DNA of 64,000 nucleotides from a virus (lineage: Duplodnaviria > Heunggongvirae > Uroviricota > Caudoviricetes). The notes under the pieces are model-generated. The model saw nothing but the letters and a program-made list of their open reading frames with translations. It was not told the origin of the DNA and did not search any database. How positions within the stretch are numbered: position 1 is the stretch's first letter; each line of letters starts with the position of its first letter. The stretch lies in IMG/VR virus record IMGVR_UViG_3300021400_000932. One strand, 5' to 3'. This document shows, one piece after another, positions 1 to 64,000 of this stretch. The position numbers were made by a program, and so were the translations under genes.

Positions 1-174
1 AACTGTTATATGGATTAGAATAGCTGCTGACAGGGTTGCTGTCATACTCTTCTTCAGAAAGCATTTCAGCAAAAGCTGCATCTAATGCATGAATGGTTGT
101 ACCCATATCTCTATTAGAAGATTGCATATCTAAATCATTGATGTCCATTTGTAACCTCATTGTAATTTACAGAT

Positions 175-251
175 TGGCTCCGAGGGTGGGACTCGAACCC
201 ACGACCCCATGATTAACAGTCATGTGCTACTACCAACTGAGCTACCTCGGA
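175..251 (-). tRNA. tRNA-Asn (anticodon GTT)
   Basis: Reverse complement folds as a cloverleaf: acceptor TCCGAGG/CCTCGGA, T-arm GTGGGTTCGAGTCCCAC, anticodon loop CTGTTAA, 3' CCA encoded. Confidence 0.85.
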
Positions 252-506
252 ATAAAAGTTGCAGGGAATAGGCTAACATCACCCTACTATGTGGACTCTA
301 ACCCTCTTATCTCCACTTCGGACAAACACCATTCCATATGCCCTTATGTTCTGGTACTATTCCTTGTCATCGGTTTATAGTTTCCCTCCTCAACGGGCGA
401 GGTGTCCGGCGCTCTCTGCAGGTCGTTGCTCACCTTTTGGGAACTGCACTTCCCTCACTACTTCGTGCAGAAAGTAGATGGCAAAGTACACTTATTTTGT
501 GTACTG

Positions 507-582
507 TGGCGATTCCAGCGGGGTTCGAACCCGCGACCTCTAGCGTGACAGGCTAGCGTTCTAACCAACTGAACTATGGAAC
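507..582 (-). tRNA. tRNA-Asp (anticodon GTC)
   Basis: Reverse complement GGTTCCATAGTTCAGTTGGTTAGAACG...CTGTCAC...GGTTCGAACCCCGC...GCCA; anticodon loop CTGTCAC; closely resembles bacterial tRNA-Asp. Confidence 0.85.
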
Positions 583-588
583 CGTATG

Positions 589-674
589 TGGTGCCGGTGG
601 TGGGACTTGAACCCACATGCTTATTCAGCAACAGATTTTGAGTCTGCCGTGTCTGCCAATTCCACCACACCGAC
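589..674 (-). tRNA. tRNA-Leu (anticodon CAA), type II with long variable arm
   Basis: Reverse complement has acceptor GTCGGTG/CACCGGC, anticodon stem-loop GCAGA-CTCAAAA-TCTGT, long variable arm, T-arm GTGGGTTCAAGTCCCAC, CCA encoded. Confidence 0.8.
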
Positions 675-679
675 ACATA

Positions 680-1381
680 TTATGAATATCTCTTATCCTT
701 GTCTTCTGCACTCCGGAAGATGAACTTCCGGTAATCCTCATAGTCTGAGAACTGAATGTACTCACCGGTGCGAACATCAAAGCAATTTGAATTTCTGCAA
801 AATTCATAGCTGTTTGCACTGACTACGATATAAATATCGCAAGATTCCCTCTGTTTGAAATCCTCAATAATGACATCGAACAAATCAGTTTTGACACTAT
901 CAATATTATCTACAGACAATCCACTATCGAGGGCATCCAGCAGCACCCAAATCTCCTTGCGGTTATTCGCATACTTACGAACAAATGCACCGATTTTCCT
1001 TGCTGTGTTGCCGAGATTCGTTACAATCTGTTCACCCTCAGAACTCTGTATCAATGTCGCAAGAAGACTCCAATCATCATGCCATCCAGCGGAATTCTTT
1101 GCTCTGTCGCCACCCTCACGGAGATTGTCGTAATGAAGAACAGCAACATCGGAATCTTGTTTTAAGATATCCTCTATGAGATTGAGAAATGTTGTCTTTC
1201 CAGAACCATTACACCCAACCAATACTGTGATTCCGCTTTTAATTACTACATCAGATTTCATATAAATCTTTCCGGAATCACCGCATTCATAAGGATTAGT
1301 AGGTATTTTGAATTTGTGCATATGTTCGCCTCCAGTTATGATGCCTAGGGTGTCGGGTATATGTGTGGTATAACCCGACAT
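680..1381 (-). CDS. P-loop NTPase, ABC/AAA_21-like minimal ATPase (likely start at internal Met MHKFKI)
   Basis: Walker A VLVGCNGSGKTTF preceded by an SMC/RecF-like N-terminal strand; Walker B IWVLLDALDSGL; no ABC signature motif; sits between tRNA genes. Confidence 0.6.
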   Translation of the reverse strand: MSGYTTHIPDTLGIITGGEHMHKFKIPTNPYECGDSGKIYMKSDVVIKSGITVLVGCNGSGKTTFLNLIEDILKQDSDVAVLHYDNLREGGDRAKNSAGWHDDWSLLATLIQSSEGEQIVTNLGNTARKIGAFVRKYANNRKEIWVLLDALDSGLSVDNIDSVKTDLFDVIIEDFKQRESCDIYIVVSANSYEFCRNSNCFDVRTGEYIQFSDYEDYRKFIFRSAEDKDKRYS

Positions 1382-1496
1382 TCTATGAATTCAATAACCA
1401 CACCTGAGTATTCATAGATGATGGTTTCAAAAAATTAAGGAGATTCATGAAAACCATTATTGAGTGTAGTGAAAAAAGTGTAAAAACCTACACCCA

Positions 1497-1593
1497 TGGT
1501 GGCGAGGGCAGGATTCGAACCTACGTTACCTGAGCTACATATCGTACTACTGTACTAAGCAATCAGTGTCTTAGACCACTTGACCAACCCGCC
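1497..1593 (-). tRNA. tRNA-like gene (type II-like, 97 nt) with non-canonical anticodon arm; identity undetermined, possibly pseudo-tRNA
   Basis: Reverse complement GGCGGGTTGGTCAAGTGG...GTAGGTTCGAATCCTGC CCTCGCC A CCA has good acceptor, D and T arms and an encoded CCA. No 5-bp anticodon stem with a 7-nt loop and U33/R37 can be drawn in the CTGATTGCTTAGTACAG region. Confidence 0.45.
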
Positions 1594-1710
1594 ATTTATA
1601 AATCAATAGGCTGTTCCTCTAACCCCATTTAACTACAGCACTTTGGACGCCTCGAAGTGTCAAACTTCTTCCATTATGCGATTTTCGTAGCACCCATCAA
1701 TTTTAATTTG

Positions 1711-2016
1711 TTATAAGAAATTCCTGCTCATAAAAAATTTCATAAAGCGTTCTTTAACCCTTCGGAACTTGTAAGAAATTCCCTTTGTAGAAATTACTTC
1801 GATTCCCATATTCCCATCCGGAAGTTTTGTGTTTCGAAATTCAAGAGAATCAATAGCATATCCGTATTCTGGTTCATCTATTGAGGTTTCTCCGGTTATA
1901 TGGAATCTCGATGAACCATCCTCATTAACCTTCGTGAATTCCAGCTCAATGAAGTATTCCTCATAGGAGTTATAAAGCCAGATGATGTCGCCTTGTTTTA
2001 ATTCTGATACTTTCAT
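1711..2016 (-). CDS. hypothetical protein
   Basis: 101-aa ORF in co-directional minus-strand array; no recognisable motif. Confidence 0.45.
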   Translation of the reverse strand: MKVSELKQGDIIWLYNSYEEYFIELEFTKVNEDGSSRFHITGETSIDEPEYGYAIDSLEFRNTKLPDGNMGIEVISTKGISYKFRRVKERFMKFFMSRNFL

Positions 2017-2025
2017 ATTGACCCC

Positions 2026-2241
2026 TTAATTATATTCAGTATCACAAAATTTGCAGATATGTCCATGTAATGGAGCTCCACAATTCTTGCAATTTGTGGG
2101 ATGATGTGGATGTTCATTTTCTATTGTGATTGGAACATCAGCTATTTGAGAATACCCATCTGCATTCCGGAGATATAAACCATCATTGCAACAACAGTAC
2201 AGTTGCGCCGATACAAACGACCAATCATTCATAACTTCCAC
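2026..2241 (-). CDS. zinc-ribbon protein (paralog of C-terminus of 15813..16151)
   Basis: C-terminal CKNCGAPLHGHICKFCDTEYN is nearly identical to CKNCGAPLHSNRCEFCDTEYD in ORF 15813..16151. Confidence 0.6.
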   Translation of the reverse strand: MEVMNDWSFVSAQLYCCCNDGLYLRNADGYSQIADVPITIENEHPHHPTNCKNCGAPLHGHICKFCDTEYN

Positions 2242-2252
2242 CTCACATCAAA

Positions 2253-2528
2253 TCAGGACATATGGTCTTCAACAAAAGATACCAAATCTGCCACTGTTCT
2301 GCATTCGCAAAATTCTGACAAAGCGGGTTCATTAATAGAGAATTTGAACATATCCTCTATATCAATAGCCAAGTCCACAGCATCAAGGGAATCAAGACCG
2401 AGGTCCCCACGAAGTTCGGTATCTAAAATTATCTCAGATTTATCTGTGTCTGATTGCTGAGATACCATGTTTCGTACAATTTCAAATACTTCTGACATTT
2501 GAACCTCCATGGCATATAACGATTTCAT
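2253..2528 (-). CDS. acpP: acyl carrier protein homolog (probable start at internal Met MSEVFEI)
   Basis: Phosphopantetheine-attachment motif LGLDSLDAVDL (DSL serine) in a small acidic ~80-aa protein, matching the bacterial ACP LGADSLD motif. Confidence 0.7.
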   Translation of the reverse strand: MKSLYAMEVQMSEVFEIVRNMVSQQSDTDKSEIILDTELRGDLGLDSLDAVDLAIDIEDMFKFSINEPALSEFCECRTVADLVSFVEDHMS

Positions 2529-2538
2529 TATACATATT

Positions 2539-2615
2539 TGGAGCAGATAAGGGGACTCGAACCCCCACTACCAACTTGGAAGGATGGTGTGCTAACCGTT
2601 GAACACTATATCTGC
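2539..2615 (-). tRNA. tRNA-Gly (anticodon TCC)
   Basis: Reverse complement GCAGATA...CCTTCCAAG anticodon loop (as in bacterial tRNA-Gly UCC), T-loop GGTTCGAGTCC, discriminator U, CCA encoded. Confidence 0.8.
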
Positions 2616-2634
2616 ATATTTGTAACTAAAAAAC

Positions 2635-3039
2635 TTAGTAGTTAAAAATTTGTCCATCTTCCGGTAGACCGGCAAATTCTGGACCCAGTTCATATGGGAA
2701 ACCATCGACATAAATGATATCGGCATCTTCATCATATGGATAAGTCTTGTTCACAGCATCACGAATAGAAGAATTGCTCTTGGCAATTTCCCGCGACCGC
2801 TTTTCAGTTGCGAAACTACGTGCAGCATTGACTAGCGAAAACATATCCGCATTAGAATAATATTTGCATTCGCAGTCCTTTTCATGATACGGAATCTTCT
2901 TCACACCAGAAAATACTAAAGTATTGATTCCACCTAATATATTCTGAATACTTGTTTCATCTGCATCGAATGCATGAAGAATATTATCAGAAAGTGCTAC
3001 GAAGATTGTATCACGCATCAACTTCATCCCTTTCATCAT
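2635..3039 (-). CDS. hypothetical protein
   Basis: 134-aa ORF between tRNA-Gly and tRNA-Leu; no clear motif. Confidence 0.45.
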   Translation of the reverse strand: MMKGMKLMRDTIFVALSDNILHAFDADETSIQNILGGINTLVFSGVKKIPYHEKDCECKYYSNADMFSLVNAARSFATEKRSREIAKSNSSIRDAVNKTYPYDEDADIIYVDGFPYELGPEFAGLPEDGQIFNY

Positions 3040-3189
3040 ATTCCTTCCGAACTAAATCATATCTATCTGCGGCTGACAACCTGTACCAATCATCTTTAAT
3101 ATCCAGAAAAGAAAAAACGGTAAGATTGTGTTCGGACAACAAATCGCAAAATTGTTCTTTATCCATATTTAACCTCAGAAATAAAAGTG

Positions 3190-3270
3190 TGGTGCGCCTG
3201 ACAGGACTCGAACCTGCACCCTTGCGGACTAGAGCCTAAATCTAGCGTGTATGCTTTCCACCACAGGCGC
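3190..3270 (-). tRNA. tRNA-Leu (anticodon TAG), type II
   Basis: Acceptor GCGCCTG/CAGGCGC, anticodon stem-loop CTAGA-TTTAGGC-TCTAG, variable arm, T-arm GCAGGTTCGAGTCCTGT, CCA encoded; D-loop lacks the GG dinucleotide. Confidence 0.7.
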
Positions 3271-3279
3271 ACATCTTAT

Positions 3280-3477
3280 TTATCCAATATCTCTATCATA
3301 AGTAGTTTTATCACAGTTCGGACATTTCATATAAGTGAAAAATTCTACGCACGGCGGAGAAATGTGGAGCTCAGCATCACTTCTATTCGCATACCACTCA
3401 CACCCACAATGTTTGCAAGTAAAATGAAACTCACCGGTCTTAGACTTGGTTACATCCCCCGATTTGACGATATTCAT
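3280..3477 (-). CDS. small zinc-ribbon protein
   Basis: CKHCGC...C...CPNC; two CxxC pairs in 65 aa. Confidence 0.5.
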   Translation of the reverse strand: MNIVKSGDVTKSKTGEFHFTCKHCGCEWYANRSDAELHISPPCVEFFTYMKCPNCDKTTYDRDIG

Positions 3478-3980
3478 AACAACTAACCTCGCTGTTCACC
3501 TAAGCATAAAGTTGTGCCGGATATTCCCCGCTCTATTCTCCGACTCCACCCCAATACACGCATTTGCCCATATCTGTGTCTTTACTGTCGTTTTTGTCGG
3601 ACAGGGTGGTATGTTTGTCAACTCAATACTTAGGATAGTCCCAAATTGCGTAGGCTTTATTGGCTTTGCATATTGGGCAGTATTTCGTACCATTTCACAT
3701 AGCACTTATCAGAGAGATTACTGTAGTTCCTCTCCATAAGATTTCAGCGCAGCACCTGCCCCTCCAGATGCCGAGTTTTATCCGTAACAAAACCAGACCT
3801 ATGTATTGAATTGACATTCTCTATCCACCACGCCGTACGCACATCATATAGCCCTCGGCGTAGCAGTCTGTGACCCCTCAAAGAGACGTGAGGTGCTTTC
3901 TTTGGCGGATTAGCTCGCCCCCGCCGGTCAGACATCGCCCTTTCATGCTTTGCCATCCTATAGTAAACCGACTTAGGTTT

Positions 3981-4056
3981 TGGTGTGCCGAGAGGGATTC
4001 GAACCCACGACCTGCGGATTAAAAGTCCGCTACTCTTCCGGCTGAGTTATCGGCAC
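3981..4056 (-). tRNA. tRNA-Lys (anticodon TTT)
   Basis: Acceptor GTGCCGA/TCGGCAC, anticodon stem-loop GCGGA-CTTTTAA-TCCGC, T-loop GGTTCGAATCC, CCA encoded. Confidence 0.85.
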
Positions 4057-4313
4057 ATAGATGTGAGGTTGGTAGTCATCCTTTTACTGCTGAGGGGGAC
4101 CCCACAACTCCCGTTTTCGAATGGGTCCGCACGGAGATTCCAAAAGGTGCGGATTTCGAAGTAGCTACTCTCCAGCTACAAGAAGAACGGTTTTACCAAA
4201 GGACTCACAACGCGATGTGAAAATCCTACCGACCGATAAGGGGATGATTTCTCGTTTACCATCCTAACGCCATCTTTTCGGCGACTAACCCAGGGCAGGT
4301 ATATGTTTCCCTT

Positions 4314-4400
4314 TGGTGCAAGTGAAGGGAATTGAACCCTTAATCCCAACAGGGCATGGGATTTTAAGTCCCACTTGTATGCCAGTTCCAACACACTTGC
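4314..4400 (-). tRNA. tRNA-Leu (anticodon TAA), type II
   Basis: Acceptor GCAAGTG/CACTTGC, anticodon TGGGA-CTTAAAA-TCCCA, variable arm CCC-TGTT-GGG, T-arm AAGGGTTCAATTCCCTT, CCA encoded. Confidence 0.85.
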
Positions 4401-4414
4401 ATATAATACTCGGG

Positions 4415-4717
4415 TTATCCGAACTGCATTACATCGGTAACCCAAGATGTTGGTATGTTCTTAGAATATCCGAAAGCCTTACATTGAAAGAATTCGTAAC
4501 TATGGTCGAAAGTTTCTTTCACAAACTTCAGTTCGGTTTCCGGAATATCTATTTCGAAGACAACTATATCTTCATGGAAAGTCCTCACTCTAGCGAATTT
4601 AAGCGCATTGTCCATCGAATCCGCAAGATATACTATGCCATCACAACCGGTTCGGATTACTTCATCCTGAACTATCGAAATGGCATTAGTACATCCCGTA
4701 GCATGATAATATTTCAT
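4415..4717 (-). CDS. hypothetical protein
   Basis: 100-aa ORF with AGGTGA ribosome-binding site and AATCGTTAT motif upstream; no confident domain. Confidence 0.5.
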   Translation of the reverse strand: MKYYHATGCTNAISIVQDEVIRTGCDGIVYLADSMDNALKFARVRTFHEDIVVFEIDIPETELKFVKETFDHSYEFFQCKAFGYSKNIPTSWVTDVMQFG

Positions 4718-4793
4718 ATCATATCACCTACTATATAACATAACGATTGTAAAATCAATATTTTTGATGAATTTTTATTTCGATGTGTAGCGA

Positions 4794-5252
4794 TTAAGAT
4801 TTGGCTTTTGAATCATGAGAGAACTGGACAGCCACATTGTCGGGATTATAAACCCAAACTTTGTGGACATGTAATTCAGATTCAACATCAATCACAGCAT
4901 TTCTTACACCGTAACCAAGAGACTTGGAAGAAATTTTATTCTTGAACCACTCAATGATGCGGTCAGCCTCAACTTCGTCCATATCCCTCAGACTTCCGAA
5001 AATACTGACGGTGTAGGAATCAACGCTATTCTTTACCGGATTCACCCAAACACTCATTGTAAGACTTCCCTCGGAACCCATAGGGAGATAGTTTTCTGGA
5101 TGGTTATATGCATCCTCGAAATCCCCATGTTCCCAAGAGCATTCCTTACCGAAACTCTTCTCAAACATTTCTTTTGCTTCTTCGACAGAAACCTGATTGC
5201 GCCGAATATCATCAATACGGGCAATCGCTGCAACTTGTAACCACTGACTCAT
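4794..5252 (-). CDS. hypothetical protein
   Basis: 152-aa ORF in minus-strand array. Confidence 0.5.
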   Translation of the reverse strand: MSQWLQVAAIARIDDIRRNQVSVEEAKEMFEKSFGKECSWEHGDFEDAYNHPENYLPMGSEGSLTMSVWVNPVKNSVDSYTVSIFGSLRDMDEVEADRIIEWFKNKISSKSLGYGVRNAVIDVESELHVHKVWVYNPDNVAVQFSHDSKAKS

Positions 5253-5269
5253 AATATAACCTCCTTGTA

Positions 5270-5665
5270 TTACTCTTGATTGAAAAACGTATCTAACTTG
5301 TCTGCTATCGTCGGCCAGAAGCCTTTGATGTACTGCTTATACCCATCCGAAGTTTCCTTGAACTCGCCTTTACGTATCTTATCAAAATCAGACTTCCACA
5401 TCTCCGGAACATTGAAAAGATATATGCCATATGTGTTATCATCTTCGTAATCATAGGTACTAACGAAATTCGGGTCTTCGTAAAGGACTTCCTCACCGAA
5501 TCCACAATTTCGGTTATTACCGCCGACACGTGTAAAGATAGCGATTTTATCATCCTCAACAAAACAATCGCGGAATCTCGGATATTCTGATTCTCTACGA
5601 CCAAGCAAAGGCATGATAAGTATGCAAGCAGGATTAAACCCATTAACCATATTGTACAGACTCAT
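5270..5665 (-). CDS. hypothetical protein
   Basis: 131-aa ORF; AATCGTTAT motif and GGAAAGGTGG ribosome-binding site upstream. Confidence 0.5.
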   Translation of the reverse strand: MSLYNMVNGFNPACILIMPLLGRRESEYPRFRDCFVEDDKIAIFTRVGGNNRNCGFGEEVLYEDPNFVSTYDYEDDNTYGIYLFNVPEMWKSDFDKIRKGEFKETSDGYKQYIKGFWPTIADKLDTFFNQE

Positions 5666-5780
5666 AGATTGACCACCTTTCCTATCTTTCTAATACACAT
5701 AACGATTCCATCATTAAAAATGTCAACAAAAATAGAACCCCACCGCAAGCGATGAGGTTCTATTGAAATTTTTGTGCAAA

Positions 5781-6407
5781 TTATGCAGAAATTTCGTCTG
5801 CGGTAAGCGGAATTACGCGCGAAATGACGAATGGCACAGAAACTGTCAGGATGGCCCCTCCGGCCTGGTCCCCTGGACCTCTGTTCAAAGCACCAATCCA
5901 AGTACCAGGACAACGGAGACCATGACGCAGATTACCTTGTCCATCATAGCGAAGGAAGTAAACCTGCTTCATATACTCTGTAGGTAATCCCATTCTTTCG
6001 GTTGCAGGGTCATACACCTGACGTCTCCACTCTTCGAGAGCTCCGAGAACATTAGGCTCACAGAAGCAGTTAAGAGTCCAAGTGACATCATCGAAGTTGA
6101 CCTTAGACGGGAATTTGATTAGACCATTACCGTAGTGTACTGTGATGATATCTTCACTCTCTGAGATATCACCGATTTCTGCGGTAGACAGGGTTAATAG
6201 GTCGGAATTTTCTGTCGGGCTGGAACCATCCATGTTGTAGATTCTTACCTCAAAGTTGTTAGTGGTCAGAGGTACATAGTTATCTACACCCAACATATGG
6301 TTTGTACGTTTGTGTTTAGCGGAATTTCGCAAGGATTCCGTTGTTGTAGCTCTCCGGAAACTACCTTTTACCTTTCGATAAAAGACCAGACTATTTGTTA
6401 ATCTCAT
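5781..6407 (-). CDS. hypothetical protein (first gene of a long minus-strand operon)
   Basis: 208-aa ORF starting at the divergent intergenic region 6408-6840. Confidence 0.5.
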   Translation of the reverse strand: MRLTNSLVFYRKVKGSFRRATTTESLRNSAKHKRTNHMLGVDNYVPLTTNNFEVRIYNMDGSSPTENSDLLTLSTAEIGDISESEDIITVHYGNGLIKFPSKVNFDDVTWTLNCFCEPNVLGALEEWRRQVYDPATERMGLPTEYMKQVYFLRYDGQGNLRHGLRCPGTWIGALNRGPGDQAGGAILTVSVPFVISRVIPLTADEISA

Positions 6408-6757
6408 TATATTTTGAGATTGTGGATTTTTCGCTCACCCATTGGCTTGGCAGCTAACTCCCCCTCAAGGGGATAGTCGTTGAACGTATTTCATATTGGA
6501 TATATTACCCAACTTAGAAATTTCGCTGCTAAACGTCCCATTGTTACATCTCTTACTTTTTAATCTATCACGATTACTATTTCTAGTTTCGTTGTAGCAA
6601 AGAGCTCTTAGGAACTTCAAAGCAATTAACACACAGCACATATGTATCACTACATATGTGGGGCATCATCCACCCATGTACAGCGGAGAAAACATATATT
6701 TTATCTCACCTTTCTATAATATTTTTGAGTTTTTGATTGACTCATTGATATTATAGG

Positions 6758-6786
6758 TTGCACTTTTTATGTTTTTATGATATAAT
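6758..6786 (+). promoter_or_regulatory. sigma-A/sigma-70-like promoter (TTGCAC-17nt-TATAAT)
   Basis: TTGCAC at 6758-6763, exactly 17 nt of spacer, TATAAT at 6781-6786; ~50 nt upstream of ATG 6841 with an A/G-rich ribosome-binding site. Confidence 0.55.
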
Positions 6787-7024
6787 TAGTACATAGGCAC
6801 AAATCACTTGAAAGGATTGGTAAGCTACGGAAAAAAGAAAATGTAAATTCTGCGGAAAAGAATTCTTACCCAAGTCTAATTTCCAGAAATACTGCAAAGG
6901 TCCGCATATCCGGATTTGTCCTGTTTGCGGAAAAGAGTACGAGGAAACCAATTCGGATAATCTGAAACGACCACCGCATGCTTGTTCCTATGCTTGCAGA
7001 GCAAAGAAAACCAGACAAACGAGT

Positions 7025-8530
7025 ATGGAAAGATATGGATGTGTTGCCCCTGGAAATAACATAGCAGCTAGAAAGAAAGCGAAAGCTACTATGCAAGAAC
7101 GATTTGGTGTTGACTATGCTATGCAATCGGAAACTGTCAGAAAGAAATCTGTTGCCACCAATATAAAAAAGTATGGTGTCGAAAACCCCCAACAAAATGA
7201 AACAATCAAACAAAAAACCGCAGAAACAAATCAGGAACGGTATGGGGGCACCGGTTTTCAATCAGAAGAGTTGCTAAATAAGTATAAAGATACAATGATT
7301 GATATATATGGTGTTACTTCCCCCATTCAAAACCAACAGATTCGACAGGATATTATGAATACTATGCAAGACAGACATGGCGCTTCATGGTTCTCTCAGA
7401 GTGAAGAATATAAAGATAAATGTCATACTACTTCATTATCTAAATATGGTGCGGAACACTGGATGCAAACAGATGAGTGTAAGCAGAAATGCAAAGATAC
7501 TTGGCTGCGGAATTATGGCGTTGATAATCCATCGAAATCTCCGCTAGTAATCGCCAAGATAAAGCAGACATTTATTGATAAGTATGGGACAGATGGACTA
7601 TTGAATGTAGCTGAAATCCGAGAGAAGATACAGAAGACTTGCATTGAAAGATATGGTGTTCCCTATGGGGTATTGACACCACAAGCACGAAAACACAATG
7701 GTGCTATATCGAAGCAAAACAAACAAGTAATGAAATTATTAGATGATGCCGGTTTGAGCTATCAGTCAGAATTCAATCTTGAAAATAAATCATTTGACAT
7801 CAAAATTTTATATTCCAATATACTTATTGAGATTGACCCATCATACACACATTCAATAGAACTAACTCACTGGAATACCTCTGTTTCAGATACATACCAT
7901 ATAGAAAAGACTATGTTGGCAAACAAACATGGATATCAATGTTACCATATCTTCGATTGGGACGATAGGAAAAAATTTGTCAAATCTCTAACTAAGAAAA
8001 AAGATATAGAAACAGACCAATATTATATATCTGAAGTAGATGAATTGACTGCAACTGAATTTTATTATAAATATTCCATCTATATGCCGGATACCAAGTA
8101 TGCAATCCATATTGGAATATTCAACAAGCGGAATAATGCACTACTGCAAGTATCGTCATTCAGATTCATAGATATTTCTAACTGTCGGTGGCTGCTTTGT
8201 GCTAACAGCATCAAATTCCAAATTAATGTTATAGATGGACTGCATAATATCATAGACCACTTTGTTAAATACTATGACCCTGCTGAAATTGTCGGATTAT
8301 GTGATATAGCAAAATCAAATGGGATGATGTTTGAATCAATAGGGTTCAAAGAACTTTCAGAAGAACCACCACGTTTGATTTGGAGTCGATATCGGTCAGC
8401 AATTTCTAATGACAATGTAAAAAGTCAAACCAAATTGAATGATGAACAAATATACTCTATGATGATAAACAATAAATATCTGCCTGTATATGACTGTGGA
8501 TACAAAGTATATTCATTGAAACTCCGGTAA
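7025..8530 (+). CDS. repeat-containing putative site-specific/homing endonuclease: tandem ~30-aa K..(K/R)YGV.NP.Q repeats plus C-terminal PD-(D/E)xK-like (DUF559/Vsr-type) domain; N-terminal Zn-finger module probably starts at 6841
   Basis: At least eight repeats (QERFGVDYAMQSE, KKYGVENPQQNE, QERYGGTGFQSEE, IDIYGVTSP, SKYGAEHWMQ, RNYGVDNPSKSP, DKYGTDGLLN, ERYGVPYGV). The C-terminal FDIKILYSNILIEIDPSYTH resembles a DUF559 nuclease core. The in-frame upstream sequence 6842-7024 encodes CKFCGKEF...CPVCGKEY and has no start codon. Confidence 0.75.
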   Translation: MERYGCVAPGNNIAARKKAKATMQERFGVDYAMQSETVRKKSVATNIKKYGVENPQQNETIKQKTAETNQERYGGTGFQSEELLNKYKDTMIDIYGVTSPIQNQQIRQDIMNTMQDRHGASWFSQSEEYKDKCHTTSLSKYGAEHWMQTDECKQKCKDTWLRNYGVDNPSKSPLVIAKIKQTFIDKYGTDGLLNVAEIREKIQKTCIERYGVPYGVLTPQARKHNGAISKQNKQVMKLLDDAGLSYQSEFNLENKSFDIKILYSNILIEIDPSYTHSIELTHWNTSVSDTYHIEKTMLANKHGYQCYHIFDWDDRKKFVKSLTKKKDIETDQYYISEVDELTATEFYYKYSIYMPDTKYAIHIGIFNKRNNALLQVSSFRFIDISNCRWLLCANSIKFQINVIDGLHNIIDHFVKYYDPAEIVGLCDIAKSNGMMFESIGFKELSEEPPRLIWSRYRSAISNDNVKSQTKLNDEQIYSMMINNKYLPVYDCGYKVYSLKLR

Positions 8531-8539
8531 ACAAAAATA

Positions 8540-8578
8540 AGGCACACCCAACCAAGCAACAAGGGTGTGCCTTTTTTG
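8540..8578 (+). terminator. rho-independent terminator (GGCACACCC...GGGTGTGCC + T6)
   Basis: 9-bp GC-rich stem with 13-nt loop followed by TTTTTT, immediately after the stop of the plus-strand gene. Confidence 0.7.
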
Positions 8579-8585
8579 TATAGGA

Positions 8586-8831
8586 TTAATTAATGACCAA
8601 GCAAAGCGTTCCAGAACCGTCTTCGGAAGGAGAAAATACCGTATAGGAATAAGGCGTGTAGTCGAATGCATCATAGGTTTCTTTCTTTTCTTTAATCATA
8701 AGCATAGGTTCTATGCCGGAAATACCTTGATAGCCACTTTTCTCCATATCTGACTGATAGCTAATGATGGGAGTATCATCCGGCAAATCTTTAATTGCTT
8801 CTTTTAGATGTCTTACGGTACGTACTATCAT
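8586..8831 (-). CDS. hypothetical protein
   Basis: 81-aa ORF. Confidence 0.4.
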   Translation of the reverse strand: MIVRTVRHLKEAIKDLPDDTPIISYQSDMEKSGYQGISGIEPMLMIKEKKETYDAFDYTPYSYTVFSPSEDGSGTLCLVIN

Positions 8832-8847
8832 AATGGACCCCCTTCAA

Positions 8848-9198
8848 CTAAGGTTTTTCTTTTGCAACTTTTCTTTGTCGCCGGTAATCATAGAGAGCAT
8901 CAATCAGCTTCTTCTGGTCAGCGGTAGGGATATCTTTCTTTGCGATAATACCTCTGTCTGCATAAGTAAGAAGAGTTCTGCGAACAGATTCATACTTAGC
9001 ATAGGCCTCACAGTAAATATCTCTGGCTTCGTTCAGTTTCACAATTAGCTGATTGAGTTCTTCGATTTTCTGCTTTGCATTCTCAGTCGCCTTGCCATTA
9101 TCGGGGCTTACATTAGAAGAACCGCAGTATGGACAAAACTTCGGCTTGTTTGCAAATCGAAATCGCTTATTGCAGTCAGAACAGATAAATTGTTTCAT
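8848..9198 (-). CDS. zinc-ribbon / coiled-coil protein
   Basis: N-terminal CSDCNKRF...CPYCGS; AATCGTTTAT motif and GAGGTGA ribosome-binding site upstream. Confidence 0.55.
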   Translation of the reverse strand: MKQFICSDCNKRFRFANKPKFCPYCGSSNVSPDNGKATENAKQKIEELNQLIVKLNEARDIYCEAYAKYESVRRTLLTYADRGIIAKKDIPTADQKKLIDALYDYRRQRKVAKEKP

Positions 9199-9244
9199 TT
9201 AGTAGTCACCTCTTTTTGTCATTTTCTTATTATAATAAACGATT

Positions 9245-9430
9245 CTATTTTGTATTTTCTGCAACTTCCGAGGAAAGCCAATTAGCAGTAGCTTCTCTAC
9301 AATGGCTTAGGTCTTCCCCACATTGATACTGCCGTTTGTATTTGCAATACTCGCATATATTTGCCCCATCACAAAGGAAATCAAGCATAGCATCAAAATC
9401 AAATGATTTGATTTTATCAAAATTAGTCAT
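9245..9430 (-). CDS. small Cys-rich protein
   Basis: 61 aa with CDGANICEYC...C...C. Confidence 0.4.
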   Translation of the reverse strand: MTNFDKIKSFDFDAMLDFLCDGANICEYCKYKRQYQCGEDLSHCREATANWLSSEVAENTK

Positions 9431-9986
9431 CTGGATACTCCTGTTCTAAATCTTCAACATAGCACCAACTTTGTGGTGGAGATAATAATTGTTTCATACA
9501 AGTATCAAACTGTGGGTCATATGCATTGCACAGACCACAATCGCCTTTATGCTTAATGCAAGGTTTCCTGAACTCTCGTATATCCTTTGGACAATCATAA
9601 ATCTTCAGCCCTGTAATGTTCCACCCATAACCGGTCTTACCATTTCCTAGATAACTTATGATTTCACGGTCGGTCATTTCCGTAAATGGAAATAATGCAT
9701 CCGCTATCGGAGATTTGGGATTACTATATTCTACCTTAATGGGTACAACACGATTACAGAAAAATTCACCGATAACCGCACCTCTGCCGGTGCTGACGTC
9801 ATATTTAGAGGTATCTAAGAAATGAGGAATATACCCAGATGTCTTTGTTTCATAGATATATACCTTGAAGATATCACCATACTTCGGTCGAGTTTTTCTG
9901 ACTTCGATTTTCTTTTTACCACTCTCAATGAGCCGGCACCATCCAGGGTTTATGCTAACCATAACAGATAACATTTTATACCTCAC
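9423..9986 (-). CDS. ASCH (PUA-like) domain protein with Cys-rich C-terminus
   Basis: N-terminal LSVMVSINPGWCRLIESGKKKIEVRKTRPKYGDIFKVYIYE fits the ASCH pattern. Confidence 0.5.
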   Translation of the reverse strand: MRYKMLSVMVSINPGWCRLIESGKKKIEVRKTRPKYGDIFKVYIYETKTSGYIPHFLDTSKYDVSTGRGAVIGEFFCNRVVPIKVEYSNPKSPIADALFPFTEMTDREIISYLGNGKTGYGWNITGLKIYDCPKDIREFRKPCIKHKGDCGLCNAYDPQFDTCMKQLLSPPQSWCYVEDLEQEYPDD

Positions 9987-10342
9987 AGTAAAAATCCAAC
10001 GATATTGTCACCATCATCATTCATTACGGAAGTTATAATCCAAGTTTCTATGCCATCATCTGATTCCAATACTCTGTCATAGCCGTTAGAAACAAGTTTA
10101 ACTCGCCCCACTCGCAATTCAGTATCAGCTTCGCATTCAACATATCCGGCAACCTGAACAGCAGCAAAATCAGAATCCGTGGCAATTACCTTGCCGATAA
10201 ATGTCTCATTCTCCCCAGCCCTGCAAACTGTAGAAGAATCATACATTGTAACAAGGTCGCCAGGGTCAACCATCCCTTCATAGCGAAATGTCAAAACACT
10301 TTCATTGAATCCGGCATAGGATAACTGAAAATCTCTAATCAA
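9983..10342 (-). CDS. hypothetical protein
   Basis: 119-aa ORF overlapping neighbours by 4 nt (ATGA). Confidence 0.45.
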   Translation of the reverse strand: MIRDFQLSYAGFNESVLTFRYEGMVDPGDLVTMYDSSTVCRAGENETFIGKVIATDSDFAAVQVAGYVECEADTELRVGRVKLVSNGYDRVLESDDGIETWIITSVMNDDGDNIVGFLL

Positions 10343-10844
10343 AATAACTCCTCCAATCTAATCTTCGTCCACATGTTCCACAGTAGTTTACATCTTTGCG
10401 GTGTGACACAGGAAGTCCACAACTAGGACAAGTATACTTAAAACATTTCAGTTTTACCTTAGCAGGTATATCTCTATGTAAAGACTCTCTTGCAGCCGCC
10501 AAAGCTGCCTGAGCTCTGCGATTGTCTACCCACTTTGGATTGCAGTCAGAAATCAACAAATTTATTGTTGTTGCTGCATCGTCCGCCGGAATATTATGCT
10601 CATTCTTGTCTTTCATATTAGAATCACCTATCGGAGTTGTGGTTGTGCTTGGGTAATACTTCAAATCTTCCGCAATACCTGTGGAAGTAGATGTAAAAGA
10701 ATGTTTCCAGTTTGTTTCACCATCTACCCATACAGGAAAGCCATTAATATACTCAATGTGGCCATTCATCAATGTATTCCCTCTTTTCCCAATCAAGTCT
10801 TTGTCCGCACTTAGTACAATAATCATATGGAACACAATAATCAT
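10335..10844 (-). CDS. zinc-ribbon protein, CG(Q/R)(R/K)LDW family (true start probably internal Met ~10769)
   Basis: C-terminal CPSCGLPVSHRKDVNYCGTCGRRLDW; the listed N-terminus overlaps the upstream gene. Confidence 0.5.
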   Translation of the reverse strand: MIIVFHMIIVLSADKDLIGKRGNTLMNGHIEYINGFPVWVDGETNWKHSFTSTSTGIAEDLKYYPSTTTTPIGDSNMKDKNEHNIPADDAATTINLLISDCNPKWVDNRRAQAALAAARESLHRDIPAKVKLKCFKYTCPSCGLPVSHRKDVNYCGTCGRRLDWRSYFD

Positions 10845-11055
10845 ACCTTATTTCTTCATCGTCGGCATGACAGCAAGGACAGAAGAAATAAAGACCCTCT
10901 TTGACTACAAGAACAGGTTTCGGTATTTGTTTCTCTATAGCAGCAACAGCTATCTTTTTCGCCTCAGCAATGGCAAAGCTATCACCAAGATACTCCACCT
11001 TTAATTCCTCAATCGCTTGTGGTAGTTCCATCCGATGTATCCTCCTCAAATTCAT
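10753..11055 (-). CDS. zinc-ribbon protein, CG(Q/R)(R/K)LDW family
   Basis: CPCCHADDEE...CTKCGQRLDWEK. Confidence 0.5.
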   Translation of the reverse strand: MNLRRIHRMELPQAIEELKVEYLGDSFAIAEAKKIAVAAIEKQIPKPVLVVKEGLYFFCPCCHADDEEIRYDYCVPYDYCTKCGQRLDWEKREYIDEWPH

Positions 11056-11257
11056 CTGTCACATGGTTCGTATTTTCGCACATAGGACATTTACATTCCT
11101 TGACTGTGCCATTGTAAATTCGCATAAAACCATCAGACTTTATGGTATACTCTCCGTATTCGGCTATATAAACACACCCGCAAGCACAACAAGTAAATTC
11201 AGTAGGAACTAATTTCGGCTTTTTAAGTATTTTCATAGTGCGTCCTCCGTCATACAA
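11009..11257 (-). CDS. small Cys-rich protein
   Basis: CCACGC...C..CPMC. Confidence 0.45.
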   Translation of the reverse strand: MYDGGRTMKILKKPKLVPTEFTCCACGCVYIAEYGEYTIKSDGFMRIYNGTVKECKCPMCENTNHVTDEFEEDTSDGTTTSD

Positions 11258-11628
11258 AGTAATTCATCCTGATACAGACTGCAATATTCTTTAGCTACAC
11301 ACTTTTTACATTCCCCCAACCATATTTCTTCACAATGTAGGCCACAATCATTTACCAAAAATAGCCTATCATCCGGATTTAGCCAATCCAGGCAATAAGA
11401 CTCCCCACTATCATTGTATCTTGAATCGGCGAGTGGAAACCTAGTTGCTTCGAGATGTAGAAAATCTACATCATCAAGAAACCAGAGTGCTTCCGATTTT
11501 GCCTTTCCTCTGGTTGGTGCAAAGGCAACAACACAGTTAAACCCATTCCTCTCACGCACCATCCAAGCCTTCATATGTTCTTCACCTCTACACCTTGTAA
11601 AGTATCCTGCGCATTCGACGCCAACCAC
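11233..11628 (-). CDS. hypothetical Cys-rich protein
   Basis: 131-aa ORF. Confidence 0.45.
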   Translation of the reverse strand: MVGVECAGYFTRCRGEEHMKAWMVRERNGFNCVVAFAPTRGKAKSEALWFLDDVDFLHLEATRFPLADSRYNDSGESYCLDWLNPDDRLFLVNDCGLHCEEIWLGECKKCVAKEYCSLYQDELLCMTEDAL

Positions 11629-11846
11629 TTATACAGTCGAGATTGACAAGTTGCCGGACTGCTGATTTTAATACTTTGACAATCAGTAAAACCATTCCGA
11701 CAATCCTCATAACAAGGACAATGTTCGCAATTAGTCCACCGGTACATAAAATCTGCAAAAACACCGGATGTCAGTTCAGCACCGTTCAAGATTCTAAACA
11801 AATCACCCAATGTTGTATTCTTCATCTTATCGAAATTTGTCATCAT
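11571..11846 (-). CDS. hypothetical protein
   Basis: 91-aa ORF. Confidence 0.4.
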   Translation of the reverse strand: MMTNFDKMKNTTLGDLFRILNGAELTSGVFADFMYRWTNCEHCPCYEDCRNGFTDCQSIKISSPATCQSRLYKWLASNAQDTLQGVEVKNI

Positions 11847-11850
11847 AGCA

Positions 11851-12240
11851 TCAACACATCTTGAAATTATCTATATCCTGTTCATCATCTCGTTCGAAAT
11901 GAACAACTTCCGGAAGTTTATAGTAGCTAAAACTACCTCTTTTATCTCCGAATACTGTACGGATAGCTTGGTACACATCCCAAACTTTGTCGGCATTTTC
12001 AAACTTGCCGATACCATATGAATGACCTCTACCAAACAACTCCGGATAAATATACTTGCGAGCTTCAAGAAGAAGTTCATCAGCTTTCTCTCTGCGCTCC
12101 AAGTATTCATCCGAATTGATGGTAAGACTAAGAAGTTCATATGGAATTTCCGTGAACTGACCCATAAAAACGCGAGCATAAAACTCACAAGCATGTCCAA
12201 GCAATTTGGCTTGTTTATCTGTTAGAGTAATCTGTATCAT
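11851..12240 (-). CDS. hypothetical protein
   Basis: 129-aa ORF. Confidence 0.45.
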   Translation of the reverse strand: MIQITLTDKQAKLLGHACEFYARVFMGQFTEIPYELLSLTINSDEYLERREKADELLLEARKYIYPELFGRGHSYGIGKFENADKVWDVYQAIRTVFGDKRGSFSYYKLPEVVHFERDDEQDIDNFKMC

Positions 12241-12256
12241 AATAGTTTATCCCTTT

Positions 12257-12517
12257 CTAAGTTTCCGCATCTTCCGAATCCCATAAATCAGAATAAGGAG
12301 AAAGCAAGTTGCTCCAGAAATTCCAACCATAGTCAACTTCGCTTTCAAGCCACTTTCTTCTGCAGTCGTCACACATATCCCGTTCACAGTCATCAAAACA
12401 TTGGCAATAGAAAGTTGCTTCCTGGAAACATCCTAGTACGCTACCTTTCTCTACAAATGCGATAAACTTTGCTACCTCATCTGCTGTGAGAGATTGTAAC
12501 ATTTCAAGATTTGTCAT
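12257..12517 (-). CDS. hypothetical Cys-rich protein
   Basis: 86-aa ORF. Confidence 0.4.
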   Translation of the reverse strand: MTNLEMLQSLTADEVAKFIAFVEKGSVLGCFQEATFYCQCFDDCERDMCDDCRRKWLESEVDYGWNFWSNLLSPYSDLWDSEDAET

Positions 12518-12527
12518 ATTATTACCT

Positions 12528-12926
12528 TTAATCCTTGTTCTGTCTGAGAGATTTACCGCAAATAGGACAGTAGTTTATCTTTGACTGCAACCCATTTGAA
12601 CTGCCGCCATGTATATCATATCCATATGCGATAATAACAGGTCCGGTTGGTTCTGTTTCTTGCTTTATGGCGATGCCGACGTCATTAGTCTTTCCGATTA
12701 CCAATGGTTCTGCCCCATCACAGTAGGGGCAAGGCTGGCTATCTGATTCGGAAATCTTTTGTTCTACCCAAGCCATTTCTTTATCATGAATCTCATTAAT
12801 CATCTGCACTCTGACACCTGTGCTCACATTGGCAATCCGCAAAATATTATCTACTGACTCCAAAAGATGATTAAGCAAAGTTTCTATGCCATCGACCATA
12901 CTCTTATTGTTCATCTTTAACCTCAC
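12528..12926 (-). CDS. zinc-finger protein
   Basis: CPYCDG...CPICGK. Confidence 0.45.
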   Translation of the reverse strand: MRLKMNNKSMVDGIETLLNHLLESVDNILRIANVSTGVRVQMINEIHDKEMAWVEQKISESDSQPCPYCDGAEPLVIGKTNDVGIAIKQETEPTGPVIIAYGYDIHGGSSNGLQSKINYCPICGKSLRQNKD

Positions 12927-13134
12927 AACTTCTCATATTCCAAGCATCTACTGCTTCTTCTCTTGTTTTATATGCTTTGGTGGTAACACCACAATCTGTA
13001 CACTCACCCCTATACCCACCATAGACGTGGTGTTCATCAAATGGATTATTTATATACCTTGCTTGTGTCCACCTGCTACCGCAAAATGGACAAGGCTTTA
13101 ATTCAGATGCATCATTCATTTTCGCATGCTGCAT
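12904..13134 (-). CDS. zinc-ribbon protein
   Basis: CPFCGS...CTDCGV. Confidence 0.45.
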   Translation of the reverse strand: MQHAKMNDASELKPCPFCGSRWTQARYINNPFDEHHVYGGYRGECTDCGVTTKAYKTREEAVDAWNMRSCEVKDEQ

Positions 13135-13345
13135 ATTTTAAATATTCCTCCTGAGAAATAGACACAATGTTACTACTGCCTTTAACATACTCAGTGTGAC
13201 ACTCTGGACATCGGATGGTAGAACGCACACCAAGAGTTTTATAATTTATGAATTCAATTTCATCGAAAACAAATATACAACCGCAAGGACAACTTGCTTT
13301 ATAATACTTGTGCGGTTCTTTTTCTCTGTGTTTAATAACTACCAT
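13112..13345 (-). CDS. zinc-ribbon protein
   Basis: CPCGC...CPEC. Confidence 0.45.
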   Translation of the reverse strand: MVVIKHREKEPHKYYKASCPCGCIFVFDEIEFINYKTLGVRSTIRCPECHTEYVKGSSNIVSISQEEYLKYAACENE

Positions 13346-13362
13346 ATTGTAGCCCCCTTAGT

Positions 13363-13554
13363 TTATTTGTTATTTGGTATGTCTGAATCTGGAAGTTCAT
13401 GAATAGGACAATCCTCAAGTCTATCACAACAAAACTGGTCATAGCATTCTCTGTCCAACCGAGAACAAATGCGTCGTGAATAACTGTTTACATAAGAAAA
13501 CTGACATTCGTAGCACTCTTTCGGGACTTCCATATCTTCAATCCACACAGCCAT
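13363..13554 (-). CDS. small Cys-rich protein
   Basis: 63-aa ORF. Confidence 0.35.
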   Translation of the reverse strand: MAVWIEDMEVPKECYECQFSYVNSYSRRICSRLDRECYDQFCCDRLEDCPIHELPDSDIPNNK

Positions 13555-13575
13555 TTATTATCACCAAAGTACCTT

Positions 13576-13992
13576 TCATTGTTCAGTATAATCTTTATCT
13601 AAATATCGCCATCTCATTGGGACTACTGCCTTATCATCATGGAAAAATTCACTTGGCATATATCCAACATGGTCACTAACTTCTTTGATAATTCCATAAA
13701 GTTTTATTGTCGATATATTGAGAATAGAAAATCCGTTAATGTCATAGTTTATCCCAACGCACACACACTCTCCGAATATTAACCCCTTGGGAGAAAGCGG
13801 TCTATCCGATGTAGGATAGTAAAATGAAATATCTCCGACACTATCTTCATTACAATAGAGAAAACATTTAAACGGTGTCTTAATTTCTATCTTATCCGGC
13901 AAAACGATAACATGATATTTTTCGGCGATATCATATTCCGCTACGTCAATGTTGACCATTAGGCATTTCCGGTCAGATTCTTTTACAGCCAT
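13576..13992 (-). CDS. hypothetical protein
   Basis: 138-aa ORF. Confidence 0.45.
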   Translation of the reverse strand: MAVKESDRKCLMVNIDVAEYDIAEKYHVIVLPDKIEIKTPFKCFLYCNEDSVGDISFYYPTSDRPLSPKGLIFGECVCVGINYDINGFSILNISTIKLYGIIKEVSDHVGYMPSEFFHDDKAVVPMRWRYLDKDYTEQ

Positions 13993-14270
13993 TATTCATC
14001 CTCACCCCAATCAAGTTTCTGCCCACAATGACTACAGAATGGGTCATGATGAAAAATCAAACGACCACAAGCCGGACACTGTATATCCCCACAAACCTTG
14101 GTTTTGCGTATAGGCTTTTGAGGACTGTTAGACTGATTTGCATGAATGACTAATTTATCCACCGCACGACGGATTTCTTTTATCATTTCCGAAATCTTTG
14201 TGATAACCAATATGAAACAGATAATCAATACCGACACGGCTATGAATAAAATAAGACCAAGTAATTCCAT
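13992..14270 (-). CDS. membrane-anchored zinc-ribbon protein, CGQKLDW family
   Basis: N-terminal hydrophobic helix LLGLILFIAVSVLIICFILVI; C-terminal CPACGRL...CSHCGQKLDW. Confidence 0.5.
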   Translation of the reverse strand: MELLGLILFIAVSVLIICFILVITKISEMIKEIRRAVDKLVIHANQSNSPQKPIRKTKVCGDIQCPACGRLIFHHDPFCSHCGQKLDWGEDE

Positions 14271-14279
14271 AATTAAACC

Positions 14280-15212
14280 TCACACATAAGATATTTCCAT
14301 AGTGGCTGCAGCATCCGGACATAAAAGAGAATATCCGAAAAATGAATAAATCCCTGTGTTTTCGAACTGCTTGTCAATCAGTCTTTCATAATCCACATGA
14401 ACAGGGCCAAATCTAATCATCTCTAATGCAAACCTGTTGTCCATACCAACAATTACAGGGTATGGCATATTTGGACAAATAATTATCTTGGTATCTCCGC
14501 AATAGTAATTGTTATCTTTGAGTGTGATTGCCGAACCTAAATAATTCTGCAGTGATTCAAGCTCAGAAGATGAACAAATCATAGTTGATAATTTATATCC
14601 GTTTTTAGCATATAGTGATTTTGTAAATTTAGTTATGATACTATGTATATTATGTTTACCGACACATTCACAATCATTAAGCAGTTCCACAGCAGCAACA
14701 AGCTGGCATTTTGAAATATAACAACCAATTTGTTGTAATACCTTAGTTAATGTGGAGATTCTTTGAAATCTCAATGGTTCATATGCTGCATTAAGATTTC
14801 TGCCACATTTTCTTCTTGTGACTAAATCATGGTATGTACGCATACGCAATGATGCTTGTTTGTTATCCGATTCAGTATAAACGGAGCGGTAATCCATTCC
14901 ATTTGCATCAATAGTGTTTGCAACAATGTCCTGCACAACACTATTTTCATCAATGCCGATTTGTACACATCTTCTTACATACTCAGGGAACAGAACCGCT
15001 GAGTTGCTTGTTGCGAAGAATTTCTCTACTGTGTCGCTACTATTGCCACTTACTTTAATGTCAAATCTCTTTAGCTGGCGTGAAAAAGCATCCAAATCCT
15101 GTAAAGTTGTTCCATAGTAATTCTCGGATGGGTCCATGCTTTCTAATACATCGCTAAGGTTTCCGGCTTCATACATACCCTTTTCTAAAGTTATGCTATC
15201 AAAATTACTCAT
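14280..15212 (-). CDS. hypothetical protein
   Basis: 310-aa ORF. Confidence 0.5.
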   Translation of the reverse strand: MSNFDSITLEKGMYEAGNLSDVLESMDPSENYYGTTLQDLDAFSRQLKRFDIKVSGNSSDTVEKFFATSNSAVLFPEYVRRCVQIGIDENSVVQDIVANTIDANGMDYRSVYTESDNKQASLRMRTYHDLVTRRKCGRNLNAAYEPLRFQRISTLTKVLQQIGCYISKCQLVAAVELLNDCECVGKHNIHSIITKFTKSLYAKNGYKLSTMICSSSELESLQNYLGSAITLKDNNYYCGDTKIIICPNMPYPVIVGMDNRFALEMIRFGPVHVDYERLIDKQFENTGIYSFFGYSLLCPDAAATMEISYV

Positions 15213-15215
15213 AAA

Positions 15216-15503
15216 TTACTCCTCCCCAATCATCATAGGTGGAGTATCGTTTTTAAACCACCCTATTGACTGTTCTCCGGTCTCAGTATTCGTAAGAATC
15301 TCTACAGTACAATCTTCATGCCTTTCAACCACATTGAACATATTTGTCATTACGGTCGTGCGGTTATAAAGATATGGACACAAGACATCTTCTCCAAAGT
15401 AATCTGAATACCACTTCCGTCCTTCCTCTATGTCCTTATACATATAACAAACATCTTTATGACTGCAATGTTGACATATTTTCTTATTCATTAGATGTGC
15501 CAT
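15216..15503 (-). CDS. hypothetical protein
   Basis: 95-aa ORF. Confidence 0.4.
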   Translation of the reverse strand: MAHLMNKKICQHCSHKDVCYMYKDIEEGRKWYSDYFGEDVLCPYLYNRTTVMTNMFNVVERHEDCTVEILTNTETGEQSIGWFKNDTPPMMIGEE

Positions 15504-15513
15504 AGTTTATACC

Positions 15514-15804
15514 TCAATCTGTGTCATTTTGGGGTCTGTCATATTTTGATTTTAACCATGCTTGAAACTCTTCACGGTGTTCATCTGCGAACTTCTCGAA
15601 CTCTTCGGGTAGAGGTGTATAGCAAGAGGATGCCGCCATAGCAGACCTCTCCCAAAAGTTAGATTGCTTAGGTTCGCACATTCGCAGGAAAGTTCGCAGC
15701 ACTAAATCCATTGCCCTATCAGACTGTTGTTCTAAAATAGTATGTTGTAATTTCGCAGTTTCATCAGCAGCGTAAACACCACCAGAAGTATCAGAATTAA
15801 ACAT
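15514..15804 (-). CDS. hypothetical protein
   Basis: 96-aa ORF. Confidence 0.4.
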   Translation of the reverse strand: MFNSDTSGGVYAADETAKLQHTILEQQSDRAMDLVLRTFLRMCEPKQSNFWERSAMAASSCYTPLPEEFEKFADEHREEFQAWLKSKYDRPQNDTD

Positions 15805-15812
15805 ATTATCAC

Positions 15813-16151
15813 CTACCTGTCATATTCAGTATCACAGAATTCGCATCGGTTACTGTGTAATGGAGCTCCGCAGTTCTTACAATTTGTGAGTTTCGGAATC
15901 ATATTTTTAGTTGTTGGGACATCTGACACATCCCTCTCTTCTATACAACGATTTAGATAATGAATAAGGAACCCATTACCGCCGAGGTCTTTATAAATTT
16001 TTACATAATCGACTTCAGAATCATCGCAATCTTCTCTTTGCTTTTCTTCGTATTCTTTCGCCTTGAATCCGATGTGCAAATCTACAAAAACCGCAATTAT
16101 TATGATTATCAAAATTATGGACAGCAAAATGCCCCATACTATGTTAGTCAT
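15813..16151 (-). CDS. membrane-anchored zinc-ribbon protein (paralog of 2026..2241)
   Basis: N-terminal transmembrane helix ILLSIILIIIIIAVFV; C-terminal CKNCGAPLHSNRCEFCDTEYD. Confidence 0.55.
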   Translation of the reverse strand: MTNIVWGILLSIILIIIIIAVFVDLHIGFKAKEYEEKQREDCDDSEVDYVKIYKDLGGNGFLIHYLNRCIEERDVSDVPTTKNMIPKLTNCKNCGAPLHSNRCEFCDTEYDR

Positions 16152-16153
16152 AA

Positions 16154-16513
16154 TTACACCGCCACATCATCCGAAAGCAATTTTGTATTGTCATTATGCA
16201 CCTGCTCAAGATACGACAAAACAGACATAACCTTTTTATACATCTGTAAAAGTTCTTTATCATCTTGCACGATATCGCACTCCGCGCAGTTCCTATCACA
16301 TTTAAGTATGCCGGACTGACGCGATACACATTCATACTCATAGCTGAGTAACTTTTTAATACGACCAACATCTGTTCCGAGATTGCAAAGAAACCGATAG
16401 TTTTCCAACCATCGGCGTAACTGACGATGTTCTTCGCCACAAGCAGAACAATCTTCTTTTTCTTTGCAATGCTCGATTGCTTCATCTATCGTCATAAGCA
16501 TATTTTCAGTCAT
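16154..16513 (-). CDS. hypothetical Cys-rich protein
   Basis: 119-aa ORF. Confidence 0.4.
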   Translation of the reverse strand: MTENMLMTIDEAIEHCKEKEDCSACGEEHRQLRRWLENYRFLCNLGTDVGRIKKLLSYEYECVSRQSGILKCDRNCAECDIVQDDKELLQMYKKVMSVLSYLEQVHNDNTKLLSDDVAV

Positions 16514-16522
16514 TGGAAAACC

Positions 16523-16849
16523 TCATTTTTGTAATCTCGGTGTTATGCAAATATTATCGCCGGAGCCGCTGTTTTCACTAACAACAATATACTCAACACC
16601 GTACTCATTATCAGTAAGAACAGAAACCATGTAATATTTAGGATACTCCGGTTCAGACATCGTAAATGATGAATTTGTTGTAGCATCCACCTTACTTACT
16701 GAACAAGCACCAAGGAAGAATGCTAATAAAAACACGGCGACCAACAAGCAGGCGATTAAGACACGGATAAATTTAGGTTTCATTGTACTCCTCCGATAGC
16801 AATTCTGGATTATCATATATGTTCCCAAGAAATTCATAGATGCGACCAC
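16523..16849 (-). CDS. predicted lipoprotein (start likely internal Met MKPKF)
   Basis: Signal peptide with lipobox: MKPKFIRVLIACLLVAVFLLAFFLGAC. Confidence 0.5.
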   Translation of the reverse strand: MVASMNFLGTYMIIQNCYRRSTMKPKFIRVLIACLLVAVFLLAFFLGACSVSKVDATTNSSFTMSEPEYPKYYMVSVLTDNEYGVEYIVVSENSGSGDNICITPRLQK

Positions 16850-17216
16850 TTCCGATAGAACTAAAAGTCACAATATTATTCACATACTCAATTCGCCATT
16901 GGCAATTCTCTGCATTGTAACATATCTTCCCAATAGGCTGATAATAGGAAGTAACTGTTTCCCTTACAATGTCACCACCGAACAACTTTCTACCACTCTT
17001 GTCAACAAGACCGGTGAATGCGGATAGAGTATCTTTGTCGATAAACTCATAATCCCACAGTTCGCTTACACACATCTCACCACCGGACTTGACAATACAG
17101 TGATAAAATTCTTCACTGACAGCATCTTGGACATAGATGTAATGACCCTCAATCCACTCATTATTGTCAAGTCGCTTTGCGCGAAAAAGGATTCCACTCA
17201 TTTTGTATTCCACCAC
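16773..17216 (-). CDS. YopX-like protein
   Basis: N-terminal ILFRAKRLDNNEWIEGHYIY matches the YopX-family N-terminal signature. Confidence 0.5.
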   Translation of the reverse strand: MVEYKMSGILFRAKRLDNNEWIEGHYIYVQDAVSEEFYHCIVKSGGEMCVSELWDYEFIDKDTLSAFTGLVDKSGRKLFGGDIVRETVTSYYQPIGKICYNAENCQWRIEYVNNIVTFSSIGSGRIYEFLGNIYDNPELLSEEYNET

Positions 17217-17497
17217 TGAAAATTAGTTCTTTCATAATGTCTATCGAGATATTCTTGGTCGCATACTGTAAAACAGCCAGGACTATCACGGATGATGTAA
17301 TCATTCTCAAAAACAATGCTTCGAGGTTTAAGGACACACAGTTCTTTCGTCTTAGTGCCATCCTCACTCTGCAATGTAAAAAATCTTATGTATTTTCCGC
17401 AAAAACGCTTCAATTCGTCTTTGTTTTCACCTGTCCACTGTAAGACCTTTACTGCGACTTTGCGCTTCTCTCTATAAAATATTACCATATCAACCAC
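17198..17497 (-). CDS. hypothetical protein
   Basis: 99-aa ORF. Confidence 0.4.
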   Translation of the reverse strand: MVDMVIFYREKRKVAVKVLQWTGENKDELKRFCGKYIRFFTLQSEDGTKTKELCVLKPRSIVFENDYIIRDSPGCFTVCDQEYLDRHYERTNFQWWNTK

Positions 17498-17505
17498 CGC
17501 TTAAT

Positions 17506-17958
17506 TCAGAAAAGCATCTCTTCAAGCCTGCGTGCTTTTTCCTCAGCTTGTTTCAGCCAGGTTTCATATCTATCCAGCCAATAACCTCGTTCCATAGAGA
17601 GCATTTCCAGCAACTCTTCATCGCTTGCATCGGACAAAGGCAAATGTCCGCTACAACGTGCAGACTCAGTAATTGTATCTGAATCAAACCAAACCCAACC
17701 CTCACAAACACCGACCAGGGTAAAGCCGTACTTTCCGAACAAATTTGGATATTTGGTATCCCAACCCAAGGCTGGGCTGCTCTGATTAACTGCATCAAGC
17801 AGTTCTTGTCTTGTCATATATTTCATAGTATTACTCTTCCAACAGACTCCCAATCGAAGCTGCGGTATTCTGAGCAAGTTTGACATCAACTTCACTCGGA
17901 ACCTGAATCCTATCGTCTGCAAGCAGAACAACCGAACCATAAACATCGCCATTTGCAA
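17506..17958 (-). CDS. hypothetical protein
   Basis: 150-aa ORF; its N-terminus overlaps the next gene, so the true start is probably internal. Confidence 0.4.
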   Translation of the reverse strand: MQMAMFMVRLFCLQTIGFRFRVKLMSNLLRIPQLRLGVCWKSNTMKYMTRQELLDAVNQSSPALGWDTKYPNLFGKYGFTLVGVCEGWVWFDSDTITESARCSGHLPLSDASDEELLEMLSMERGYWLDRYETWLKQAEEKARRLEEMLF

Positions 17959-18367
17959 TAATCGGAATCACCAAAGATGCCGGTCGGCAATTAGCATCGA
18001 ATGTCGGACGAACGACATTATCATGACTGTATGTGTATTGTCTTCTGCTTTCGATGACAGTTTCGAGTTCATTTGAGATAGTCTGTTCAATGTATTGTCG
18101 CTTACTTACTCCGGAAACAGCTACTACTGAGTCTCTGTCAGTAATCAAAACAGAGTGCGAACTTAGCGATTCAAGTACATTTGCAAACTTGCCGACAAAA
18201 GATGATAGAGAACTGATTGGATGATACTTCTTGTAAATAATAGCACCATCCTCAACATAGATTTCCAGAGGGTCACCCTCTCTAATCCTTAAAGAACGGC
18301 GTATCTCCTTCGGAATTATAACTCTCCCGAGGTCATCAATTCTACGAACAATTCCGGTTGCTTTCAT
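17831..18367 (-). CDS. spoVT: SpoVT-like transcriptional regulator (AbrB-type N-terminal domain + GAF-like C-terminal domain)
   Basis: 178 aa. N-terminal MKATGIVRRIDDLGRVIIPKEIRRSLRIREGDPLEIYVE closely resembles Bacillus SpoVT (recalled from memory, not database-checked). Length and two-domain layout also match. Confidence 0.75.
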   Translation of the reverse strand: MKATGIVRRIDDLGRVIIPKEIRRSLRIREGDPLEIYVEDGAIIYKKYHPISSLSSFVGKFANVLESLSSHSVLITDRDSVVAVSGVSKRQYIEQTISNELETVIESRRQYTYSHDNVVRPTFDANCRPASLVIPIIANGDVYGSVVLLADDRIQVPSEVDVKLAQNTAASIGSLLEE

Positions 18368-18379
18368 GATATATACTCC

Positions 18380-18709
18380 TTATTCAAAAGTTTCTGTCAA
18401 AGATAGAACATAAGTCAGCAGATTTTCGGCATCAATCAGCTTACACACTATGCCCATATCCTCTGCTGTTGTAACACTATGTCCATACCAAATTTCTGCT
18501 TTTTCTACATAGCGCTTTGCCTTAGCTAAGGAATCTCGGAAATCCTCAATGGTCTTAACTTCATCACATTTCTTGATTAAAATGCCATCCTCAGCAGCAC
18601 AAAATTCAAATTCATCATTTGTCCTAAGACCTAGTGACTTTCGGATATCTTCTGGAATCTGGATTCTTCCTGTAGCATCAATATGCCTTGTTACTGGTGC
18701 ATCTTTCAC
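18380..18709 (-). CDS. AbrB/MazE-family (SpoVT-AbrB swapped-hairpin) DNA-binding protein
   Basis: N-terminal TRHIDATGRIQIPEDIRKSLGLRTNDEFEF. Confidence 0.6.
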   Translation of the reverse strand: MKDAPVTRHIDATGRIQIPEDIRKSLGLRTNDEFEFCAAEDGILIKKCDEVKTIEDFRDSLAKAKRYVEKAEIWYGHSVTTAEDMGIVCKLIDAENLLTYVLSLTETFE

Positions 18710-19056
18710 ATTACTACCACCTTTCCATTAGCATACTGCGTTGCACACATCCCCACACATTGAGGTGTGCTATAGTGCTTATCCCCATATCTCTTTGTAC
18801 ACACATACCGTGTATCGAACCAACCGGTTCTGCTATCCGAGATGACAGAACTTCCGATAACCAAATCCCCCGCATCGAATAACCTACAGTTACCAAAGTT
18901 ACCCTGAGTAGCAACGATGTGTGCAAACATCTCTTCCTTTGTGTTGAATTCCTTTGCTTCACTCATGGATTCGGCTAACCCACCTCTGTGCGGTCTATAG
19001 ATATACATTAAGACACCTACCTCACAGACAACCACCAATGGATTGTAGATAGGCAA
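18706..19056 (-). CDS. hypothetical protein
   Basis: 116-aa ORF. Confidence 0.4.
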   Translation of the reverse strand: MPIYNPLVVVCEVGVLMYIYRPHRGGLAESMSEAKEFNTKEEMFAHIVATQGNFGNCRLFDAGDLVIGSSVISDSRTGWFDTRYVCTKRYGDKHYSTPQCVGMCATQYANGKVVVM

Positions 19057-19282
19057 TTTTACAACCCTCTTGTAATCTTATGGTTGTTCCATCTGGATTT
19101 TTTATGAATACCTTAGTATTATCTAACGATGCTAACTGCGATAATGCTCGTTCTGCATTTCTTACAATCATTTCATTGTGTGCAATAAAAGATAACGGTA
19201 TGGCTGCATCAGAACTTTTCTTGGCGGTATCTGGATTCTCAGCAACATTAAGGTCGTTTAAGATGTTATCTAATCTCGACAT
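19022..19282 (-). CDS. hypothetical protein
   Basis: 86-aa ORF. Confidence 0.35.
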   Translation of the reverse strand: MSRLDNILNDLNVAENPDTAKKSSDAAIPLSFIAHNEMIVRNAERALSQLASLDNTKVFIKNPDGTTIRLQEGCKIAYLQSIGGCL

Positions 19283-19309
19283 TTTACTTCTCCCTCAGTA
19301 TCATCAGCA

Positions 19310-19807
19310 CTATCTAAAGTGATTTCCACCGTTGACAATTTCGTAAATATACTCATCAACATATTCCCCAGAAGGTGCTCTCACAGCTTCATGCAGTTTT
19401 ACAATGTTGCCACCATAATGATGACAAAACTTATCATAGTGCCTTTTTACAGAGTTTCCGGCAATCATATGCCATTCGACACGATGGTGTGATTGCACTA
19501 ATTCTTTCATCTTTTTAAGAATATCTCTACCAACGATAGGATTACCACGGTCGAACGAATACAGACCGAAGTTATGTATAGTATCGCTAAGTGTGCTAAG
19601 CTGGTAAGATAAGTAGCCGATAAGTTGCTGACCATCAGGCTTGCTGCTGTCAATTATGGCATACTGAAATGAGAAATCTTCACACTTTATTTCTGGAATA
19701 TACGCAGACCCATCATACCCAATGTAGTAGAAAAAATCTTGTGTATATAACTGTTCCTTGAATTTACATTCAATATCATCTTTATAAAGAATTGCAGGCC
19801 TGAGCAT
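19310..19807 (-). CDS. hypothetical protein
   Basis: 165-aa ORF; weak GNAT-like RGNPIVGRDILKKM motif only. Confidence 0.45.
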   Translation of the reverse strand: MLRPAILYKDDIECKFKEQLYTQDFFYYIGYDGSAYIPEIKCEDFSFQYAIIDSSKPDGQQLIGYLSYQLSTLSDTIHNFGLYSFDRGNPIVGRDILKKMKELVQSHHRVEWHMIAGNSVKRHYDKFCHHYGGNIVKLHEAVRAPSGEYVDEYIYEIVNGGNHFR

Positions 19808-19833
19808 ACAAAACCTCCTCGCATGAATTATCT

Positions 19834-20133
19834 CTAACCGGAAGATAGAATACGCAAATCCATCTTCATCCCTTGGTCATCGGGGATTCTGATAAATTTT
19901 CCATAGTTATCCACAGATAACTCATCCTTATCTCCATACCAACAACCATAGCATACACCATATGCTTTTTGATATCTGTTCCAAAACACGCGACCAACTG
20001 TAGAAGATGAAATGATTTCTACCATATCGCCTGTTATGATTTCTCTGTTTTGTGAGTCATATATTCCAGTCGGAATTCCGACATTCTCTCGTTTATCTCT
20101 CGGAATCGGTCTATATTTCTTTTTATCCGGCAT
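19834..20133 (-). CDS. hypothetical protein
   Basis: 99-aa ORF. Confidence 0.4.
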   Translation of the reverse strand: MPDKKKYRPIPRDKRENVGIPTGIYDSQNREIITGDMVEIISSSTVGRVFWNRYQKAYGVCYGCWYGDKDELSVDNYGKFIRIPDDQGMKMDLRILSSG

Positions 20134-20144
20134 TCTTTACTCCT

Positions 20145-20342
20145 TCAACTCTTCACACTCGATATTGCCTTTAATGCAGTATGATGATACAAATGACCAT
20201 CAGCACAAAGAATAAATGCGTCTTTATCTTCGATAGAGATATTACATATTTCTTCTTGTCTGTATATCGGACTTTTACCACCGTGTTCAATAATCAGAAC
20301 CTTGTCACCGGCATTCAACTTCTTAATGTCCGAAAACCTCAT
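20145..20342 (-). CDS. hypothetical protein
   Basis: 65-aa ORF. Confidence 0.35.
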   Translation of the reverse strand: MRFSDIKKLNAGDKVLIIEHGGKSPIYRQEEICNISIEDKDAFILCADGHLYHHTALKAISSVKS

Positions 20343-20376
20343 AATCCATCCCTCTGTTTCGATATAAAAGAATACA

Positions 20377-20754
20377 TTAATCTTGTATCCCTCTGGATTC
20401 TTCGTCTAACACCTTTAGAATAAACTTTAATGCATCCATTATAGTGCTAAGTTCGCTATCGCCGCCAAGAACTACTTCGAATCCGTCCTCTCCAACATCC
20501 GTACAGGAATCAATAAGTTGTACTTCAATATCTGTACTTGCGAGGTCATGAATACGAAAATACGTGCGTCCTCCATGTCCCGAATCTCCGCCCATATAAC
20601 CGGTGGTACCAGCCTCTACTTCGAGCATATTGGCACCAAATATTACACGACTATAAGTTGTAATTGCTTTTCCATCCGGCAATGTGCGTACATCTTTTTT
20701 AATTTCATACATTTTAATTCCCCTCCAGTTTATTTGTATTTTCCCAACCATCAA
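20377..20754 (-). CDS. hypothetical protein
   Basis: 125-aa ORF. Confidence 0.4.
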   Translation of the reverse strand: MMVGKIQINWRGIKMYEIKKDVRTLPDGKAITTYSRVIFGANMLEVEAGTTGYMGGDSGHGGRTYFRIHDLASTDIEVQLIDSCTDVGEDGFEVVLGGDSELSTIMDALKFILKVLDEESRGIQD

Positions 20755-21115
20755 AGATATTGCCTATAACTTCGAGGTACTGCGAATTCCATAAAGCATC
20801 TGAATCAGGACAAGGATGTTTGTCCTCTAAGGCATATAAATCCCAGCCTGCAAAATACTGTGAGCTGAGCCACACAACGGAGCAAGCTCTGCCATGCTGA
20901 GTACGAACAACATCACCTTCAAAAATAGGAGTTCCAAACTTATCATTTCGACCGGTATATTCACACACAGATTCCGGAATGATTTCATACGGAGAATCAA
21001 ATTCTTGTGTTTCTGTATCAATGTGGGTAATCTGCTGTTCTTTGGTAAACACACCGCAAGCAGGAAGTCCTTGTATCCACTGCTTATTGTCTTTCCTCTT
21101 TGCCCTGATTGACAC
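20714..21115 (-). CDS. YopX-like protein (second paralog), GTG start abutting the IS right end
   Basis: MSIRAKRKDNKQWIQG parallels the other YopX-like N-terminus; the start codon GTG at 21113-21115 lies ~5 nt from the IS terminal hairpin. Confidence 0.5.
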   Translation of the reverse strand: MSIRAKRKDNKQWIQGLPACGVFTKEQQITHIDTETQEFDSPYEIIPESVCEYTGRNDKFGTPIFEGDVVRTQHGRACSVVWLSSQYFAGWDLYALEDKHPCPDSDALWNSQYLEVIGNIFDGWENTNKLEGN

Positions 21116-21116
21116 T

Positions 21117-21300
21117 CCACACGACTAAAGTCGTGGGATTCTTGCTTCAACGACTACGGCGAGCGTTTTACTCAAAGAGTTCAGCTCGACTTACACAATC
21201 TCCACAAGCTAGATTAAAGAGTTCCCGTGTGCCCCACGGTGCTCTGTGTATTAATAGAGGTTAAGCTATCATAGCCAACCCTTTAGTTAATATATTCATA
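21117..21300 (-). ncRNA. putative TnpB omega/right-end guide RNA (3' end of tnpB plus right end)
   Basis: Structured ~145-nt right-end segment downstream of the tnpB stop, ending in the terminal hairpin; by analogy to characterised IS605 TnpB systems. Confidence 0.4.
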
Positions 21301-22355
21301 GCGGCATTGACATCTCTGTCGTGATACTCTCCGCACTCGGGGCAAGTCCACTTTCGTATAGCTAAATTCTTAACTAATGGATTTTTATATCCGCACTTGT
21401 TACACAACTGACTGCTCGGATAGGTAGTAGGCACTCTCTGTACTGTCCTGCCGTACCAGGCAGCTTTGTATTCAAGCATTGTAAAAAACTTAGACCACGA
21501 AGCGGAGGATATACTTTTAGCCAGCTTGTGATTTTTGAGCATATTTTTGATTTTCAAGTCTTCTACACAGATTACTTGGTTTTCGTTAATCAGTGTAGTT
21601 GAAAGCTTTTGCAAAAAATCATTTCGCTGATTAGATACCTTCTCGTGGACTTTAGCTACTCTTAGTCGTTGCTTATCTCTGTTATGGGAGTCAACCTTCT
21701 TTCTGGAAAGTTTTCTTTGTTCTCTGCGTAATTTTCTTTGTGTTCGTTCTAACCTTTTGTGATTAGGTACAGAATTACCGTTACTGTCGGAATAGAAATC
21801 TTTTATGCCGACATCTATACCAATAACGGAATCTATTCTGTCTAAAGGTTGAGGTTCAAAGTCAATGTTAAGAACAGCAAAATACTTTCCTGTAGGTGTT
21901 CTCTCTACAGTAACATTATTAATATGACCTATATTCATTGACTGTTTGACTTTAATATAGCCAAGCTTTGGTAACTTTAGTTTATTGCCGTCAATGCGAA
22001 TATTATTACCTTGATTAAGAGTTCTGTAACTCTGGCGATGGTTATGTTTACTTTTGAAACAAGGATATCTGCCTAACTTCTTAAAGAAGTTTTGATACGC
22101 TCGGTCTAAATCCCTGAGAGATTGTTGCAGAGCAATACTATCAACTTCCTTAAGAAAGGAAAAGTCATCTTGCATTTTCATAGAGGTGAGCATAGCAGAA
22201 GTAGCGGTATAGTTAGCTTTATTACCTAACTTGTATTGTTCAATTCTGTATGCTAAACCTTTGTTGTAAATGAATCGAACACAACCAAGAGTGCGGTTTA
22301 TTATGTTTTGCTGTTCCCGATTGGGATAGATACGAAACTTTACACCTTTGTTCAT
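21261..22355 (-). CDS. tnpB: TnpB (IS605 OrfB-family RNA-guided nuclease)
   Basis: 364 aa; RuvC-like motifs ([10 protein letters not shown]) and C-terminal zinc finger CNKCG...CPECG. Confidence 0.85.
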
Positions 22356-22364
22356 TACAAACTC

Positions 22365-22781
22365 CTATGGTCTTGTTTTCTGGGTATTTACATACCACTG
22401 TATTGTTTCAGAGCTTACATTACCGGCAGTAGAAACAAAGTAACTTCTAGTCCAAAGACTAGGCATAGCACTGAGTTCGTTAAATTCTTTGCGAAGTATC
22501 ACTGAGGATGCACCTTTAATGTATTGCATGATTTGTGGAATTGATTGTGTAGGTAAAGCACTTACAAAAATATGAACGTGGTCTACATGACATTCTAAAG
22601 CAAGAATTTCAATCTTTTGTTTTTTGCACACCGCTAAGGTTAATTCCTTGAACCGTTCTTCAACTCCTTTAATATTGAAGATTTTTCTACGGTAGCGAGG
22701 GCAAAATACAAAATGATAGTTAATCAATGATACTGTTGTTTTTGTGTGTTTATATATATTCTTCATATATATATTATACAA
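22365..22781 (-). CDS. tnpA: TnpA (IS200-like Y1 HuH transposase)
   Basis: INYHFVFCPRYRRKIF and HVDHVHIFVSALP (HuH) motifs; ~130 aa. Confidence 0.85.
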   Translation of the reverse strand: MYNIYMKNIYKHTKTTVSLINYHFVFCPRYRRKIFNIKGVEERFKELTLAVCKKQKIEILALECHVDHVHIFVSALPTQSIPQIMQYIKGASSVILRKEFNELSAMPSLWTRSYFVSTAGNVSSETIQWYVNTQKTRP

Positions 22782-22797
22782 CTATGAATAGATGTAG

Positions 22798-23217
22798 TCA
22801 AGAAATACATCTACTAATTTTAAGAATATTTGCGGCTATCATCCCACAGCTAAAGCAATAGGTTTTCTCACCGCAAGAAATTATAAGAAAATTCTCTACT
22901 TCTTGATGTTCGTCAAGATATTTTTGAATTTCATCACCCCTGTTTCCGGTAGAAACATATGGGGTTCGACCGAGTATCTTAACACCATCCCAAAGACCGC
23001 CATTGACAAGACAATCCTTGTAGTTATTATCGAATCGCCATGTACTTGTCACAACAATAGCATACCCACATTCCTCGCAGAATTTGGATACCCATTGGAC
23101 AGCTTGGAAGTTATTTACTTTATTATCTCCGGAATGATTAAACCGGCAGTGCTTACCGATATCATCCCACATAGGAGTATTCACAACTCCATCATAGTCT
23201 AAAAACAGGACATTCAT
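22798..23217 (-). CDS. HAD-superfamily phosphatase-like protein (C-terminus possibly remodelled by IS insertion)
   Basis: N-terminal MNVLFLDYDGVVN matches HAD motif I (DxDGV). The last codons SRCIS-stop are encoded by the 5' arm of the IS left-end hairpin. Confidence 0.55.
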   Translation of the reverse strand: MNVLFLDYDGVVNTPMWDDIGKHCRFNHSGDNKVNNFQAVQWVSKFCEECGYAIVVTSTWRFDNNYKDCLVNGGLWDGVKILGRTPYVSTGNRGDEIQKYLDEHQEVENFLIISCGEKTYCFSCGMIAANILKISRCIS

Positions 23218-23354
23218 TCTTTGTTATCCCTTTCCTCTTTCTTAGCTCTTGTAAGCATGAGAAGTACAATAGACAGAATCACTTGAACAATAGTTAAGAT
23301 TGTCTGAAAGAAGTTTACCATCAATATAAGAAAGGAGAAATTTCCTTCGGACAT
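23214..23354 (-). CDS. small hydrophobic membrane peptide (46 aa), not in ORF track
   Basis: Translated by hand: MSEGNFSFLILMVNFFQTILTIVQVILSIVLLMLTRAKKEERDNKE; the TGA stop overlaps the ATG of the downstream gene (ATGA). Confidence 0.45.
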   Translation of the reverse strand: MSEGNFSFLILMVNFFQTILTIVQVILSIVLLMLTRAKKEERDNKE

Positions 23355-23370
23355 CCACTTCGAAATATTA

Positions 23371-23529
23371 TCAAATAAGTTCATCGACGTCTTTACCTTG
23401 TTCTATAGATTTTATGATTGCATTTATGTTATGTACCCTAACAATGCACATTATGGCAACGCCAAAGAAACCGCCTACAAGTAAACCGATTAAACCGCCG
23501 ACAAGAAGTCCGGCCATAAAATCAGGCAT
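23371..23529 (-). CDS. small glycine-zipper membrane peptide (52 aa), not in ORF track
   Basis: Translated by hand: MPDFMAGLLVGGLIGLLVGGFFGVAIMCIVRVHNINAIIKSIEQGKDVDELI. Confidence 0.45.
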   Translation of the reverse strand: MPDFMAGLLVGGLIGLLVGGFFGVAIMCIVRVHNINAIIKSIEQGKDVDELI

Positions 23530-23547
23530 AATATCAACTCCAAACAA

Positions 23548-24069
23548 TCATTCATATGTTATGGTTCCCGATGTGATGGGAAAACCAGTTGATTCCTCGA
23601 TAGACTCACGTGTGTTGTTTATGAGTTCCTGTGTCATAGGCAGACAACCCCTATGCACAGCCGAAACCTTTGCATCATTCGGATGAATACCGAAAGGCAT
23701 TTTGAACTTCTTCGGCAGCACCCAAAGATGATATGTGTCTGTCATATCTACTAAACGATTTTCGGCAGGGAATACCTCTATGGCTACCCTATCCTCACCG
23801 AACAACTCATTCTTGATTTCCTGCTTGATTCTCCACGGAATGTCACCGGCACCGGAGTTGTCAAGAGATTTTGCAATGTCTCTATTTATCCGGATAATAG
23901 TAACATGTTCTACCTTACCGATTTCTGTTCCGATAAGTCTTGAACACACCTGAAAACCATCATTTGAATGCCAGCACCTATCCATCTTAGGCATCCAATC
24001 ACCACGGTATACATGCATTGTATCATTCAATGCTTTAGGAGATATTACATCTCTCCACACTCTCGCCAT
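23548..24069 (-). CDS. hypothetical protein
   Basis: 173-aa ORF. Confidence 0.5.
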   Translation of the reverse strand: MARVWRDVISPKALNDTMHVYRGDWMPKMDRCWHSNDGFQVCSRLIGTEIGKVEHVTIIRINRDIAKSLDNSGAGDIPWRIKQEIKNELFGEDRVAIEVFPAENRLVDMTDTYHLWVLPKKFKMPFGIHPNDAKVSAVHRGCLPMTQELINNTRESIEESTGFPITSGTITYE

Positions 24070-24105
24070 ATAGAAAATCCTCCAATCAATTTACATAAAC
24101 ATGGA

Positions 24106-24702
24106 TTATAAAACGCTCAAGCACTCATCAATATATGCTTTAACCCGCAGACCAAACTCCTTAACTCGTTCGCAATATATAACCATCATCCTTTCGGTGA
24201 TTGTTTTATCTTCGCGTTCTAAGGCTTGCTTGATTAATCCTTGATTTGCAAGCATATTCCGCAATGTTTTATTAGAAATGGTATTCAGACCATCAATGAT
24301 GGCATCCAACAGTTCTCTATCGGACATTGTGATATGAGGATTAAATTTGCGTTTGCCTAATTCAGCAATCCCGTTACGTGTGTCCCAATAAATTGCAATT
24401 TTCGGCATCGACCTAATCCTATACTTATTACCGCAGTAGTTGTCCATCCACTCAGTATATGGCCAATGCTTATTTCTAACATAGATAGTGGAATTGAACA
24501 TCGGACTATCAATTTGCATAATGCTATAAAGTTGGATAAGATATAAATACATATCCAACCTTTTGCGTCGCATATGAATACCATTAGCTAAGTTGGTGTT
24601 TACAATATAACCGGCAATATCCAAAACTGTGTATATTCTGTGCTTAGACCTCACCTTTACCATTTCAGCTCGTTCATCAGCTTGCTTTACAAGATTAAGC
24701 AT
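24106..24702 (-). CDS. hypothetical protein
   Basis: 198-aa ORF. Confidence 0.5.
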   Translation of the reverse strand: MLNLVKQADERAEMVKVRSKHRIYTVLDIAGYIVNTNLANGIHMRRKRLDMYLYLIQLYSIMQIDSPMFNSTIYVRNKHWPYTEWMDNYCGNKYRIRSMPKIAIYWDTRNGIAELGKRKFNPHITMSDRELLDAIIDGLNTISNKTLRNMLANQGLIKQALEREDKTITERMMVIYCERVKEFGLRVKAYIDECLSVL

Positions 24703-24717
24703 ATGCAGAAATCTCCC

Positions 24718-25155
24718 TTATGTTTCAGTAAAATAAAACCCGGTTAATTCTGCACCCTTATCCAGATATGCAACTCTGGCTGCCGGATTATCAATCAAAT
24801 TGTTGTCAAGAGGAAAAGCAATAAAATCCTTTAGGTTGTGAATTTTCTCTTTGTACGAATCAACCATATATTTATACAGTTGTCCAGCCCTTTCTATTGC
24901 ATTGTCTCTGCGTGCAAACAAGCTATCATTTCTCACATCGAAATTATTTTTATCTATGGCAGCAAACGATGCATTGTCATCTTCATCTAGGTCATCCACA
25001 TCAGCAACATATGACCATTCCTGACCAGGCAGAACACAAGTTACTTCCATAGGAACAGGATTCCCAGAAACCACAAGGAAATAAAACTCATCCTGTTCAA
25101 TTATCTCGCCATCGGCAGTATACATTTCTTTATCTAACATAGTAATCCTCCCCAA
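24718..25155 (-). CDS. hypothetical acidic protein
   Basis: 145-aa ORF. Confidence 0.45.
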   Translation of the reverse strand: MGRITMLDKEMYTADGEIIEQDEFYFLVVSGNPVPMEVTCVLPGQEWSYVADVDDLDEDDNASFAAIDKNNFDVRNDSLFARRDNAIERAGQLYKYMVDSYKEKIHNLKDFIAFPLDNNLIDNPAARVAYLDKGAELTGFYFTET

Positions 25156-25158
25156 CTC

Positions 25159-25353
25159 TTAGCATTCATCGCAACAGAGAGTTACACGACCGTCTGATTC
25201 GCAAATATCAGTAACATTCCCACCAGCGGTTGCGTATCCGCAATCGTAAGTGCATAACAATTCGATGATGCTATCTTCATTATAAGTTTTGAGCTTTTCA
25301 ATCAATTCTTTTACTTTCATAATTGCCGCCATCCTATTACTATATTGTATCAC
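25159..25353 (-). CDS. small Cys-rich protein
   Basis: 64-aa ORF; AATCGTTAT motif upstream. Confidence 0.4.
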   Translation of the reverse strand: MIQYSNRMAAIMKVKELIEKLKTYNEDSIIELLCTYDCGYATAGGNVTDICESDGRVTLCCDEC

Positions 25354-25434
25354 ATTGTATATAACGATTATAAAAATAGAATTACCGCCTACAATCCGAA
25401 ATTGGAAAGTAGACGGTATTGAAAATATTTTGTA

Positions 25435-27027
25435 TTATGTATTTGAAATGTCGGATACCTGTGTTGGGATATCTGTAGTAGGAACGTCATTCACATGAAC
25501 CGCTACATTATCACCGCCAAGTGCCTTAGCACCGAACAGACCGACAAGCAGGGACTTGAGGTCAAATCCCATAGATTCGCTCAGACCATCATTAACCTGA
25601 GTCAGTCCGTTGATAATCTGTCCGGTAAACTGACCTGCATCACCACCAAAAATCTTGATGGAATCAACAGAACTGAATCCACCTGCGATAGCCGAAGCAA
25701 TTTCCGGCAGCTTGTCAAAGTAGGCAACTGCCGCATCGAGAACCATCTGTTTCTGTGCAGCTTCGCCATACAGAGCCATAGCCTCAGCCTTTTCTTTCAA
25801 ACCTTCAGCCTCAGCAATCAGCTTAGCCTTTGCGGCCTCAGCCTCTGCATTACCTTTGGCGCGGATAGCATCAGCTTCTGCTAAACCAGCAGCACGAATA
25901 GCCTCTGCATCCTGTTCCTTTGCGAAACGTTCAGCCTCCGCAGATGCCTTTTTAGCCGATGCACTCTGCTGTGCCTCATACATCTGAGCATCTGCATCCT
26001 GCTGGCGCTTGTACTTCTCAGCTTCTGCATTACGCTGTTCTGTGTAAAGTTCAGCATCAGCTTCCTGCTGTGCAGCAAACTTATCAGCTTCTGCTTTCTT
26101 CTTGATTTCGGCTTCAAGTCTACGCTCAGTAATCTTTACCTCACGTTCTTCAAGTTCAATCTGCTTTTCCTGACGAGCAAGGTTCGCATCAGCTTCTGCA
26201 ATTTCCTTGGACTTGCGCTGATTCTCAGCCTCAATGCCCTTGGCCGCCTCTGCCTTTGCAATCTTGATGTCCTGCTGTTCCTTGAGTTCAGCCTGCTTGA
26301 TAGCAAGCGCATTCTCTTTAATAGCAATTTCAGTCTGGGCCGCAATCTCAGCATCATTAGCTTGCTTCTGTGCATCCGCCTGAGCAATAGCTACCTCTGC
26401 CCTTGCGCGTGCTGCAGCAATAGAGGCATCCTTTTTAATCTGTTCAGTATTCTCAATACCGAGATTGTCAATAACCCCATTCTGGTCAGAGAAGTTCTGA
26501 ATATTAAAAGTAGTGAGCTTAAGACCCATATCTCGAAGATTCGGACTGACATTCTCAGTAATCTTCTCAGCAAGTACTTTCTTATCTCCGCGAATTAAAT
26601 CAGTCAGCGGAATCTGAGAAATGATTTCACGAATGTTACCCTCTAAAATCGGGGTAATTTCAACCCGAATTTCTTCTGTAGTACGACCTAGGAATTTAGA
26701 AGCCGCAATCTTCAGAACCTCTGGGTCTTGGTCAATAGACATATTGGCTACAGCATCGACACGAATATTGATTGCATCCTGTGTCGGAATCTCACTCTTA
26801 GAAACAAAGTCAACCTGAATGTTTTCGAGTGACATAAAGTCCACTCTCTGAAAAAATGGGATTACAAATTTCGCCCTACCGATATAAGTCTTTGCACCTC
26901 TCGGACCAGTAACAACCATAGCTCGGTTGGGTGGGCATTTTCGATAGCACACCTTAAAGATAAGGACCAACAGAAAAAGAACTACAATGCCTGCGATAAC
27001 TGGGGTAAGAATTTGCCATGGAACCAT
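25435..27027 (-). CDS. flotillin-like SPFH/band-7 protein (FloT/YqiK-like)
   Basis: N-terminal transmembrane helix, SPFH core (NRAMVVTGPRGAKTYIGRAKFVIPFFQRVDFMSLENIQVDF), long Ala/Glu-rich coiled coil (AEAE repeats), C-terminal domain; 530 aa. Confidence 0.8.
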   Translation of the reverse strand: MVPWQILTPVIAGIVVLFLLVLIFKVCYRKCPPNRAMVVTGPRGAKTYIGRAKFVIPFFQRVDFMSLENIQVDFVSKSEIPTQDAINIRVDAVANMSIDQDPEVLKIAASKFLGRTTEEIRVEITPILEGNIREIISQIPLTDLIRGDKKVLAEKITENVSPNLRDMGLKLTTFNIQNFSDQNGVIDNLGIENTEQIKKDASIAAARARAEVAIAQADAQKQANDAEIAAQTEIAIKENALAIKQAELKEQQDIKIAKAEAAKGIEAENQRKSKEIAEADANLARQEKQIELEEREVKITERRLEAEIKKKAEADKFAAQQEADAELYTEQRNAEAEKYKRQQDADAQMYEAQQSASAKKASAEAERFAKEQDAEAIRAAGLAEADAIRAKGNAEAEAAKAKLIAEAEGLKEKAEAMALYGEAAQKQMVLDAAVAYFDKLPEIASAIAGGFSSVDSIKIFGGDAGQFTGQIINGLTQVNDGLSESMGFDLKSLLVGLFGAKALGGDNVAVHVNDVPTTDIPTQVSDISNT

Positions 27028-27246
27028 AAGTAAATTTCCTCCTTAAATTTTTATATACTTATTTCCTATCTCTTCGCCGTTTGCACTAGAACAAAACACC
27101 GAGGCATTGCATCAAATACCAATACTGACAAGCAAATGCTTTCAGTAACTATCACCACCCTTTCTTTAATATATACAATATAACGATTCATATAAATAAA
27201 AATGCGGTATGGTTTAGCACCTTACCGCAGAATTTTCAGATTTTAT

Positions 27247-27543
27247 TTATTCTTGTTCAAATTTAGATGGGTCGATGTCACACAGAGCTTGCAGAGCTTC
27301 GGATACTTTGTCAGCTTTTTCACCATAACCACCGATAACCGAAGCAACAGCGCACACCCAAGCATCCGCACTCACTTCTTCTTTCCCCAGAGCCTGCCAA
27401 AACTCATCACAAGCGTCAGTAAGTTCTTCGCACTCTTGCTTTAGGTCAGAATTTGTTTTGATGATTGCCTTAGCTTTATCAAGGATTATCTGCTTTAATG
27501 AATTGAAATATGCACTTCTGTACATTTCTGTGAGAGCATCCAT
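27247..27543 (-). CDS. hypothetical protein
   Basis: 98-aa ORF. Confidence 0.4.
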   Translation of the reverse strand: MDALTEMYRSAYFNSLKQIILDKAKAIIKTNSDLKQECEELTDACDEFWQALGKEEVSADAWVCAVASVIGGYGEKADKVSEALQALCDIDPSKFEQE

Positions 27544-27558
27544 AACTTTATTCCTCTT

Positions 27559-28233
27559 TTATTCTACAATAAAAATATATCTGCTGCCTTTTCTTTCATA
27601 GAAAAGACCGTTAAAAGTATAACCTCTTGTTATTGCTTTTACGTCCTGTTCGGTATGACCGCCACCATAATTTGCCTCTTTGTCTGTTTTTGTGTCTATT
27701 TTCGTGATTGTATAATACTGCTCACCATCTATATCATGAGAACCATATACTTTATCTAAAAACTTTTTCTCAAAAGAAGTCATATACTTGAATACATCTG
27801 TCGGTTTCTTGATTTTTCTCATATCAATCTTTTCTTTTACAACTTCAACAGATTCAGACGGAGATTCAAGTTCAACTACCAAAGTATTTGGAGTTTCCAT
27901 ATACACATCAGACAATCCCCACTCAGCACCATCCGGATAGTCGCCATCCATATTAAGAGCTTGAACTAATGAATCCGCAAATTCAACTATATCATCTTTC
28001 GTAAAGAACTGTTCTGGGTCTACATCATATGCACCACCATAGTTAGCTGCATACACTTTGCCATGCTCCAAATAGGAATCTATCATAGACTTTACATGCT
28101 CTTCTGATTCTCCATACTGAACGTGACCTTTATCATCTACAAAGTAACACTTCTGAGGTGGAGTATCTTCCATCCCTATACTGTATCCCTTATATGTACC
28201 TATTTCTGAATTTGCTTTGATTACTCTTTTCAT
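27559..28233 (-). CDS. hypothetical protein with shared N-terminal motif MKRVIKANSEI
   Basis: 224 aa; its N-terminus is shared with the next two genes. Confidence 0.5.
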   Translation of the reverse strand: MKRVIKANSEIGTYKGYSIGMEDTPPQKCYFVDDKGHVQYGESEEHVKSMIDSYLEHGKVYAANYGGAYDVDPEQFFTKDDIVEFADSLVQALNMDGDYPDGAEWGLSDVYMETPNTLVVELESPSESVEVVKEKIDMRKIKKPTDVFKYMTSFEKKFLDKVYGSHDIDGEQYYTITKIDTKTDKEANYGGGHTEQDVKAITRGYTFNGLFYERKGSRYIFIVE

Positions 28234-28234
28234 A

Positions 28235-28789
28235 TCATTGTTCCTCTTTCTCCAACGGCGTCTTAAACACAGCTATCAAAGAATCTATGGTCGCTATAGT
28301 GTTATCAGACAGCAACATATTTTCTTTATTTTTGTTGTACCAGCTATATGCGGTAGACTCTGGGTCCTTTGCGGAAAAGCTATGCCAATCACAAAGCATT
28401 TCATATATAGCCGGTTCAGACATATCAAGAGGTCTGTACTTTGGTTCATCAGTGTCCTGTATTAACACCCAATATTGCCAATGGTGCTCATTGGCATTCT
28501 GGTGATGCACCCAAGCTAAATCAAAGGCATCTTTAGCCTCACCCTCATCCGGATGGTCACCATAGAACCACTCCGCATAAGCATTATATTCTTCTTCATC
28601 TGTTTTGGATGCATCATGAGCTTTCATACGGAAGTCCAATTCCTGTAACTCTTCTTCATCAATTCCCTGCTCAGCTAAGTACGGTCTTAAAATTTCAGAC
28701 CAAGCTCGCTGTACATTGCGGATATGGGAAAAGAGGTATTCGTCGTATTGCTGAAAAATATCGGAACTCGCTTTAATTACTCGCATCAT
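28235..28789 (-). CDS. hypothetical protein with shared N-terminal motif MMRVIKASSDI
   Basis: 184 aa. Confidence 0.5.
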   Translation of the reverse strand: MMRVIKASSDIFQQYDEYLFSHIRNVQRAWSEILRPYLAEQGIDEEELQELDFRMKAHDASKTDEEEYNAYAEWFYGDHPDEGEAKDAFDLAWVHHQNANEHHWQYWVLIQDTDEPKYRPLDMSEPAIYEMLCDWHSFSAKDPESTAYSWYNKNKENMLLSDNTIATIDSLIAVFKTPLEKEEQ

Positions 28790-28792
28790 GCT

Positions 28793-29056
28793 TCAATCTT
28801 CCTTTGGTTCTATTTCATCATATTCCTGAAGGAGCTGATTCAGCAACACAGTATGATTCTTTTCATCGGAAATAATTTCTTCTATTACCGCAAGCTGTTC
28901 ATCAGTCGCACCTACATCCTTCAGACAGGACAAAAGAACCTCATAATTCTTTATGGCGTCCTGTTCGCTCTGATTGTTCTCTGCAATCAATGCAGCAATA
29001 GAATTTTTGGATTTGTCATCATACTGCTTATCAGCGCCAAGAATAAATCTATACAT
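28793..29056 (-). CDS. hypothetical acidic protein
   Basis: 87 aa; starts MYRFILGADK. Confidence 0.4.
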   Translation of the reverse strand: MYRFILGADKQYDDKSKNSIAALIAENNQSEQDAIKNYEVLLSCLKDVGATDEQLAVIEEIISDEKNHTVLLNQLLQEYDEIEPKED

Positions 29057-29071
29057 ACAAAAATTACTCCC

Positions 29072-29530
29072 TTAAAATTCACCTACATAGTATGTGCTGT
29101 CATCGACATAGGTAGCTAGACCATCGGCACACATACCCTCTAAGGCTTTAAGCATCTGGAATGTAGACAAACCAATCTTGTTTGCGGAATAAGTTAATCC
29201 ACCAGGTTGATTTGCTTTTGCTATTGCCTTAGATATCTTCTGACCTTTATAAGTTCTGTATATCAAATCGCCATACTTCTTAGCTTCAACTTCACCGAAC
29301 CCGCGAGAGAAGTAACTATCTATATTCTCATATACCATATCGACAACCTTTTCAATGTCATCGTCGTTAAGACCTGGAATTTCTTTCCAAGCCAGTTCTC
29401 GAATCTCGGCATCAATATTATGTGCTTGTGCATCCTTGTAATTGACGATATTCATAACATCATTGAATATGTTATGAGCATACTTGTCAACATCCTCTAT
29501 GGTCAAACTTGCTTTTACATATCTATACAT
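29072..29530 (-). CDS. hypothetical protein with shared N-terminal motif MYRYVKASLTIED
   Basis: 152 aa. Confidence 0.5.
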   Translation of the reverse strand: MYRYVKASLTIEDVDKYAHNIFNDVMNIVNYKDAQAHNIDAEIRELAWKEIPGLNDDDIEKVVDMVYENIDSYFSRGFGEVEAKKYGDLIYRTYKGQKISKAIAKANQPGGLTYSANKIGLSTFQMLKALEGMCADGLATYVDDSTYYVGEF

Positions 29531-29536
29531 ATAAAA

Positions 29537-30073
29537 TCACACTCCGTAATTGCTATTGATGTAGTCGATAAATTCCTGCTGATACTTCGCAACACCATCC
29601 ACAAGGTCATCATACCTAACCACATTTTCCCAAGTGTCCGGACAAACAACATGACGACCACTTCTTCCGACATAGCCAACATCGGAAACACCATATTCCG
29701 CTTCAAACCTATCAATGAATTCATCAACAATATTCCAGTAAGTTCCATTATCTATATCCGCATCAATCTCCCAAAGGATACGACCGTCGGACAACTCAAG
29801 ATAAGTTTCTCCGCCCTCAGAATAATAATCGACCGGACGAGCCATCGCAAAATCATCATAAATCTGGCGAACATCCGCATCATCAAAATCATATGGTGGA
29901 TAATTATTTAAAACATCATCAATGAATTCATTGTAGTTGTCCCCATCTTCATCATAGTAATCCTCTATTGTTTCCAATATCTCATCAATACTATCATAAT
30001 CATTATACAACCAAGATTCAACATCAAATAACCTATCGCTGCTTAACATATTGAAATAGCACACCCCTTGCAT
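29537..30073 (-). CDS. hypothetical highly acidic protein
   Basis: 178 aa, rich in D/E/Y. Confidence 0.45.
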   Translation of the reverse strand: MQGVCYFNMLSSDRLFDVESWLYNDYDSIDEILETIEDYYDEDGDNYNEFIDDVLNNYPPYDFDDADVRQIYDDFAMARPVDYYSEGGETYLELSDGRILWEIDADIDNGTYWNIVDEFIDRFEAEYGVSDVGYVGRSGRHVVCPDTWENVVRYDDLVDGVAKYQQEFIDYINSNYGV

Positions 30074-30276
30074 AATTTGGAATTTTCATCTAATACAACG
30101 ATACCATTAGTATTATTGTATAGGGATACCGGCACAACATCTGTACCACAAAACATTTCATCGACTGTCCGAATTGCGGCAGAATCTGTATACTGGATAA
30201 AATCAAAGATGTGCTGATTGTGGTATTCATCAAAATATGTAAACCTATACTGCATTTTAATGAAATGAACCGCCAT
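30043..30276 (-). CDS. hypothetical protein
   Basis: 77 aa; extended -10 TGtTATAAT ~25 nt upstream. Confidence 0.4.
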   Translation of the reverse strand: MAVHFIKMQYRFTYFDEYHNQHIFDFIQYTDSAAIRTVDEMFCGTDVVPVSLYNNTNGIVVLDENSKLCKGCAISIC

Positions 30277-30344
30277 ATCTGCACCTCTATGAACATTCGA
30301 TTATAACAATTCCACTAAATATATTATAGGTTAGTTTTGACAAA

Positions 30345-30390
30345 ACAAGTATAACCGCAAGAGTAAAATCTACGCCTGCGGTTATTTTTA
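30345..30390 (-). terminator. probable intrinsic terminator (AACCGCAGGCG...CGCCTGCGGTT hairpin) downstream of 30395..30715
   Basis: 7-bp stem-loop directly after the stop codon, followed on the minus strand by a U-rich tract. Confidence 0.4.
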
Positions 30391-30394
30391 ATTC

Positions 30395-30715
30395 TTATTT
30401 ATTTCCGTCAGCAATCTTAGAGAAAAGAGGATTTCCACAAGCTACCGCTTTCGGTTTATATTCTCCGTGATACACATAGGTAACATAAGTAGATGTATTA
30501 CCATACCGGTCAGTAAACTCATGCGAAACACTTTCAATGTCGTATCTCTTTCGAAGATTAAAGATTATCGCACTGAGTCTTGTTGCACCATACAGCTCAA
30601 TAGCTTCCCAGATGGAAATTGAACCTTTCTCCTTTAAGTGGGCAAGGACTTTTGCTGTCTTTCCTTTCATTCCGACGTTTGCGAACTTTAACATCTCAAC
30701 TGTAGTTGTTTCCAT
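30395..30715 (-). CDS. hypothetical protein (possible winged-helix DNA-binding)
   Basis: 106-aa ORF. Confidence 0.45.
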   Translation of the reverse strand: METTTVEMLKFANVGMKGKTAKVLAHLKEKGSISIWEAIELYGATRLSAIIFNLRKRYDIESVSHEFTDRYGNTSTYVTYVYHGEYKPKAVACGNPLFSKIADGNK

Positions 30716-30732
30716 AAAATACCTCTCAGCAA

Positions 30733-31029
30733 TTAACCGGCACAGGGGTCCGGAATGATATCTGTACCACCGAGTTCTTCATACATGTGCTTGAAATCAT
30801 AATGGGTTTCATCCAGATGTTCTTCTAAGTCTGATACCTCAACATAGAAAGCATACATTCTATCTGCAACATCTTCATCCAATGTGTTATCGAAAGTATT
30901 CTTCAACTCTTCCGTCACCTTTCTGAGCTCTGTGAGGTCATTGACCATTTTTGCCATATCGGTAGAAATTTTCTTTGTCAATCTTCTTGCTTCTGCCAAA
31001 GAAGATGATTTCTTTTTTGTACTACTCAT
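30733..31029 (-). CDS. hypothetical protein
   Basis: 98-aa ORF. Confidence 0.4.
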   Translation of the reverse strand: MSSTKKKSSSLAEARRLTKKISTDMAKMVNDLTELRKVTEELKNTFDNTLDEDVADRMYAFYVEVSDLEEHLDETHYDFKHMYEELGGTDIIPDPCAG

Positions 31030-31053
31030 AAAATAACTTCCTTTCTTTTTATA

Positions 31054-31284
31054 CTACATCGCAAGCGAAAACATTATTAGACCACCAACAAATACCATTA
31101 TCAGTTGAATGATACCCATAATGATTCCAATTACAAATAGAACAAGTAGAATAGTTTTTATCTTATTCATAACATTCACCGAATTTAATCGTTTAGTCCA
31201 ATTTGATAAAATTAGGTATCTATGAAATGTGCCGGTATCTTCATCTTTTCGCCATCCGCATTTACGATTGTCAACTCTTTCCAA
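31054..31284 (-). CDS. small membrane protein
   Basis: C-terminal transmembrane helix ILLVLFVIGIIMGIIQLIMVFVGGLIMF. Confidence 0.4.
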   Translation of the reverse strand: MERVDNRKCGWRKDEDTGTFHRYLILSNWTKRLNSVNVMNKIKTILLVLFVIGIIMGIIQLIMVFVGGLIMFSLAM

Positions 31285-31859
31285 TAGTGACGAGTCACCT
31301 TTTGGTCTTTCAGCGAATCAGGTATCCTGAAAATGTCTTCATGGTCAATCCACACAGCACCGACAATCCAACCTTCGTCACAAAGCACGCACAGCTCCAT
31401 AGCCTGCGTTTTATGCAAACAGAATTCCCGAACCGTAATCGGATTTGGGTCATCAAACAAAACACCTTTATCTGTAAATACACCGTATTTGCCTGTAATC
31501 TCAAATGACTCTGATAGAGGTGTAAAACACAGTTTACCTGTATCTACCGGTCTACCATCTTCGGAAACAGAAATAGTGATATGAGGATGTTTGATGGTCT
31601 GGTATTCGGAAGATAATCTAGCATGAATCAGCGAAACCTCTACGCTTAGTCCTTGATTCTTTCTGTCACAGGCATATCCGGTTACAGTAAAGCATACCGG
31701 CTTGCCGAGCAAACTGGTGTCCACAGAACTCGGTTTAAAAGTAAATGTAACATGAGGATTTTTAATGATATTAGACAATGTTTCTTCTCCGACATACTTA
31801 GCAAATTTCTCGCTAAGTTCAGCAGCATCGAAGAAAACACCGGTATAGATATACTTCAT
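31212..31859 (-). CDS. possible 2H phosphoesterase (LigT-like) protein
   Basis: Two H-x-T/S-x motifs (HVTFTF and HITISV) ~55 aa apart in 215 aa; weak support. Confidence 0.35.
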   Translation of the reverse strand: MKYIYTGVFFDAAELSEKFAKYVGEETLSNIIKNPHVTFTFKPSSVDTSLLGKPVCFTVTGYACDRKNQGLSVEVSLIHARLSSEYQTIKHPHITISVSEDGRPVDTGKLCFTPLSESFEITGKYGVFTDKGVLFDDPNPITVREFCLHKTQAMELCVLCDEGWIVGAVWIDHEDIFRIPDSLKDQKVTRHYWKELTIVNADGEKMKIPAHFIDT

Positions 31860-31861
31860 AT

Positions 31862-32080
31862 TTACAAAACCTCCGTAAAAACATATATGACGAGAATAGG
31901 ACCATAATTAGATTGAATTAATTCAAAATTACGAATTTCACAATTAGCATAATCGCTCAAAATAGCATTGTATGCGCTATCCTTGAAAACAATTTCACAA
32001 TCGACAGACATGTAGTCTCGAATAATTACCTCTTGTCGTTCTGTGTATTTAAGAAAAGAACACAGTTCTAATACCGTCAT
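31862..32080 (-). CDS. hypothetical protein
   Basis: 72 aa; AATCGTTTAG motif and AAAGGTGG ribosome-binding site upstream. Confidence 0.4.
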   Translation of the reverse strand: MTVLELCSFLKYTERQEVIIRDYMSVDCEIVFKDSAYNAILSDYANCEIRNFELIQSNYGPILVIYVFTEVL

Positions 32081-32148
32081 AGTATAACCACCTTTCTAAC
32101 CCACTAAACGATTATGGTTTACAAAATTCCCACCGAATTACACCGCAG

Positions 32149-32604
32149 TCAAACAACAGCCGCACCATATCTTTCGATATTTGTTTTAACAGTTTTCTCT
32201 CGTTTCTTCTTATTTAGACATTCTGTAGAACAATAACCCCTAAACAAGATATTGCCTTTGCTTATCTTACTAGCTACAGCAGCACCGCAACATTCGCAGG
32301 TAGAAAAATGCGTAAAATTACCATCAAAGCCATCGCAATACTTGCGTTTTGACTTCTGATAAAACTGCTTACCGCCACGAATGATAGGATGTTTCGAAAT
32401 AAACGGTCTGCCGCAGTATTCGCATATCTTCATAAACTTCGCATCATCAGAATTTTCAATATCCTGTTTCAGTTTAGCAAATTCATCTATGCATTCTTGA
32501 CATACCGCACCAGATGTATCATTATTCAGTTGTTTTCCGCAGCTTACACATACCATAGTATCACCGAACATAAAAATATGGTGAGCCAGATACTGACCCA
32601 CCAT
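32149..32604 (-). CDS. Zn-finger + single ERYG-repeat protein, paralog of the N-terminal module of the 6841/7025-8530 gene
   Basis: CEYCGRPF...YCDGF...CECCG...ECLNKKKREKTVKTNIERYGAAVV aligns with CKFCGKEF...YCKGP...CPVCG...ACRAKKTRQTSMERYGCVAPG upstream of 7025. Confidence 0.55.
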   Translation of the reverse strand: MVGQYLAHHIFMFGDTMVCVSCGKQLNNDTSGAVCQECIDEFAKLKQDIENSDDAKFMKICEYCGRPFISKHPIIRGGKQFYQKSKRKYCDGFDGNFTHFSTCECCGAAVASKISKGNILFRGYCSTECLNKKKREKTVKTNIERYGAAVV

Positions 32605-32671
32605 ATATAACGATTGTCGATATTAAATTGTAAGGTATTTGTGCAACTTCTACAACAAACTTGCGAACAAA

Positions 32672-35551
32672 TTAGGTATAATTTGTAAGGTCTGTCTGAG
32701 GAGGAAGTGCAATAAGGTCAATGGTAATCTTCTGAATTGTTCCTGCTGGAGTAATGTAGATTTTGCCCACGCAGCTATTGGCCTTGACCGTGCCGATGGC
32801 ATCAAAGTCATTACCAATAACAACCTTGTAATCTCCGATAGCTCCGGCATTCTTCATAGAATCGAGGATAGGAGTTACGCCAACATAGAAGCTAGAGAAA
32901 GCTGCTTGGTTGGTATACTGGAATGTGATGGAGATACCTACCTTGTATACTACATTCTTGATGGCATTGACCAACAGACGAGTCGATAGATTTCTCAGAG
33001 CCTGATAGGTTGCAGGCGGATTCTCATACAGAGTGGAGTCACCCCATACGCTTAAACCGAGGTCGGGAATATTAGCGATAGCATTGACGCCAACACCACC
33101 CTCAGTATCGGGGTCAGGCTGCCACTTATCGAGATACTTCTTAGATACAGTGTAATCCATCTTACCGATTCTTACATTGTTCTTTCTCGAAGTTGGCTGA
33201 ATCCACTCATACTGCAAGCTCTGGTTCAGAACCATAGACCTCTGGATTAACAATGCGAGGAAAGAAGGAGAAGCGATGTTCTGCTTGTTAGTTCCTACAT
33301 AGATGTAGTTACCCCAAGGTCCGAACAGTGCTGCATGGGTAGAACGCAGACCATCCATACCGGAATCATATCTTGCCAATCTCTGAGCATAGCCGGTTTC
33401 AGCAGGCTGCTGAGAAGAATTGGTTACATATACCTTAGAAAGACTTCTCGGAATATCGAGATATGCAGTAGCACAACGAGAACCATAAGCAACATCCATC
33501 AGCTTAGTCTGGAGCGGAGATGGAGTCATCATATTGTGCGGATACTTGTCATCACCTGTTACAAACAAGAAGTCTTGGTCATCCCAACCTGGGCTAATCA
33601 ATCTATTCGGATTGTATGCTAACTTATCTGTCAGCAGACCGTATACAGGCAAGCAGTTAGTGAATAACCACTCTCTATAAAGTAAAGTCTGCGCAGTAGT
33701 AGAATCAATCGGAGAAGATATAACTTTTGTACCGTCCAAGATAGTTTTGTTGTACATGTCACAGAATGTCGATAGATAAGCAGTTTGCGCAAACCAGTCA
33801 GTAACCTTGCACTTTACTTTGTATGTGTATTCCTCAGTTGTTGTAAACTTGGCAACACCAGCAGCAGTAAAGATAATATTAAGTTTATTTTCCGAAATCG
33901 TATAATGCGTATTCTTCTCAAGTCCTGGAGCACTACCAACAGGCTCGCCATCATGAATCGGAGATGAGTCATCAGCATTTATAGCTACACCATTATGTTT
34001 GGAATAGTACTTAATATTTAAAGTTGGCGCGCCCTTGTCATAGTATTTATTCGACTCCCAAGTTGGCGCACTCGCTCCAGAAGGCACAGCCACATAGTTA
34101 CCGCTTAAATCCTTTTCATAGTAACTAGTATAGGTTGTAGCCCAGTCATCAGGTTCAGAAGTAAGCAAAGTATATTTAGTATGAGATTCCAGAATATCCT
34201 TAGAAATCGTAATATTTACGTCATCATCAGACTCTTTCTTCTTTGGATTCTCACCATAACGGCTACCGACATAAGCAATAGTATCTATCAAGCATTTTGC
34301 GATATCGGTTTCAGCAGTTTTGTCTGAACCGCCCGCAAATTCAATCCATGTATTCACATTATCAACATCCGTTTGTCCATTTGCCGCAGCAAAAACGGTA
34401 TCTTCACTAAGACCCTCTGCAACAATATTAACGAACTGAGACTGAACCTCTCCTACATATGGAATGTTGTCAGTCGAATTTGTGATATCAAATGTGAATA
34501 TCATATTTTCAACTGCAAGTCTTACACCAGAAGCATCCTGAATATAGGTGATGAGGTTCCAATACTTCTGACCTCTGCTCTCCATCTTATTGAGAGAACA
34601 ACGAATGTTATTACCGAATGTGCCTGGGTACTTAGCAGTTAAAGTAAGAGAACCTGTTTCTTCAGCCTTACCAGTTTTCGGATTTACTGCGCGAATGTCT
34701 GTAGAATAGGTAATGGTAATAGAATCATCTGCCATAATTCCTACAGATTCCCATGTGGGATAATCGGTTCTGTAGTAAGTGTTTTCAGCGAAAGTAGGTG
34801 CGGAATCACCACTGAGCGGAGTATATGTATCGCCGGACTTGGAATAATATGATTTCCATTTAGTGCTCCAATCCTCCGGTGCTGCTTCAAGAACAATAAA
34901 TGGACGCTTGAACTTAACAACTATTGTTTCTCCAGTTTTGCTGTACTCAAGCCACTTTTTGCTTTCCGCAGTTTGCTTCCCATCCTTATCCAACTTAATC
35001 TCACGATAATTCGAATTGAAATTAGGATTAGTAGATGTACAAATAAAACTATGTTCATCATTCGGTTCTCGATTCAATGCGAATGTTGCAATGCTTACAG
35101 AATCATTTATATTTACGTTTTTCGCATCATCAGAATCTTCGACAACATCACGCTTGATACTATTACTCATATTGCCGACTGCGGCAATACCTGGCGAAAC
35201 TCTACAAACAAGAACATCATAACCAGCAGTAAGCAGCGAAACAGCCATTTGGTAGGAATAATCCTGAGCTAGACGATAGTTAGCGGCCGCACCACGATAG
35301 GTGGACACAAAAGATTCAAGACCCTGAGAATTTGCTTTGAATCTCGTCCATACAATATCTTCGATAGCCTGCTCATCAGCACTTGCTGAAGATACAGTAA
35401 TTTTGCCTGTTTTGCCATCCATCACCTTTTCAGAACCAAGATATGCAGGTCCCCAACTTGCGGTAATCGGCAGAGCAACACAACAGTATGAATTATCGCC
35501 TATGACATACGAATAATTTTGGGATATTTCATTAATTAAAATATCTGCCAT
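32672..35551 (-). CDS. tail sheath protein (959 aa, with insertion domains)
   Basis: N-terminal ILINEIS...VALPITASWGPAYLGSEK matches the sheath N-terminal consensus (compare P2 FI LEINEG...TASDAD). C-terminal SVWGDST...GKIYITPAGTIQKITIDLIAL matches the sheath C-terminal domain (P2 FI RFWGNRT...GKLYIDYDYTPV). Confidence 0.8.
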   Translation of the reverse strand: MADILINEISQNYSYVIGDNSYCCVALPITASWGPAYLGSEKVMDGKTGKITVSSASADEQAIEDIVWTRFKANSQGLESFVSTYRGAAANYRLAQDYSYQMAVSLLTAGYDVLVCRVSPGIAAVGNMSNSIKRDVVEDSDDAKNVNINDSVSIATFALNREPNDEHSFICTSTNPNFNSNYREIKLDKDGKQTAESKKWLEYSKTGETIVVKFKRPFIVLEAAPEDWSTKWKSYYSKSGDTYTPLSGDSAPTFAENTYYRTDYPTWESVGIMADDSITITYSTDIRAVNPKTGKAEETGSLTLTAKYPGTFGNNIRCSLNKMESRGQKYWNLITYIQDASGVRLAVENMIFTFDITNSTDNIPYVGEVQSQFVNIVAEGLSEDTVFAAANGQTDVDNVNTWIEFAGGSDKTAETDIAKCLIDTIAYVGSRYGENPKKKESDDDVNITISKDILESHTKYTLLTSEPDDWATTYTSYYEKDLSGNYVAVPSGASAPTWESNKYYDKGAPTLNIKYYSKHNGVAINADDSSPIHDGEPVGSAPGLEKNTHYTISENKLNIIFTAAGVAKFTTTEEYTYKVKCKVTDWFAQTAYLSTFCDMYNKTILDGTKVISSPIDSTTAQTLLYREWLFTNCLPVYGLLTDKLAYNPNRLISPGWDDQDFLFVTGDDKYPHNMMTPSPLQTKLMDVAYGSRCATAYLDIPRSLSKVYVTNSSQQPAETGYAQRLARYDSGMDGLRSTHAALFGPWGNYIYVGTNKQNIASPSFLALLIQRSMVLNQSLQYEWIQPTSRKNNVRIGKMDYTVSKKYLDKWQPDPDTEGGVGVNAIANIPDLGLSVWGDSTLYENPPATYQALRNLSTRLLVNAIKNVVYKVGISITFQYTNQAAFSSFYVGVTPILDSMKNAGAIGDYKVVIGNDFDAIGTVKANSCVGKIYITPAGTIQKITIDLIALPPQTDLTNYT

Positions 35552-35667
35552 GAGTTCGATACCTCCTATGTATTTTGAACATTGTTAGAATTTTTATACA
35601 AAGGTTTCGTACTTTTCATTCTAAGAATATATAAGGTTATTTTCGGACTGTTAATATATAAGGTTTT

Positions 35668-36000
35668 TTATTCAGCATCGGATGCCGTAGGTTCTTCAAC
35701 CACAGACTCAACAAATTTCGGCTTTCTACCGCGAGTAGTCTTAGGTTTTTCCGTGGATGTTTCCGTGGGTTTTGGGATTTCAGTAGGTTTTGGGGCTTCC
35801 AGCACAGTAGATTTATTCTCTACTGGAAGCACTTTAGGAATTTCAGTTACGGATGGCTTTGCAGGTTCTGGACGAGAACCGCACAGAACAAACCTCTTAT
35901 CTCGAATTACCCCACCGACTTCTTTCTTATCTCCATAATTAAATGTGACGCCATAATATGTCTTTGACATCCTACTATGGCTGATATAGGTATACAGCAT
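35668..36000 (-). CDS. hypothetical Lys/Pro/Thr-rich protein
   Basis: 110-aa ORF with PKPTEIPKPTETSTEKPK low-complexity segment. Confidence 0.4.
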   Translation of the reverse strand: MLYTYISHSRMSKTYYGVTFNYGDKKEVGGVIRDKRFVLCGSRPEPAKPSVTEIPKVLPVENKSTVLEAPKPTEIPKPTETSTEKPKTTRGRKPKFVESVVEEPTASDAE

Positions 36001-36005
36001 AATTC

Positions 36006-36656
36006 TTAGTTTCCTTTCTCTAATCTTGACAAATTTTCTTCCAAAAACTCATGTCGAACCGGAACTACATGGTCGAAACTAATGTGTTTCATTCTTACCG
36101 CCTTATAGGATACCAGTATACAACCCTCACAAGTTAATGGGATTATTGATTGATAAAGTTTACCGCCCTCTAAGTATTCAAATGTTCCGGATGTACTCTG
36201 CACATCGGAATCCGGCGAAATTGTAACTCCGAATCTTATCTTCCTATCAGCTTCATATGGGAGCTTTATAGTGAGATAATACATATTGATATACTTGAAT
36301 AAAAACTCTCTTGTAATCTCGTCTAAGTCAGCAGTATTTGTCGCCAAGATAGTAAGATTGTAATTGAGCTTTATCGGGATTACTCGTTCATAGTACAAGT
36401 AATTGGTTTCTTTGTCCATTACCGCAAGTTGACCTCTGTGCATCTGAGTGAAGTTTGTTCTTGCGGAATCTATGGTAAATGGGTCTTCCCTCGTCAGAAC
36501 TACGAGAGGAAATGTTATTTCATCATTTTGTATCTGCGCAGCTATATTGATTGCCGCCTCTGGATTGACAACTCGTATAGCGGGGGTCTCACCAGGCTCT
36601 ACGTCGAATGAATCTTTAATATCATCGGCGATTGCATCATCATATAAATAAAGCAT
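36006..36656 (-). CDS. hypothetical virion (neck/tail-completion?) protein
   Basis: 216-aa ORF immediately upstream of the sheath gene. Confidence 0.4.
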   Translation of the reverse strand: MLYLYDDAIADDIKDSFDVEPGETPAIRVVNPEAAINIAAQIQNDEITFPLVVLTREDPFTIDSARTNFTQMHRGQLAVMDKETNYLYYERVIPIKLNYNLTILATNTADLDEITREFLFKYINMYYLTIKLPYEADRKIRFGVTISPDSDVQSTSGTFEYLEGGKLYQSIIPLTCEGCILVSYKAVRMKHISFDHVVPVRHEFLEENLSRLEKGN

Positions 36657-36657
36657 A

Positions 36658-37203
36658 CTACACTTCCTTATCTACCTTAGTGGTGTAATAGTCACCTCGG
36701 AAATCTGTATTAGATTTTAAGAAGTGGTTAGATTTGTTAAATGTATTGGCTCTCTCAGTCTTAGTTCTTCCAAGTAACTGTGTCTTATCATATACCGGAA
36801 CAATCTTGCACACAATATGGTCTGGTGCTTGCAAATCATAAGATATTTCCGTTACTCGGAATATCCTTTCCGGTAACTCAGAATACTGACCAGCGATACT
36901 GAATATGGCATCCTTTTGAACCTGCGGTAAATACCAAGAACAGTGTATCAGGAATGGCAAATCCTCATGGTTTTCAACTACCCAACCGAATCGCTTTAAT
37001 GTTTTAGCCTTTGGGTTACTTTCAAAAAATATAAAAGTATCAATCGGGTCGGAATAGCTGTCTACAAGACTTTCACCTTGAGTATTGGTATCCGGAATTA
37101 TGGGAAACTGAAACTTGCATGGTATTCCTCGCATCTCAAGAGCTTCCTCATAACGCTTTCGGAACAATTTAATGTCTGATTGAATTAAATTAGCCATATT
37201 CAA
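36658..37203 (-). CDS. hypothetical virion protein
   Basis: 181-aa ORF, 1-nt spacing to neighbours. Confidence 0.4.
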   Translation of the reverse strand: MNMANLIQSDIKLFRKRYEEALEMRGIPCKFQFPIIPDTNTQGESLVDSYSDPIDTFIFFESNPKAKTLKRFGWVVENHEDLPFLIHCSWYLPQVQKDAIFSIAGQYSELPERIFRVTEISYDLQAPDHIVCKIVPVYDKTQLLGRTKTERANTFNKSNHFLKSNTDFRGDYYTTKVDKEV

Positions 37204-37821
37204 TCACCTGCTGTATTCTTCTATGATGTCAGATATGTTGAGCACATAGTCTCTTAGGAAACTCCAATCGAAATGCTTTTCTTCACTTATTGCAGTAATA
37301 TTGATTGCTGTTCCACCCATCAACGCATTTTGAAATTCATCTGTTCTGGCTCTGTATGTATTGTTAATCCAATCCGGATGGTCCTTTATCTTAAAGGCGG
37401 TAACAAAATACTCTGGGTCTTTCTCAGTATCAAACAAAGTAGGTTCGGAAATAAGCATATATCGTATCTTGTCATAGCCTAACTTATCTAATGTAATGAG
37501 ATATTCTATTACATCTCCTGGCAAAGTGCCGAGAACATCATATGTGATAAGAAAACCGAATCTACGAAGCTCTGACAATATTTCTTCCGGAGTCAATAGA
37601 GGGATTGACGGATTTTCAACATCAACGCCAGTGCCATCTACAAGATATGCGAACAAACAACCATATTTCTTATGAGTAACCCGCACCACCGTACCATGAA
37701 GTCGGTCATCCACAATCTGAATACCAGAAGCTCTTAGGTCTTGGTCATAGTTGGACAGACATCGATTTAATTGCAGCCAAGATGTTATTTTGTATTTTAA
37801 TGTTCTTGACACTTTCAACAC
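37204..37821 (-). CDS. hypothetical virion protein
   Basis: 205-aa ORF. Confidence 0.4.
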   Translation of the reverse strand: MLKVSRTLKYKITSWLQLNRCLSNYDQDLRASGIQIVDDRLHGTVVRVTHKKYGCLFAYLVDGTGVDVENPSIPLLTPEEILSELRRFGFLITYDVLGTLPGDVIEYLITLDKLGYDKIRYMLISEPTLFDTEKDPEYFVTAFKIKDHPDWINNTYRARTDEFQNALMGGTAINITAISEEKHFDWSFLRDYVLNISDIIEEYSR

Positions 37822-37832
37822 CTCAATATTTT

Positions 37833-38156
37833 TTAGATAACAGACTCTGCGAATTCACGAAGTTCATTCTGAAATCCGGTGAGCGTTTCTGTAGAAGATT
37901 CTGGATATTGCGCAAAATACTGACTGATTAAATCCAACTTCAACTCGAAGTATAACTGATTGAGTTCAGAAACGGATAAATCTTCTTTGTGTTTCTCTCG
38001 GAATATGAAATACCTTGTTATGACTGAAGAAAAGGATTTATGTGCTTTTGCATCATCCGCAGACAAGTCAGCAGTAAGCAATGTTTTGAAATTTGTACTA
38101 TTGTATTGTTTCAACTCGCGGAAAAACATATTTTCCAGTTCTTTTGCAGTCTTCAC
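37833..38156 (-). CDS. hypothetical protein
   Basis: 107-aa ORF. Confidence 0.4.
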   Translation of the reverse strand: MKTAKELENMFFRELKQYNSTNFKTLLTADLSADDAKAHKSFSSVITRYFIFREKHKEDLSVSELNQLYFELKLDLISQYFAQYPESSTETLTGFQNELREFAESVI

Positions 38157-38174
38157 AGTTTGAAGCCCTCCCCA

Positions 38175-39689
38175 TTATAGTGTAGTTTCTTCAGTTTCCG
38201 AAGAAACATCCAGAGCTGTATCGGATATAGTTGCACTAGTCTTTGGCATACACTCACCAAGAATCTCTGACAATGCTATCTTAAACACCTCTGGCTTATC
38301 TACTCTAAGACTTTTCAGCAAATCAACAAGTGTGGAAGATTGCGTAATAGCCATATCGCGCTTATCAAACTGCAATGCACTCATTTCAGTAAGAATCGGC
38401 TGCATATGCAATTCGAACTTGTTTTCGTATCGAGAATGACCCTTTGCCACAAAATACTTGTTTAATGCATCAGTCCATCCGGCCATATATGCGGTTTCTA
38501 TTCGTTGCAAGGAGTTTGCATACAAAGCAGACCGCTGCGACATTACAGCACCGGCACCGCCAAGACCTTCAGCAGAAGAGAAGTTCAATGCCTCTTTCGG
38601 AATTCCCAGAACAGACAATTTCTTATCCTGATAGTAATTCAATAACTTATCAGCATTCTCAGAATCATCTTTCATGTTAAGGTCAGTAACAGATACAGCA
38701 TCTTGTCCGTTGACCTTTGGTATGTAAATCAAATTATTTGGCGACTGTGGGTTCAAGAAACTCTGGGTGTCGCCAGTATCTGTATTAAGAGAAAGCTGTT
38801 GCTGTATTGCATCCTTTATTTGTTGTAAGTTATCTCGGATTTCTTCTTCCTCTGTAGTGGTTCCGCAATCGACATTTATAAATCTTACAACTTTTACCAG
38901 AGATGACAAAATTGATGCATCTTCAAGCAGGTTCAGTATTTGTGTAGGTTGCAATGCCGCTTCTAACAATGGGTCTGCAAACTGAATATCATATACTGCG
39001 TCATTTCCATCTTTATCTCTTACAGCTATTTGATAATCACCAAGTAAACCACCGAGAGCAAAGTGAATAATGGACTGTTCAGGATAAATTACAGAACTTG
39101 ATGGCAAATAAGAAGTTTTTCCTTTTTGTTCTTCTGTAGGAGAAAGAATAAATCCTTTTCTTTCTCCTTGTTGCCAAACATGTATTACATCATCAGCAGG
39201 AATTTTTGTAGATGGTATGATATCATAACCATTGTCCGGAACGGTATTTGTATCAAGTGCAACACCAACATTCATATGTCGTGTTGACAAATCCTTATAC
39301 AAATCCGTTGTCGGTAAATACAAATTTCCTGTTGTAGCTAATTCAAGTATGTGGTCTCTTGCATATGCATTAATATTCCATTTACGGAATAATGCGTTTA
39401 TCAGTTCTGCCGCATCTTTCGGACCATCCGGAACCGTAGTAGCCCAAATTATCTGTCCGGATGAATTTGGAATTGTGGCGTCGGTCGCATAATAGGATAA
39501 AGCGGTTGCTACCTGAGAGTCCTTTGCCAAAGCTCGCATCTTATCAATAGTTGTCTTAATATCTGCGAGGTCTGAATCACTTTTTATGTCAGATAGGCGA
39601 TAAAAAGAACCACCAACGACACTTCTTAAAAATGACTGCGGCTTTGGACGCCGAACTACGGTCATAATCTTATCAAAAAATTTTGCCAT
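38175..39689 (-). CDS. putative portal protein
   Basis: 504-aa protein in the terminase-proximal position; CCTTATATAAT motif upstream; no diagnostic motif verified. Confidence 0.4.
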   Translation of the reverse strand: MAKFFDKIMTVVRRPKPQSFLRSVVGGSFYRLSDIKSDSDLADIKTTIDKMRALAKDSQVATALSYYATDATIPNSSGQIIWATTVPDGPKDAAELINALFRKWNINAYARDHILELATTGNLYLPTTDLYKDLSTRHMNVGVALDTNTVPDNGYDIIPSTKIPADDVIHVWQQGERKGFILSPTEEQKGKTSYLPSSSVIYPEQSIIHFALGGLLGDYQIAVRDKDGNDAVYDIQFADPLLEAALQPTQILNLLEDASILSSLVKVVRFINVDCGTTTEEEEIRDNLQQIKDAIQQQLSLNTDTGDTQSFLNPQSPNNLIYIPKVNGQDAVSVTDLNMKDDSENADKLLNYYQDKKLSVLGIPKEALNFSSAEGLGGAGAVMSQRSALYANSLQRIETAYMAGWTDALNKYFVAKGHSRYENKFELHMQPILTEMSALQFDKRDMAITQSSTLVDLLKSLRVDKPEVFKIALSEILGECMPKTSATISDTALDVSSETEETTL

Positions 39690-39705
39690 CTATATCTCCC
39701 CTACA

Positions 39706-41265
39706 TTATATAAGGTGTAACTTCTCAAGGTCATTATCTATCTGAAAACTGCTGAAAAATTCATCTTCTACATAGACAGGGATGTTGTAGCTTTGAGCTA
39801 AGTCGATAATTTGTTTTGGTTCTCCCCTAAAATGACCAACAACCAGACAACTGCAATCTGAAGTTAATTCCAAAGTCACATCGGCACTATAGCTGTTAAG
39901 GATAGAAGTAATTTCTTCCAACGAACCATGTTGGAATTTTCCTGCAATGCAGATTTTCTTGTTAATAAATATGGGGTCACCCTTAAACTTCTTTTGAACT
40001 TCGACAATCTCAATATTTTGATTGTGGATGATGCTATCAAATGTTTCAGCATGTCTTCCATCAGAAAACCAGTCAACAAGATTCTTTGCAAACATAGGAT
40101 TCAGTCTTAGTTCAGAATATGCTTTATCTGGATTATTGATATAATAATGTACCGCAGTTTGTGATTTTGCTTGTCTAACGAACTGAGCTACATTGTCAAT
40201 ATTTCCCATAGTAACAGATACAGGGAGAATACTAAACAACAAGTTGGTGAGCGTGGTCTTAATTCCCCTCTCTGCATACTGAGGAAGATTGAGCACACTT
40301 TGCAGAGAACTAATTTCACCGGAATTTGCGGCTTCGATATATTCTTCATAAGGAAGTTGGTCTAAACCGAAACCAACAAGCATCTTAACAACATTCTTGT
40401 AATTGCGAGATGGACAATCAGAATCAGCGCAGATTGTAGTGCCATCATTAATGGTATACTGCTTACCGCAAATAGGACAAGTGAACACATTCGACAATCT
40501 ACCGTACTCCAGATGCGGAGAAATCGAATACACAACCTCATTATCTTCAAGCATCACATAAGTTCCGACCGAAGCATCATAAGCCACAGCATCGGAATAA
40601 GGTATGATATATTTATCCTCATTTCCAACTATGTTCCAATGCACATATCCAGATTCATCTATAAGCGGACTGGCTGATTTTACCGTATCTGCGACAAGTC
40701 CACGAGATATAAAACTGGTGGATGCCCCAATCGAAACATTGTAACCCACAGCAATCGGCAATGCCTTGTTAGTGGATTGACCTATCGTATCAATGTATGC
40801 ATCCAGTTGAGATGGAACAGAATTAGCCGTAACACTAATACCGCCGATAAAACTAAAACCATAAGACCTTAACTTACTTGCCAACATCAATGTGGCCACA
40901 TTCAAATTATTATAATGTGCTCCACCATAAGCATAAAACTTACACTTAGTCGGCCATTTTGTAATAAATTTGATTATGCTATCGTAATAACACTCCGGAA
41001 CATCACCTGTGCAAGACGAATACCTAAAATCTGGGTCTGTGATAACAATAACACCATCAACCCTGGATATTTTAGATATGGTGGAAATTCTTTGAGAGAT
41101 TACTTTTGCAGAACACAAATCTGTTACTACAGAAAATGGCAATTCCTCATTAGTTGGATTTGCAACTATGCTTGTTACAAATCCTTGTTGGGCATAGTTG
41201 ACAGAACATAAAAGTCCTACAGGAATTGGTTGAACATACTGACCCGATGAAAAAGTTGTTGACAT
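39706..41265 (-). CDS. protein with NAD-ligase-like C-terminal module (C4 Zn-finger + HhH + BRCT) and uncharacterised N-terminal domain
   Basis: CPICGKQYTINDGTTICADSDCPSRN (LigA-type Zn finger), HhH-like VVKMLVGFGLDQLP...ERGIKTTLTNLLFSI, and BRCT-like KKICIAGKFQHGSLEEITSILNSYSADVTLELTSDCSCLVVGHFRGEPKQIIDLAQSYNIPVYVEDEF. No KxDG adenylation motif. Confidence 0.55.
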   Translation of the reverse strand: MSTTFSSGQYVQPIPVGLLCSVNYAQQGFVTSIVANPTNEELPFSVVTDLCSAKVISQRISTISKISRVDGVIVITDPDFRYSSCTGDVPECYYDSIIKFITKWPTKCKFYAYGGAHYNNLNVATLMLASKLRSYGFSFIGGISVTANSVPSQLDAYIDTIGQSTNKALPIAVGYNVSIGASTSFISRGLVADTVKSASPLIDESGYVHWNIVGNEDKYIIPYSDAVAYDASVGTYVMLEDNEVVYSISPHLEYGRLSNVFTCPICGKQYTINDGTTICADSDCPSRNYKNVVKMLVGFGLDQLPYEEYIEAANSGEISSLQSVLNLPQYAERGIKTTLTNLLFSILPVSVTMGNIDNVAQFVRQAKSQTAVHYYINNPDKAYSELRLNPMFAKNLVDWFSDGRHAETFDSIIHNQNIEIVEVQKKFKGDPIFINKKICIAGKFQHGSLEEITSILNSYSADVTLELTSDCSCLVVGHFRGEPKQIIDLAQSYNIPVYVEDEFFSSFQIDNDLEKLHLI

Positions 41266-41303
41266 TGTTAAAATCCTCCCTTAACAGTTTTAAGTGGTAG
41301 TTT

Positions 41304-43625
41304 TTATCTTCTTATATATGGTCCGAACACCGATGGCATTCGGCTTTTTGGTGTTGATGGTCGTCCATTTACACTCGAAATTACACTTGCCATATTGTTG
41401 ATAGATGGCTTAATTTGGTCTTGATGTTGGATATGTGTCCAGCAAGCACCGCAAAGAGCATCAGAAAGGTCCTTTGAACCATTCTGTGGGTGGTCTATGC
41501 GATTATTCAATCTTTGTAATTTGACAAGTTCATCCTCTTGTTTTTGATTCTTAATGAGCTCCAATCTCTGGTCTTGCAATAAATTACGCAAACCAATGTA
41601 TGGGTCTTCCGATACATCGACAGAAATCTTTTCAACTGCAAATCCTTGCTGTGCTAAAGTTTCTCGCACGTAGGATGATTGAAATTGGTCCGTAGATATT
41701 ATGTTTACATTAAATCCGGTTCTACGAAGCCAAATCATAAAGTTGATTACTTTTTGGAATGACATCCTATCACCGGATGGAGCTTCAATACCAACCTGGA
41801 ATACCTGTCGATAGAATGGTAACATCACTCGTCGTTCGGTATCCAAATCAAGTACATTCTTCATACCATCTTGAACTACTCCGCTAATACCTATTCTATC
41901 GGATACCTCAGCAAAGTCTATGTGGATATTCATGGGTAATGATTTAATGTGCTTATCCACTACTTCAGGATGACAATGATTTTCGATAGTATCATTATCC
42001 CGTATGCCGATGACCAATATATCTTCAAAGAATGGATTTTTCCTTGCTGAAGTAACATTGGGTGTGATTGAATCCTGTGTAATGAATCCCATAGCACCGG
42101 TCACAGATATGCCAGCTATATCTCTTAGAGCTATATCATAATCGGCAAGGAAGTTAGTTTTGAAATCTTTGGGAACTGCAAGAACTCGATACCCAGATTT
42201 TCGGTATGCTTCCAAATGCTGTTCATCCTCATTTTCTTTCGGTATGACAAAACCTCGTTTATATCTGTCACCGACAGTAATATAGAACTTTTCCGGACTG
42301 AACATCTCTTTCGGAAGAACTTCCCACTGTGGTTTATCTACAAGATACATATTAGAGTTTCCGGCATTTAACTGAGTTTCAATATGTTCTGATAGATAAT
42401 CGGAATCTGTGTTCTTAGACGATGAAGAAATCAACTTACCATACACTTCACCACCAAGTTTGAATGTACCGGTGATACGAGCATGGACGGTGTTATACAG
42501 ATTTTTCATATGCTGTTTAGCTATATTGATATCCTTAACACCGGAACGACTGAAGTTGACCTCATCCATAAGACAGTTATGTGAAACCAAATTGGAATTA
42601 GCACAAAGTATGAAATTATGATAAGGCTGTACATTTATCACATCATACACCGGAATGGGGATATCATAAATCTTCTTGGACATCGCCACTATGGTAGGAT
42701 TTGCACCGTTAACTGAAAGCAATTCGGCACCAATGGTTAAATTACCAATCGGTCTATACTCGCCATCCGATTTCAACATCAAGTGGTCCGAAGTGCCCTC
42801 TATAATTGAACCATCTGATAAATGTAATTTAATAGTGGATGTAACATATCGAGTACATCTAATTTCAGCCTCTGTAGGTATGCAATCTTCACCAGAATAC
42901 TGATAAATGGTAACTGTGTGATTGGAACAGTATTCCAATGTCTTTACTCCTTCAGAAGTAAGTATCTTTGTATCTCCCACAAGACAGGCCCAAACCTGCA
43001 TTCCGAGTACATGCGCTGAATCGGATGCCGGTATTATATCAATCTTTCCACCCTCTGGTAGATAGACATAATTGCTTGCACTGTTGCTAAATTTACCGTG
43101 GTCATTAAACCAGGGACTTTCCCTCAGAGTTGTTTGAAATTCTCGGAATGCAACACCAGCAGCCAAATCCTTTGTCAAATTCGCAAAGGCGATAGTAAAT
43201 TTGGATACCTCTTTCTTCTTAAAATAAGAATGCGGGTCCTTATATATCATCAGCCGGTACAGCATATATGCCACAATGGAAACCGCAGTAGATGACTTTC
43301 CTATACGAGTTGCACCCGACAATATTATTTCAAAAAACTTGTTTCCATTATTAAATATATCGCTGAGAGTGTGTTTCCAAAATGGATAAACAGACTCACC
43401 TTGATTGTTGGTATTTCCTAAATATCTCGGATTGCATAAAAATTCATCTATAGATACAGGAACTTCCTTGAAATCAGAAAGCCATAATTGTTCCAGTGTC
43501 TGAGAGTATCCCTTATCCACCATCTCTTGAAGAATAATTTTGAGGGTGTTCTGTTCCATCTTAGAACAACTTGCATACACAGTTTGTATCCGATGAAGCA
43601 CATCCTCATAATCAATCTCCTTCAT
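41304..43625 (-). CDS. terminase large subunit containing a mini-intein
   Basis: Walker A ILSGATRIGKSSTAVS. The intein runs CLVGDTKIL ... VSHN, followed by C+1 and LMDEVNF (Walker B region). A C-terminal nuclease region follows. Confidence 0.8.
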   Translation of the reverse strand: MKEIDYEDVLHRIQTVYASCSKMEQNTLKIILQEMVDKGYSQTLEQLWLSDFKEVPVSIDEFLCNPRYLGNTNNQGESVYPFWKHTLSDIFNNGNKFFEIILSGATRIGKSSTAVSIVAYMLYRLMIYKDPHSYFKKKEVSKFTIAFANLTKDLAAGVAFREFQTTLRESPWFNDHGKFSNSASNYVYLPEGGKIDIIPASDSAHVLGMQVWACLVGDTKILTSEGVKTLEYCSNHTVTIYQYSGEDCIPTEAEIRCTRYVTSTIKLHLSDGSIIEGTSDHLMLKSDGEYRPIGNLTIGAELLSVNGANPTIVAMSKKIYDIPIPVYDVINVQPYHNFILCANSNLVSHNCLMDEVNFSRSGVKDINIAKQHMKNLYNTVHARITGTFKLGGEVYGKLISSSSKNTDSDYLSEHIETQLNAGNSNMYLVDKPQWEVLPKEMFSPEKFYITVGDRYKRGFVIPKENEDEQHLEAYRKSGYRVLAVPKDFKTNFLADYDIALRDIAGISVTGAMGFITQDSITPNVTSARKNPFFEDILVIGIRDNDTIENHCHPEVVDKHIKSLPMNIHIDFAEVSDRIGISGVVQDGMKNVLDLDTERRVMLPFYRQVFQVGIEAPSGDRMSFQKVINFMIWLRRTGFNVNIISTDQFQSSYVRETLAQQGFAVEKISVDVSEDPYIGLRNLLQDQRLELIKNQKQEDELVKLQRLNNRIDHPQNGSKDLSDALCGACWTHIQHQDQIKPSINNMASVISSVNGRPSTPKSRMPSVFGPYIRR
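42576..42986 (-). other. mini-intein (137 aa, residues 214-350 of the terminase)
   Basis: Block A CLVGDTKIL, block B GTSDH (TxxH), terminal blocks VYDVINVQPYHNFILCANSNLVSHN followed by Cys+1; no homing-endonuclease domain. Confidence 0.8.
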
Positions 43626-44145
43626 TGGTTTCTTCTCTTTCTTTCAAGGTATCAATAATAAGTTGTGCGTTCTCGCGCAACTTCTTTCTCTCATTTTGGT
43701 CAAGCAGACTATTTCCAAAAGAATCTTCAACCGGTTGTTGCGGAATATATAGCGATATATCCGAATAAGGTTCAAGCAACTTTTGACTGTTCATCATTAT
43801 GCGTTGCAACTGTTCTTGTGCATTTATAAGAACCGTCCAGCTAGTGGTATCAGTTTCATCTAAGCTATCCATAAACCTATCCATAGACTCATAGGTTTTC
43901 TGTTCTATCTTATCCATATACTCAGTAAACTTAATGAGCCTGGATAGCTGGTGAAATATCCGCATAGAAAAAATATTCTGCATAGCGAAAGAGACAGAAG
44001 TAGCATTACTTCTGTCGCAATTTAACAATGCAGAACGCATAGCAGATACATCAGCCTGTTGTTGCATGTTTAAATCAGCGGCTGATTTTGTACCTGTGTC
44101 TAAAGTTGTAACATTAGAAATCTCGACGGTTTCGGGATTTTTCAT
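43612..44145 (-). CDS. hypothetical protein
   Basis: 177-aa ORF upstream of the terminase. Confidence 0.45.
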   Translation of the reverse strand: MKNPETVEISNVTTLDTGTKSAADLNMQQQADVSAMRSALLNCDRSNATSVSFAMQNIFSMRIFHQLSRLIKFTEYMDKIEQKTYESMDRFMDSLDETDTTSWTVLINAQEQLQRIMMNSQKLLEPYSDISLYIPQQPVEDSFGNSLLDQNERKKLRENAQLIIDTLKEREETNEGD

Positions 44146-44162
44146 AAAATTTCGCCTCGGTA

Positions 44163-44405
44163 TTAATCACATAAATCAAGAAGAATTACGCCGAGATTGG
44201 CAATGGATTCTTCTACTTTCGTGCTATCCGGATTCTCTATCGCACACTGGCTCAACAGACTAATAGCACTCTTGATATGTTCACAAGCCTCTGCCTTATT
44301 GTCTACAATAGCACCATCAGCAACAAGGCTCGATGCGGTAACCGCCTTATTAGATTTCTTTATTCTCATTTGGAAAAACCTCCTCAGTCTTTGGTAAGTT
44401 AGCAT
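44163..44405 (-). CDS. hypothetical protein
   Basis: 80-aa ORF. Confidence 0.35.
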   Translation of the reverse strand: MLTYQRLRRFFQMRIKKSNKAVTASSLVADGAIVDNKAEACEHIKSAISLLSQCAIENPDSTKVEESIANLGVILLDLCD

Positions 44406-44682
44406 ATACTGTAATATCGTCAGATTCTATACATGACTGAAATTGCTTTACAGCCTTATCCAAATCTTCATCATCTATATCGGAACGAGAGATGTCTCTG
44501 CATAGAAGATTAAAATACTTCTTTATATCCGATAGATTTGGAAATCTGTTGTGAACAGCAATTTCTAATTCAGCTATATGTTCAACAGTTTCATAAGGCC
44601 AAATATAGTTCCTAAGCTGACGATATAGCCTAATGTATGCATAGGACACATCATGCATATCAATTATTTGATTTTCTGCCAT
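44350..44682 (-). CDS. hypothetical protein
   Basis: 110-aa ORF. Confidence 0.4.
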   Translation of the reverse strand: MAENQIIDMHDVSYAYIRLYRQLRNYIWPYETVEHIAELEIAVHNRFPNLSDIKKYFNLLCRDISRSDIDDEDLDKAVKQFQSCIESDDITVYANLPKTEEVFPNENKEI

Positions 44683-44884
44683 TCAAAATCACCAAATTTC
44701 GACAAGTTTCATTTACAAGCGCACTAAGATTAACAACAGTTATGCGATTCGCACTCAACAAATGTGAGAACTCTCTACTTATGTTGCTATCTTGCACTTT
44801 ATATATGTAGGTTTGATAGAATTTCCAAAACTCCGTAGTATCGTGTTTCTCCGATTCAACTACAGCCTTAATTGTTTCTATCAT
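44660..44884 (-). CDS. hypothetical protein
   Basis: 74-aa ORF. Confidence 0.35.
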   Translation of the reverse strand: MIETIKAVVESEKHDTTEFWKFYQTYIYKVQDSNISREFSHLLSANRITVVNLSALVNETCRNLVILNGRKSNN

Positions 44885-45188
44885 TATAGACCGCCTTTAT
44901 CTTATCCACTAGTTCAGATAATCCATCGGGTATCTCAGATTTAGACTTCTTTATATAGACGTCATAGAAACACTGTAAAGCATCTATTGACTTCGATAAT
45001 TCATCTAATGTGGGAATCCGTATCATTTCGCCGCCGGAATACTTACACAGCTTTATCAAAGATTCATGTCCTACAATAGAAAACAATTCAGGCAACCAAC
45101 TGTATTCAGGAACATCATGAAGCGGTGGCATTAACCCCAGCAGATAATGAAAGTCTAATTCTTCAGTAACTGGGAGTTTCATCGTCAA
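44868..45188 (-). CDS. hypothetical protein
   Basis: 106-aa ORF. Confidence 0.4.
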   Translation of the reverse strand: MTMKLPVTEELDFHYLLGLMPPLHDVPEYSWLPELFSIVGHESLIKLCKYSGGEMIRIPTLDELSKSIDALQCFYDVYIKKSKSEIPDGLSELVDKIKAVYNDRNN

Positions 45189-45436
45189 TAGTCCAATTCC
45201 TCTTCTTTAATAACTTCTTCTGATACAGCTATGCCACCATTGGATTCATTTTTAACAATTCTATAGTACACTACTGGGTTATTGTTATATTCCCCGTATT
45301 CAATGCAATCATTAACATACTTCTCTGCATTGTAAACATTATCAGAGACATCGCTATCATATTCACCATCTGCATACTCAATATCAACATTATAAGAAAT
45401 TACATATGCCGATGCAATAATTCTTTTCACAACCAA
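45185..45436 (-). CDS. hypothetical acidic protein
   Basis: 83-aa ORF. Confidence 0.35.
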   Translation of the reverse strand: MVVKRIIASAYVISYNVDIEYADGEYDSDVSDNVYNAEKYVNDCIEYGEYNNNPVVYYRIVKNESNGGIAVSEEVIKEEELDY

Positions 45437-45455
45437 TACCCCCGCAAATTAAAAA

Positions 45456-46136
45456 TTACGTTAAAAATACAATAGCATTATCGGAACGTGCAAGTCGATT
45501 GAACTCCAAACCATACCCAAGAGTATTCAAGGTTTCAATCGCACTTGCCATTACCTTATTCAGATTGATAGAATCTTCATAATAGACCCAAAGTTCATCA
45601 TCTTTTACTGCGGTTCTACTAACGCCAGCGGTTTCTGCATTATCATTCAAAGCCGCCTTTACAGAATCGGCAATAGACTTCGTATCTTGTATTCCATTAT
45701 CCTCAATACCATTGTCTATGTCGGTAGCGGCTTCCATCTTTGTATCAACAGAACCGGTATCCGTAGGCGCACCCTCTGCAGTTTCAGACGGTTCGTCCTC
45801 AGACATATTTTTCTCAGCCTCTTTGAACTTACTGTGAAGATTGGATGGTTTAGCCGGTGGTGCAGAATGTTCTTTTGGCTCAGCACCAGTTTCCTCAGTT
45901 ACTTCCGATTCCTCGGTTTCCTCTACCTCTGGCTCAGCAGATTCAGTCTGCGCCTGACGCAACTTCTCTTGGTCTTCTTCATCCAAAAGATACTCTGCTT
46001 TCTGATAGGATTTATCTAAAGCAGTAGAAAGTTGCTGCATTAGATTCTGATTTATAGGATTACTTGCTGCGGCCCGAATTTCTGCCTTTCGGCTACTAAC
46101 AGCAAACAACTTTGATGAAAAAATAGGTTCTACCAT
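45456..46136 (-). CDS. hypothetical acidic Glu-rich protein (scaffold-like composition)
   Basis: 226 aa with long E/T/S acidic tract. Confidence 0.45.
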   Translation of the reverse strand: MVEPIFSSKLFAVSSRKAEIRAAASNPINQNLMQQLSTALDKSYQKAEYLLDEEDQEKLRQAQTESAEPEVEETEESEVTEETGAEPKEHSAPPAKPSNLHSKFKEAEKNMSEDEPSETAEGAPTDTGSVDTKMEAATDIDNGIEDNGIQDTKSIADSVKAALNDNAETAGVSRTAVKDDELWVYYEDSINLNKVMASAIETLNTLGYGLEFNRLARSDNAIVFLT

Positions 46137-46139
46137 AGC

Positions 46140-46571
46140 TTAACCCTCATCTTCCTCAGTCTTTGGTGGGTTACCCCTATCCGGCATATACACATAAGGA
46201 GTTTCCGGATTGTCGTCTTGGATTATATATGCGATATACACCGATTCAGAATAACCATTCTCCGGTATAGGTTCAAACACCAATTTATATATGTGCATAC
46301 CGGAAACTAAATCAAGTATGCCGGAATCAATTCTGACCCATGGATGTGGATAATCCTGCATTACAGTATCTGCACTAAATTCAACTTCTTCGTACTTCTG
46401 CTTAGAAACATCTATAATGGACTTTAAAGCCAAAGCACTTACATATGGCGGAAGATTTACCCACACACCGGATGACAAAGCATCTTTGTTAAATATCTTG
46501 GTGTTTATATTAATTTTATCATATTCACAAGCAATAAGCAAGCTATATGGAATCATTCTGCGTCTCTCCAA
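46140..46571 (-). CDS. hypothetical protein
   Basis: 143-aa ORF. Confidence 0.4.
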   Translation of the reverse strand: MERRRMIPYSLLIACEYDKININTKIFNKDALSSGVWVNLPPYVSALALKSIIDVSKQKYEEVEFSADTVMQDYPHPWVRIDSGILDLVSGMHIYKLVFEPIPENGYSESVYIAYIIQDDNPETPYVYMPDRGNPPKTEEDEG

Positions 46572-46849
46572 GAAATTATATGCGGAGCATTGTCAATGGC
46601 ATATGAAGAAGTTGACTTATATTCATATCCCTCTTCTTTCAGTTTCTTAACCATCTTATCGGAGAGCTGTGTTATGCACATAACTTCAGTTCTTCCTGCA
46701 TTAGCCGCATCATTTATCAATCTGGCAACCATCATTTCTTCAACTGTATCTACATAAACTCTGCTTTCTGCCGTAGTTCTCGATTCAACAGCCGAATGCA
46801 AAACAGTATCAAAAGCCACACAAATCACTCCATTTATAAAATCATACAT
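46553..46849 (-). CDS. hypothetical protein
   Basis: 98-aa ORF. Confidence 0.4.
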   Translation of the reverse strand: MYDFINGVICVAFDTVLHSAVESRTTAESRVYVDTVEEMMVARLINDAANAGRTEVMCITQLSDKMVKKLKEEGYEYKSTSSYAIDNAPHIISWRDAE

Positions 46850-46924
46850 AAATATAAAAGGTTATAATTTGTGTGGCTTTTGGTATTGATATTTTTAGTT
46901 GTAATTTTAATTGTTTTGATATGC

Positions 46925-47707
46925 TTATTCTGTATATTTACTTTCAAATAGAAACTTTGCTAATGTTGCATGCGTAGCTATTTTTGTTGCAGATAAATTA
47001 GATATACATTCGATTGCCGCTTGCTTGATATGTTCGGATTTTGTCATAGACACAATATATCTCATTACAAGGTCTATTGGAGTTTCAGACTTATCTGGGT
47101 AATGTCCGAGTGTCCACATCATATTTGATATCGAACCAGAGAATGACAGTATAGAAGATAAAGATTTGAAATACTCTTGTTGTTCGCTTGTGAGATTCAA
47201 TATAGTATTCGCATCTTTAAATGTTCTCGCACAACCCCACAACTTACTTCTTTTTGTGGCTAAATACCTATCAGGATTCAACTGTTCTGCATAAGACAGT
47301 ATATCAGAAACAATAGGAGTTGTGACAGTAGTAACCGAGCATCTACTTATGATGGTGTCAGGAATATTGAGAATGTTTCTACATGTTACAATGACATATG
47401 CTGTAGGTATTGGTTCTTCAAGGAATTTAAGCAATGTATAAGCTGCGGATGCTACACCCAAATCGAGATTTTCTATGCACAGCACCATAGGCGATTTTAA
47501 TGCTATGCAGGAATCAACAGATTGCCTAATGTCAGATACTTTCGGCTGAACAGAAATGAAATCCGAAACATTAAGCATCTTAGCATACTGTTTTGCTAAA
47601 TATGTCTTTCCGCATCCTTCCGGACCCTCAATGATAATGCTGTGTGTATTGTTGTTCGCAAATTGAGTCAATTCATCAACTGCGGATTTTTGATTCTTTA
47701 CTACCAT
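46925..47707 (-). CDS. AAA+ clamp-loader subunit (DNA pol III delta-prime/RFC-like)
   Basis: P-loop IIIEGPEGCGKTYLAKQY, Walker B CIENLDL, SRC-type motif TIISRCS. Confidence 0.6.
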   Translation of the reverse strand: MVVKNQKSAVDELTQFANNNTHSIIIEGPEGCGKTYLAKQYAKMLNVSDFISVQPKVSDIRQSVDSCIALKSPMVLCIENLDLGVASAAYTLLKFLEEPIPTAYVIVTCRNILNIPDTIISRCSVTTVTTPIVSDILSYAEQLNPDRYLATKRSKLWGCARTFKDANTILNLTSEQQEYFKSLSSILSFSGSISNMMWTLGHYPDKSETPIDLVMRYIVSMTKSEHIKQAAIECISNLSATKIATHATLAKFLFESKYTE

Positions 47708-48627
47708 ATGTCCATCTCCCCCACCGATGGGATATTGTTAAACTGCAGTAATCCGGCAAGATATGTCAAACAATTCTGAGGTTCGACAGAAAGCGACCGT
47801 ATCAATGAAAGCTGATTGTATGCTTGCATAAATAAATTATAAATATCCTGCCGTTTCCACAGATTGGCATATTCCGATAGATTAGATTCTACTCTTTTCC
47901 TATCGAATAACTTATCAAGTTCAACCGCAACAGATAAGAAATCATAGATTACTGAGTCATACGATTCTGTGTACTCAGAAATGCACTTATTGACATTTGC
48001 AAACTTTCTCGATGCTATGGCAATCTGCATCTCCTTGTTTCCGGAATCTTCAACATACCCGAACAATGTACAGATATCATCATCAGACATATCATCTATG
48101 ATTGCCGGATTGCAGGCAGACATGCCGACACAAATATTCCTCGCATGTCCATAGTTCCTGCAAATCTTTGTAGCAATAGACAGTAAATGATTACTACAGT
48201 TCGGAAACTCGGATTTAAGATATTTCATAATCATATTGGCCTGTATCGGTTCAATGAATGATGAATTATCCGGCAAATACTTTTCAATCTTGGAAAAATA
48301 CTTTGTTTCATACAAGCAAACAACCGTTCCGGATATTTTCAAATTGATTATTTCCTTTGCTAAGTCAGCAGAAATATTTGAACCGAAATCTTCATCATAT
48401 CGAACAACATACAGAGCCGAACCGAGAGGAATAAGTTGCTTTATCTTTGATGATGCGATAATTTCACTTACAGTATTACATTCTATTTTCTGTCCATAAT
48501 ACTTAGTGAGTTCATCAATGTATCTTGCCTTTATCCCATATTCGGAACCACCAAGCACATAAAAATTGCGAGGTGTATGATTTAGTATCTCCAACCCTAA
48601 CTGTTGTATTGATAACATTTTTGACAC
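47701..48627 (-). CDS. probable clamp-loader delta-like subunit
   Basis: 308-aa ORF between two clamp-loader AAA+ genes; assignment by position. Confidence 0.35.
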   Translation of the reverse strand: MSKMLSIQQLGLEILNHTPRNFYVLGGSEYGIKARYIDELTKYYGQKIECNTVSEIIASSKIKQLIPLGSALYVVRYDEDFGSNISADLAKEIINLKISGTVVCLYETKYFSKIEKYLPDNSSFIEPIQANMIMKYLKSEFPNCSNHLLSIATKICRNYGHARNICVGMSACNPAIIDDMSDDDICTLFGYVEDSGNKEMQIAIASRKFANVNKCISEYTESYDSVIYDFLSVAVELDKLFDRKRVESNLSEYANLWKRQDIYNLFMQAYNQLSLIRSLSVEPQNCLTYLAGLLQFNNIPSVGEMDIW

Positions 48628-48637
48628 CTCGCAATTC

Positions 48638-49198
48638 TCAAATTTGTTTCTTAAATTCAGAAATAGGCATAACTACCACTTTTTCATTATGGAAGTTGTA
48701 CCCAAGACACCCTGCACCCAATTCTTGATATCGCATAAAATCATCCGCCTTTAGAACAAGAGTGGACCGGTCTGTGTTGATGTACTCAACCGGAGAGTGG
48801 GAAACCTGAAACTCTCGCATCATACACCATGTACCAGGAATAGCCTGAGTTCCGTTATCTACGAATAGAACAGGAAATCTCCGCTGTGTCATGGCCTCTT
48901 CACAAATCTTACTCCACTGTGAATATAAAAATCTGATTTCCTTAATCGGCTTAGTGTGCGTTTTACACTCTCCGAGCCATTCTTCTGATTTAATATCCCC
49001 AGGGTGGCAGTCACGAGCTCCACTTGCTGAAACTCGTGTCCATCCAAGATATTTAGCGATTAGTTCTTCCTGCTTATTTGAATAGTCCTTTGTAGCCAAA
49101 TCACTCGTCCTCATTTGTATTTGTATAATATTCTCCGAACACCTCTGTTGCTTCCTTAACCTCGGTGCAGTCATCTTCTTCGGAGTTCTCAACCCCAT
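48638..49198 (-). CDS. Hjc-like Holliday junction resolvase (PD-(D/E)xK); start probably internal
   Basis: LGWTRVSASGARDCHPGDIKSEEWLGECKTHTK fits the archaeal Hjc core motif pattern; the listed N-terminus overlaps the recA-like gene. Confidence 0.45.
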   Translation of the reverse strand: MGLRTPKKMTAPRLRKQQRCSENIIQIQMRTSDLATKDYSNKQEELIAKYLGWTRVSASGARDCHPGDIKSEEWLGECKTHTKPIKEIRFLYSQWSKICEEAMTQRRFPVLFVDNGTQAIPGTWCMMREFQVSHSPVEYINTDRSTLVLKADDFMRYQELGAGCLGYNFHNEKVVVMPISEFKKQI

Positions 49199-50321
49199 TT
49201 ATGTCATCGGAGATATATTTCTTCAACTTTTCATAATATTCTGTATTCTCTTGAAGAAAAGCATATACCTTTGCCATTCCATTGATTTTGAGTTCGGCAC
49301 CAGTACCTGTAGTCAACACTTCTCCGGTATATGGGTCACAGATTGTAAACCATCCACCGCGTTTTCTAATTATACCCTTGCCGACAGCCAACTTAGCAAA
49401 ATCGAAATCCTCTCTTATACCAGAATCATACATTAAGAAATATGTTCCAACTCTGCGGTTGTTCGGTGCGGACTTCTGCTTCACTATCTTAGCATTGATA
49501 ATATATCCGGCAGGACTTTCTGCACTCTTCGGAAGTTCATTGCCGAGGAAGTCAACAGGATTTCCCAACTGGAACAGAATACGCAAAGAAGAATAGAACT
49601 GCGGAGCTTTACCACCAGGAACCTTTATCACATACGGATTATCCATATTATCTCTAATCTGGTTGATGAATAATAGAGTACATTCATATCTTGTAAGCAG
49701 AGGAACAACTTTACGGAAAAACACACAAAGCAAGCCAGCAAGTGCAGCCACAGTACTTTCTCCATAATGCTTATCAAGTTCACGCTTTGTTACAAGAGAT
49801 GGGATTGAATCTAATACTACTAACCCGACTTCTCCAGTACAGATTAGTTCTTGCATAGTTTCAAGAATTTCCTCAGCAGCCAAATTAGGTGGCGTCATAA
49901 TATTGATTTCATCCGGCTTGATGCCCAATGTTTTTGCCCAAGCACCATCAAATGAATTTTCGAGGTCAAGATACAGAACTTTCTTTATACCTCTATCCTC
50001 TAAATCCTCAAGAGCCCCTTGGTACTTCTTCTTGTCCTTGGCGGCTTTTGTCCTCAAATCTTGGAGCTGGGTTTCATATTCTTCCTTAAAAATCTTGTAG
50101 GCATTCTTACAGATATCAATAGCGGTTGTAGATTTACCGCCGGATGGTGCCCCATGAAATTCGGTAATCTTGTTACGCGGAATTCCGCCATAGGTACACC
50201 AGTTCATTAACGGGGATGAGAATGGGAGCTTGTTTCCCCTCGGAGCTGTTGCTCTGTCCATCAATTCAGGACAATCCCACTCTTTGGATTTTTGTTTGAT
50301 TATGTCTGCAAATGAAGCCAT
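49101..50321 (-). CDS. RecA-family recombinase (UvsX/RecA-like)
   Basis: GGIPRNKITEFHGAPSGGKSTTAI (Walker A); VLDSIPSL; LLFINQIRDNM (compare RecA LIFINQIRMKI). Confidence 0.75.
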   Translation of the reverse strand: MASFADIIKQKSKEWDCPELMDRATAPRGNKLPFSSPLMNWCTYGGIPRNKITEFHGAPSGGKSTTAIDICKNAYKIFKEEYETQLQDLRTKAAKDKKKYQGALEDLEDRGIKKVLYLDLENSFDGAWAKTLGIKPDEINIMTPPNLAAEEILETMQELICTGEVGLVVLDSIPSLVTKRELDKHYGESTVAALAGLLCVFFRKVVPLLTRYECTLLFINQIRDNMDNPYVIKVPGGKAPQFYSSLRILFQLGNPVDFLGNELPKSAESPAGYIINAKIVKQKSAPNNRRVGTYFLMYDSGIREDFDFAKLAVGKGIIRKRGGWFTICDPYTGEVLTTGTGAELKINGMAKVYAFLQENTEYYEKLKKYISDDINGVENSEEDDCTEVKEATEVFGEYYTNTNEDE

Positions 50322-50324
50322 ATG

Positions 50325-50897
50325 CTATATCCCCTCTTCTGAAAGTATTGATTTATCATAGTGCTTTGATGCCGAATATTCAGACCTCGGCTGAGATTGT
50401 GTATCAACCGGACCGATTGGAACGGATTGTTCCGCTTTACGCCGACCATCCCAAATCTTCTTAGATGCCATAATGAGTTCCCTTGTATAAGAAACTTCTT
50501 TCTCCACTCGTTCAATTAAAGTTTCATATACAAGTTCTAAAGCACGGTTTCCGATTGTTGCGACATCCGCCTCAGCATTCCGCTGAGTTACAGTAGATGC
50601 TTTTGACTGCTTTACCGCCTCAGTATGTTCTTTCTTGTTGTGAAGTTTAATCACCTCATAGTTCAACTTGATGTCGCTCAGCTTAGAAGCAACCTCAAAT
50701 AAATCCAGAGGCAGATTAGTTAGGACAGATTCGAGTTCTTGGTCAGAAATCGGTTGAGTTTTTGATTTCATGCGGGCAGATAATACCCGAACCTCATTAA
50801 AGTATTCAGCAAACAGTTCAGCATATTTTGAATTCACCCAACTGCAAGCATCATTTATATCTGCCGACACCGACATCTCAACTTCTTTTAGTTCCAT
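50325..50897 (-). CDS. hypothetical coiled-coil protein (possible recombination mediator)
   Basis: 190-aa ORF between recA-like and clamp-loader genes. Confidence 0.4.
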   Translation of the reverse strand: MELKEVEMSVSADINDACSWVNSKYAELFAEYFNEVRVLSARMKSKTQPISDQELESVLTNLPLDLFEVASKLSDIKLNYEVIKLHNKKEHTEAVKQSKASTVTQRNAEADVATIGNRALELVYETLIERVEKEVSYTRELIMASKKIWDGRRKAEQSVPIGPVDTQSQPRSEYSASKHYDKSILSEEGI

Positions 50898-50900
50898 ACA

Positions 50901-51923
50901 TTACTTCCTCTTTGAATTACAGAGGTATGTAATAGCTACCTCTTGCAGATAATTTGTTGTTTTGAGTTCGTGGTTCATCTTAATAAGAACATTAGCCAAA
51001 CGCAAACACAAAGTAGCATGCGCACTACCATACTTAGAAATTTTATCCTGGTAGTATGCCGGTATCATAGTCTTGTTAATATCTTGAAGAAAGATATATT
51101 TTACAATCTGACACACAAATGAATGAAATCCCTCAAACCACCGAACAAAATTTGTTCCCGAATCATATATGTCATTGATAACTCCGATTACCGCTGCATC
51201 ATCTTTCTTTGCGACACCATTCAACAATACGAAGTAATCATCATAGTTAGGCAAATCAAGTGCAACCGAAAGATTCTCTAAGGTGATTTCAGATGAATAT
51301 GCTAAAGCTCTATCCAACAACTGAATGGAAGCTCGCATACCACCTTTACCCAACTTAGCAATATAACGCAGCGCATTTTCATCATAATGAATGTTTTTAC
51401 CCTCTGCTATTTCGCTATCACAGATATATTTCAGTCTGTTAGTAATTCCATCCAAACTAATTTTAGATAATCTGAATGTCTGCACTCTCGACAAAATTGT
51501 TTCCGGTATCTTCTCAGGGTTGGTGGTACAGAAAATAAATACCGATTTAGCCGGACTTTCTTCCAACACCTTTAGCGCAGCCTGCCAAGCCGCCTTGGAA
51601 AGAGCATGTACTTCATCAAGAATAAACACTTTCCATTTTGTTCCGACAGGATATTGTTGAGCCTGCACTACTATGTTTCGCATATCCTCTACACCGCTAT
51701 TCGATGCAGCATCCAGTTCTATCGGTTCACCCTTACCATCATTAAGGATATTACCAATAACACGAGCAATAGTAGTCTTGCCGATACCGGCGGCACCAAC
51801 AAACAAGAAGTTCCTATTTGTCAAAGTAGGCTGACTACAAATGTTTTTAACTATATCTATAACAGCCGCTTGTTCTGTAATATCATCGAAAGATTTTGGT
51901 CGATATTTTGTTGCAAGATTCAT
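50901..51923 (-). CDS. clamp loader ATPase (DnaX gamma/tau N-terminal-like / RFC large-type)
   Basis: FLFVGAAGIGKTTIARVIG, ILDEVHALS, ILSRVQTF sensor motif. Confidence 0.7.
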   Translation of the reverse strand: MNLATKYRPKSFDDITEQAAVIDIVKNICSQPTLTNRNFLFVGAAGIGKTTIARVIGNILNDGKGEPIELDAASNSGVEDMRNIVVQAQQYPVGTKWKVFILDEVHALSKAAWQAALKVLEESPAKSVFIFCTTNPEKIPETILSRVQTFRLSKISLDGITNRLKYICDSEIAEGKNIHYDENALRYIAKLGKGGMRASIQLLDRALAYSSEITLENLSVALDLPNYDDYFVLLNGVAKKDDAAVIGVINDIYDSGTNFVRWFEGFHSFVCQIVKYIFLQDINKTMIPAYYQDKISKYGSAHATLCLRLANVLIKMNHELKTTNYLQEVAITYLCNSKRK

Positions 51924-51968
51924 TTACTCGCACCCCCACACCTTATATAAACGATTCTTGTTGGCAAA

Positions 51969-52793
51969 TTACCACTCTTTACACTTCTTAAAATATGGAC
52001 ATCTTGAAGAACTGCACCACACATCACCGCTCGGTAGTTTTGGCGGAGCGATACAAGCATCAGCTAGTTTCTGAACCTCTGAGAACATATTCCATGTTTC
52101 AATCATCTGCGGGTAAGATACCTCTATCTCAAAACACTTGATATTGCCATACTGTCTATCCTGATATACAAACAATACCTTGTGTACTTTTAGAACAGTA
52201 GCATAACCAATAGCTTGTTCAACATGCTGAGGTTTTGGTTCAGTAAGAGAGTCAAAACTACTGTAATCGGAAGTTTTAATCTCGATTAGATAGTATTCAC
52301 CATTAATTTTAATAAGACCATCGCAAGAAAATCTAATGGGTGGACTAACTATCTCTACCTGCGTCTCAAATTCTGTTTTATTTACTGTGTATTCATAGTC
52401 TGGATTCAATTCAGATAAATAATCCTCAACATCTATCCAATTATCACCGTACATCTCAGATAGATTTGATTGGATTATCTTATGACAAGCTGTTCCTACA
52501 TCTGCAGTAAAATTTAGTGTTAAATCCGGTGCTTCATCTTTGTCCGGTAAAACACCTCTGAGCCTAAACCAAGAGATGCGCCTACAGCGAATGTAGCTCA
52601 TGGCGAAAGTCCTGTGTTTAGGCTCTAGGCTTTTAGCACGTATTTTGTTTGTTACAAAATTATTATAATCAGATAAAAATTTGTAGCTTGTCTGTGAATT
52701 GAATGAAACTATGCGATTTAATCCTGCCGGTCTAAACCCCATAGTCCACCCCTTAGTTGCTAAAGGGTGCCAGCACAACGGACATAGTATCAT
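51969..52793 (-). CDS. PD-(D/E)xK exonuclease with C-terminal Cys cluster (Cas4/RecB-nuclease-like)
   Basis: DGLIKINGEYYLIEIKTSD (D...ExK) and C-terminal CSSSRCPYFKKC plus N-terminal CPLC cysteines. Confidence 0.55.
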   Translation of the reverse strand: MILCPLCWHPLATKGWTMGFRPAGLNRIVSFNSQTSYKFLSDYNNFVTNKIRAKSLEPKHRTFAMSYIRCRRISWFRLRGVLPDKDEAPDLTLNFTADVGTACHKIIQSNLSEMYGDNWIDVEDYLSELNPDYEYTVNKTEFETQVEIVSPPIRFSCDGLIKINGEYYLIEIKTSDYSSFDSLTEPKPQHVEQAIGYATVLKVHKVLFVYQDRQYGNIKCFEIEVSYPQMIETWNMFSEVQKLADACIAPPKLPSGDVWCSSSRCPYFKKCKEW

Positions 52794-53874
52794 CGCTGAA
52801 TACTACTCCATCTACCACCGAACCGGTCTCTTCATCGAACTTCGGAGCAATTCTAACAGATGCATCGAAACGAGAAAGAACCTGCCTTAAATCACCAGAC
52901 TTAAATGTGCAACTCCAAGGTGCATCCACTTCGGTCTCTGTCGGAATTTCCTTCTTACCCTTGTTTTCCTCAATAATGATGCACTTATCGGCAATAGTCA
53001 TAGACACAGGACTATCGGAAGATGCGGCCAAGAGAGAAGTCTGTGACAAGAACTTGCGAAGTTCTGCTGTAGTGACAAGAACACCATCATTGGACGGGGT
53101 AAGTGCATAGAAGATTACCTCATGATGATATTCACCGACACCCTCATCTGCTTCATACTCAGGGGTAAATTCCGTAAGATAGTCATAACCATCGGTTGAT
53201 AAGTGAATAAGATATGAGCTCGGCAACTTGATTAGTTCCGCACCTTCAGGAAGAGCGGCGAACAGATTAACAATAGTCGAAAGCAACAGACAGGTATCTG
53301 CCAATGCACCTTTCTTGGAATGGGTGAAGATACCTTTATCCACGTCACCAACAAGAACATCACCGTCAGCACCAACCCAAACTCGTGTATAGATTGGATG
53401 CTTCAACTCAGTAGCAAGCGCAAATAGCTGGTGGTCTCTTACAAACTTCCAACTCTCCGTATCAATGGCGGTCGAAACATACTGCTGTGTAAAGGTTTTA
53501 GGATTAGCAGGAACGCCGAAAGAAGAATCTGCATCATCAGACATCTGAGCCAGCTTAAATTTCGACTTTCCGGAATGCATAATTACTCCGCCCTGCACAA
53601 ACTCAATGGTGGTGACATCCGCATCGAAAGTGGTTACAAGGTTGCGGAATGTAATGCTGTCCAAGATGACAGATACTGGACCAACCTCATCGCCAGAACC
53701 ATGCAGGGTCAGTTCTGTCACAATTCTCGATGCTTCGATATTGATTTTCAATGCGGATTCAGTTGCGGTCAGCTTTACAACTCGGCTGCGACTTACAAAC
53801 TGAGAGATATTACTTTTGATAATACCTAACTCGATGGCTGTCTTCAAAGGCTTTGTACTACATGTGAATTTCAT
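52753..53874 (-). CDS. dnaN: DNA polymerase sliding clamp (beta-clamp/DnaN-like)
   Basis: 373 aa; N-terminal MKFTCSTKPLKTAIELG resembles the DnaN start; located between clamp loader and polymerase. Confidence 0.6.
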   Translation of the reverse strand: MKFTCSTKPLKTAIELGIIKSNISQFVSRSRVVKLTATESALKINIEASRIVTELTLHGSGDEVGPVSVILDSITFRNLVTTFDADVTTIEFVQGGVIMHSGKSKFKLAQMSDDADSSFGVPANPKTFTQQYVSTAIDTESWKFVRDHQLFALATELKHPIYTRVWVGADGDVLVGDVDKGIFTHSKKGALADTCLLLSTIVNLFAALPEGAELIKLPSSYLIHLSTDGYDYLTEFTPEYEADEGVGEYHHEVIFYALTPSNDGVLVTTAELRKFLSQTSLLAASSDSPVSMTIADKCIIIEENKGKKEIPTETEVDAPWSCTFKSGDLRQVLSRFDASVRIAPKFDEETGSVVDGVVFSDDTMSVVLAPFSN

Positions 53875-53901
53875 TGGTATTTCTCCTTTTGGTATATAAA
53901 T

Positions 53902-56799
53902 TTAATTTTTGTTGTGATTGGATGGTAGCTTAGGCTTAACATATCCACGCTCAACCCTCTGCTGAATGTCAGAAATGAAATCAGATTTCGGTATATTGAA
54001 CCTCACACAATAGTCATCTATGCTATCCGACAATTCTTGTGTCCATATACCATTGACGCCATGGGCAGCATCACCTCTCGGCTTCTCGCCATTTTCATCA
54101 TTAAACAATGGCAACACATATTCCATTTCGCAAATATGTGCTTGCACCCACTTAATATTGTCTTCCGACATATTATCTAACGATTCCGGTTTTTGATGCT
54201 TGTATGCGATAGAATTTACACTCAACCCATACCACCTATAAGTTATCTCCAAGTCGCAGTTGATGGCAAATGGTAAGAAACTACCGGCATTAACCATACA
54301 GTCAGTAAGAACCTTGCCGGCTTCTTCTGCATACTCCGCAGGAACTTCAGCTATCAGCTCGTCATGTACAGGAACAAGGAATCTACCACCAAACCTCTGC
54401 CAATCCTTATTATTGATTAGACTAATAATAGCCATTTTTGTTAGTTCGGATGCACTGCCCTGAATAATTGAGTTAACGCACTCTCGTGAGGCATCATTGA
54501 TTTTAGACCGATTGTCTATAACCTTGATATGTTCTTCATACAATTCATTGTTTCTTCTGTATCGCTGACCGTTGTATTTGAATGAAGCATACTCTTTTGT
54601 CAGAGCATCAACAATCCTTGCAGGAATAACCTCTTTGTTATGAAGAGTAGATGGGTCTAATGGGTCAATATCTGGATTAACATATCCAGCCATAGGTTCA
54701 AAAGCGAATGGGGGTAACATCATATCCGGAATATGGCGACGTCTGCCTAAAATGGTTTCCACATAGCCTTTTTGCTTGGCAGTAGCCTGTGCAGAAATCA
54801 TTAACTGACGAAGATTAGGAAAAGCAGCCATAACGGAATCATATACCTTTTGGGCTTCTTTGGTCTTTTCATCATCAGACATTGTATCGTCACTACCAAA
54901 CAACTGTTCTGCGATTGATGGGATTGAACGACCGTAGCTGACGCCGAGTACGATGCTTTTTGCTTGCGTTCTCCTTGCCTTACCCTCTTTTTGATATTCA
55001 CCCGTCACAGGATGATTCTCCAAGCACTCTTCATAAGGAACATTAAAAGCTATACTTGCGATAGTAGAATAAATGTCCTTACCTTCAGAAAATGCTTTAA
55101 TCATTGCGGGGTCTTTTGCTACAAACCCAAGAATTTTGGGTTCCTGCTGTGAGTAATCACTGCCGATAAGAACATATGGTGGTGTTCTGTGCCGTAAGAC
55201 ATAATGAATATCGGATGACACCTCATCCGCTCCTATGTAAACATAAGCATTGGGTTCATTTATAACTTTTGACTTTACAGGGAAATATCGTATCGGGGCA
55301 TTTGTTTTATTACCCAACCGAATTTCCACCAAGTCACCGCAGACAAGATTCTTTACTTGTTTCTCTTCACCAGATTCAAGATAAACTACTGAAAGGAGAT
55401 TCAATTCAATTCTCAGCATAGTTCCCTCAATAGTACACTCTCCGTCAGTTTCCATCTCAGGTGTTGCCCTAAACATATGTCTTATGTCTGTATGCTTACT
55501 TGGGATATTTTGGAGATTCGGGGATTGGGAACTCATACGACCGGTAGCTGCACCGATGGATTTGAATGATGCGTGAATTCTGTTGTCGCTTGCTACGGAA
55601 TTAGGGAGTTTTTCAGTAAAGGTTCCTATAAGGGTAGACAAACTCCTAACCTTCAGAAGTTGTTTGGCTTCCGGCATATTGATTTCACCGACAACTTCTT
55701 TTCCTGTTGGTTTCTTACCCTTATTCTTACCAACGGTAGGAACAGGGACCTGCATTAAGGTGTATAATAAATATTTAGTGTGTACTACACTGTCCGGATT
55801 GAAGTCTGCACCGGTTTTGAATGGTCTTGCCGAATTGTTTGGTATATCCATCTCGTCAATGAGTTTTTGAACCATATCTCGCATAGTAGCAAGTTCTTTT
55901 TCATAATACTCATTGTATCGCTTTGTAATGTATGAAGCTACATCCTTTTCGATATACATTCCCGTTCTGTGCAGTTCGGCACAGGCTTTAATCATGGGAA
56001 TCTCAATACCCCATACGATATCAGCAATATGTTCAAGATGGTGGCTTATACACTTAGGGTTAGTCTTAGTAACATATGGTAACTGCCACAGAAACAGTTC
56101 ATAAGTAATCCTAGCATCATTGGCCGCATACAGCTTTGCAACATCCGGCTTGCAGTATGGAAAAGTCTTGGCATCAAAAAAGTCAGAGAATTTCTTGGGG
56201 TCACCCTCACCCTTTAACACATACTTGGAATACAGTTGTTTCAATCCATTATGCGGTTCATTTTCTTTGATAACTCTCCAAGCCAAGATTACATCATAAT
56301 AACAAGCAGGGATAAAATCTACTTTGTAATCTTTGTAAAGCATCGCAATATCATAATCCGCATTTGCAAAGATACATTTTACTTTATTATCAACAAGCCG
56401 TTGGAATTCTTCTTGACATTCCGCATAGGATAACTGATTAGACCTGTAGTTTTCCATTATAGGAACCTTGTGGAAGTTTGGAATATAACATTCAACACCG
56501 CCAGGGTAATACAGGGATGAACCAACAATAGTATCTGACACTTTATCCAGACCTGTGGTTTCCGTATCTATTCCGGCATACCCAGCATCTATACATCCGT
56601 CAATATACTCATGTAGCTGTTCCTTGGAAGTGATAAGAATTGCTTCGGAATCCTTAAAGTACTCCCTTACTGTTTCTTCCATAGCGGCTATTTTATCAAC
56701 CGTACTGTTGGAAATGGCTGGTTTTGTTGCTAACTTCTGCTTGCTTTTGGCCGCTACCGCATCTATTGCCGCCATAGAAGCCGAATCAAACAAAGCCAT
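53902..56799 (-). CDS. polA: family A DNA polymerase with 3'-5' exonuclease domain
   Basis: Exo I GIDTETTGLD, Exo II FANADYD; motif A DYSQQEPKIL, motif B RRTQAKSIVLGVSYG, motif C LVPVHDEL. Confidence 0.85.
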   Translation of the reverse strand: MALFDSASMAAIDAVAAKSKQKLATKPAISNSTVDKIAAMEETVREYFKDSEAILITSKEQLHEYIDGCIDAGYAGIDTETTGLDKVSDTIVGSSLYYPGGVECYIPNFHKVPIMENYRSNQLSYAECQEEFQRLVDNKVKCIFANADYDIAMLYKDYKVDFIPACYYDVILAWRVIKENEPHNGLKQLYSKYVLKGEGDPKKFSDFFDAKTFPYCKPDVAKLYAANDARITYELFLWQLPYVTKTNPKCISHHLEHIADIVWGIEIPMIKACAELHRTGMYIEKDVASYITKRYNEYYEKELATMRDMVQKLIDEMDIPNNSARPFKTGADFNPDSVVHTKYLLYTLMQVPVPTVGKNKGKKPTGKEVVGEINMPEAKQLLKVRSLSTLIGTFTEKLPNSVASDNRIHASFKSIGAATGRMSSQSPNLQNIPSKHTDIRHMFRATPEMETDGECTIEGTMLRIELNLLSVVYLESGEEKQVKNLVCGDLVEIRLGNKTNAPIRYFPVKSKVINEPNAYVYIGADEVSSDIHYVLRHRTPPYVLIGSDYSQQEPKILGFVAKDPAMIKAFSEGKDIYSTIASIAFNVPYEECLENHPVTGEYQKEGKARRTQAKSIVLGVSYGRSIPSIAEQLFGSDDTMSDDEKTKEAQKVYDSVMAAFPNLRQLMISAQATAKQKGYVETILGRRRHIPDMMLPPFAFEPMAGYVNPDIDPLDPSTLHNKEVIPARIVDALTKEYASFKYNGQRYRRNNELYEEHIKVIDNRSKINDASRECVNSIIQGSASELTKMAIISLINNKDWQRFGGRFLVPVHDELIAEVPAEYAEEAGKVLTDCMVNAGSFLPFAINCDLEITYRWYGLSVNSIAYKHQKPESLDNMSEDNIKWVQAHICEMEYVLPLFNDENGEKPRGDAAHGVNGIWTQELSDSIDDYCVRFNIPKSDFISDIQQRVERGYVKPKLPSNHNKN

Positions 56800-56825
56800 A
56801 TCTAATAACCACCTTTACAATAGAA

Positions 56826-56868
56826 ATAAAGGGCAAGACTTCTGTTGATAGGAAGACCTTGCCCTTGA
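56826..56868 (-). terminator. probable intrinsic terminator after the SSB gene
   Basis: GGGCAAG...CTTGCCC 7-bp stem followed (minus-strand sense) by a TTTATTTCTATT tract. Confidence 0.45.
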
Positions 56869-56881
56869 TGTTTATGACAGA

Positions 56882-57727
56882 TTAAAACCCAACATTGTCG
56901 GGAATGTCATCCCCTAAACCGAGTGCATCAATGTCCACGTCATCCATACTTGGCAGACCAACCTTACCGGCAGTAGGAACATCCATAACCTCAGCCGAAA
57001 AAGAAGCGGGGACGGGTGCTGCGGGAACTGTTGGAGCAGGTGCAATAGGTGCAACATATTGCGGAGCACTCACAATCGGAACAGCACTCTCAGGCGGAAC
57101 TGCATTCGACTGGTGTACGGTTCTCGGAGTCGCACCGTATGTCTGTCGCGGAGAAGTATTCTGAGAACTCTGCTGTAAGAGGATTCTGCGGAGCTCTGTT
57201 GCCGAATAGTCTTTGCAGATAATATCATAGGACTCCGGAAGAGAAATCTTATACTTGGCCATAATGTCATCATATGGACCAACAAGATTTTCTTCGAGTA
57301 CATTGATTGTATATCTTGTACCACGGTCGTTGGGAACTCCATAACGAGTAATACGGAAAATAAATCCGGACGGGTCGGGATAGTTCTTGAACACATCGTT
57401 CATGAGCTGTGCCTGGAACTTAGTAGACCTATCCCAGAACTGAATCTTCGGTCCCTTGAAATCGGGGTCGGAATGAGAAAGCACCAGCATCGGAATGAAA
57501 AGGTTTGTCTGGACGCGAATACCCTTTTCGCAAGCAGGGCAACCATCTTCCAAACACTGGACATATCCGTTGTACTCCGCCGACTTAACATAGTGGGTGT
57601 CCGCAATCAGAACATCTGCGGTGCTACGATATAGGAAGATTACATCCGCATAGTCCTGGTCATTGACCAGTCTAAAGGAGTTTCCGTATCTCTGTTCGTT
57701 GTATTCTGTCATTTTCTTGAATGCCAT
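56882..57727 (-). CDS. ssDNA-binding protein, T4 gp32-like (zinc-binding) with acidic C-terminal tail
   Basis: H...CLEDGCPAC zinc motif (gp32-type His/Cys3) and C-terminal DIDALGLGDDIPDNVGF acidic tail. Confidence 0.55.
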   Translation of the reverse strand: MAFKKMTEYNEQRYGNSFRLVNDQDYADVIFLYRSTADVLIADTHYVKSAEYNGYVQCLEDGCPACEKGIRVQTNLFIPMLVLSHSDPDFKGPKIQFWDRSTKFQAQLMNDVFKNYPDPSGFIFRITRYGVPNDRGTRYTINVLEENLVGPYDDIMAKYKISLPESYDIICKDYSATELRRILLQQSSQNTSPRQTYGATPRTVHQSNAVPPESAVPIVSAPQYVAPIAPAPTVPAAPVPASFSAEVMDVPTAGKVGLPSMDDVDIDALGLGDDIPDNVGF

Positions 57728-57884
57728 AAATCCACTCTCCTTAAAAATCTTTGTGTTTTGATATGTTTTAGGTGACAGTCGGCATATCTACTCTGTCACA
57801 TATTATATAACGATTGTGTATTTCAGATTGTACACAAAAATGGCGGTTTTGCAAAAATTAGTAATTGGTAATTTTTTCCTTATT

Positions 57885-58241
57885 TTACCAGCTCAGTTCA
57901 TCCATCTTTGCACCGCAATGTGGACAATAGTTTGGTACATCCCCATCGGCTAACAGTTGGTTAGCTTCTGAAGTAGATTCACAACCGGTATAAAAAGAAT
58001 GTCCACATACTGAACAGTCAAGATATTCATATTCGGTAACGAACCAATGACCATGCTTATGACCATCTTCGTCCTTATGATTTTCGATAATCAGTCGGCC
58101 ATCCATTTCCTTGAAAGCCCTATCGGCTTTATCATATTCATCATAGGCACCATAAAACCAAAGTTGCCCCTCAACCAGAGTTGCCACTACGTACTTGTAG
58201 TGATTTGCATACTCAGGAATATTATTGATTTTAACATTCAT
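57885..58241 (-). CDS. zinc-ribbon protein
   Basis: CSVCGH...CPHCG. Confidence 0.45.
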   Translation of the reverse strand: MNVKINNIPEYANHYKYVVATLVEGQLWFYGAYDEYDKADRAFKEMDGRLIIENHKDEDGHKHGHWFVTEYEYLDCSVCGHSFYTGCESTSEANQLLADGDVPNYCPHCGAKMDELSW

Positions 58242-58262
58242 AATTTACCTCCCGCGCTTTTA

Positions 58263-59330
58263 TCAACCTGCTACATAAAAGTAATCGACTTCTTGTGCAT
58301 CTGTTCCGTCATCGACCCAGTGCGCCTTAATGGGCTCACCGGAATTCTTGAGTTTGAACATCATGTCCTTATAGCTATCGGATGTTACAGCAAAAGTTCT
58401 GATAGCATCCTCTACCCGTAACTTAGAAGTCTTGCAGAGATGTGCATAGATTTCTGCACTAATCTTGGGCTTTTTGCGAAGAGGTGCAGGAATGAGGTCT
58501 TCTTCGGTAGCGGGAATGAGGTCGGTGCCAAGAAATACTTCCTTGTATTTCTCTAACTTCACACGAAGGTCTTTGATGATTCTTTCGAAATCTCTGCGAG
58601 ATACGGAAACCGGAAGCAGCGGATTGTCGGGATTCTCATTGATAACCTTATCGCGAGCTTTACCAAGACTTTCGCCATTCAACAGATACTGGATAACCTT
58701 TTCATACTTATGGCACTTCAGAACAGCCTTGCTGTCATCTGTCGGATTTCCGTCCTTATCTTTGGGGATGAACAGCTCTTCGATTTCTGCCCAGAATTCT
58801 TCTTTCTCGGCATCAGCAACCACATCAATCTCTACATTGTGGTTGGTATCAACAACAGAGTCGAATAAATCGAACTCTCCATCGGTTGCATCTGTTGCGA
58901 TGTTGGAAACCTCAAATCTTGGTCTAAGCTGAGCGGACTTGGTGCGACGCAGGCAACTCATAGAGTTCCAAGACACAGAATAGATGTACTTGCTGGTATA
59001 TCTATTCGGATTGTCCTTGATTTTCTCCACATTCTTTTCGAGATACTGAAGAACACACTCGATGCCATCTTCCTCATCTACGCCATCGCCTTTAGCAGAG
59101 TTCCACGCCGCCTTGACATGAGGATAGAAATTAACAAAAAGAGCCGCAGACTTATAAGAGTCAGGAATAGCCATCCATGACTCATAGCTCAGCGACTCAT
59201 TGTCATTATCAATACCGAGGATGTTGGCAAACATTTTCTTAGTAGCAAAAAACTGTGACATAGTAACTCTCCTTTTGGATTCTTGATATGCTTTGGATTT
59301 TGATATGATAATGTCGGATTTCTTTTTCAA
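58263..59330 (-). CDS. hypothetical protein
   Basis: 355-aa ORF. Confidence 0.5.
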   Translation of the reverse strand: MKKKSDIIISKSKAYQESKRRVTMSQFFATKKMFANILGIDNDNESLSYESWMAIPDSYKSAALFVNFYPHVKAAWNSAKGDGVDEEDGIECVLQYLEKNVEKIKDNPNRYTSKYIYSVSWNSMSCLRRTKSAQLRPRFEVSNIATDATDGEFDLFDSVVDTNHNVEIDVVADAEKEEFWAEIEELFIPKDKDGNPTDDSKAVLKCHKYEKVIQYLLNGESLGKARDKVINENPDNPLLPVSVSRRDFERIIKDLRVKLEKYKEVFLGTDLIPATEEDLIPAPLRKKPKISAEIYAHLCKTSKLRVEDAIRTFAVTSDSYKDMMFKLKNSGEPIKAHWVDDGTDAQEVDYFYVAG

Positions 59331-59419
59331 ACCTTCATTATGGTACTATTATAGCGTATCATAAGAAAAAGTCAATAGTTATTGCCATTAGAACGGTAAT
59401 TGTAATAGTTTTGTTACTT

Positions 59420-60640
59420 TTAGCTCGTAAACCTGAGATAGTCGGTATACTCAATTTGGAATTTTCTTGCGATTACTCTTGCGGTGCTGTTGTTCAGCGG
59501 CCGGTTTGAAGCCACAGACAGCGTTAATGGTTTCTTGTTAGTATCAGCAAAGGTAATTACAAAGATTAGTTGGTATCCAACTTCATTGCCCTTAGTGTTC
59601 TCTCGGACATCAAAATCAATGTCAATATCAGCAATCTCCGGAAACATAGAGAAGATAATATTCTTCACTTCGAACATCTTTCTCTGGTTTCTTCGATTTA
59701 ATGCATTCAACCACTCAGAGTTTTCGATACATTGCTTTCTTTCCTTACGAATGAAGTATGACCAAAAATCCCTGTTCGGAATTGCATCATCTTCTTTGAT
59801 GCTTTCGGTCGCAGCCACATAGGTAGCACCTTGCTGAAACATCGACCACAGCTTTGCATATACCCCGCGACCAACATCAAGCTGAGTAGCCTCAAAAATC
59901 GGAGAACTCTCATGTTCCTCAGTGAGATATTCCTGTATAGGCATATGATAGTACTGCTGACCATCTTTTGCCTTATAGAAATAATCTACCTCAGTATTAT
60001 CAGACTCAGGGTCACGGCAGATAGAAATATCGGAAATTCTTCTCGACCGATAGATGCTGGTAACGAAAGTGTAAATGACATCTCTCCAGTTGAATCCAAC
60101 AGAACTGATTCTTACCCACAAGGAGTTAGAACCCTTTACACTATTCAGCTTACCACCAATACGAACTCGGCAGAACTGCTGATTGATAGACCTACGGATT
60201 TTTAGACAAATATCATCAAACTCTTCGATTAAAATTCTGTCGATAAACTCATATAGAGTATCAACATCATTGAAATTATTAGCTGCGATATGAATTTTAA
60301 CTAACTCATCTCCGGTGAGAGGATAAGCAAAATGATACGGAAGTTCATTTGGAAGATTTCTGATAGCATCAATGATATCTTCCTCAGTATCATCATATTT
60401 TACCTTGTCCTCTAAACAAAGAGCAAGCCACGCATCTATCACATACTGAGATAATTGCTTATCAGCAGAATTAGTTTTCAGCAAGAATGCTGCTACCTCT
60501 GCCTCGGAAGATAAGTCCCCATCCCCCATAGCATACAAATGTACCTGCACAGGGAATGCTTTACCATCTTGTCTTAAATGCCATGCATTTGCCACAGTAT
60601 CACCTCTATTAACACTGAGTTCGATTCTCATATAAGGCAT
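59420..60640 (-). CDS. hypothetical protein
   Basis: 406-aa ORF. Confidence 0.5.
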   Translation of the reverse strand: MPYMRIELSVNRGDTVANAWHLRQDGKAFPVQVHLYAMGDGDLSSEAEVAAFLLKTNSADKQLSQYVIDAWLALCLEDKVKYDDTEEDIIDAIRNLPNELPYHFAYPLTGDELVKIHIAANNFNDVDTLYEFIDRILIEEFDDICLKIRRSINQQFCRVRIGGKLNSVKGSNSLWVRISSVGFNWRDVIYTFVTSIYRSRRISDISICRDPESDNTEVDYFYKAKDGQQYYHMPIQEYLTEEHESSPIFEATQLDVGRGVYAKLWSMFQQGATYVAATESIKEDDAIPNRDFWSYFIRKERKQCIENSEWLNALNRRNQRKMFEVKNIIFSMFPEIADIDIDFDVRENTKGNEVGYQLIFVITFADTNKKPLTLSVASNRPLNNSTARVIARKFQIEYTDYLRFTS

Positions 60641-61619
60641 CGAACTCTTCCTTTTCTAAATCATTTACATCTTTGCCATCCGGCACATGAACAGTCCAGA
60701 CTACAGCCACACCTCGCAAAGCCTTTCTGAGCTTGGCAGATGCACGACGTCCGGCATCATCACCATCAAGACAAAGAATAAACTCCCTTGCACCAAGTCT
60801 TTGCAGTTGCTTGATTTGCATTGAGTTTCCTGTACCCATCAAAGCTACGCAATTATAACCCCAACTCGTTGCGGTCAAAGCATTGATGCAACTTTCCATT
60901 ATGCAAACAGAAGATACATTCTTTGGAAGTTCATAAATCCCATATAGTGGTTTTTGTACTCCGGATGGGTAGTGATAAAATTTATGTTCAATCGCCCTAC
61001 GGCAGAAAAACAATGTTCTGCCTTGCGAATCCCTAACAGGAAATGTTATGCAAGCTATCGGTTTCTTTCTTCCTTCAGGTAGAAATTCTGGGTCAAAGCC
61101 GATATCATACTTCGCTATGATTTCATCGGTCAACTTTCGTTCATACATATAATCAACTGTGTATCTATACTTAGCCAACTCTTCCTCAGAAACATACTGG
61201 ATTTTGTTTCGATTAGCCAATTCCGACAGTTGTTTCAATGCTAATGTGTTTTGTGTGTTTATGGATATTCTGATATTGTCAGGAATCAGGTGTTCGGTTG
61301 ATGCATCTGGCGGTGTAAATCCTGGCACATTCTCAACCAACCATTGCATACCATCAGAACTTATACCCCTCTGTTTTAGAATTAAGGTTAAGACTTCCGG
61401 CAATGACTTAGCCAAATGGCAAGTAAAGCAGTGGAACATGCCTTGACTATATTTTTTACCGTTTCGGTAGATGTCATGCAAAAGCACACCGCAAGATGGT
61501 TTTCGTTCTTGACCATCGGAATGAATAGGACAATAGATTTGATAGTAGTCTCCGGAAACTTTGCTTAATCTCACCAAACCATGAGATTGCATTACTTCCA
61601 GTATCTGTTCTACATCCAT
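60609..61619 (-). CDS. dnaG: DnaG-like DNA primase (zinc-finger + TOPRIM)
   Basis: YCPIHSDGQERKPSCGV (CHC2-type Zn finger); TOPRIM ESCINAL...LCLDGDDAGRRA. Confidence 0.7.
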   Translation of the reverse strand: MDVEQILEVMQSHGLVRLSKVSGDYYQIYCPIHSDGQERKPSCGVLLHDIYRNGKKYSQGMFHCFTCHLAKSLPEVLTLILKQRGISSDGMQWLVENVPGFTPPDASTEHLIPDNIRISINTQNTLALKQLSELANRNKIQYVSEEELAKYRYTVDYMYERKLTDEIIAKYDIGFDPEFLPEGRKKPIACITFPVRDSQGRTLFFCRRAIEHKFYHYPSGVQKPLYGIYELPKNVSSVCIMESCINALTATSWGYNCVALMGTGNSMQIKQLQRLGAREFILCLDGDDAGRRASAKLRKALRGVAVVWTVHVPDGKDVNDLEKEEFDALYENRTQC

Positions 61620-61804
61620 CTTATTACTCCATTTCCTAATTTATGGCAGAATGGTCACCACTAAAGAATTTTTCAATGCTGTCGCTACTCTTGCCAGAAA
61701 CTTTTATACCAAATCTTTTGATTCGTTGTTCAAATGTTTCGAAATCACTGAACAGAATTTCCGAATTGTCATCTTCACACTTCATAGAACGATTCTTACT
61801 TTCA

Positions 61805-62146
61805 TTATTCATCTGAATAGTCCCTTTCCCAACCCTCGAATAGACCCATCCTATCCATCACGGCTCGGTCAATGCGTTCCCATAGATAATCAGTATCTTC
61901 ATTCTCATCGAAGAAAATCTGATAATCCGCAATAACATCGAGACACCTTTTCTTGCCGAACCCGTACTTATCATTCAAAACATAGCACAGAACCTTTAGA
62001 AATCTTCGCAAGGTATAAGCTCTTTCCTCTTTTCTGATTTCTTCTGTCCGTTCATCGAGTTCTCTCTGGGCTTCTGCCATCCGGAGAGCAACTTCTTGTT
62101 CGATGCGTTTACGGGTTTCGGCTGATAGCGGAACTCTAGCTTTCAT
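61805..62146 (-). CDS. hypothetical protein
   Basis: 113-aa ORF. Confidence 0.4.
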   Translation of the reverse strand: MKARVPLSAETRKRIEQEVALRMAEAQRELDERTEEIRKEERAYTLRRFLKVLCYVLNDKYGFGKKRCLDVIADYQIFFDENEDTDYLWERIDRAVMDRMGLFEGWERDYSDE

Positions 62147-62176
62147 AAATTTCTCCCTTAGTCAATTTAATATAAA

Positions 62177-62395
62177 TTATCTTGCATACATCTTTACTAC
62201 ACCCTGGAATTTTACCAGTTCAGTAAAGATGTAATATTCATCACCATTCATATCTCTGTGAATATCCCTTGTTTGAAAATGCGGATTACCCATAGTATCG
62301 TTGAATACAAATTTAACTTTGTCTTTATCAACCTCAACTACTCGCATAATCCCATACTGTTGACCTTTTCTGAATTTCTTAGCCACCACATACAC
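62177..62395 (-). CDS. hypothetical protein
   Basis: 72-aa ORF. Confidence 0.35.
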   Translation of the reverse strand: MYVVAKKFRKGQQYGIMRVVEVDKDKVKFVFNDTMGNPHFQTRDIHRDMNGDEYYIFTELVKFQGVVKMYAR

Positions 62396-62396
62396 C

Positions 62397-62684
62397 TCAT
62401 AAGGACAATTTGAATTTACCCGAACCGACTTTCAGCAGATAGTCAAAATACTCTTTTTGTCTGAGAGCTTCTTGCATTGTCGGATATTCCAACCCGAACC
62501 GTTCTCGACTTTCAAAAGTAAACACAAGAAGAAATCCATTACCATTGGTATTTAAGCCATTTGGGGTGATAGACATTCCTGGTGCAAATTCTACCGAAAT
62601 GACTATCCCATCCGGTTTCACAGAGCCCAAGGCTCGAATGGTTTTCAATATGTTATTATCTACCGAATATACTTTATCTGCCAT
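62397..62684 (-). CDS. hypothetical protein
   Basis: 95-aa ORF. Confidence 0.4.
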   Translation of the reverse strand: MADKVYSVDNNILKTIRALGSVKPDGIVISVEFAPGMSITPNGLNTNGNGFLLVFTFESRERFGLEYPTMQEALRQKEYFDYLLKVGSGKFKLSL

Positions 62685-63138
62685 CTTTACCTCCGGATTC
62701 TACAGCCGATATAGCCATCAGGCTGTGATACATCACAAATTTTTCAATATCATGTTGTGCATCTTTTAATGATACATTGGAAAAACAATATCTATTGTTA
62801 CCAAATTTAATAAAGTGACCATAAAGTGCAGAAGACAGACTGTCATTATTCGCTATGTGTGCTACCCTATCGGATGACCTTTTAGAGAATACGACTTGAA
62901 ATCCTCTATCGCAATATTCGGCAGGTGTGAAATTTGAAATCTTTATACCATAGAGGTCGGCAACCATAAGCCACTTCGTAGACAGAAAAAGGTAATTAGT
63001 CAGTTGTTCCTCTTGTTGTTTCCTTTTTAATTCAGCTTTCTCCTTTTTACGAATCTGCAAACTGCTGATTACCCCATAACAAATACACACGAGTGCAACA
63101 ACCGCACCACCAATACATAAAGCAAGTGATAATGGCAT
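62674..63138 (-). CDS. membrane protein
   Basis: N-terminal transmembrane helix LALCIGGAVVALVCICYGVISSL. Confidence 0.4.
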   Translation of the reverse strand: MPLSLALCIGGAVVALVCICYGVISSLQIRKKEKAELKRKQQEEQLTNYLFLSTKWLMVADLYGIKISNFTPAEYCDRGFQVVFSKRSSDRVAHIANNDSLSSALYGHFIKFGNNRYCFSNVSLKDAQHDIEKFVMYHSLMAISAVESGGKDGR

Positions 63139-63156
63139 ACATACTTCCCCCTTTGG

Positions 63157-64000
63157 TCAGAACTCTACATCTTGGTCTTCAAGTTCAAGAGATGCCAAGT
63201 CATCCGCAGGACCTTGAACATCCGTAAGAATATTATCTTGTACAGGCGAAATGGTTGAATTGTTTATCTGAACATCGCCAGGGATATACTGAACATTACC
63301 GGTATTAACATCCCAGCTATAGCTTAGAACAGGTTTTTCATTCTTCGCATTTCTCGACTTTTCAAGTCGTATGTCAAGAACATGTTGGTCGAATATCTGT
63401 CTTACAGTAAATACCTGAGTCGCAACACGAGCCGGTACATCACTACCCTCGATAGAATACAGGTTAGGAAATGGTACACCCTTTTCGTCTACCATATCTT
63501 TCGTATCTCTGTTAGCCTGCATTGTTACTACTACTGCGCATCTATATGTCTTAGACAGCACAAACAGTTCTTCGCTTATATGCTTATACTTCTCATAATC
63601 TCTTGTAGATTTCTGAGAATCAGTCATATAGGACAATCCGTCAATTATCAATAGCTTTATGCCATGCCGCTTTACGAACATAGATAGCTTCTGAACGGTT
63701 ACGCCACCTGGCATATCTTTATCCTCTATGATGAATGCATCCGCCGTTTCATTTTCAAGATTTTTCAGATAATGGCTGTAATCATCTGTATACTTGCCTT
63801 GATACAAGTCGCTGTTCTTAAAATGAGCTCGCCATGAGTCGAATCGAGTTCCGATATACTCAGCCCTCATTTCGGGAGAGTAGTAAGCTACATTATATCC
63901 AGCTTTCTGTGCTGATTCCATCATTTTTGTCATCAGCCAAGATTTACCAGTGTTGGTACGAGCTACCACAAGTATGAAATCTTCGATTGTACTGAAACCA
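63157..64000 (-). CDS. dnaB: DnaB-family replicative helicase, C-terminal RecA-like domain (5'-truncated by window edge)
   Basis: Walker A ARTNTGKSWLMTKM; LLIIDGLSYM (Walker B); the ORF continues past position 64000. Confidence 0.65.
   Translation of the reverse strand, partial: GFSTIEDFILVVARTNTGKSWLMTKMMESAQKAGYNVAYYSPEMRAEYIGTRFDSWRAHFKNSDLYQGKYTDDYSHYLKNLENETADAFIIEDKDMPGGVTVQKLSMFVKRHGIKLLIIDGLSYMTDSQKSTRDYEKYKHISEELFVLSKTYRCAVVVTMQANRDTKDMVDEKGVPFPNLYSIEGSDVPARVATQVFTVRQIFDQHVLDIRLEKSRNAKNEKPVLSYSWDVNTGNVQYIPGDVQINNSTISPVQDNILTDVQGPADDLASLELEDQDVEF

Follow-up and report, generated by a model that had tools for sequence, protein, structure and literature searches.

Two stable RNAs whose role is still unexplained, rnaC (species 1) and rnaD (species 2), are encoded in the tRNA cluster of phage T4 (PMC3014915). 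The T arm of rnaC is of tRNA type, and an acceptor-like helix closes the molecule. The locus described here shows a comparable arrangement, in that a phage with a T4-type portal carries its tRNA cluster on one strand, with small ORFs in between and with RNA genes beside the tRNAs, the latter being candidates from sequence in our case. The original prediction had likened the region to that of T4, an apt comparison for a phage with a T4-type portal, a family A polymerase, and a RecA/UvsX-like gene. Moreover, a tRNA-like RNA of the island shares with rnaC the tRNA-type T arm and the acceptor-like closing helix. In contrast to the T4 RNAs (119-139 nt), those of the island are larger, at 257 and about 480 nt, and more numerous, and the island also comprises tmRNA, acyl carrier protein (ACP), and ATPase genes. 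Comparison of T4 positions 68000-76000 with all spacers and tRNA-like RNAs by nhmmer gave no match at E ≤ 10.

ROOL and GOLLD are phage-encoded as well and often located near tRNA islands (PMC12286853; PMC5737381). Both are large, highly structured RNAs of phages and prophages without known function, and ROOL was discovered in cow rumen metagenomes. The spacer RNAs resemble them in being encoded by a phage beside a tRNA island and in their predicted multi-helix fold; in addition, spacer B likewise joins a 5' domain that varies to a 3' module that is conserved. However, the spacers are shorter (257-480 nt versus about 580 and over 800 nt) and, since no Rfam family matches them at E ≤ 10, they are neither ROOL nor GOLLD. 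In mitochondrial transcripts and the tRNA-miRNA units of MHV68, RNAs are released by tRNA punctuation, with RNase P or RNase Z cuts setting the ends. The candidate RNAs of the island likewise abut tRNA or tRNA-like elements, and, going by gene layout only, such cuts would define their ends; the punctuated systems named above, however, are eukaryotic or eukaryotic-viral. Two reports describe tRNA sets of large phages that are able to replace host tRNAs cut by defence systems (PMC10264068, PMC11555353). The island likewise encodes tRNAs for Lys, Leu, Asn, and Asp, whereas its tRNA-like RNA lacks an anticodon loop that could be protected or serve as a decoy in any known way.

tRNA and protein genes of the island

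The window, that is, the whole 64,000-nt stretch of DNA analysed, is identical to L001 (a contig of 193,432 bp; related phage loci carry other L numbers) and derives from a phage of ~190 kb with a T4-like portal, originating from rumen metagenomes. On the minus strand, the island spans at least about 10 kb (L001 4922-15058) and goes on in L001 beyond the window start with tRNA-Pro, tmRNA, tRNA-Gln, tRNA-Ala, and a second tRNA-like RNA. This extension, including the tmRNA, had escaped the original prediction; ARAGORN and Rfam find no tmRNA in the window itself. The island is a mosaic: an unrelated 391-nt spacer in L006 takes the place of spacer C together with tRNA-Asn and two ORFs. Elsewhere, the window harbours a group I intron and a TnpB gene.

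All eight tRNA-type genes predicted on the minus strand are called by ARAGORN at the expected positions and score above the 29-bit gathering threshold of the Rfam tRNA model RF00005. For the seven canonical tRNAs, ARAGORN also returns the anticodons that had been read from the sequence (Asn-GTT, Asp-GTC, Leu-CAA, Gly-TCC, Leu-TAG, Lys-TTT, and Leu-TAA). These seven genes reach 53-72.1 bits (E ≤ 1.5e-8), their anticodon arms consist of a 5-bp stem and a 7-nt loop, and the anticodons are unchanged in L002, L006, and L023. tRNA-Leu(UAG) is atypical, with a length of 81 nt and a D loop without GG, and shares 75.6% identity with the 86-nt copy of L002. Codon usage of the phage agrees only in part with the proposed codon supplementation. 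AAA accounts for 49% of Lys codons and AAT for 72% of Asn codons, while TTA and TTG make up 21% and 24% of Leu codons; yet CTA, to which tRNA-Leu(UAG) is cognate, is used least among the Leu codons (7%).

The protein genes among the tRNAs had been assigned to a P-loop ATPase, an ACP homolog, and zinc-ribbon proteins, and motifs, Pfam matches, and fold uphold these identities. The predicted structure of the ATPase adopts a free-standing ABC nucleotide-binding-domain fold (pLDDT 82.6), its best Foldseek matches are ABC nucleotide-binding domains (TM about 0.45), and the invariant motifs GCNGxGK, SSEGE, and DxxDSG represent Walker A, a signature-like motif, and Walker B. The ACP scores 41.8 bits against a PF00550 cut-off of 20.8 and carries the serine attachment motif DSLD; with the start set by the gene caller, it comprises 81 aa (window 2253-2498). 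Between the 112-nt module described below and tRNA-Leu(UAG), the 65-aa zinc-ribbon ORF occurs in the window's lineage only, and the L108 homologue is situated upstream of tRNA-Lys. The 51-aa ORF is missing from L002.

Table 1. Features of the RNA island, numbered along the window unless marked L001
Feature	Position	Strand	Basis or remark
tRNA-Asn(GUU)	175-251	-	ARAGORN, Rfam
Spacer C, 255-nt GC-rich RNA candidate	252-506	-	between tRNA-Asp and tRNA-Asn
tRNA-Asp(GUC)	507-583	-	ARAGORN, Rfam
tRNA-Leu(CAA)	589-674	-	ARAGORN, Rfam
Stand-alone ABC-type ATPase, 213 aa	680-1321	-	Walker A motif; weak ABC/AAA matches
tRNA-Glu-derived tRNA-like RNA, 97 nt, CCA encoded	1497-1593	-	Rfam tRNA 36.9 bits
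71-aa zinc-ribbon ORF (2026-2241) and 101-aa ORF without assigned function	1711-2241	-	paired CxxC in 2026-2241
Acyl carrier protein	2253-2528	-	PF00550 PP-binding, E 1.3e-10; phrog_5934
tRNA-Gly(UCC)	2539-2615	-	ARAGORN, Rfam
Two small ORFs, 134 aa and 51 aa	2635-3166	-	no family match
tRNA-Leu(UAG)	3190-3270	-	ARAGORN; Rfam 53 bits
65-aa zinc-ribbon ORF	3280-3477	-	two CxxC pairs; weak zinc-ribbon Pfam matches
112-nt conserved module, helices P1 and P3	3502-3613	-	nine distinct variants, three clades
Spacer B 5' domain, ~367-nt structured RNA candidate	3614-3980	-	comparative fold
tRNA-Lys(UUU)	3981-4056	-	ARAGORN; Rfam 69.4 bits
Spacer A, 257-nt structured RNA candidate	4057-4313	-	exactly fills the gap from the tRNA-Leu(UAA) 3' end to the tRNA-Lys 5' end
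tRNA-Leu(UAA), CCA encoded	4314-4400	-	ARAGORN; Rfam 54.3 bits
tmRNA	L001 10545-10997		outside the window; 71 bits

Structured spacers and the 112-nt module

The spacers had been described as GC-rich and RNA-like, and both properties are borne out. GC content rises to 0.60 (3851-3950), 0.54 (4051-4150), and 0.54 (351-450) in 100-nt segments versus 0.394 for the whole window, and in related phages the spacers retain both sequence and structure. Spacer A is present in four variants of 75-87% identity (75% to L006), with one optional hairpin that is deleted in L006 and L010. The variants have a recombinant appearance. Spacer B is 87% identical over its entire length to L006 and L023 (86.9% to L006), whereas the flanking genes of the window and L006 share 72-82% identity overall and 53-63% at third codon positions. 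The folds of spacer A and of the spacer B 5' domain, each predicted from and then scored on the same four closely related sequences, comprise 59 pairs (RNAalifold; 97% paired, seven changed on both sides, slid controls 29-45% paired) and 92 pairs (99.5% paired, five changed on both sides), respectively. In the spacer B 5' domain, a variable hairpin (alignment columns 108-160) differs in each clade. Spacer C has a counterpart only in L002 (226 nt identical), with one compensatory change in a 5' hairpin and an MFE z-score of -1.5, and is possibly a structured RNA. Single-sequence folding energies of the spacers are unremarkable (z -0.9 to -2.4). Thus, comparison of the related phages shows the spacers to be non-coding and better conserved than the genes around them, with helices held by compensatory changes; for spacer C, this is weakly supported.

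The strongest of the spacer elements is the 112-nt module. Its family consists of nine sequences, all from one group of rumen phages, and 77 positions are invariant across the nine variants and three clades; in the same clades, third codon positions of the ATPase are 37% identical. The near-invariant core reads CCGACAAAAACGACAGUAAAGACACAGAUAUGGGCAAAUGCGUGUAUUGGG and the P3 loop GAAUAGAGCGGGGAAUA. Seven pairs in P1 and P3 are changed on both sides, and the helices are 98% paired compared to about 40% with slid partners, while the invariant core yields no covariation and single-sequence folding gives z-scores of -0.5 to -2.1. Conserved G-U pairs in the module and in the spacer B 5' domain are compatible with the minus-strand transcript alone. 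In six loci from three clades (L006, L023, L012, L018, L025, and L108), the module is located directly 5' of tRNA-Leu(UAG), in L012 following tRNA-Met; in the window and L002, an ORF parts the two and leaves the module intact. The module model R1 assigns 140 bits to the window copy because this copy belongs to the training alignment, and detects no match in 80 further IMG/VR phage loci.

Spacers A, B, and C match no Rfam family. A search over 3470-3990 with relaxed filters, including the ribozymes and riboswitches of Rfam 15, returned zero matches at E ≤ 10, and over 1-7000 only tRNA-related and chance matches were obtained. GenBank phages and GTDB genomes contain no match to the spacer RNAs; spacer C is likewise absent from GenBank phages. 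In setting, the spacer RNAs, which belong to none of the Rfam families, are akin to T4 rnaC and rnaD.

A coding function of the spacers has next to no likelihood. Every spacer does contain possible ORFs of 30-89 aa, but the 70-aa ORF of spacer B corresponds to an unrelated, differently terminated 64-aa ORF in L006, 1- and 2-base indels inside conserved stretches shift the frames, and a one-base deletion in L006 abolishes the sole short frame of the module core. Alternatively, the spacers might be relics of mobile DNA (degenerate introns, homing-endonuclease cassettes, or miniature elements) conserved through recent acquisition, as the mosaic island with its 391-nt replacement in L006, the recombinant-looking spacer A variants, and the group I intron and TnpB gene of the window could suggest. 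This is extremely unlikely, given that the spacers have no flanking repeats or inverted termini and match no intron family in Rfam. Moreover, recent transfer predicts identical stems, whereas P1 and P3 display compensatory changes around an invariant core.

The spacers could also be mere processing or regulatory parts of the tRNA precursor, such as leaders, trailers, guide structures for RNase E or RNase P, or promoters, and functionless after excision. Their position against the tRNAs, the constant placement of the module ahead of tRNA-Leu(UAG), and the promoter-like hexamers of the island would fit such a role, but we consider it unlikely: at 255-500 nt, the spacers are far above the usual length of tRNA leaders, they exceed the neighbouring genes in conservation, and the module is intact in the window and L002 despite the ORF before tRNA-Leu(UAG). 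Further, an invariant core of 77 positions despite saturated synonymous sites represents too much constraint for a passive spacer.

The tRNA-Glu-derived gene

The eighth tRNA-type gene and the phage tRNA-Glu genes have the D arm, a GGUAAC variable loop, the T loop, and A73-CCA in common, and its sequence identifies the gene as a tRNA-Glu paralogue. Its anticodon arm is replaced by a variable 43-nt domain with a small hairpin. Since the acceptor, D, and T arms are kept but this domain takes the place of the anticodon arm, the product would be a tRNA-shaped RNA and no decoder. The ARAGORN calls conflict between Lys-CTT and Tyr-GTA with a 22-nt 'intron' and, depending on mode and phage, also give Gly-CCC or a 4-base anticodon with no type assigned for this gene and its relatives' copies. 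Neither a canonical anticodon stem and loop nor a stable anticodon is found across relatives, and the eighth gene is no decoding tRNA to which a specificity could be assigned. Across three clades, the cloverleaf is 93.9% paired. Eight pairs are changed on both sides and fall within the inner hairpin and the acceptor and T stems; no variation occurs in the D arm. Copies in L002 and L006 are 94-97% identical (L006 93.8%).

One could argue that the gene is a true tRNA with a short intron, whose excision would yield a decoding tRNA. ARAGORN proposes tRNA-Tyr(GUA) with a 22-nt intron, and no tRNA-Tyr gene is present in the phage loci examined, though Tyr constitutes 5% of codons. The L012 copy could become tRNA-Glu(UUC) once a 14-nt hairpin is lost, with UUUCGC beside the hairpin akin to the Glu anticodon loop CUUUCAC. 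However, clades with a nearly identical tRNA body differ in the implied anticodon (GUA, GCG, GGG/AGG), L006 and L012 cannot form the implied anticodon stem intact, and no bulge-helix-bulge motif is evident around the insertion of just 21-22 nt. To our knowledge, bacteria have no machinery to splice tRNA introns this short. Rfam reports no group I intron match at the gene, and the window proteins scanned include no RNA ligase or splicing endonuclease. Together, these points render an intron quite unlikely.

Decay of a tRNA-Glu gene into a pseudogene would agree with the low Rfam score (36.9 bits), with the missing usable anticodon, and with a central domain whose weak fold changes from clade to clade. 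It is nonetheless very unlikely, as the gene is retained in three clades with eight compensatory pairs, an invariant D arm, and an encoded CCA. In the window's clade, its 94-97% identity also exceeds the 88% of the alignable part of the downstream flank, the upstream flank being poorly alignable.

Proposed transcription, processing, and function

The region is probably a minus-strand RNA island in which standard tRNAs, the tRNA-Glu paralogue, small protein genes, and structured non-coding RNAs are co-transcribed and processed by tRNA enzymes. A scan for minus-strand terminators made no call from 4730 to 1 and placed one of 15 bp just upstream of that stretch (5764-5731). Past the tRNA-like gene, a weak hairpin with a U-run (about 1465-1490) could divide the transcription unit. 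Promoter-like hexamers are present in the island.

Transcription would yield one or few long precursors, in which, going by gene layout only, host RNase P would cut the tRNA 5' ends and 3'-end processing would trim the tRNAs. Since each structured spacer has a tRNA immediately at either end, this processing would also free the spacers as discrete stable RNAs, in a manner analogous to rnaC and rnaD in T4. The tRNAs may supply phage translation, either matching codon demand or replacing host tRNAs depleted by defences. Our best guess is that the spacer RNAs and the tRNA-like RNA are trans-acting structured RNAs, which would be expected to target host translation or RNA-processing machinery alongside the neighbouring tmRNA.

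Taken further, and only tentatively, the module may constitute a new catalytic or ligand-binding RNA class, the tRNA-Glu-derived RNA a natural 'tRNA scaffold', and the island an RNA-based host-takeover toolkit. If so, the near-invariant ~60-nt module core, framed by freely covarying helices, would act catalytically or bind a ligand, and the module may act on, or share regulation with, tRNA-Leu(UAG) or the translation machinery. The tRNA scaffold would display a variable, clade-specific loop of 21-22 nt, and the module, the tRNA-like RNA, spacers A and B, and tmRNA would together form the toolkit by which these phages take over their host.

tRNA genes of the island and the phage that carries them

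ARAGORN calls eight tRNA-type genes in the window, every one on the minus strand within 175–4400. All eight pass the curated 29-bit threshold of the Rfam tRNA model, the seven canonical genes with 53–72 bits and an odd 97-nt gene with 36.9 bits, and all eight encode the 3′ CCA, as read directly from the sequence. This confirms the eight minus-strand genes of the original prediction, and the identities it gave to the interleaved P-loop ATPase, acyl carrier protein (ACP) and zinc-ribbon ORFs hold on ORF analysis. As a whole, its reading is partly supported: the tRNA cluster, the protein genes, and the RNA-like spacers stand, and codon supplementation would fit phage codon usage only in part.

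Features of the RNA island and of neighboring or related loci (window coordinates unless a contig is named)
Feature	Position	Strand	Basis or property
tRNA Asn-GTT	175–251	minus	ARAGORN
Spacer C	252–506		
tRNA Asp-GTC	507–583	minus	ARAGORN
tRNA Leu-CAA	589–674	minus	ARAGORN
P-loop ATPase, 213 aa	680–1321	minus	ORF analysis
Odd 97-nt tRNA-type gene	1497–1593	minus	ARAGORN
Small protein	2026–2241	minus	two CxxC pairs
Acyl carrier protein	2253–2528	minus	PF00550, E 1.3e-10, DSLD motif
tRNA Gly-TCC	2539–2615	minus	ARAGORN
tRNA Leu-TAG	3190–3270	minus	ARAGORN
Small protein	3280–3477	minus	two CxxC pairs
Spacer B	3478–3980		
112-nt module of spacer B	3502–3613	minus	
tRNA Lys-TTT	3981–4056	minus	ARAGORN
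Spacer A	4057–4313		
tRNA Leu-TAA	4314–4400	minus	ARAGORN
Promoter-like site	4758–4730		
15-bp terminator	5764–5731		
ORF	5781–6407		
Group I intron	6366–6681	minus	RF00028, 64.1 bits
ORF	6866–7261		
TnpB / IS605 OrfB-type gene	21261–22355	minus	HTH_OrfB_IS605, OrfB_IS605, Cas12f1-like TNB
tmRNA	L001 10545–10997		71 bits
Cytidylyltransferase-family protein and CoaE	L001 11504–12504		PF01467 (cytidylyltransferase family)
Second tRNA-like RNA	L001 14934–15058		conserved 48-nt insertion
Spacer with a T-arm-like motif, 171 nt	L012 5998–6168		
TnpB-type gene	L107 2114–3262		

The window is identical to part of the 193,432-bp metagenomic contig L001. It encodes a T4-type portal, a family A DNA polymerase, a RecA/UvsX-like protein, a clamp loader, and a primase, and therefore derives from a large phage with T4-like portal and replication genes. 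The contig L002 (182,809 bp) is 93–97% identical to it. More distant relatives were found via homologues of the ATPase, whose amino-acid identity to the window copy is 85% in L006, L007, L010, L011, and L023, 84% in L107, 56% in L108, and about 51–53% in L012, L018, L025, and L026. By their contig labels, all relatives appear to be of rumen or gut metagenomic origin. Narrow phylogenetic sampling is the main weakness of the evidence. Five further contigs (P0015, P0018, P0031, P0034, and P0035) are phages without RNA islands.

In itself, the tRNA cluster is ordinary for a large phage. Codon supplementation is compatible with phage usage for UUA, UUG, AAA, and AAU; for CUA, at 7% of Leu codons, the fit is not obvious. 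The presumed role of the tRNAs is to sustain phage translation, and an alternative role would be escape from tRNA-targeting defences (PMC10264068, PMC11555353). The tRNA-Leu(UAG) is 81 nt long with a D loop lacking GG, and shares 75.6% identity with the 86-nt L002 copy despite the much closer overall match of that contig. Either fast evolution or recombinational replacement at the site where the zinc-ribbon ORF inserted would account for this state in the window lineage.

The island extends beyond the window start (L001 9403–15395). Past the edge follow tRNA-Pro, a 391-nt spacer, tmRNA, a 506-nt spacer, genes for a cytidylyltransferase-family protein, dephospho-CoA kinase (CoaE), and RNase H, a 630-nt spacer, tRNA-Gln, tRNA-Ala, and a second tRNA-like gene. 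The spacers in this part of the island measure 337–630 nt; L006 shares them in conserved form, and none has an Rfam match. In L006-type phages, window positions 1–506 (spacer C, tRNA-Asn, and two ORFs) are replaced by 391 unrelated, non-coding nucleotides (L006 8494–8884). The island is a mosaic with exchangeable RNA cassettes.

The predicted fold of the ATPase is that of an ABC nucleotide-binding domain standing alone. Its ORF starts with MHKF behind a GGAGG ribosome-binding site, and public assemblies contain exactly this product. IMG/VR peptide scans with the ATPase and a 152-aa ORF returned no close relatives. PADLOC and PDB matches, which include AriA, PtuA, GajA, and ABC-F proteins, are confined to the P-loop region; the modeled fold is the generic ABC domain, and the matches do not support a functional assignment. 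Homologues occur in many large phages, often but not always near tRNAs: well over 100 large phage contigs carry one, with a tRNA or tmRNA in 41 of 106 loci of all origins. In several distant clades (window, L012, L107, and L108), the stand-alone ATPase lies inside or beside the tRNA island. The cytidylyltransferase-family protein, possibly a phosphopantetheine adenylyltransferase, is encoded with CoaE about 4.4 kb downstream of ACP, and the three may form a phage coenzyme A/phosphopantetheine module. The group I intron overlaps the 5′ end of the ORF 5781–6407; neither this ORF nor the second one beside the intron (6866–7261) matches a Pfam family. A TnpB-type gene is present in the window, and another lies about 2 kb upstream of the L107 tRNA island.

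Structured RNAs between the tRNAs

The GC content of the three spacers reaches 0.54–0.60, compared to 0.394 for the whole window. Thus, the GC richness of the predicted RNA-like spacers is borne out, and they are conserved and structured in relatives, spacer C as a candidate only. Between the window and L006, three flanking genes share 72–82% nucleotide identity overall and 53–63% at third codon positions, and spacer B shares 86.9% over 481 aligned columns. Spacer A is 75% identical to its L006 and 80% to its L010 counterpart. In L006, the 70-aa ORF of spacer B gives way to an unrelated ORF that terminates at another point, and indels of one and two bases fall within conserved spacer blocks; hence the spacers are non-coding.

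RNAalifold places 59 pairs in spacer A, which are 97% paired across four variants, with seven pairs changed on both sides as opposed to 0–1 in slid controls (pairing partners shifted). A clean deletion in L006 and L010 removes a single hairpin of about 29 nt. In the 5′ 367 nt of spacer B, 92 predicted pairs are 99.5% paired and five are changed on both sides, among the four sequences from which the structure itself was derived; a hairpin at alignment columns 108–160 is rewritten from clade to clade. For this domain, the modeled structure is suggestive only. Spacer C is only a candidate RNA gene, because it occurs in L002 alone among the relatives, with 226 nt identical and one compensatory change in its 5′ hairpin; L006 has its unrelated 391-nt spacer at this position. 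Spacers A and C are each about 255 nt long, but neither is a repeat of the other.

The last ~110 nt of spacer B form a 112-nt module that recurs across distant clades. It occupies the entire gap between tRNA-Met and tRNA-Leu(UAG) in L012, L018, and L025, and follows a protein-coding stretch in L108. Its end lies 0–4 nt ahead of tRNA-Leu(UAG) in six of the eight other variants, and a zinc-ribbon ORF separates the two only in the window and L002. Across nine distinct sequences 77 positions are invariant, including an almost unbroken 50-nt core and a 17-nt hairpin loop, while third codon positions of the ATPase are 37% identical between the module-bearing clades, which amounts to saturation.

The flanking helices differ in every clade with pairing kept. 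Helix P1 reads CCACCCU/GGGGUGG in the window, GAUCCU/GGGAUC in L012, and AAGCCCU/GGGGCUU in L108. Helix P3 reads GUCGGA/UCCGGC in the window, GUCAGA/UCUGAC in L023, GUAGUUGA/UCAACUAC in L012, and GUAGCAGA/UCUGCUAC in L108. Together, seven of their 12 pairs show changes on both sides. Pairing holds in 98% of cells, compared to ~40% in slid controls, and none of 500 shuffles reached the pairing score. A conserved U-G pair in P1 assigns the transcript to the minus strand, and in L006 the loss of a single base excludes the sole short reading frame of the core. In a proposed pseudoknot, the P3 loop (AUAGAG) would pair with the 3′ tail (CUUUAU). Most variants could form it, but it is broken in L002 and L025, and none of its pairs is changed on both sides. 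The pattern of an invariant core with freely covarying stems resembles that of ribozymes and aptamers.

Rfam searches at the gathering threshold and at E ≤ 10 (whole window, 1–7000, and 3470–3990) yielded no spacer match, the module included. Against GenBank phages, megablast of 1–8000 and blastn of spacers A, B, and C returned tRNA matches only. No further homologues emerged from 80 IMG/VR loci of ATPase-bearing large phages searched by nhmmer with every spacer and by R1, the covariance model of the module, nor did R1 find another copy in 1.7 Mb of related large-phage loci. Exact core patterns returned the same rumen-phage group plus two chance matches from IMG/VR and JGI metagenomes, and nothing from GTDB genomes. 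For spacer B, RNase P RNA, tmRNA, 6S, SRP, and T-box identities were rejected, as neither Rfam nor ARAGORN gave a match and manual reading revealed no motif of the conserved P4 helix of RNase P RNA.

A tRNA-like RNA derived from tRNA-Glu

With introns off, ARAGORN reads the 97-nt gene as Lys-CTT on a poorly paired anticodon stem, and with introns on as Tyr-GTA with a 22-nt intron. The relatives' copies give no call, Gly-CCC, or a 4-base anticodon. By alignment, the gene is a paralogue of the phages' tRNA-Glu(UUC), sharing the D arm GUCAAGUGGU(C)UAAGAC, the GGUAAC variable loop, the T loop, and the A73 discriminator followed by CCA. About 38 nt stand in place of the 17-nt anticodon arm of tRNA-Glu and form, together with the variable loop, a 43-nt central domain with a small hairpin. 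This inner hairpin changes in a compensatory manner from GUAC-NNNN-GUAC (window, L012) to GUGC-AGUA-GCAC (L002, L006).

Among five variants from three clades, eight pairs in the acceptor stem, T stem, and inner hairpin show changes on both sides, and pairing holds in 93.9% of cells, compared to 34–42% in slid controls. The gene is 94–97% identical in L002 and L006, while the alignable part of its downstream flank reaches 88% and the upstream flank aligns poorly. Being more conserved than its flanks and carrying compensatory pairs, the gene is under selection, and the same two observations speak against a decayed pseudogene. The implied anticodon, read directly off the alignment, is GUA, GCG, or GGG/AGG depending on the clade (three clades), two clades have breaks in the 4-bp stem that an anticodon loop would require, and the central domain of the L107 copy folds differently. 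From these comparisons, we conclude that the gene would specify a tRNA-shaped, non-decoding RNA. The nearest precedent is T4 rnaC, in which a T arm (CCGGGUUCGAAUCCCGG) is combined with a closing helix and which has no known role to date (PMC3014915). After the tmRNA of L012, a 171-nt spacer contains a T-arm-like AUAGGUUCGACUCCUAU and an AGAGG/CCUCU closing helix. ARAGORN makes no call on it; these motifs may mark a third type of tRNA-like RNA, one that carries a large insertion.

Expression and significance of the island

All island genes lie on a single strand. A terminator is located just upstream, followed by the promoter-like site, downstream of which a scan for minus-strand terminators in the window called none. 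Spacer A fills the interval between the CCA of tRNA-Leu(UAA) and the 5′ end of tRNA-Lys with no base left over on either side, spacer B begins one base past tRNA-Lys, and the L012 module has a tRNA on both sides. Judged by this layout and the T4 precedent, the island would be transcribed as one or few long precursors. RNase P cleavage and trimming of the tRNA 3′ ends would cut out the tRNAs and, as a by-product, free the structured RNAs.

The locus would work like the T4 tRNA region and its rnaC and rnaD genes, yet its RNAs fall outside those families, and neither the spacers nor the tRNA-like RNAs have sequence similarity to that region. Likewise, it resembles the tRNA islands of ROOL- and GOLLD-bearing phages, but its RNAs match neither family's Rfam model. 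If the RNAs were mere processing spacers, the locus would be an ordinary tRNA cluster. The spacer RNAs would be stable structured RNAs with a function of their own, probably directed at the translation or RNA-processing machinery, because their neighbors are tRNAs, tmRNA, and tRNA-like RNAs and because GOLLD is reported to pull down ribosomes (PMC12286853).

What is new here are the conserved structured RNAs between the tRNAs, foremost the 112-nt module, and the tRNA-like RNA, for which a tRNA-Glu gene would have been converted into a non-decoding, tRNA-shaped RNA retained by selection. Knowledge of phage tRNA islands dates back to T4, and the stable RNAs accompanying them have no known role after fifty years; ROOL and GOLLD illustrate that such RNAs can be large and elaborate. 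The locus adds at least two RNA families absent from Rfam, and probably four. The small sizes of the module and the tRNA-like RNA permit direct biochemistry, and both could help explain the non-coding RNAs that lie among the tRNAs of large phages.

Follow-up and report, generated by a model that had tools for sequence, protein, structure and literature searches.

What does a gene with the body of a tRNA do in a phage tRNA array when no anticodon arm can be drawn in it? The question is raised by an element, here called X, in the window, that is, the whole stretch of 64,000 nt of DNA that was analysed. The window belongs to an uncultured tailed phage with genes for tail sheath, tube, portal, terminase, family A DNA polymerase, clamp loader, RecA, primase and DnaB, and its portal shares only 22-25% identity with those of Bacillus and Streptococcus phages. 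The host is probably a bacterium, and probably a Firmicute, because a SpoVT-like regulator is encoded in the window and tmRNA genes are present in relatives, whose contigs appear to come from rumen and gut metagenomes.

Location of X and fit to tRNA models

ARAGORN and the covariance model RF00005 both placed X at the position given in the original prediction, which is thus confirmed, and assigned it to the minus strand, from which the RNA reads GGCGGGUUGGUCAAGUGGUCUAAGACACUGAUUGCUUAGUACAGUAGUACGAUAUGUAGCUCAGGUAACGUAGGUUCGAAUCCUGCCCUCGCCACCA. The features of X are as follows.

1497-1593, minus strand: X, the whole tRNA-shaped gene, 97 nt including the encoded ACCA (ARAGORN and RF00005)
1587-1593, minus strand: 5' strand of the acceptor stem, RNA positions 1-7, GGCGGGU, pairing with 1501-1507
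1568-1584, minus strand: D arm, positions 10-26, with a 3-bp stem GUC/GAC and loop AAGUGGUCUAA (alignment)
1529-1566, minus strand: putatively rebuilt anticodon arm at positions 28-65, with 38 nt where 17 are normal (skipped by RF00005; aligned to phage tRNA-Glu)
1537-1557, minus strand: apical loop of 21 nt at positions 37-57, where a tRNA would have its 7-nt anticodon loop (alignment)
1544-1555, minus strand: mini-hairpin GUAC-AGUA-GUAC, positions 39-50, within the apical loop (alignment and folding)
1525-1528, minus strand: variable loop UAAC, 4 nt without residue 47, a tRNA-Glu signature (identical in the phage tRNA-Glu genes)
1508-1524, minus strand: T arm GUAGG-UUCGAAU-CCUGC, positions 70-86 (helix 5)
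1501-1507, minus strand: the acceptor stem's 3' strand, positions 87-93, CCUCGCC (helix 1)
1497-1500, minus strand: discriminator A73 and encoded CCA (read from the sequence; invariant in six of six variants)

X is located between a 101-aa ORF and an ATPase gene, within an array in which seven ordinary same-strand tRNA genes (Asn, Asp, Leu-CAA, Gly, Leu-UAG, Lys-UUU and Leu-UAA) surround it; all eight tRNA genes of the window, X counted, encode CCA. ARAGORN labelled X as tRNA-Lys(CUU). With RF00005, X scored 36.9 bits (gathering score 29; E = 4e-4 for the whole window) versus 53-72 bits for the seven neighbouring tRNAs, and the match rose above the threshold only by way of a local end, with 29 nt skipped and nine model positions of the anticodon arm omitted. 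A canonical anticodon stem-loop, which the original prediction had allowed might emerge from such an Infernal alignment, was therefore not recovered, and a scan of all 7-nt loops in X revealed none with a stem of at least four pairs, U33 and a purine at position 37, upholding the claim that no arm of 5 bp and 7 nt with U33 and R37 can be drawn. We did not class X as a tRNA, since it passes the Rfam threshold but fails in the defining feature, the anticodon arm. No match to X was obtained with RF00028, although the real group I intron of the window (6366-6681) was found in that same Rfam search, or with the YrlA (RF02553) and tmRNA models at E <= 10; ARAGORN called no tmRNA at X and called tmRNAs elsewhere in the relatives.

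Copies of X in related phages

Contigs of relatives were reached through the 213-aa P-loop ATPase (680-1321) encoded just downstream of X. We found copies of X in 13 metagenome assemblies, representing five further variants, or six with that of the window, in three lineages, namely, the window lineage (the window, L150, L162 and L151), L161 and L170. Within the window lineage, the ATPases of L150 and L162 are 97% and 87% identical to that of the window, and nine assemblies (L151-L159; ATPase 85%) share an identical X sequence that was missed by ARAGORN. In L161 (ATPase 84%), X lies elsewhere in the array, and in L170 (ATPase 51%) it adjoins the tmRNA gene, so that its genomic position varies between lineages. 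The variants are 97 nt long, or 96 nt in L170, with no other indels. Copies of 96-97 nt in 13 other assemblies, with compensatory changes, show that the element is more than a chance resemblance.

A covariance model, R1, built from the six X sequences scored 97-118 bits on the copies of X. An R1 search of 108 IMG/VR loci from more distant relatives (28 reached via the tail-tube protein and 80 via the ATPase) revealed no X, and one lineage with an ATPase of about 70% identity also lacks X, for which reasons X appears to be dispensable for many relatives. A DNA similarity search against 50,697 GenBank phages gave no match; pattern scans of IMG/VR found no X and returned one unrelated tRNA-Ser (L029); a metagenome scan with a loose pattern gave no X among the matches listed (at least 120, tRNA-Ser genes); and X did not turn up when 185,579 reference genomes were scanned with patterns. 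The literature searched likewise held no account of an element like this one.

Conservation and covariation

Most of the tRNA body agrees with the original prediction. The sequence confirmed that ACCA is encoded at the 3' end, that the D stem has 3 bp and that the D loop is normal (A14, G18G19); the T arm is exactly as claimed. The 7-bp acceptor stem was correct in its seven positions, but only six of them form standard pairs in the window copy, in which pair 7-66 is U.C; a U.C or U.U mismatch is present there across the window lineage, and in L161 and L170 a standard pair forms at each of the seven positions. The nucleotides of the elbow (U8, A14, G18G19, U54U55C56 and G15-C48) are all present and invariant in six of six variants. 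Also invariant in the six variants are positions 8-24, CAC (26-28), GGUAAC, the T loop, pairs 1-72, 3-70 and 4-69, and ACCA.

In the six-sequence alignment, 94.9% of cells are paired in the cloverleaf with the proposed arm, compared with 33-43% when the partners are slid by 1-3 columns. By helix, the values are 90.5% for the acceptor stem (helix 1; three pairs altered on both sides), 95% for the anticodon arm (helix 3) and 100% for the T stem (helix 5; three of five pairs altered on both sides). Nine pairs in all are altered on both sides, a count that is small, coming from six sequences in three lineages whose relatedness inflates shuffle statistics: 2-71 and 6-67 (in L161 and L170, both are A-U instead of G-C), 7-66, three in the T stem, 36-58 (U-A to C-G) and two in the mini-hairpin. 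Within the window lineage, identity is 94-96% for X, 92-100% for true tRNAs and 82-94% for the flanking genes, and the upstream spacer has 76-83% identity, with indels. Conserved like a true tRNA and with covarying stems, X appears to be under selection.

These data bear on the suggestion in the original prediction that X could be a decaying pseudo-tRNA; on this reading, it would be a duplicate tRNA-Glu gene with insertions in the anticodon arm that is being lost. Several features would be expected of such a gene: an anticodon is missing, the window lineage has a mismatch at pair 7-66, ARAGORN misses the L151-type copy, the lineage with the ~70% identical ATPase lacks X, these phages contain several further tRNA-like genes of odd form, and the predicted stability is weak. 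However, the arm in its rebuilt form is common to three lineages whose ATPases are only 51-86% identical to those of the window lineage at the protein level. Because the arm is shared by all three, its rebuilding seems to pre-date their split, so the compensatory changes would have come after it; the stem changes since the split are compensatory rather than disruptive. Moreover, X is as conserved as true tRNAs and more conserved than the flanking spacer, and the sole indel is of 1 nt, in L170. Decay is consequently disfavoured, and we consider it quite unlikely.

Relationship to the phage tRNA-Glu(UUC)

The best matches of R1 outside X were the tRNA-Glu(UUC) genes of L161 and L170 (57 and 52 bits, respectively), and when the D-arm region of X was compared with 183 ARAGORN tRNAs of related loci, tRNA-Glu(UUC) was again the best, with identity at 20 of 22 positions. 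Specifically, the phage tRNA-Glu(UUC) genes (L161:7106-7180 and L170:10922-10996) have the same D arm, UGGUCAAGYGG.UAAGACAC, the same GGUAAC junction with its 4-nt variable loop UAAC, A73-CCA and the pairs G1-C72 and C3-G70, and their outer (CY/GG) and inner (GCC/GGC) anticodon-stem pairs match those of X. In contrast to tRNA-Glu, X has one extra base in the D loop, a split anticodon stem and a 21-nt loop in place of CUUUCAC, and presents no UUC anticodon, of which a vestige can be seen only in L170. Ancestry from tRNA-Ser(GCU) or tRNA-Tyr, considered on the basis of the D loop, was rejected, as tRNA-Glu is favoured by A73, by UAAC and by the comparison of D arms. Because an ordinary tRNA-Glu(UUC) coexists with X in both L161 and L170, X is a paralogue and not the decoder.

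The determinants of tRNA-Glu include U11-A24, the 13-22..46 triple, the absence of residue 47, which is an identity element for GluRS, and the anticodon nucleotides U34, U35, C36 and A37 (PMC9976931). Half of the E. coli GluRS identity set (PMC9976931) is kept in X (U11-A24 and no residue 47) and the anticodon half is lost: U34 U35 C36 A37 is absent in the window lineage and L161 and is interrupted by 14 nt in L170. The core pair U11-A24 of X is U11-G24 in L161, and A13/A22 are as in the phage tRNA-Glu, not the U13-G22 of E. coli. Since the Glu core is kept and the anticodon determinants are lost, charging of X by GluRS would be poor or would not occur.

Structure of the anticodon-arm region

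Alignment with the phage tRNA-Glu places the surplus of 20-21 nt in the anticodon arm, because of which the "long variable region" of the original prediction and of ARAGORN is a mis-registration of an expanded anticodon arm, the variable loop being the 4-nt UAAC. The tRNA-Glu sequence GACA-CCGCC-CUUUCAC-GGCGG-UAAC corresponds in X to GACA-CY-[GAUU]-GCY-(21 nt)-RGC-[UYA]-GG-UAAC, in which the two outer (CY/GG) and three inner (GCY/RGC) stem pairs are kept and are parted by an internal loop, GAUU/UCA (4x3, or 3x3 in L170). The change of U29 to C in L151 and L162 fits pairing with G64, which is the Glu register with A63 bulged, and not with A63. The arm is 37-38 nt long, and each of the three lineages has 21 nt in the apical loop although the loop sequences differ. 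A class II tRNA with a 25-nt variable arm, the reading shared by ARAGORN and the first inspection, was rejected, since its anticodon stem has only three pairs and G33 and the comparison puts the surplus in the anticodon arm. A K-turn or UAA/GAN motif at the internal loop was likewise rejected; only the L170 copy (GAC/UAA) fits UAA/GAN, as judged by eye.

Within the apical loop, a 4-bp mini-hairpin (GUAC-N4-GUAC) is common to the window lineage and L170, where it is GUAC-UCCG-GUAC, and covaries within the window lineage, its stem being GUGC/GCAC or GUGC/GCGC in the close relatives; with two pairs altered on both sides, it is a feature of the minimum-free-energy fold in five of the six variants. 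L161 favours two adjacent hairpins, a fold that the window lineage is also able to adopt. Across the six-sequence alignment, the one-hairpin fold of the arm is 92-95% paired versus 77-87% for the two-hairpin alternative, the predicted energies of the arm folds are small, and folding of the whole RNA is no better than that of shuffles (z = -0.25). By the folding models, the interior of the arm may adopt either of the two folds; the features that appear robust in the sequence comparison are the length of the arm, the kept Glu stem pairs and the absence of an anticodon loop.

The constant length of the arm across lineages might also be expected if it contained a removable insert, whether intron-like or edited out by a nuclease plus a ligase, such that loss of about 14-21 nt would give a decoder, originally tRNA-Glu. 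In keeping with this, the apical loop of L170, CUU(GUACUCCGGUACUU)UCGC, equals the Glu loop CUUUCRC plus a 14-nt insert (CUUUCGC interrupted by 14 nt), and a second tRNA-like gene in the relatives has an insert of about 50 nt in the same arm. We scanned for single deletions, taking every block that left a 17-nt arm and a variable loop of 4 or 5 nt and requiring at least four stem pairs and U33. Single deletion gave no consistent canonical arm in five of the six variants tested: there was no product for the window, L150, L151 or L170, and the lone solution for L161 has an unrelated loop, AUAGGGC. A Glu-like loop after deletion was obtained only in L170, on an 8-position stem still holding the internal loop, which would persist after excision, and the flanks of the apical loop are not anticodon-like in the window lineage (UA-GUACAGUAGUAC-GAUAUGU) or in L161 (AAAU-GGCAUAAAGUC-UAAUAG). 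As to machinery, a group I intron is far longer than 20-21 nt, there is no Rfam match, none of the supported folds accommodates a bulge-helix-bulge motif, the hosts are bacterial (the relatives encode tmRNA), and neither an RNA ligase nor a splicing endonuclease was found among the 42 window ORFs scanned, which are part of the genome. To our knowledge, a tRNA-splicing endonuclease has not been described in bacteria. Excision is thus decidedly unlikely, and we read the Glu-like flanks in L170 as a probable vestige of the origin of X and not as a sign of splicing.

The original prediction also considered a frameshift-suppressor-like tRNA with an expanded loop, and such a decoder might equally suppress at quadruplets. 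In its favour, Lys-CUU is the ARAGORN call in the window and a 4-base anticodon, "ccaa", that in L161, and the window copy can form a 4-bp stem, AUUG/CAGU, around the loop CUUAGUA with U33. However, the ARAGORN "anticodons" differ by lineage (ctt, none, ccaa and ccc) and sit on stems of three pairs at most, and the change of A41 to G in close relatives closes the CUUAGUA loop to 5 nt. The known suppressor tRNAs have loops of 8-9 nt on a normal 5-bp stem. The apical loop of X, at 21 nt, on an interrupted stem and with a sequence that differs between lineages, does not fit such a decoder, which we regard as the least probable of the alternatives.

A further idea was that the arm holds a 5' segment (GUAGCUCAG) of a second tRNA that had fused into the tRNA-Glu gene, leaving a recombination scar. 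The segment GTAGCTCAG is indeed present, at 1530-1538; this 9-mer has three copies in the window versus 0.14 expected, and one other copy is a genuine D-arm segment of tRNA-Asn. A fusion scar, however, finds no support in the comparison of the lineages, to all three of which only GCUYAGG is common (L161 has GGGCUUAGG and L170 has GCGGCUAAGG). Nothing like the rest of a second D arm follows, and the bases pair as the 3' strands of the arm helices, with pair 36-58 covarying from U-A to C-G, making fusion very unlikely.

Possible roles of X

The anatomy and conservation of X, as read from the sequences, appear solid, and from them we infer its function. Of the readings in the original prediction, the one in best agreement with the data is that of a tRNA-like RNA serving another role, given conservation at the level of tRNAs, covarying stems and the lack of an anticodon loop, and the role of X is probably something other than the reading of codons. 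More specifically, X may be a selected gene for a non-decoding mimic descended from the tRNA-Glu(UUC) of this phage lineage, a proposal that we hold with about even confidence. Having no anticodon loop and an arm of 38 nt versus 17, more than twice the normal length, X should be unable to span the distance from the decoding centre to the peptidyl-transferase centre and for these reasons would not decode. With its acceptor-T minihelix intact and CCA encoded, it should be a substrate for the end-processing of its neighbours, and is therefore predicted to be transcribed and processed at its ends together with the tRNA array (RNase P, CCA end).

The strongest rival takes this last step as the whole role, X being only a processing signal, an RNase P/RNase Z module for cutting or stabilising a polycistronic transcript, with the arm unconstrained. 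RNase P needs little beyond an acceptor-T minihelix. The position of X between ORFs within a same-strand tRNA array, its different genomic positions in different lineages, and the rapid divergence of the arm interior from lineage to lineage, against a conserved remainder, would all be consistent with this. Yet 17 consecutive positions in the D arm, CAC...GGUAAC, A73 and the pairs 1-72, 3-70 and 4-69 are invariant, the length of the arm is kept (37-38 nt, with a 21-nt apical loop), and its helices covary. We therefore consider a role confined to processing unlikely.

As a non-decoding mimic, X could offer the body and 3' end of tRNA-Glu to GluRS or to other proteins that bind the tRNA-Glu body, leaving translation undisturbed, and, even if uncharged, might still engage proteins that read this body or the 3' end. 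Alternatively, it might engage host enzymes that attack tRNA 3' ends or bodies. The apical module, conserved in length, could serve as a steric block to ribosomal use or as a separate binding site. Our best guess is that X is a competitor or regulator of a tRNA-Glu-binding enzyme, or a bait for a tRNA-attacking host enzyme. For at least one bacterial defence RNase, tRNA-Glu(UUC) is a preferred target and is cut in the anticodon loop (PMC11042736); the loop cut by that RNase is missing from X. Searches for antisense targets of the apical loop within the window gave only chance 9-mers, no conserved protein neighbour of X was found, and scans for promoters and terminators were not above the expectation from shuffled sequences.

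Other expanded tRNA-like genes are present in the related phages, such as the 126-nt one at L151:11599-11724. It is conceivable, and put forward only tentatively, that these and X form an undescribed class of non-decoding tRNA mimics, each derived from a specific tRNA and carrying a length-constrained loop module, which would interact with tRNA-binding enzymes of the host, serving as decoys against defence or as regulators of synthetases, or would be substrates of an unknown bacterial or phage pathway that cuts and rejoins anticodon arms.

The tRNA genes of phages are usually explained by codon supply or, more recently, by the replacement of host tRNAs whose anticodon loops are cut by defence nucleases. 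A conserved paralogue that keeps all but the anticodon would serve neither purpose and suggests that the body of the tRNA is itself put to use, as a bait, regulator, carrier or processing module. In addition, such genes distort the tRNA inventories of metagenomic phages, since ARAGORN labels X as Lys-CUU, as Gly-CCC or with a 4-base anticodon, or misses it. If its function is confirmed, X would be a compact natural example of the limits to which an anticodon arm can be rebuilt with the L-shape under selection.

Comparison with known systems

Compared with canonical tRNAs (RF00005), X has the acceptor, discriminator, CCA and D/T elbow features and lacks the arm of 5 bp and 7 nt with U33 and purine 37; compared with the tRNA-Glu class, it has the Glu-type core and lacks the anticodon determinants. 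The possibility of an RF01852-type RNA (tRNA-Sec or allo-tRNA), to which the original prediction had pointed, fails. Those RNAs have an 8/5 or 9/4 acceptor/T arrangement, a 6-bp D stem, a long variable arm and a UCA anticodon, none of which is present in X, with its 7/5 arrangement, 3-bp D stem, 4-nt variable loop and no UCA loop.

Intron-bearing tRNA genes, with archaeal or eukaryal bulge-helix-bulge introns or bacterial group I introns, are like X in having extra sequence in the anticodon loop and the rest intact, and the insert in L170 lies within the U-run at positions 33-36 of the Glu-like loop, its exact site being ambiguous. A group I catalytic core (P3-P8) takes more than 200 nt, and a bulge-helix-bulge consists of two 3-nt bulges flanking a 4-bp helix. 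Unlike these genes, X has neither element, its excision restores no canonical arm, and it has an extra internal loop.

The Bacillus cereus "tRNA-Other", a pseudo-tRNA of Firmicutes, is a chromosomal tRNA-shaped RNA with an aberrant anticodon arm that has been kept and has a non-decoding, regulatory role. It is of normal tRNA size and has a different parent tRNA, whereas X is longer by 20-21 nt, phage-encoded and apparently derived from tRNA-Glu. Species 1 and 2 of T4 (rnaC and rnaD) are small stable RNAs of unknown function, encoded in the phage tRNA cluster and processed with the tRNAs; in contrast to X, they are longer, have no sequence kinship and are not copies of one specific tRNA.

Viral 3' tRNA-like structures (TLS) and mascRNA resemble X in mimicking the tRNA body and 3' end without decoding, and mascRNA binds GlnRS (PMC9976931). 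They are eukaryotic or belong to RNA viruses, often with pseudoknotted acceptors, whereas X, a gene that stands on its own in a DNA phage, encodes its CCA and has a true acceptor stem of 7 positions. The Y RNA-like YrlA of bacteria and phages (RF02553) has a tRNA-like module with a contact between the D loop and T loop and, as in X, a long helix in the place of the anticodon stem; however, the RNA ends of YrlA are located in that long helix and its "acceptor" is closed, and X has free acceptor ends with CCA. By analogy, X would thus resemble the loosely defined set of non-decoding tRNA-like RNAs (tRNA-Other, T4 species 1 and 2, mascRNA and viral TLS) while being a member of none of these families.

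Other atypical tRNA-like genes

In addition to X, the tRNA-Glu-like gene with a rebuilt anticodon arm, we found an expanded tRNA-like gene of a second kind, represented by two copies:

L151:11599-11724, 126 nt
L173:8055-8171, 117 nt

This gene scored 33.8 bits against the Rfam tRNA model (RF00005), with 15 anticodon-arm positions of the model replaced by 65 nt, and the hairpin GUGUYUU...AARACAC was common to both copies. The L151 copy, which ends in ACCA at the 3' side, comes from a phage of the window's own lineage, at a position beyond the window's range. Two further tRNA-like genes were also odd:

L150:6436-6524 (= L151:8707-8795), 89 nt
L164:83-177, 95 nt

Each combines an aberrant D/anticodon region with a good acceptor stem, T arm and CCA, and ARAGORN called neither the 89-nt gene (L150/L151) nor the 95-nt gene (L164). 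The 89-nt gene is kept in two phages, L150 and L151.

Genes in and around the tRNA arrays

Two protein genes lie near X in the window:

680-1321 (-), small P-loop ATPase, 213 aa, with weak ABC_tran, AAA_15 and AAA_23 matches
2253-2528 (-), acyl-carrier-protein-like gene (PP-binding, 41.8 bits)

The latter lies within the tRNA array, upstream of X by two small ORFs, and is also carried by the related L150 and L162. The ATPase has 203 homologues and turns up repeatedly in or beside the tRNA arrays of many large gut and rumen phages. The arrays of two other X-bearing lineages contain phage-encoded tmRNA genes:

L161:6329-6761, tag peptide ATLSFEKVAA
L170:7566-7997, tag peptide DKVVSIHPAAIAALFARKAVA

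In L170, the X copy directly follows the tmRNA gene.

Group I intron and other window genes

5781-6407 (-), ORF matching tail tube protein (phrog_4542)
6366-6681 (-), group I intron (RF00028, 64.1 bits)
7025-8530 (+), HNH homing endonuclease gene, 501 aa
17831-18367 (-), SpoVT/AbrB-type regulator (103 bits)
21261-22355 (-), IS200/IS605-family transposase (phrog_506, 448 bits)
25435-27027 (-), Band 7/flotillin-like protein

Since the intron overlaps the 5' end of the tail tube ORF, it probably interrupts this gene; the endonuclease gene adjoins the intron on the opposite strand. The SpoVT/AbrB-type regulator hints at a spore-forming Firmicute as the host.

Unusual tRNAs

3190-3270 (-), tRNA-Leu(UAG)

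This window tRNA is only 81 nt long, and G18G19 is missing as a pair from its D loop (GGAAAGCAUAC). Its orthologue in L151 measures 86 nt and has a normal D loop, AAUUGGUA. Separately, a loose search pattern, and this pattern only, matched a tRNA with a long anticodon-region insert and no encoded CCA (L084:1122-1204), on an unrelated contig whose record name suggests a saline-lake sediment source; this tRNA looks like an archaeal intron-bearing tRNA.

Follow-up and report, generated by a model that had tools for sequence, protein, structure and literature searches.

A probable gene for a folded non-coding RNA of no catalogued family among the tRNA genes of a myovirus-like rumen phage

Phage record IMGVR_UViG_3300021400_000932 (Caudoviricetes) contains an island of eight tRNA genes, inside which a block of 503 nt separates a gene for a small zinc-ribbon protein from the gene for tRNA-Lys(UUU). 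The question raised by this locus is what, if not a protein, such a long block encodes. The whole stretch of DNA that was analyzed here, 64,000 nt in total, is referred to as the window. An earlier note, made from the sequence of the window, had described the block as GC-rich and non-coding, and had suggested that it gives rise to a structured stable RNA on the minus strand, which could be RNase P-like, tmRNA-like, intron-like or a novel element. We consider it likely that the minus strand from position 3980 to 3514 is a gene whose product, here called RNA-A, is a non-coding RNA of about 467 nt that is highly structured and has not been catalogued before; the gene is located in the tRNA array of a myovirus-like rumen phage of about 193 kb.

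The block was found where the earlier note had placed it, and the conserved element was narrower than the block. Its GC content was 47.1%, compared to 39.4% for the whole window, which agrees with the claim that it is more GC-rich than its surroundings, and only 2.9% of all 503-nt segments were equally GC-rich. The segment of this size with the highest GC content in the 64 kb was 3825-4327, extending from the 5' part of the block across tRNA-Lys into the next gap. Beyond tRNA-Lys, the GC-rich, non-coding character extends into a second structured block, here called RNA-B. We also agree that the block holds no convincing open reading frame. Stop codons were present in all six frames, and an arginine-rich frame of 70 amino acids had no match in Pfam, with counterparts in the homologues that end after 31 to 77 codons due to frameshifts and stops. 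The indels observed among the homologues of RNA-A were of 1, 2, and 4 nt, which are not multiples of three. A recoded gene or a gene in an alternative code was also considered, and was rejected on the basis of the indel pattern and the non-conserved frames. The positions of all features discussed here are listed in Table 1.

Table 1. Positions of RNA-A, RNA-B, their predicted structural elements and the neighboring genes in the window
Feature	Position	Strand	Remarks
Candidate block, 503 nt	3478-3980		Between the 65-aa zinc-ribbon ORF and tRNA-Lys(UUU), in the minus-strand gene track
RNA-A, ~467 nt	3514..3980	-	Nine distinct homologues aligned (alignments A5 and A7)
5' core	3876..3977	-	H1 enclosing H2, then hairpins H3 and H4; most widely retained module
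Hexamer CUAUAG	3958..3963	-	In the junction inside H1; self-complementary in all variants
PK1, 5' strand	3882..3886	-	UCUCU in the H4 loop; pairs with AGAGA in all sequences
PK1, 3' strand	3818..3822	-	AGAGA; pairs with UCUCU of the H4 loop
Variable hairpin H5/H6	3825..3866	-	Six pairs with changes on both sides
Central domain	3617..3815	-	Multi-stem junction (H8-H14) closed by H7; H12 covaries
3' domain	3516..3609	-	H15 enclosing H16 and H17, then hairpin H18; H15 and H18 covary
Spacer with the ribosome-binding site (GAGG) for the zinc-ribbon ORF	3478..3513	-	Outside conserved RNA-A
Arg-rich ORF, 70 aa, ATG start	3744-3956	-	Inside RNA-A
RNA-B	4057..4313	-	Another non-coding RNA with a conserved structure, flanked by tRNA-Leu(UAA) and tRNA-Lys
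tRNA-Lys(UUU), encoded CCA	3981..4056	-	ARAGORN; Rfam, 69 bits
tRNA-Leu(UAA)	4314..4400	-	Upstream neighbor of RNA-B; ARAGORN, Rfam
tRNA-Leu(UAG)	3190..3270	-	Directly after RNA-A in L019 and L069; ARAGORN
Zinc-ribbon ORF, 65 aa	3280..3477	-	Downstream of RNA-A; context only

The window was identical to part of a 193-kb scaffold from a rumen metagenome in ENA (L002/L011). The scaffold encodes a DNA polymerase, a tail sheath, a portal protein, a UvsX-like recombinase and a tail-tube protein, and the source is therefore taken to be a large myovirus-like phage. Relatives were gathered by exact-protein look-ups with the flanking genes and their homologues, by one pattern scan of the JGI metagenomes and by nhmmer searches of the retrieved contigs. 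Nine distinct versions of RNA-A were identified, which were those in the window and in L006, L015, L001, L005, L017, L019, L035-37, and L069, with an additional 5'-truncated copy in L004. Wherever the sample label states a source, the homologues came from rumen metagenomes, and they were mostly 85% to 93% identical in sequence. The JGI scan gave 15 matches, of which L019 was the sole real one.

Searches in wider collections retrieved no further copies. A blastn search against 50,697 GenBank phages gave matches at tRNA genes only, a search of IMG/VR with the two small flanking proteins identified no relatives, and four DNA-pattern scans of IMG/VR, based on different conserved blocks, yielded either no matches or chance matches only. 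Two pattern scans of the GTDB representative genomes gave none and four matches, respectively, all four of which were chance matches, including one to a Prevotella MAG that was rejected by nhmmer. Likewise, no nhmmer or covariance-model match was obtained in 23 IMG/VR phages with a related tail-tube protein (64% to 78% identity). Seven of these 23 phages had no tRNA gene within 10 kb on either side, which indicates that synteny is not kept.

The homologues also bear on two outcomes that, according to the earlier note, would speak against a structured RNA, namely a conserved coding frame or a lack of conservation. No coding frame was conserved, and the region was more conserved than the adjacent tRNA gene. 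The sequence identities to RNA-A and to tRNA-Lys were 91% versus 78% in L001, 83% versus 62% in L017, and 89% to 93% versus 81% in L019. A cluster of tRNA pseudogenes was rejected as an explanation for the block, since the region is more conserved than a real tRNA.

A model of RNA-A with 18 helices and 119 base pairs was inferred with RNAalifold, and the last hairpin was corrected by hand. In this model, 97.6% of the cells were paired, and 13 pairs had changes on both sides. This compares with 5.3±1.6 such pairs in column shuffles, none of which reached 13 in 500 trials, and with 1 to 4 pairs in a slid control where the partners were offset by 1 to 3 columns; the slid control weighs more, since sequences that are related but unstructured can also outdo a shuffle control. 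Of the 119 pairs, 75 were invariant and hence uninformative on covariation. An all-against-all covariation screen of eight sequences was too noisy, and the fold of the single sequence was modestly better than those of shuffled sequences (z = -2.4).

The covariation was located in H1, H3, H5/H6, H7, H12, H15, and H18. For example, a C-G pair in H1 was replaced by U-A in L035, an A-U pair in H3 by G-C, a C-G pair in H15 by U-A in L017, and a G-C pair in H18 by A-U in L017 and L019. Moreover, the UCUCU motif in the loop of H4 and the AGAGA motif form a covarying pseudoknot in the predicted structure, PK1, in which L017 has G-C in place of the terminal U-A pair and L069 has a G·U pair. As many as 16% of the paired cells were G·U, and a reading of the plus strand would pair only 82% of the cells, which indicates that selection acts on the minus-strand transcript. 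The "novel element" option of the earlier note was thereby supported, in that a structured minus-strand RNA is predicted here whose pairs are kept by compensatory changes and which has no match in Rfam.

The homologues differed in which parts of the structure they contained. The 5' core was kept in a minimal copy of 212 nt in L069 (129 bits). The H5/H6 hairpin was shorter in L017 and L069 and had a different sequence in L019, and its pairing was always kept. H7 is a long-range helix of 13 bp, in which positions 3803-3815 pair with 3617-3629. In L069, this helix contained a compensatory change from GUCAA/UUGAC to GCCAA/UUGGC, and it capped about 25 nt instead of about 170 nt. The copy in L069 thus retained H1 to H7 and had no 3' domain, resulting in the RNA of 212 nt. 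The presence of such a minimal version in one lineage implies that RNA-A is modular. The comparison of the predicted folds showed a conserved core, consisting of H1 to H4 and PK1, together with H7, to which the central junction and the 3' domain are optional add-ons. Within the 3' domain, the hairpin loop of H18, which is 17 nt long, was conserved.

It was also noted that L035-L037 were without the 3' arm of H18, and that L004 was without the first ~85 nt of RNA-A as well as without tRNA-Lys. The absence of the H18 arm in the former and of the 5' core in the latter suggests that not every module is indispensable.

The conservation of RNA-A starts at the base that follows the encoded CCA of tRNA-Lys (3980) and stops just past H18 (~3514), and the more divergent lineages, L017, L019, and L035, showed no conservation of the approximately 35 nt between this point and the zinc-ribbon gene. 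The gene for tRNA-Lys adjoins RNA-A in L001, L015, L017, L019, and L069, and the 3' end of tRNA-Lys precedes RNA-A in L006, L005, and L035-37. All full-length homologues of RNA-A had tRNA-Lys(UUU) immediately upstream. In L019 and L069, the genes for tRNA-Lys, RNA-A, and tRNA-Leu(UAG) followed each other in direct succession, with a spacer of 8 to 12 nt and no open reading frame in between.

One short segment of RNA-A varied in an unusual manner. The hexamer in the junction inside H1 was CUAUAG in five lineages, CUGCAG in L015, CCAUGG in L035-37, and CUGUAG in L001/L005. The last variant is self-complementary by means of G·U pairs, and the corresponding DNA is not palindromic. Out of 260 variable hexamer windows, this was the sole one to be self-complementary in all of the aligned sequences. 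It stayed palindromic through two independent double substitutions, which is the pattern expected from a self-contact between RNA molecules. This hints that the hexamer could be a dimerization site, through which RNA-A would pair with itself. A rival intramolecular partner was also identified (columns 24-27 with 164-167 in alignment A5); this pairing contains a C-G pair in L015 and a C·A mismatch in L035, and it overlaps one strand of PK1. The hexamer in RNA-A, which is palindromic through paired substitutions, resembles palindromic dimerization loops such as the HIV-1 DIS, as well as the contacts by which OLE, ROOL, and GOLLD pair with themselves. It differs from them in that it sits in a junction, not in a hairpin loop that has been demonstrated, and in that a rival partner is present within the same molecule.

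RNA-B showed similar signs of a conserved structure. In a model of nine helices, including an invariant closing helix of 11 bp, 94.4% of the cells were paired, and 11 pairs had changes on both sides, as compared to 5.0±1.5 in the shuffles (0 of 500 reached this number) and 0 to 3 in the slid controls. No match to RNA-B was obtained in Rfam in the evalue mode. RNA-B accompanies tRNA-Lys and RNA-A in the group of the window and in L001, L005, L019, L035, and L069; in L017, RNA-A was present and RNA-B was absent upstream of tRNA-Lys. A k-mer test identified no conserved complementary 7-mers between RNA-B and RNA-A.

We compared the locus with the known families of structured RNAs. In Rfam 15, run in the evalue mode, the only matches in 3400-4420 were to tRNAs; in 1-9000, apart from noise, a group I intron at 6366-6681 was the sole match other than tRNAs. 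These negative results rest on the evalue mode, as the gathering mode missed our ROOL control (NC_007930.1), and they apply down to a cut-off at which the E-value is multiplied by the number of families, so that a very weak similarity would pass unreported. The ROOL control scored 130.4 bits in the evalue mode (the gathering score is 99.1 bits), and the GOLLD controls scored 165.3 bits in phiCbK and 216.4 bits in PegLeg (the gathering score is 150 bits). The covariance models for ROOL (RF03087) and GOLLD (RF02032) gave no match to the RNA-A region at E<=10, and exact searches for six conserved motifs of RNA-A found none of them in those parts of the published ROOL and GOLLD alignments that were available to us. 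A covariance model of the 5' core of RNA-A (R1), which was searched against 497 kb of sequence that included ROOL and GOLLD loci and the 23 related IMG/VR phages, matched the known copies only and not the ROOL or GOLLD loci.

The other candidates put forward in the earlier note were not supported. No tmRNA was detected by ARAGORN in the window, and neither tmRNA nor permuted tmRNA was matched in Rfam, with models that worked on the control loci. The bacterial, archaeal, and type-T models for RNase P gave no match at E<=10. No group I or group II intron was detected in 3478-3980 by the same scans that detected the group I intron mentioned above; furthermore, no part is missing from the flanking tRNA-Lys (69 bits), and RNA-A is located between genes rather than inside one. 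A literature search of incomplete coverage revealed no further described class of this kind. A guide RNA of TnpB or IscB was likewise considered and rejected; the sole TnpB gene seen was in one relative, about 6 kb off and on the other strand. Judged from the comparative sequence data, the interval thus appears to be a genuine, structurally constrained and modular non-coding RNA, outside every catalogued family.

Several explanations other than a free-standing RNA were weighed against these results. The least probable of those considered here is that the conserved product is a small protein, either the arginine-rich polypeptide of 70 amino acids or a peptide from its conserved first ~30 codons. 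The frame has an ATG start codon, and its first ~27 codons translate alike in all homologues; against this stand the variable length and the lack of a Pfam match described above. Moreover, nearly all differences are non-synonymous (H/S, A/V, RR/QQ, G/E, P/L) and coincide with changes at paired bases, and the sole AGG abuts the ATG, which leaves no usable Shine-Dalgarno spacing. It is also highly improbable that RNA-A controls the downstream zinc-ribbon gene in cis, as a long 5' leader of the riboswitch or attenuator kind. RNA-A ends about 35 nt before the start codon of this gene on the same strand with no terminator in between, and the two were found together on eleven of the retrieved contigs. 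However, the constant gene association expected of a cis-regulatory leader was not found. Homologues of the zinc-ribbon gene were present without an upstream RNA-A in L014, L016, L033, and L034, and the conservation ends ahead of the ribosome-binding site. Since RNA-A is located between two tRNA genes without the zinc-ribbon gene in L019 and L069, where tRNA-Leu(UAG) comes straight after it, it is not the leader of that gene. We regard it as very unlikely that the conservation instead reflects an element that acts at the DNA level, such as a replication origin, a packaging site or a recombination hotspot, or a recent horizontal spread. The long, near-invariant stretches within otherwise diverged contigs would fit such an element, as would the module boundaries in L004 and L069, which resemble recombination joints. 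Yet compensatory changes were observed, and the G·U pairs become A·C on the other strand, which accounts for the lower pairing there; strand-specific wobble pairing is not selected for in DNA elements. Also, the variable hairpin changes in both sequence and length and still keeps its pairing.

Two further explanations accept a structured RNA and differ in what it is or does. Anticodon nucleases such as PrrC cleave tRNA-Lys, and RNA-A could act together with tRNA-Lys(UUU) against host defenses of this type, either as a decoy or sponge for the nuclease or as a chaperone or processing scaffold for the adjacent tRNA. The position of all full-length copies directly after tRNA-Lys(UUU) favors this explanation, which we nevertheless judge to be improbable. 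The 3' two-thirds of RNA-A are present without tRNA-Lys in L004, no tRNA-like structure or mimic of an anticodon loop was found in RNA-A (the tRNA model matched the annotated tRNAs only), and the linkage could be mere synteny. Quite unlikely, too, is that RNA-A represents a highly divergent member of ROOL or GOLLD; in the latter case, RNA-B would correspond to the variable 5' region, tRNA-Lys to a linker tRNA, and RNA-A to the conserved 3' region. The context is the same, a phage tRNA array, with ROOL also having been found in the rumen and GOLLD sometimes having linker tRNAs (PMC5737381, PMC12286853). The sizes are similar, and RNA-B and RNA-A flank tRNA-Lys in most lineages. However, a mode that scores real members at 130 to 216 bits gave no match at E<=10, the six motifs were not found in the available parts of the alignments, and the model of the core misses the ROOL and GOLLD loci. 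For GOLLD in particular, it also speaks against the correspondence that RNA-B has a closing helix of its own and shares no conserved complementary 7-mer with RNA-A, and that RNA-A in L017 has no RNA-B directly upstream.

In the reading that we prefer, RNA-A would be a stable, trans-acting RNA that is encoded within the tRNA array. The sole terminator-like site on the minus strand, 5764-5731, is located upstream of the island, and no such site was found from 5731 to the end of the island. As the island holds no minus-strand terminator-like site, RNA-A would be transcribed as part of a polycistronic transcript of the tRNA array. It would then be excised by the tRNA-processing machinery, such that cleavage after the CCA of tRNA-Lys generates its 5' end and cleavage by RNase P at the next tRNA generates its 3' end. 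The layout in L019 and L069, with the RNA between two tRNAs, suggests a release by tRNA-processing enzymes. By analogy with GOLLD and ROOL, whose niche it seems to share, RNA-A may persist as a stable, folded molecule that works in trans while the infection proceeds.

A bolder proposal, to which we lend only tentative credence, is that RNA-A, possibly together with RNA-B and tRNA-Lys, represents a third, independently evolved class of ornate phage RNAs that self-assemble. RNA-A would then form homo-oligomers through the covarying hexamer and perform the same function, linked to tRNA or translation, that GOLLD and ROOL would have in other phages, with the 212-nt version as its minimal functional core. 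To our knowledge, very few non-coding RNAs of bacteria and phages combine a length above 400 nt with an intricate, conserved fold, the examples being OLE, GOLLD, ROOL, and HEARO. These RNAs have repeatedly revealed unexpected biochemistry, most recently cages that consist of RNA only. An unrelated RNA in the niche of GOLLD and ROOL would provide an independent comparison for classes of unknown function. If phages have converged on large, folded RNAs in their tRNA arrays, the shared features should show what the niche requires, namely processing alongside tRNAs, a core that is extended module by module, and self-association. Features of RNA-A that would aid experiments are the linkage to tRNA-Lys(UUU), the companion RNA-B, the short form, and the candidate site for self-pairing; the minimal form of 212 nt should lend itself well to structure determination and genetic work.

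Among the known systems, the stable RNAs of phage T4 provide a precedent for the genomic setting. Species 1 and 2 of T4 (RNA C and RNA D) are stable RNAs of unknown function other than tRNAs, which have their genes among those for tRNAs and mature from transcripts shared with them, and they are far smaller than RNA-A. The blastn search against the GenBank phages revealed no sequence relation between them and RNA-A, as the matches were to tRNAs only. In context, RNA-A resembles GOLLD and ROOL, two phage RNAs linked to tRNA arrays whose function is unknown and which form homo-oligomers of RNA only.

ROOL is a large, ornate RNA that was first found in metagenomes from the cow rumen; its genes reside in phages and prophages and are often adjacent to those for tRNAs, and the RNA contains multi-stem junctions and pseudoknots, has no known protein partner, and forms a homo-oligomeric cage (PMC5737381, PMC12286853). 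RNA-A resembles ROOL in being located near tRNA genes, here for tRNA-Lys and tRNA-Leu, in a phage. In contrast to ROOL, which has few highly conserved nucleotides, RNA-A is nearly invariant over long stretches, and all of its known sequences come from one narrow clade of phages. Its length is about 467 nt, as compared to an average of 581 nt for ROOL. The ROOL consensus has six multi-stem junctions and three pseudoknots. The model of RNA-A comprises 18 helices, three or more multi-stem junctions and a single pseudoknot with support, and the variable positions were too few for mapping further pseudoknots. A helix-by-helix comparison of RNA-A with the ROOL consensus found no correspondence.

GOLLD is located in phage tRNA arrays; its 3' region is conserved and its 5' region variable, and the linker sometimes holds tRNAs (PMC12286853). 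In the phiCbK control, a gene for tRNA-Gly was located inside the GOLLD match, and the Rfam model for GOLLD spanned 414 to 487 nt in the phage controls. The succession of RNA-B, tRNA-Lys, and RNA-A is outwardly like that of GOLLD, and so is the size of RNA-A. The layout differs in that RNA-B folds as a self-contained unit with no conserved pairing to RNA-A, and in that it is missing from L017. A functional analogy of RNA-A to GOLLD and ROOL would rest on context and size. RNA-A is best read as a new family of phage RNAs embedded in tRNA arrays, similar to GOLLD and ROOL in context and a member of neither.

The second conserved structured non-coding RNA of the tRNA island, here called RNA-B, ranged from 213 to 257 nt in length, contained a closing helix of its own and a lineage-specific insertion, and displayed clear covariation, with no match in Rfam. 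For RNA-A, the structured RNA of about 467 nt immediately downstream of tRNA-Lys, 2 natural deletion variants were identified in related metagenome contigs. The minimal form in L069, which retained only the first 7 helices of the 18-helix model (H1 to H7), was directly flanked by a tRNA on each side, and the copy in L004 that had lost its 5' end was also missing the upstream tRNA-Lys.

With regard to the Rfam searches, the scan in gathering mode of the control locus NC_007930.1 (177800-179300) was empty despite the presence of a genuine ROOL RNA, which obtained 130 bits in evalue mode versus a gathering score of 99. Negative results in gathering mode are therefore unreliable for long families.

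Several other features of the island and its surroundings were noted (listed below). The third ORF-free gap was covered solely by loci identical to the window. The tRNA-Lys(CUU) calls in the window and L069 and the tRNA-Leu(UAG) call in L001 were all unusually long for a tRNA, and the gene may contain an insertion or an intron. The ORF resembling an acyl carrier protein, to which PF00550 (PP-binding) is assigned in the annotation precomputed for the identical L002 locus, was an unusual cargo in a tRNA island.

Features in the tRNA island, its surroundings and related contigs (window positions unless a contig is named)
Feature	Location	Strand	Remarks
RNA-B	4057-4313	-	Between tRNA-Leu(UAA) and tRNA-Lys
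RNA-A, minimal form	L069 5229-5440		212 nt, H1-H7 only
RNA-A without first ~85 nt	L004 100-537
ORF-free gap	252-506	-	255 nt, GC-rich (~48%), between tRNA-Asp and tRNA-Asn
tRNA-Lys(CUU)	1497-1593	-	97 nt; low Rfam score, 36.9 bits
tRNA-Lys(CUU)	L069 7002-7098		97 nt
tRNA-Leu(UAG)	L001 7358-7454		97 nt
Acyl-carrier-protein-like ORF	2253-2528	-	Among tRNA genes
Terminator-like hairpin	5731-5764	-	Strong; 15 pairs, then T-run; directly after tail-tube gene
Tail-tube protein ORF	5781-6407	-
Group I intron	6366-6681	-	Rfam, 64 bits; 5' side of tail-tube ORF
Homing-endonuclease-like ORF	7025-8530	+	501 aa, DUF7487; near intron
TnpB-like gene	L001 1-58 (ERZ914832 scaffold_11)		OrfB_IS605/Cas12f-like TNB

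The terminator-like hairpin was immediately followed by TTGACA and probably marks the beginning of the transcription unit to which the small ORFs and the tRNA/RNA island belong. The tail-tube gene appears to be interrupted by the group I intron, and the initial 37 or so residues of its ORF resembled intron sequence read through. In the related phage L001, the TnpB-like gene was located on the strand opposite to the tRNA island, about 6 kb upstream, whereas the version in the window lacked this gene.
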